A stretch of 12,895 nucleotides of DNA from Armatimonadota bacterium (GTDB taxonomy: Bacteria; Armatimonadota; UBA10988): positions 1 to 12,895 of the forward strand of contig JACRKZ010000054.1 in assembly GCA_016235455.1 (NCBI GenBank), written 5' to 3'. Positions 1 through 12,895 of the stretch are shown in pieces. Each line of letters begins with the position of its first letter. Position 1 is the stretch's first letter. Under the pieces are notes generated by a model. It was not told where the DNA came from, made no database searches, and worked only from the letters and a program-made list of their open reading frames with translations. The translations under genes were made by a program, and so were the position numbers.

Positions 1-284
1 ACAACGTCTGCCCCGGCATCGACGCCTTCCCCATGGAGCTCAAGGAGGGCCGCTACCGGCTCAGCTTCTGGGTCAAGGCCGACCGCGACGACGGCGGGGC
101 CAACTTCGGCTTGTACGGCTACGACAAGTCGCCCTGGAAGGACATCACCGCCAACCGCGACTGGCACCAGGAGACGCTGGACTTCGAGGTGCCCCGCGAC
201 ACGCAGCGCACCTGCTGGCGCATCACCGCGACCAGGCGCGGGACGCTGTGGGTGGATGCGTTGGAGGTGCGGCCGCTGCCGTAG
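1..284 (+). CDS. C-terminal fragment of a larger protein ending in a CBM4/9-like (galactose-binding-like) beta-sandwich; 5' truncated by the window edge
   Basis: Frame is open from position 3 (NVCPGIDAFPMELKEGRYRLSFWVKAD...). It has the typical 'Y.LSFWVK...W.....F......LWVD.LEV' pattern. Stop TAG at 282-284. Confidence 0.7.
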   Translation, partial: NVCPGIDAFPMELKEGRYRLSFWVKADRDDGGANFGLYGYDKSPWKDITANRDWHQETLDFEVPRDTQRTCWRITATRRGTLWVDALEVRPLP

Positions 285-361
285 GGCGGCGGGCGGTGCC
301 GGCGGGATCAGGCCCAGCGTCCGGAAGATCGCACGACAGCCCGTCTGCTGTCCTATGCGAA

Positions 362-390
362 TGGTATGATTCGCGCCGCCCAACCTGGAG
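362..390 (+). promoter_or_regulatory. Extended -10 promoter (TGnTATGAT) and RBS for the glycoside hydrolase
   Basis: TGGTATGAT at 362-370 in a GC-rich background, GGAG at 387-390, ATG at 401. Confidence 0.5.
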
Positions 391-400
391 CCGCCCACCC

Positions 401-1657
401 ATGCCCCATCCCCAACCCGCCGCCACCTTCCTCGCCAGCCTCGGCGTCTGCACCGCCGTCTCCCGCCGTCACGAGGACCTCGCGCACACCATCGACTGCC
501 TGCGCTACCTGGGCCTGCGCTGGGTGCGGCAGAGCTATGAGAGCGATGTGCCCGTGGCCGACCTGCTCGAACTGGCGCGCCAGACCGGCGTGCGCTTCGC
601 CTATGGACCGGCCAGTGGCGGCAACGACCTTGACCGGCTGCTGCGCGGTGGGCGGGAGCTGGCTGCCGCGGGCGCGTTGCTGGCCTTTGAGGGCAACAAC
701 GAGCCGAACAACTGGGGCGTCACCTACCAGGGCGAGTCTGGCGGGCGCGAGGCGTCGTGGCTGCCGGTGGCACGGTTGCAGCGGGATCTGTATGCGCGCG
801 TCAAGGCCGACCCGCTGCTGCGCGACTACCCCGTGTGGAGCCTGTCGGAAGGCGGCGCCGAGACCGACAACGTCGGGCTGCAGTACCTGACCATCCCGCC
901 CGGCGCCGGCTGTGCCATGCCCGACGGCACGCGCTATGCCGACTTTGCCAACTGCCACAACTACCTGAGCCACCCTGAGCATCCGGGGCTGTATGACAAC
1001 CAGGCCTGGATCGCGTCCGACCCCGGACCCGCCTGCCGGGTCGATGGGCTCTATGGCAACTACGGCCGCACCTGGCGCGCCGGGTTCCCCGGCTACGGCG
1101 AGGAGGAGCTGGCGACGCTGCCGCGCGTGACCACCGAGACCGGCGTGCTGATCGACGGGCCGTTCACCGAGCGCGTGCAGGGCCTGCTGTACCTGAGCCT
1201 GTATCTGGCGCAATTCGCCCGTGGCTGGCAGCACACCTCGGTCTACCTGCTGCGCGACCGCAGCGACGAGGAAGGCAACCAGACCTTTGGCTTCTACGCG
1301 CCCGACTACACGCCGAGGCTCGCGGCACATTACCTGCACAACCTGACCACCGTGCTGGCCGACCCGGACCCGCACGCCTGGCCGGATTCGGTGGATTGCC
1401 GGCTGCTCGACCCGCCCGAGACCGTGCACGACCTGCTGCTGCAGAAGGGCGACGGCACGGTGTGTCTGGTGGTGTGGGGCGAGCGCTTTGGTGGCGACGA
1501 GGATGTCGTGACGCTCGAGTTGGGCCGGCGCGCGACGGCGCTACGTGTGTATGACCCGACCGTGGGCACGGAGCCGGTGCGGGAGCTGGTGGACGCAGAG
1601 CGGGTGGAGCTGACCCTGAGCGACCATCCGCTGGTCTTGTGCTGGCGGCCGACCTAG
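401..1657 (+). CDS. Putative clan GH-A (TIM-barrel) glycoside hydrolase with C-terminal beta-sandwich, no signal peptide
   Basis: Start moved from 248 to ATG 401 (RBS GGAG; the upstream extension overlaps the previous gene). Acid/base-like motif FEGNNEPNN, NCHNY, nucleophile-like VTTETG, YLLRD...FGFY...P motif, beta-rich C-terminus. Confidence 0.75.
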   Translation: MPHPQPAATFLASLGVCTAVSRRHEDLAHTIDCLRYLGLRWVRQSYESDVPVADLLELARQTGVRFAYGPASGGNDLDRLLRGGRELAAAGALLAFEGNNEPNNWGVTYQGESGGREASWLPVARLQRDLYARVKADPLLRDYPVWSLSEGGAETDNVGLQYLTIPPGAGCAMPDGTRYADFANCHNYLSHPEHPGLYDNQAWIASDPGPACRVDGLYGNYGRTWRAGFPGYGEEELATLPRVTTETGVLIDGPFTERVQGLLYLSLYLAQFARGWQHTSVYLLRDRSDEEGNQTFGFYAPDYTPRLAAHYLHNLTTVLADPDPHAWPDSVDCRLLDPPETVHDLLLQKGDGTVCLVVWGERFGGDEDVVTLELGRRATALRVYDPTVGTEPVRELVDAERVELTLSDHPLVLCWRPT

Positions 1658-4600
1658 CTAGTCGTCGCCCAGCACCTCGGCCAGGGCCAGGGCCATGTCG
1701 TTGAGGCGATAGGGCTTGGTGAGCACCGCGCGGAAGCCGTGCTCGGTGTAGTTGGCCATGATCGGGTCGGTGGCGTAGCCCGACGAGACGATGGCGCGCA
1801 CGCCGGGGTCTATCTCACGGAGCCGGGCCAGGGCCTCGCGGCCACCCATGCCGCCCGGGATGGTCAGGTCCATGATCACCACGTCGTAGCCGCGGCCTTC
1901 TTCCAGAGCGGCGGCGTAAGCGGTTACGGCCTCAACCCCATCGGCCACGGCGGTGGCCTGGTAGCCCAGGTGCTCCAGGCTGCGCTGGGCGAGTGACCGG
2001 ATGGATGATTCGTCGTCGAGCAGCAGCACGCGGCCCGTGCCGCGGGCGGCGTCGACGGGCGCCACCGCCCGGGCGGCGCTGGCCTCGGGAGTCGCCGGCA
2101 GGTAGACCTCGAAGGTGGTGCCTTCACCGGGCGTCGACCGCAGCGCGATATGGCCGGCGTGGCGACTGACCACCGAGTGGCAGACGGCCAGGCCCAGGCC
2201 GCTGCCCTGGGCCTTGGTGGTGAAGTACGGGTCGAAAGCGTGCTCGGTCACGTCGGCCGGCATGCCGCAGCCCTGGTCGGCCACGAACAGCCGCAGATAG
2301 GGGCCGGGCCGGAGCGAGAAGGCGTTGTTGGGCGCCAGGCGCTCGTTGCTCGCGCCGACGGTGAGCAACCCGCCGCCCGTCATGGCTTGCGTGGCGTTGA
2401 TGACCAGATTCTGCACCACCTGGGCGATCTGGTTCTCGTCGATCTCGGCCAGCCACAGGTCATCGGCGAACGCGAAGCGGCAGTCGACGGCGGTGCCCCG
2501 GCAGCAGAACACCGTGGTCGAGCGGACCACCTCCTCGATGTGGACCAGCCGGCGCACTGGCGCGCCGCCGCTGGCGAAGGTGAGCAGTTGCTGGGTCAGC
2601 CCCTTGGCGCGCACCGCGGCCTCTTCGGCCTCGGCCAGGGAGTAGGCCAGCGAGTCGTTGTCGCCCGCCTCCAGGCTGGCCAGCGACACATTGCCCAGAA
2701 TGCCGGTAAGCAGGTTGTTAAAGTCATGGGCCACGCCGCCGGCCAGGATGGACAGTGACTCCAGCTTCTGGTTGCGGCGCATGGCCGCGTCGCGTCGCTC
2801 CTCGTCGGTCACGTCGCGGAAGACCAGCACGGCGCCGACGATGCGGCTGTCGCGGTCGCGGATGGGCGCGCCGCTGTCGGCGATGAGGTACTCTTCGCCG
2901 CCGCGTGCCCGCAGCATGGTGCGGCTGGCCAGCCCCACGGCGCCACCCGTGGCGAGGACGTGCGCGGCGGGGTCGGGCAGTGGCTCACGCGTATCAGCGT
3001 GGATCAGGTGCAGCACGTCGGGCAGCGGTCGACCTGCGGCTTGGGCGGTGCGCCAGCCAGTGAGCTGCTCGGCCACCTTATTCATCAGCACCACGCGGCA
3101 GGCGGTGTCGGTGGCAATGACGCCGTCGCCGATGCTGTGCAGCGTGACGGCCAGGCGCTCCTTCTCCGCGGCCAGCTCATCTTCCATGCGGCGGTGCTCG
3201 GTGATGTCGTGGTAGTTGAGCAGCACGCCGCGGACGTCGGGGTCATCGAGCAGGTTGGCGGCCGTGTAGCCGATCCACTTGTAGCTGCCGTCCCGACAGC
3301 GATAGCGGCATTCGCCATAGCGCGTGATGCCGGGGTCGGCGACGACGCTGGCCATCACCGCCTGGGCCTCGGTCAGGTCGTCGGGATGGACCAGGAGCCA
3401 GGTGCTCTGGCCAACCACCTCTTCAGGCTTCCAGCCGAACCAGCGCTCGATGTTGGGGCTCTTGAAGCGATTGATGCCGTCGGCGTCGATGATGGCGATG
3501 ACATCGGAGATGCTGGCGATCATCGCGCGCTGGCGTGCCTCGTTCTCGCGCAAGGCCTGCTCGGCGCGGCGCCGTTCGCTGATATCGATGCCGATGCCGG
3601 CGATGTAGTCCTGCCCGTCGATCTCGACGCGGACCGCCGTGAGGTGGTACAGCGCGACGCTGCCGTCCTTGGCTTGCAGGTGCCCTTCGGCCTCGGCGTA
3701 GCCCTCCTCGAAGCAGCGTAGCGCGGCGTTTCGGACCAACTCCATGTCGTGTGGGTTGTCCTTGTACCAATCGAGCAGCGACATGTACGGCAACTCATCG
3801 GCGCTGTAGCCAGTGAGCGTCTCATGCTGCTTGTTCCAGCGCACCAGGCGGCCGTCGCGGCTGTACAGGTAGAGCATGCCCGGCACGCTGTCGAGCACGG
3901 CATTGGTGAACACGCGCTCGCGGGCCAGGGCCTGCTCATTGCGGCGCTGCTCGCTGATGTCGATGCCGATGCCCGCGAAGTAGGTCTCACCGTCAATCTC
4001 GACGCGAACAGCGGTGAAATGGCAGAGCGTGGTGCCGCCGTCCTTGGTCTGCAAGTTGCCCTCGGCCTCGCCATAGCCGGTCTCCAGGCAGCGTTGCACG
4101 CCAGCCGTGATGCGGTCAATGTCGTCCTGGCTGTCGCGGTACCAGTCCAGCAGACCCCGACCGGCCAGTTCGTCCGCGCTGTAGCCGGTCATGGTCTCGT
4201 GCTGGCGGTTCCAGCGCACCAGCCGGCCTTGCGAATCGTACAGATAGAGCATACCGGGCACGCTGTCGAGGACGGCGTCGGTGAACAGGCGTCCGCGCTC
4301 AATTTCCTGCTCGGCACGTCGGCGTTCGGTGATATCGAAGGCGATGCCCGAGGCGCGGACCGGCTGGCCCTCGCCGTTGAAGACCCCGTGGCCGGCGGCG
4401 CTGATCCAGCGCACCTCGCCGTCGGGCCGGATGATGCGGTACTCGCTGCGGAAGATGCGCCGCTCGGCGATGGCCCGGCCGACCTCAGCCATGGTGGGTT
4501 CGAAGTCGTCCGGGTGCACCAGGCTCCGCCAGGCGTCGGTCGACGGCGGCGTCGGGCTGGGCTCCAGGCCGAACAGCTCATAGAGCTCGGGTGCCCAGTA

Positions 4601-5080
4601 GTGCTCGTCGGCGACCATGTCCCAGTCAAACCAGCCGGCCTGGACCGCGCTCAGCGCCACATCGAGCCGGTCGGAGCGCTCGCGCAACACACGGTCCTCG
4701 GCCAGGCGCGCGGCGAGGCCAGGCGCCGAAATGGCCACGGCCAGCGCGAACCGCGTGTCCGGCACGGCGTTGACAGACCAGACCAGCGCCGTGTCGAGCC
4801 CGTCGGCGCCGCGCCAGATGCAGCCCGACTGGTCGGTCGAGCGTCCGGCCAGCGCGTTGGCCAGCGTGCGGCGCAAGGCGTCGGCCTCGGCCTCGTCGGC
4901 GATGCCGTCCCACAACAGGTGACGTGTGTCGTCGGTCATGGACCAGCCGGTCAGGCGGAGGCCCGCATCGCTCAGGTCGGTGACCACGCCGTCAGGGTCT
5001 ACCACGGCCGTCACGACGCCGAGGGCGTTCATGAACGCGCGTTGGCCGTCGGCGACGGTACCCGCTGAACTGATGAGCAT
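1658..5080 (-). CDS. Cytoplasmic hybrid sensor histidine kinase/response regulator (multi-PAS + HisKA + HATPase_c + REC; CckA/NtrB-like)
   Basis: H-box LAGGVAHDFNNLL, N-box QNLVINATQA, G1 DQGCGM, F-box FDPYFTTK, G2 GSGLGL. REC domain LLLDDE...MDLTIPG...SSGY...KPY. About 6 PAS/PAC domains ending in DITE/DISE/DVTD. Start chosen at ATG 5080 (GGAGA upstream) rather than 5134. Confidence 0.93.
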   Translation of the reverse strand: MLISSAGTVADGQRAFMNALGVVTAVVDPDGVVTDLSDAGLRLTGWSMTDDTRHLLWDGIADEAEADALRRTLANALAGRSTDQSGCIWRGADGLDTALVWSVNAVPDTRFALAVAISAPGLAARLAEDRVLRERSDRLDVALSAVQAGWFDWDMVADEHYWAPELYELFGLEPSPTPPSTDAWRSLVHPDDFEPTMAEVGRAIAERRIFRSEYRIIRPDGEVRWISAAGHGVFNGEGQPVRASGIAFDITERRRAEQEIERGRLFTDAVLDSVPGMLYLYDSQGRLVRWNRQHETMTGYSADELAGRGLLDWYRDSQDDIDRITAGVQRCLETGYGEAEGNLQTKDGGTTLCHFTAVRVEIDGETYFAGIGIDISEQRRNEQALARERVFTNAVLDSVPGMLYLYSRDGRLVRWNKQHETLTGYSADELPYMSLLDWYKDNPHDMELVRNAALRCFEEGYAEAEGHLQAKDGSVALYHLTAVRVEIDGQDYIAGIGIDISERRRAEQALRENEARQRAMIASISDVIAIIDADGINRFKSPNIERWFGWKPEEVVGQSTWLLVHPDDLTEAQAVMASVVADPGITRYGECRYRCRDGSYKWIGYTAANLLDDPDVRGVLLNYHDITEHRRMEDELAAEKERLAVTLHSIGDGVIATDTACRVVLMNKVAEQLTGWRTAQAAGRPLPDVLHLIHADTREPLPDPAAHVLATGGAVGLASRTMLRARGGEEYLIADSGAPIRDRDSRIVGAVLVFRDVTDEERRDAAMRRNQKLESLSILAGGVAHDFNNLLTGILGNVSLASLEAGDNDSLAYSLAEAEEAAVRAKGLTQQLLTFASGGAPVRRLVHIEEVVRSTTVFCCRGTAVDCRFAFADDLWLAEIDENQIAQVVQNLVINATQAMTGGGLLTVGASNERLAPNNAFSLRPGPYLRLFVADQGCGMPADVTEHAFDPYFTTKAQGSGLGLAVCHSVVSRHAGHIALRSTPGEGTTFEVYLPATPEASAARAVAPVDAARGTGRVLLLDDESSIRSLAQRSLEHLGYQATAVADGVEAVTAYAAALEEGRGYDVVIMDLTIPGGMGGREALARLREIDPGVRAIVSSGYATDPIMANYTEHGFRAVLTKPYRLNDMALALAEVLGDD
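3551..4288 (-). repeat. Tandem intragenic duplication of a PAS-PAC domain (375-nt period)
   Basis: LFTDAVLDSVPGMLYLY... (starts 4288) and VFTNAVLDSVPGMLYLY... (starts 3913) align without gaps, about 82/121 identical residues by manual count. Confidence 0.92.
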
Positions 5081-5196
5081 GAGCCAGTTGTCTCCGCACC
5101 CCGAGACCGCGCACGGTCTCCCCCTATCTTGCAACGAATCACGGCCGGCTGCATCCGCCTAATGTGTCCGCCATGCAACAGCCACCGGCCGCCAAG

Positions 5197-5221
5197 AGGA
5201 CTGTCCGCAGGCGGCGCGAAC
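5197..5221 (+). promoter_or_regulatory. Sigma-H-like promoter AGGA-N17-GAAC for the 934-aa gene
   Basis: AGGA 5197-5200, GAAC 5218-5221, RBS GGGAG 5235-5239, ATG 5245. The same motif occurs upstream of the transporter. Confidence 0.45.
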
Positions 5222-5244
5222 ACTAGCGGGCACGGGAGCTGCTC

Positions 5245-8049
5245 ATGGGGCGCATTGGTGTCGTTCTTCTTCTCTGCGCGGTCAGCGCGGCCAGTGCTCA
5301 GCCGGCGCGCCGCTGGTCGCCCGACGAACTGCTGGCGCTCAGCGGTGTCGGCGGGTTCGGGTCCACGGGCGTCATCGACACCTCCACCGAGCAGCGCGCG
5401 CCGGGCAACACCTTGGGCTTCAGCCTGGGTTTCGACTGGTCCAAGCATGGCACCGACCCAGGCTGGTGGAGCATCCGTATGGGCCTGCCGCGCGGCGCGC
5501 GCCTGGCCGACTACGACACGTTGGCCTTCGATGTGCGCGCCGAGCCCGGCGGCACGGCCAACCTCAAGCTGTTCCTCTATGAACCGGACGACAACCGCTG
5601 GGTGGCCTGGGACAAGCCGCTGGCCGAACTGGCCGACGGAGCCTGGCGCCATGTGGAGACCAGACGCGAATCCATGTCGCTGTGGAAGCTGAGTGCCAAC
5701 GCCGAGGACTGGAACGCCATCCACGGCCTGGCGCTGGAGCCCAACAACGGCACGGGCATCTTCTACCTGGACAACCTGTGCCTCAAGGGGCCCGGCGGCC
5801 GGGTGCTGCCGCTGGTCGATCTCAGCGACGACGGCCTGGTGGCCGACCCGGCCTGGCATGAGCCGCTGCCCAAGGGTCCGCCGCCCGTGGGCACGGTCTA
5901 CTTCCCGCACGATGGCGCGCGCATTGGCGACAAGACCATGCGCGACTCGGCGCTCGGCCTGCACCAGCGCCTGGGTCAGGTGGGCGTGCCGATGTCGGGC
6001 TATGGGCCGACCATGGTGGCCGCCTCGCGCGAGCTGCGCGCCGCGGGCGTATCGACCCTCTACTACGCCAGCATGGGCGGCGCCTACCGCCGCTACTTCA
6101 CGCGGCGCGGCGCCTGGGACGAAAACCTGGCCGGCCGCAGCCTCAACGCGCTGCCCGGCTCGCTGACCAACTGGGACTGGCAGCACATGTACGCCATGGG
6201 CCATCCGGCGGTGTTCGAGGCGCAGAAGCAGCGCGTCGACGCCTTGTTGAAGGCCGGTATGACCACCTGGATGGTGGTCGACTACACCTTCCCCTGGCAG
6301 GACGGGCCGTGGGGCTACAGCCAGGCCAACGTCGACGCCTTCCGCGCGGACCTGCTGGACCGCGACGAAGGGCTGATGCTGCGCTGGCCCAACAGCTTTC
6401 GGGCGCCCAAGCCGCGGTTGAGCTTCGCCGGCTACTTCCGCCACTACCTGGGCTTCGACCCATCGCCGGCGCAGTTTGGGCTGGCTCGCTGGGAGGACTG
6501 GACCCCGCCACGGCCCGCCGACCCCGCGCAGTGGCAGCGTAGCAGGCAGGTGCTGTTCATGCTCCTGCGCAGCTTCGAGTGGCTCAAGCTGCCCGACCGC
6601 GTGGGTCGCTACTACCGCGATCAGGGCGGTCAGCCGCTGTGGATCATCCCCAACCCCGAAGACACCGGCGGCTCGAGCGACTACCAGTTCATGCTGCGCA
6701 GCCAGGGCGTGGGCAACCTGTTCCCCGAGTGGTTCGGCCCCATCGGCTGGGCCGCCGAGGCCACCTACGCCAGCTTGCCGGGCCTGCGCGAGACGGCTGA
6801 CGCGGCCGGCACACGGCTGTCGATCATCCACGAGACCGGCGCCGGCGGGCACTCGTCGCCCTATCTCGACTGGCGCGTGGCCTACACCGGCGTCTATGCC
6901 ATCACCGCCTCGGGCCGGCTCGACGACTTCGACAACGACTTCCTCGACGAGCATCCTCAATCGGTGCTCGACAAGCCCGAGAGCAACGCCTACCACTTCA
7001 ACCGCTACCGCGAGGGCGTGGGCAAGGCGATGGCTTTCCGCCAGGCGCGGGCCGACCGGGCCAGGCGGGGTGAGGCGGAGATCGTCTGCATCGGCGAACG
7101 GCCGCCGGCGCGGGCCTGCGGCAGCCCGTACTTCACGCTCAACCAGCCGCACAGCCTGGGCGTGGGTCTGTCGCGCGCGCACCTGCTGTTCGACTGGCGC
7201 GAGCAGTCGGACGTTGGGCTCTCGTTGGATCTCAAGCGGATGGTCGTCTACAACCCGTGGGCGCTGCGCTCGGGCGACGTGGAGCGTTGGATGGACTGGC
7301 TGGGCGGCGGGCCCGGCCGCGTCTTCGTCACGCACAGCTTTGTGCCTACGCGCGACACGACCGGCTTCTGGGGCCTCACCGCCAGCAGCGAGCTGGGCAA
7401 CCAGACCACCGCCGCCGGCTTCGGGCTGGGCCGCATCACCGCCGGTGAGAAGGGCCGCGTGACCATCACCGAGGCGCCCGAGGCCTGGGGCCTCCGGGGC
7501 CGCAGCCTGGAACTGACCGCGCCGCTGTGCCGCGCCAGCCAGGGCGAGCCGGTGGTCATGACCGACCGTGGCCCGCTGGTCTATCGCGTGCGACGCGGCG
7601 GGGGCACACTCTACTATCTGGCCTACACGCCGGGCGACAGCGACGAGACCCAACGGCTCGACGCGCTGCTCATGACGGCCATCGCACGTGAAGCCCAGAT
7701 CACCCCCGAGGTGCGCGCCGACTTCGACACGCTGGTGCAGCAATGGGGTGGCAACGGCCTGCGGGTCATCGCCGCCTGGGACGCGCCGGCCATGGGCAAG
7801 TTCGACTGGCGCTACGAGCCGGGCATCGCCGCCATGCCTTACGAGGCGCCGGGCGTATCGCGCACGGTCACCACCCGACCGCTCGCAGCGAAGCTGGCCT
7901 ACGACTTCTGGCGCGATACCACCACGCCGTTCGAGAGCCAGGCCACGCTGAAGCTCGACGGCGCGCTCTGCGGTCTATGGTATCTGGCGTCGGACGAGGC
8001 CGCGCTGGCGCCGATCAAGGCGGTGCGGGCCAAGATGAATGGCTGGTAG
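5245..8049 (+). CDS. Secreted multidomain CAZyme-like protein (signal peptide, CBM11/CIA30-like domain, probable TIM barrel, possible GH42-type trimerisation/GATase-like domain)
   Basis: Sec signal MGRIGVVLLLCAVSAASA-QP. Jelly-roll pattern 'ADYDTLAFDVR...LKLFLYE...W..V...WNAIHGLALEP...GIFYLDNL'. Trp/Tyr-rich core. The C-terminal 'MVVYNP...WLGGG..VFVT...RRGGGTLYYLAY' resembles GH42 C-domains. Strong G/C third-position codon bias and an RBS. Confidence 0.7.
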   Translation: MGRIGVVLLLCAVSAASAQPARRWSPDELLALSGVGGFGSTGVIDTSTEQRAPGNTLGFSLGFDWSKHGTDPGWWSIRMGLPRGARLADYDTLAFDVRAEPGGTANLKLFLYEPDDNRWVAWDKPLAELADGAWRHVETRRESMSLWKLSANAEDWNAIHGLALEPNNGTGIFYLDNLCLKGPGGRVLPLVDLSDDGLVADPAWHEPLPKGPPPVGTVYFPHDGARIGDKTMRDSALGLHQRLGQVGVPMSGYGPTMVAASRELRAAGVSTLYYASMGGAYRRYFTRRGAWDENLAGRSLNALPGSLTNWDWQHMYAMGHPAVFEAQKQRVDALLKAGMTTWMVVDYTFPWQDGPWGYSQANVDAFRADLLDRDEGLMLRWPNSFRAPKPRLSFAGYFRHYLGFDPSPAQFGLARWEDWTPPRPADPAQWQRSRQVLFMLLRSFEWLKLPDRVGRYYRDQGGQPLWIIPNPEDTGGSSDYQFMLRSQGVGNLFPEWFGPIGWAAEATYASLPGLRETADAAGTRLSIIHETGAGGHSSPYLDWRVAYTGVYAITASGRLDDFDNDFLDEHPQSVLDKPESNAYHFNRYREGVGKAMAFRQARADRARRGEAEIVCIGERPPARACGSPYFTLNQPHSLGVGLSRAHLLFDWREQSDVGLSLDLKRMVVYNPWALRSGDVERWMDWLGGGPGRVFVTHSFVPTRDTTGFWGLTASSELGNQTTAAGFGLGRITAGEKGRVTITEAPEAWGLRGRSLELTAPLCRASQGEPVVMTDRGPLVYRVRRGGGTLYYLAYTPGDSDETQRLDALLMTAIAREAQITPEVRADFDTLVQQWGGNGLRVIAAWDAPAMGKFDWRYEPGIAAMPYEAPGVSRTVTTRPLAAKLAYDFWRDTTTPFESQATLKLDGALCGLWYLASDEAALAPIKAVRAKMNGW

Positions 8050-8112
8050 GTAGACGATCTCAGCGCTTGCTGTTCCGCCTTTGGGCGAATGTCGATTCCC
8101 TACCCATGGTCG

Positions 8113-8147
8113 GCGCCGCCAGCGCCATACACGGCGCCTGGTGGCGC
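8113..8147. terminator. GC-rich hairpin between convergent genes, possible terminator or stabiliser
   Basis: GCGCCGCCAG-CGCC / GGCG-C-CTGGTGGCGC with loop ATACAC. No U-tract. Confidence 0.3.
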
Positions 8148-8174
8148 GGAAGGGCGCGTTGTGATGGAGTCGCG

Positions 8175-8262
8175 GGCAGCCCCCACCCCGGCCCTCCCCG
8201 CGAGCGGGGAGGGAGTCAGTGCACCGTCCCCCCGCTCGCGGGGGGACTACAGGGGGGCTGCC
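8175..8262. repeat. REP-like inverted doublet (REPIN/BIME-like)
   Basis: Hairpin CCCTCCCCGC-GA-GCGGGGAGGG (8192-8213) and oppositely oriented GTCCCCCCGC-TC-GCGGGGGGAC (8226-8247), enclosed by the outer IR GGCAGCCCCC/GGGGGCTGCC (8175-8184/8253-8262). Confidence 0.7.
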
Positions 8263-8324
8263 GATGTAGTGGAAGCGCCATGCGCCTCTAGGCGGCTCCG
8301 GGTCGCAACTCGCGCTGCAGCCGC

Positions 8325-8738
8325 CTAAAGGCGCAACAACGAACCCGCACACACCCGCGCCGCCAACTCCTCTTCGGCGCGCGTGCCATGCCCTGCCGCC
8401 AGCGCGTGGTACCGCTCATGCGCGATGAGCCGCGCCTCGACTTCGGCGGGCGCCAGCGCCCATTCCGCCGCCAACGCCGCCACGCCGGCGTCGTACAGCA
8501 CGATCACGCCGCGGCACGCGTCCCACTCGGCATACTTGGTCACGCCGGCGAAGACGTTGGCGCGGGCATCGCGCTCGACCCGCGGCTCCGCCAGCTCGGC
8601 CAGACGACTCGCCGCCGCCTGACCGGCGGCGATGGCGGCCTGCGCGGCGGCGCGGCGGCGCGGCTCGGACCAGCGCCGGGTGACCGGCTGCTCGGCCAGC
8701 CAGGCGGTGGCCTCGTCGAGTGTCAGCGCCGGGCCCAT
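8325..8738 (-). CDS. Small hypothetical protein with HExxH zincin/metallopeptidase-like motif
   Basis: LIAHERYH followed by EEELAA (candidate third ligand), preceded by beta strands YAEWD..RGVIVLYD. The start overlaps the hydantoinase 3' end by 16 nt. Confidence 0.7.
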   Translation of the reverse strand: MGPALTLDEATAWLAEQPVTRRWSEPRRRAAAQAAIAAGQAAASRLAELAEPRVERDARANVFAGVTKYAEWDACRGVIVLYDAGVAALAAEWALAPAEVEARLIAHERYHALAAGHGTRAEEELAARVCAGSLLRL

Positions 8739-10855
8739 GCCACCACCGCCGCCGGCGCGTCGGCCGGCGATTGCGCCAGTTCGGCGCGGGCCAGGGCCAG
8801 CATCTGCTCAGCCGTGCCCAGGCCCGATAGGTCCACCAGCCGGTCGCCGCACAGCAGGTGCGCCGCGGGCGGCATGGCGCCGCCGGCGTCGTACGTGGTC
8901 AGCCGCGGGAGCAGGGCGTCCAGCAACGCCAGCGCCGTGCCCGCGGTGCCCGCGTGAACCTCAGCCTGCTCGAATCGCAAGCGCACGACGCCGTCGGCAT
9001 CGAGCACGCCGCCACGCGTGCGGCGGCGCCGGAGCAGGCCCAGCAGCGCCTTGACCTCCTCCTCACCCTCATACACGCTGAGCCGCCCGCAGCGCGCGGC
9101 CAGGCGTACGCTGGCCAGGTGCAGGGCGCCCGCCGCAGCCGCGGCCAGGTCGGCGTCGCTCAAGGCAGCGCGCGTGCCGCCGGTGCGCAACTCGGTGGCG
9201 CCCGAGGCCACGGCGCGTGCGATGTTGCGCGCCGCGTCCACCTCGACCTCCACCTCGACCGTCTCCGCCGCGGCGCCGCTGGCGATGGCCGCATCGCGCG
9301 CGGCGGCGCGCAGGTCCAGCAGTGCGGCCTCACTGACCGGCGGCACGATGGTGCGTTCGACAGACTCCCGCACCAGCGCCAGGGCGACGCCGATGGGCGA
9401 GATGACCTCGTGATGCGCCGCCAGATGCCAGGGCAGGCCCATCGCCTCGGCCACGGCGGCGACGATCACCGCGCCACCACCGCCGCCGGCCACCAGTGTC
9501 ACGTCGCGCCGGGCCAGGCCCGCCGCGCCGATCAGCGCCTCGGCCACCGGCTGCACCTTGGCTGCGGCGGCGGCCAGGATCTGTCTGGCGATGCCGTCCA
9601 CCTCGCCGCCCAGCGCCGCCGCCAACGGCGCCAACGCCAAGCGCGCAGCGGTTGGCGCCGCCCAGGCGAAACTCTCGCGCGGCAGGCTGCCCAGCGCATT
9701 GGCCGCGCAGGTGGTGGTCAGGGCCAGGCCCATGCCGTTGGCGCAGCGGACGAGCACGTAGTCGGCCGGATCGCCCGCGCGCGGGGCCATGGTCTCCAGC
9801 GTGCAACCGGCGAGCATGGCGGGGTCGGCGTAAGCGGCATAGTCGAGCCCGGCGATGTGGGCGCTGCGTGGGCCGACGTCGACCAGCCGGCCGCCGGCGA
9901 CGCGCACCATGGAGCCGCCTGCCACGCCGACCGTGCGCACATCGAGCGCCGGCACGGCCAGGGGATGTCCGCCCACGATGGCATCGCCGGTGCGCACGCG
10001 GCCGCCCTTGACCGCGCTGAGGTCGGTGCTGGTGCCGCCGACCTCGAGGAACAGGCCATCGCTCAGGCGCTCAGCCATGAGCGCGCCGGCCACACCCGCT
10101 GCCGGACCAGAGAGCAGCGTCAGCACCGGCCGCCGCCGCACCTGATCGACGCTCATCACGCCGCCGTCGCAGCGCATGACCATCAGCGGTGCGGCGATGC
10201 CCGCGGCCCGCACGCTGTCTTCCGTGCGGGTCGCTGCTTCCACCATGCGCGGCAGGATGGAGGCGTTGACCACCGCGGTACGCGTGCGCTTCCGCAGGCC
10301 GAGGAGCTGGGTCATCTCGTGCGTGCACACCGCCGGCAGCCCGGCGGCCGCGGCGGCCTGGGCGATGGCCAGCTCGGCGCTGGGGTCGTCGACCGAGAAG
10401 GCAGCCGCGGCGACGATGACCGCCGCGCCCGCGGCGACCATCTGGGCCACGCCGTCGGCGACCTGGTCGGGCGCCACGAAAGTGTGCAACGGCGTCAGCA
10501 GCTTGCCGGGCGCCAGCTCGATGGGCGGCACCGCCGTCTCGCCACGGGCGCGCCGACCCTCCAGCCCGTCGCCGACCGCGACGACGCCGACCGCGGCCAC
10601 ATCGCCTTCCAGCAGCGCGTTGGTGGCCTGGGTGGTGCCGTGGGCGATGAACCGCACGGCGTCCGGCGCCAGCGCCAGGTCGGCCATCAGGCGCCCCAGG
10701 GCCTGGACGATGCCTTCGGCCACGCCGGTGAGCGCGGCGTGGGTGGTGGGCACCTTGACGCTGCCGAGCAGCGCGTGCGTGCCGGCGTCGATGGCGACGG
10801 CGTCGGTGAACGTGCCCCCGACGTCGATGCCGATGCGAATCGCGGGGTCAGCCAT
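8723..10855 (-). CDS. Hydantoinase A/5-oxoprolinase family ATPase (ASKHA fold)
   Basis: IRIGIDVGGTFTD, KVPTT, HGTTQATNALLE, RTRTAVVNA, LLSGPAAG, EVGGTSTD, VAGGS, AGGGGG motifs. Start at ATG 10855 (MADPAIRIG) overlaps the transporter stop (ATGGCTGA). Confidence 0.92.
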   Translation of the reverse strand: MADPAIRIGIDVGGTFTDAVAIDAGTHALLGSVKVPTTHAALTGVAEGIVQALGRLMADLALAPDAVRFIAHGTTQATNALLEGDVAAVGVVAVGDGLEGRRARGETAVPPIELAPGKLLTPLHTFVAPDQVADGVAQMVAAGAAVIVAAAAFSVDDPSAELAIAQAAAAAGLPAVCTHEMTQLLGLRKRTRTAVVNASILPRMVEAATRTEDSVRAAGIAAPLMVMRCDGGVMSVDQVRRRPVLTLLSGPAAGVAGALMAERLSDGLFLEVGGTSTDLSAVKGGRVRTGDAIVGGHPLAVPALDVRTVGVAGGSMVRVAGGRLVDVGPRSAHIAGLDYAAYADPAMLAGCTLETMAPRAGDPADYVLVRCANGMGLALTTTCAANALGSLPRESFAWAAPTAARLALAPLAAALGGEVDGIARQILAAAAAKVQPVAEALIGAAGLARRDVTLVAGGGGGAVIVAAVAEAMGLPWHLAAHHEVISPIGVALALVRESVERTIVPPVSEAALLDLRAAARDAAIASGAAAETVEVEVEVDAARNIARAVASGATELRTGGTRAALSDADLAAAAAGALHLASVRLAARCGRLSVYEGEEEVKALLGLLRRRRTRGGVLDADGVVRLRFEQAEVHAGTAGTALALLDALLPRLTTYDAGGAMPPAAHLLCGDRLVDLSGLGTAEQMLALARAELAQSPADAPAAVVAWARR

Positions 10856-11902
10856 GCGCCACCTGGATCCAAACCAGCGCCACGACATTGGCCGCCCAGG
10901 CATAGGGCAGCGTCGAGCGCAGCACATCGTTGACGTCGCAGCCGGCGAAGCCGGCGGCCCAGGTGTTGTGGGTGTTGGTCGGGTCGCAGACGCCCTGCAC
11001 CAGGCCCGAGCCCATCAGCGCGCCGCCGACCAGCGGCCCGCCCAGCGCCGCTTTGAGCATGGCGCCCAGCCCGGCGCCCATGCCATACAGATTGAGCGGC
11101 CCGCGATACAGCGCCAGCGGGCTGAGCAGTCCGAAGACCAGCACGTAGCTCACGGCGCCGTGCGGCACGGCGCGCGCCAGCAGCGGCCCGACGGCGCCGG
11201 TGACGTTGTCGGCCATGAGCACGGTGACCACCATGCCAATGCCCATCATCAGCCACAGCACCGGCGCCACCGCGCGGATCCCTTCGACGATGGCAGCGCT
11301 GAGCGACTGGGCGATGTCGCGCGGTCGGGTGGCCACCACGCCGTACAGGATGGCCAGCGCGAGCGCGGCGTTGATCTCCAACTCGACCCCGGCGAACTTG
11401 GCGCCGAGCACCAGCCCGATGGGCAGCAGCGGCGTGAGCAGCGCGGCCGGGCCGACAGCCGGCACCGCGCCCGTGGGCGGCACTTGGGCGAAGGCGGCGC
11501 GCGCGCGGCGGCTCTCGCGCAGGACATAAGCCAGCGTGGCCAGCGCCAGCGGCACGGTGCAGGCCAGCGAGAGCTGCATGCCGTGGCGATGATCATGACC
11601 AGCGACACCGACACCGGCCGGTCGCCGGCCAGCTCGGCGGCGCGCCGCACAATGGCCTCCGCCACGCCGCTGACCGCCACCACCTGCGCCAGCACCGCGC
11701 CGAACACGGCGTTGGACATGGCCCCGGCCAGCCGCGTGGTGCCCTTGCCAAACACCAGGCTCAGCGCCGCCAGCGGCTCGCCGTGCTGCGCGGCCAGCGC
11801 GATGACCAGCGCCATGAGCGGCAGCGCCAGCAGGGCCGAGAGTACCTTGTGGTACATCAGCCAGGCGCAGACAACGAACGACAGGGCGATGACCCAGGCC
11901 AT
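10848..11902 (-). pseudogene. IT-superfamily (CitMHS/GntP-like) membrane transporter, disrupted by a frameshift or deletion near 11580 (or a sequence error)
   Basis: AAGGAG RBS plus ATG 11902 gives MAWVIALSFVV...LLALPLMA...GVAEAIVRRAAELAGDRP in one frame. The hydrophobic C-half MQLSLAC...LALYRGPLNLYGMGAG...QGVCDPTNTHNTW is in another frame. The total span of 1055 nt is not a multiple of 3. Confidence 0.8.
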
Positions 11903-11923
11903 GGGAACTCCTTCGTCGGAGTG

Positions 11924-11948
11924 GTTCGGCGTGACGGGCAGGAGTCCT
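11924..11948 (-). promoter_or_regulatory. Sigma-H-like promoter AGGA-N17-GAAC for the transporter/hydantoinase operon
   Basis: Minus strand acAGGActcctgcccgtcacgccGAAC, 21 nt upstream of ATG 11902. Confidence 0.45.
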
Positions 11949-12016
11949 GTCGCGGCTGCGGAGGGGCAGGAGCCGGCCTGGCTGCGGTATGTAACATGTC
12001 CGCCGCAGGTCGGCCC

Positions 12017-12043
12017 TACACTCGTGCGCCGGCCGGCCGATAC
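12017..12043 (+). promoter_or_regulatory. Sigma-28 (FliA/SigD)-type promoter
   Basis: TACA (12017-12020)-N15-GCCGATAC (12036-12043) against the consensus TAAA-N15-GCCGATAA: exact spacing, one mismatch per box. Confidence 0.65.
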
Positions 12044-12049
12044 TACCAG

Positions 12050-12308
12050 TGAGCGTGACGTAGGCGCTCGACAAACTACCGAGCACGTGCGGCGCACCAG
12101 GCGTCGGCACAGCCTTGCCGGGCAGAACGTACGGGTCTGCAAGTCGAAGGCGCATATCGGAGGGTGGCAACCGCCCAGCGATGTGCGCCTTCCGTGGTTT
12201 TGGACCGTCGGGGCGCCCGATGTTCGGTGCGTGGATGCCTTTCCGTAGCCAACGCGGAAGACTGGTCGGCCGGCCTCACGACTCCCGAGGCCGGCCGGTC
12301 TGGTTTTT
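12050..12308 (+). ncRNA. Candidate structured non-coding RNA (~260 nt), sigma-28 promoter to intrinsic terminator
   Basis: Nested stems P1 12116-12124/12221-12229, P2 12131-12138/12202-12208, P3 12146-12159/12179-12192 with distal 12162-12167/12171-12176, side hairpin 12209-12219. G-U wobbles work on the + strand. No credible + strand CDS. Confidence 0.6.
12264..12308 (+). terminator. Rho-independent terminator
   Basis: Stem GGTCGGCCGGCCTC (12264-12277)/GAGGCCGGCCGGTC (12287-12300) followed by TGGTTTTT. The U-tract is on the + strand only. Confidence 0.65.
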
Positions 12309-12329
12309 GGGGGCGATGGGACGGCTGGT

Positions 12330-12895
12330 TCAGTGCCGCAGGAAGGCCAGCAGGTCGGCGTTGAGCTGCTCCTGATGCGTGGCGAACAGGCCATGCGGCG
12401 CGCCTTGATAGACCTTCAGCGTCGCGCCTGGCACCAGCCTGGCCGTGCGCAGACCCGCGGCGCCGATGGGCACGATCTGGTCGTCGTCGCCATGCACGAC
12501 CAGCGTCGGCACGTCGAAGGCGGCCAGATCCGCGGTGAAGTCGGTCTCGGAGAACGCCCGGATACAGTCGTAGGTGCCCTTGTGCCCGGAGCGCATGCCT
12601 TGCAGCCAGAACGAATCGATGACGCCTTGCGAGACCGTGGCCCCAGGCCGATTGGCGCCGAAGAAGGGGCCGCTGGCGATGTCGCGGTAGAGCTGCGCCC
12701 TGTCGGCCAGAGCGCCGAGGCGCAGCTTGTCGAAAACGGCCATGGGCTGACCGTCGGGGTTGTCGGCGGTCTTGACCATCAGCGGTGGCACCGCGGAGAT
12801 CAGGGCAGCCTTGGCCACGCGCCGCGTGCCGTGGCGACCGATGTAGCGCGCCACCTCTCCGCCGCCCGCGGAGCAGCCGACCAGGGCGACATCGC
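12330..12895 (-). CDS. cpo: Non-heme chloroperoxidase/perhydrolase-arylesterase family alpha/beta hydrolase; 5' part outside the window
   Basis: Frame is open to the window edge: [22 protein letters not shown] (nucleophile elbow), [23 protein letters not shown] (Asp), GAPHGL (His), LNADLLAFL. Confidence 0.9.

What the first reader, a model, noticed from the sequence alone, without database searches (positions are those of the whole stretch)
12017..12308. Stand-alone sigma-28-driven structured RNA with its own terminator: candidate undescribed flagellar-regulon ncRNA
Seen: a near-consensus sigma-28 promoter (TACA-N15-GCCGATAC), then ~260 nt of nested helices (P1 UGCCGGGCA/UGUUCGGUG, linker GAACGU, P2 ACGG(G)UCU/GGACCGU, internal loop GCAAGUC/CGUGGUUUU, 14-bp P3 GAAGGCGCAUAUCG/CGAUGUGCGCCUUC), then a GC hairpin with U-tract. 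Wobble pairs and U-tract point to the + strand, while both flanking genes are on the - strand, so this is not a leader of either neighbour. Established: sigma-28 transcribes late flagellar/chemotaxis genes. Inference: an independent RNA gene under flagellar control sits in a catabolic neighbourhood.
Basis: partly seen in the sequence, partly recalled or inferred. Interest (0 to 1): 0.85.

Follow-up and report, generated by a model that had tools for sequence, protein, structure and literature searches.

The report
Orphan structured RNA candidate, unproven promoter
Between two genes lies a stretch that would fold into an unusually stable rod-shaped RNA ending in a transcription stop signal, but it occurs only in this one species, its flagellar-type promoter is a weak match, and no expression data exist, so it is a modest unproven small-RNA candidate.

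Summary
The sequence features are real. The + strand of 12092-12232 folds into one 141-nt rod (z -5.7 against shuffles; - strand -2.3; lowest of 290 background windows -4.0). A GC hairpin with a U5 tail follows at 12257-12308. The spacer has no coding signal and no Rfam, tRNA or tmRNA match.

"Near-consensus sigma-28" is overstated. FliA and flagellins are present, and strong cT(T/A)AAG-N14-GCCGATA sites precede flagellin, motA, flgF/G and fliS. Those sites score at least 21.6 bits. The candidate scores 13.6 bits, rank 67 in the genome, and lacks an A that is invariant in the -35 box.

No homolog was found in the own genome, 6 genomes of the order, 400 of the phylum, two exact-pattern scans of genome contigs, plasmids or phages. 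A contig from a roughly 90-94% identical relative joins the same two genes with 114 other letters instead of 426. The terminator also sits 21 nt behind the hydrolase stop and may serve that gene.

Verdict: a species-restricted sRNA candidate (about 0.4) against a neutral foldback indel (about 0.3). Sigma-28 control is unproven.

The parts
11904..12329 (.). 426-nt spacer between the transporter-like gene and the hydrolase gene. It is non-coding, and a close relative has 114 other letters here.
   Evidence: GC by codon phase is 0.70/0.65/0.68, against 0.92/0.51/0.74 and 0.88/0.49/0.71 in the flanking genes. One X9 contig joins 11903 to 12330 with 114 letters between (table 5 and record 28).
11989..11997 (.). 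AT-rich palindrome ATGTAACAT between the candidate RNA promoter and the transporter start. It may be an operator or part of the transporter promoter (inference only).
   Evidence: Read directly. Not tested.
12017..12043 (+). Sigma-28-like site: TACA, 15 nt, GCCGATAC.
   Evidence: The PWM built from 11 strong sites gives 13.6 bits, rank 67. TA[AC]A-N15-GCCGATA occurs 5 times in the genome, one of them inside an ORF of 665 codons.
12053..12091 (+). 5' part with a small imperfect hairpin (12059-12070 with 12080-12091).
   Evidence: MFE helices.
12092..12232 (+). 141-nt rod-like hairpin of 8 helices with a 12-nt 5' bulge at 12136-12147.
   Evidence: -84.0 kcal/mol, z -5.68, MFE frequency 0.10. Helix probabilities 0.76-0.99.
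12146..12192 (+). Apical part: P3 of 12-14 bp, a 2x2 internal loop, a 6-bp cap and a CAA loop.
   Evidence: (I1).
12257..12308 (+). Intrinsic-terminator-like hairpin (stem 12262-12303, -28.5 kcal/mol) with a U5 tail at 12304-12308. It lies 21 nt from the hydrolase stop on the other strand.
10848..11902 (-). Transporter-like membrane protein gene in two frames (11902-11582 and 11579-10848). It lacks about 60 codons that the same-family ortholog has.
12330..12893 (-). 3' part of an alpha/beta hydrolase gene, cut by the contig end.
   Evidence: PF00561, E 7.5e-15.

Best explanation
A young, species-restricted + strand non-coding transcription unit of about 255 nt lies on a stretch of about 310 nt that a close relative lacks. 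Transcription would start shortly upstream of 12053, possibly at the weak sigma-28-like site. It would run through a small 5' hairpin and a very stable 141-nt rod, and stop at the hairpin with the U5 tail (12257-12308).

Shown: the fold and its strand preference, the terminator shape, the absence of coding signal, the absence of relatives, and the indel.

Inferred: that it is transcribed, and where transcription starts. Its action is also inferred. No Hfq was found and there are no trans copies or long complementary sites in the genome. The most likely effect is therefore local. The RNA is fully complementary to any - strand transcript reading from the hydrolase gene towards the transporter-hydantoinase genes, and its transcription converges on the hydrolase gene. 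It would act as a cis-antisense or insulating unit, if it has any function at all.
For: The + strand fold is an outlier: z -5.00 and -5.68, with 0 of 200 shuffles as good. No background window of 290 fell below -3.98. The - strand is much weaker: z -2.37 and -2.33.

17 of 92 MFE pairs are G-U. In a DNA-level alignment of the two arms, 9 mismatches are G-U on the + strand against 3 that are A-C.

The hairpin with T5 is + oriented. Only 53 of the 371 terminator-like sites in the genome have T>=5. Terminators behind the flagellin genes have the same hairpin-UUUGGGG shape.

There is no codon-phase GC signal and no plausible ORF. FliA is present at 232.7 bits, cut-off 189.6. A GCCGATAC -10 box sits about 10 nt upstream of the first helix. 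A contig of run X4 covers 11895-12227 with 2 other letters, so the element is stable within the species.
Against: No homolog and therefore no covariation:
- the own genome holds only the element itself;
- 0 of 60 relatives by BLAST;
- 0 of 6 genomes of the order by covariance model;
- 18 of 400 genomes of the phylum gave only scattered 20-53-nt matches, on different parts of the query, none in the family;
- 0 hits for two patterns in genome contigs;
- 0 in plasmids and phages.

A relative about 90-94% identical in both flanking genes has 114 letters instead of 426.

The promoter match is in the noise range: rank 67, and an equally good site (C92) points antisense into a ribosomal protein gene.

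The arm mismatches (12 transition-type, 6 transversion-type) look like neutral decay of an inverted duplication, and the 9:3 split is not significant.

The terminator may belong to the hydrolase gene. Outside ORFs, 17 hairpin-plus-T-run sites face only a convergent gene end, against 46 that sit behind a same-strand gene end.
Confidence: 0.4

Rival explanations
1. It is a neutral foldback piece of DNA (an inverted duplication, or the remnant of an inserted element) beside the hydrolase gene's partly bidirectional terminator. The structure is a by-product of the DNA palindrome, the sigma-28-like site is a chance match, and any transcript has no function.
For: There is an indel against a close relative and no conservation anywhere. 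The arm mismatches, 12 transition-type to 6 transversion-type, fit neutral decay. The 10-nt arms GGCCGGCCGA (12031-12040) and TCGGCCGGCC (12266-12275) are fully complementary and bracket the unit; they also account for the GCCGA of the '-10 box' (I7). The genome holds other long palindromes between genes. The neighbouring transporter gene is itself damaged. Non-conserved FliA sites in E. coli mostly drive unstable RNAs that are probably without function (abstract of bioRxiv 10.1101/188474).
Against: It is single-copy in the genome. No target-site duplication fits: the only 10-nt direct repeat has its second copy inside the conserved hydrolase coding sequence. The + strand is favoured by 21 kcal/mol in the rod. 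The clean U5 tail is on the + strand.
Confidence: 0.3
2. It is a - strand element: the hairpin at 12308-12257 ends the hydrolase transcript, and the rod is part of a long structured 5' leader that controls the transporter-hydantoinase genes.
For: Both neighbours are on the - strand. The terminator hairpin begins 21 nt after the hydrolase stop, and the rod lies upstream of the transporter start with its AAGGAG ribosome-binding site. The transporter-hydantoinase pair is kept in the same-family genome G003.
Against: The - strand fold is weak and ill-defined: z -2.33, MFE frequency 0.013. There is no Rfam cis-regulatory match on either strand. The - strand tail after the hairpin is UCUUCC, not a U-tract. 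G003 has only 11 nt upstream of its ortholog, and the close relative has only 114 nt, so no such leader is conserved.
Confidence: 0.1
3. It is a divergent 6S-like or other protein-binding rod RNA.
For: The shape is rod-like. RF00013 finds no 6S RNA anywhere in this 93%-complete genome.
Against: No 6S match at E<=10 in the region. The rod has no large two-sided central bubble, only a 12-nt one-sided bulge. It was not found in 6 genomes of the order or in 400 of the phylum, whereas 6S RNA is conserved (recalled). RF00013 rang in only 5 of 14 control genomes, so its absence from this genome says little.
Confidence: 0.03

Closest known systems
CJnc170 (FlmR) of Campylobacter jejuni
   Same: A non-coding RNA transcribed from a FliA (sigma-28) promoter as an unprocessed primary transcript (passages of PMC11187230).
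   Different: FlmR is 47 nt and was shown by experiment; the candidate is about 255 nt and only predicted. Any sequence relation was not tested, and no Rfam family matched the candidate. The candidate's promoter match is weak.
E. coli sigma-28-dependent sRNAs UhpU, MotR, FliX, FlgO
   Same: Small RNAs under FliA control. UhpU sits at a metabolic gene (abstract of PMC10578931).
   Different: These are UTR-derived, and Hfq is a keyword of the paper. The candidate overlaps no same-strand gene, and no Hfq gene was found in its genome.
Non-conserved FliA promoters that make unstable RNAs (Fitzgerald et al., bioRxiv 10.1101/188474)
   Same: A sigma-28-type site away from flagellar genes that is not conserved in relatives (abstract).
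   Different: Those promoters are mostly intragenic. This one is intergenic and is followed by a very stable fold and a terminator.
6S RNA (Rfam RF00013)
   Same: A long irregular hairpin.
   Different: No model match, no central bubble, and not conserved.
Bidirectional intrinsic terminators of this genome (for example C8:72554-72599 and C131:44558-44601)
   Same: A GC-rich hairpin between gene ends with a T5 run.
   Different: Those are perfect palindromes with A5 on one side and T5 on the other. The candidate's hairpin is lopsided, with GAAGA upstream and T5 downstream, which favours the + strand.
Foldback / MITE-like insertions
   Same: A few hundred bases that fold into a long hairpin, with short terminal inverted repeats, present in one lineage and absent in a close relative.
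   Different: A single copy, and no target-site duplication.

Membership tests
Sigma-28 (FliA) promoter | -10 box GCCGATAA | tested here: met
   GCCGATAC matches 7 of 8. The same octamer precedes the flgF/G-like gene on C66.
Sigma-28 (FliA) promoter | -35 box TAAA(G), in this genome cT(T/A)AAG, 14-15 nt upstream | tested here: not met
   The candidate has CTACAC. The A at the third position after C is invariant in 11 of 11 strong sites and is C here. Total PWM score 13.6 bits against at least 21.6; rank 67. The training sites were picked by pattern, so the test is partly circular.
Sigma-28 (FliA) promoter | The organism encodes FliA and uses this consensus | tested here: met
   TIGR02479 at 232.7 bits, above the cut-off. 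Strong sites precede 3 flagellin genes, motA, flgF/G and fliS.
Sigma-28 (FliA) promoter | FliA-dependent transcription start | not testable with these tools
   No RNA data could be laid.
Intrinsic (factor-independent) terminator | A GC-rich stem-loop directly followed by a U-tract on the transcribed strand | tested here: met
   Stem 12262-12303 at -28.5 kcal/mol, then U5 at 12304-12308. The scan found 1 site against 0.3 expected in shuffles.
Any Rfam 15 family | Covariance-model score at or above the gathering threshold | tested here: not met
   0 matches at gathering score over the whole window. The best match at E<=10 is 17.3 bits against a cut-off of 73; the matches are miRNA models and similar, which is noise.
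6S RNA | RF00013 match, a large central bubble, and conservation across relatives | tested here: not met
Hfq-dependent trans-acting sRNA | Hfq present in the organism | tested here: not met
   PF17209 was not found in the 93%-complete genome. This does not prove absence.
Conserved structured ncRNA (any) | Homologs with compensatory base changes | tested here: not met
   No homolog was found, so covariation could not be computed.
MITE / repeated foldback element | Several copies, with terminal inverted repeats and target-site duplications | tested here: not met
   Single copy. 10-nt inverted arms are present (I7), but no fitting direct repeat. Repeats are often lost from draft assemblies.

The most novel reading that the evidence does not exclude
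In a poorly sampled lineage where no Hfq was found (99 DUF1559 matches hint, by recall, at Planctomycetota or a neighbour), a recently born stand-alone RNA of about 255 nt has been wired into the late flagellar regulon through a sub-optimal FliA promoter. Its double-stranded rod lets it act on the adjacent transporter-hydantoinase genes in motile cells. That would be a caught-in-the-act example of the birth of an sRNA gene.
Probability: 0.2. Interest if true: 0.5.

Novelty: new member of a known kind. Interest (0 to 1): 0.3.

Why it matters
If it is transcribed, it would be one of the few sRNA candidates in this poorly sampled lineage, where neither Hfq nor a 6S match was found. The lineage hint rests only on 99 DUF1559 matches. 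Because a roughly 90-94% identical relative lacks the stretch, it would also be a datable case of a very young RNA gene. If it is not transcribed, it shows that a stable fold, a U-tract hairpin and a sigma-factor-like motif can come together on a neutral foldback indel in GC-rich DNA. That is a useful caution for scans of this kind.

Tried and rejected
1. Wrong-frame error. The reference window:10848-11580:- is one base out of frame. The searches were redone with the right frame (P0003). The true ortholog in G003 lies at the same place that one search had reported.

2. RNA evidence: no RNA holder was listed among the 15 runs.

3. Parts without cover: in runs X8, X9 and X12 many contigs cover the hydrolase gene, but depth is about 0 over 11920-12269 (table 2). 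This shows nothing about absence.

4. The 17 metagenome loci encoding transporter relatives (41-53% identity) gave nothing with model R1; the best E-value was 0.42.

5. The R1 hit at C94:41747-41846 (E 0.047) is an unrelated near-perfect palindrome between convergent genes.

6. RNAduplex of the candidate against 5 flagellin leaders gave z from -0.6 to +1.2, so no signal. The eye-caught similarity between the loop at 12071-12079 and the conserved UUCUAGUUGU loop of the flagellin leaders was dropped.

7. A remnant of the roughly 60 missing transporter codons was not found in the spacer.

8. Hydrolase P0002 was not found in G001-G005, so no synteny could be used there.

9. Sigma-70-type promoters: 0 found in 11700-12895. 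A sigma-54-like GGCAC...TTGC at 12105-12118 has the wrong spacing (read by eye).

10. tRNA and tmRNA: none in the window.

12. No supplementary file of any paper was consulted.

Full report
**Setting.** The window is the whole of contig C173 of a draft genome: 6.5 Mb, 185 contigs, 93% complete, 69% G+C. The lineage is sparsely sampled: 1 other genome of the genus, 4 more of the family and 1 more of the order. The finding lies in a 426-nt spacer (11904-12329) between two - strand genes.
- On the right is an alpha/beta hydrolase gene (PF00561, E 7.5e-15). Its stop codon is at 12330-12332.
- On the left is a membrane protein gene whose ATG is at 11902, behind an AAGGAG box. It is followed by a hydantoinase_A-like gene.
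- The spacer has no codon-phase GC pattern: 0.70/0.65/0.68, against 0.92/0.51/0.74 in the neighbouring gene. Its mechanical ORFs are Arg-rich nonsense.

**The fold.**
- On the + strand, 12045-12310 folds at -141.9 kcal/mol, z -5.00, with 0 of 200 shuffles as good. The - strand gives z -2.37.
- The core is one 141-nt rod, 12092-12232: -84.0 kcal/mol, z -5.68, MFE frequency 0.10. The - strand gives -63.2 kcal/mol, z -2.33, frequency 0.013.
- A background scan covered 290 windows of 141 nt (first half of the window, both strands, 30 shuffles each). It gave mean z -0.27, sd 1.06 and lowest -3.98. The rod is therefore a true outlier.
Its P1 and P2 registers have probability of about 0, and its structure scores -51.1 against -84.0 kcal/mol.
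- 17 of 92 pairs in the MFE are G-U.
- In a DNA-level alignment of the two arms there are 45 Watson-Crick positions, 9 G-U on the + strand, 3 A-C, 6 transversion-type mismatches and 14 gap positions. The 9:3 split leans to the + strand but is not significant. The 12:6 ratio of transition-type to transversion-type mismatches is what neutral decay of an inverted duplication would give.

**The terminator.** A stem at 12262-12303 (-28.5 kcal/mol) is directly followed by U5. The tool's own scan found 1 terminator-like site in 11700-12895, against 0.3 expected. My genome-wide survey found 371 hairpin-plus-T-run sites.
- 53 of the 371 have T>=5.
- 223 lie inside crude ORFs.
- 46 lie behind a same-strand gene end.
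- 17, this one included, face only a convergent gene end.
- 85 have no called gene end nearby.

The crude gene list holds 3982 ORFs and misses many genes. Two of the four convergent-only T>=5 sites are perfect A5-palindrome-T5 bidirectional terminators. The candidate's hairpin is lopsided: GAAGA upstream and T5 downstream on the + strand, and a UCUUCC tail on the - strand. It also begins 21 nt after the hydrolase stop. It favours the + strand, but it does not prove that a + strand gene exists.

**The promoter.** FliA is present (232.7 bits, cut-off 189.6) and there are 8 Flagellin_N matches. Sites of the form cT(T/A)AAG-N14-GCCGATA precede the following genes:
- flagellin genes;
- motA (PF01618);
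- a flgF/G-like rod gene (PF00460, PF06429);
- fliS (PF02561);
- a DUF1559 pilin-like gene;
- two histidine kinase genes and others.

A PWM built from 11 such sites scores them at 21.6 bits or more. The candidate (CTACAC-N14-GCCGATAC) scores 13.6 bits and ranks 67 of 493 sites above 8 bits. It sits among matches that are mostly inside genes. A better-scoring site with the same CTACAC box (C92, 16.3 bits) points antisense into a ribosomal protein gene.

67 sites over 13 Mb of strand is one per about 194 kb. That gives about 0.13 expected per window read on both strands, and about 5e-4 for any given 100 nt. The position just upstream of the rod is therefore suggestive, but this reasoning is after the fact. 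The GCCGA of the box is also part of a 10-nt arm (12031-12040) that is fully complementary to the terminator's 5' arm (I7). I put sigma-28 control at roughly 0.2-0.3.

**Relatives.**
- Rfam: nothing at gathering score over the window, and only noise at E<=10.
- No tRNA or tmRNA.
- BLAST: the own genome holds only the element itself, and 0 of 60 relatives matched.
- In 400 genomes of the phylum, 18 gave scattered 20-53-nt matches to different parts of the query; none was in the family.
- A covariance model of the rod found only itself in the own genome, plus one unrelated palindrome.
- The same model found 0 of 6 genomes in the order and nothing in 17 metagenome loci.
- Two pattern scans of genome contigs gave 0 hits. 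Plasmids and phages gave 0.
- The same-family genome G003 has the transporter-hydantoinase pair behind an 11-nt spacer and a different upstream gene.

**Public runs.**
- A contig of X4 covers 11895-12227 with 2 other letters, so this is the same species.
- One 1071-nt contig of X9 matches 11657-11903 (14 other letters) and 12330-12894 (54 other letters). Between them it has 114 letters instead of 426.
- A close relative therefore lacks about 310 nt. Whether this is an insertion here or a deletion there cannot be told without an outgroup.

**Reading.** The structure and the U-tract make a + strand RNA the single best explanation (about 0.4). A neutral foldback indel beside the hydrolase terminator is nearly as good (about 0.3).

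For mechanism, no Hfq was found, there is no second copy, and there is no special pairing with flagellin leaders. These argue against a classical trans-acting sRNA. A local antisense or insulating role against read-through from the hydrolase gene is the most economical guess, and it is inference only.

6S RNA is rejected. There is no model match, the rod has no central bubble, and it is not conserved.

**Known kinds.** FliA-dependent sRNAs are already described:
- four UTR-derived ones in E. coli (abstract of PMC10578931);
- the 47-nt primary transcript CJnc170/FlmR in C. jejuni (passages of PMC11187230).

Most non-conserved FliA promoters in E. coli drive unstable RNAs that are probably without function (abstract of bioRxiv 10.1101/188474). 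At best this is a new, unrelated member of a known kind.

**Error note.** Four calls (15, 21, 34, 36) used a transporter reference one base out of frame. They were repeated correctly.

Noticed in passing
window 10848-11902 (- strand): The transporter-like gene is in two frames. Against the 418-aa ortholog of the same-family genome G003, it lacks residues 111-170: residues 1-110 match 11902-11573 and residues 171-410 match 11585-10875. It is either a pseudogene or an assembly collapse. It has no Pfam family apart from a sub-threshold GntP_permease hit on the N-terminal part.
   Followed up: partly
G000 C142:677-3250, C164:12521-12644: Three of the five flagellin leaders examined share a hairpin whose loop reads (A)UUCUAGUUGU, between the sigma-28 promoter and the ribosome-binding site. 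This may be a conserved regulatory element of the flagellin mRNAs.
   Followed up: no
G000 C8:72554-72599 and C131:44558-44601: These are near-identical perfect palindromes (CGGTGTCAGG...CCTGACACCG) flanked by A5 and T5. They look like a small family of bidirectional terminators or a repeated element.
   Followed up: no
G000 C94:41747-41846: A 100-nt near-perfect hairpin (-85.8 kcal/mol) between two convergent genes. It is unrelated in sequence to the finding.
   Followed up: partly
G000 C165:46339 and genome-wide: A top-scoring sigma-28-type site precedes a DUF1559/N_methyl pilin-like gene. The genome has 99 DUF1559 matches, against 0 in the 14 control genomes. By recall this hints at Planctomycetota or a neighbouring phylum.
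   Followed up: partly
window 5245-8049 (+) and 2-1657 (+): Two long ORFs with coding-like GC3, of 934 aa and at least 551 aa, have no Pfam match.
   Followed up: no
G000 C92:13454 (- strand): A sigma-28-like site with the same CTACAC -35 box as the candidate (16.3 bits) lies in a 34-nt gap between + strand genes. It points antisense into an L19-like ribosomal protein gene (the protein was identified by eye only).
   Followed up: partly
window 12330-12893: The hydrolase gene has no match in the 5 other genomes of the family. Many contigs of other organisms in three metagenome runs match it at 80-90% identity. It may have been acquired horizontally.
   Followed up: no
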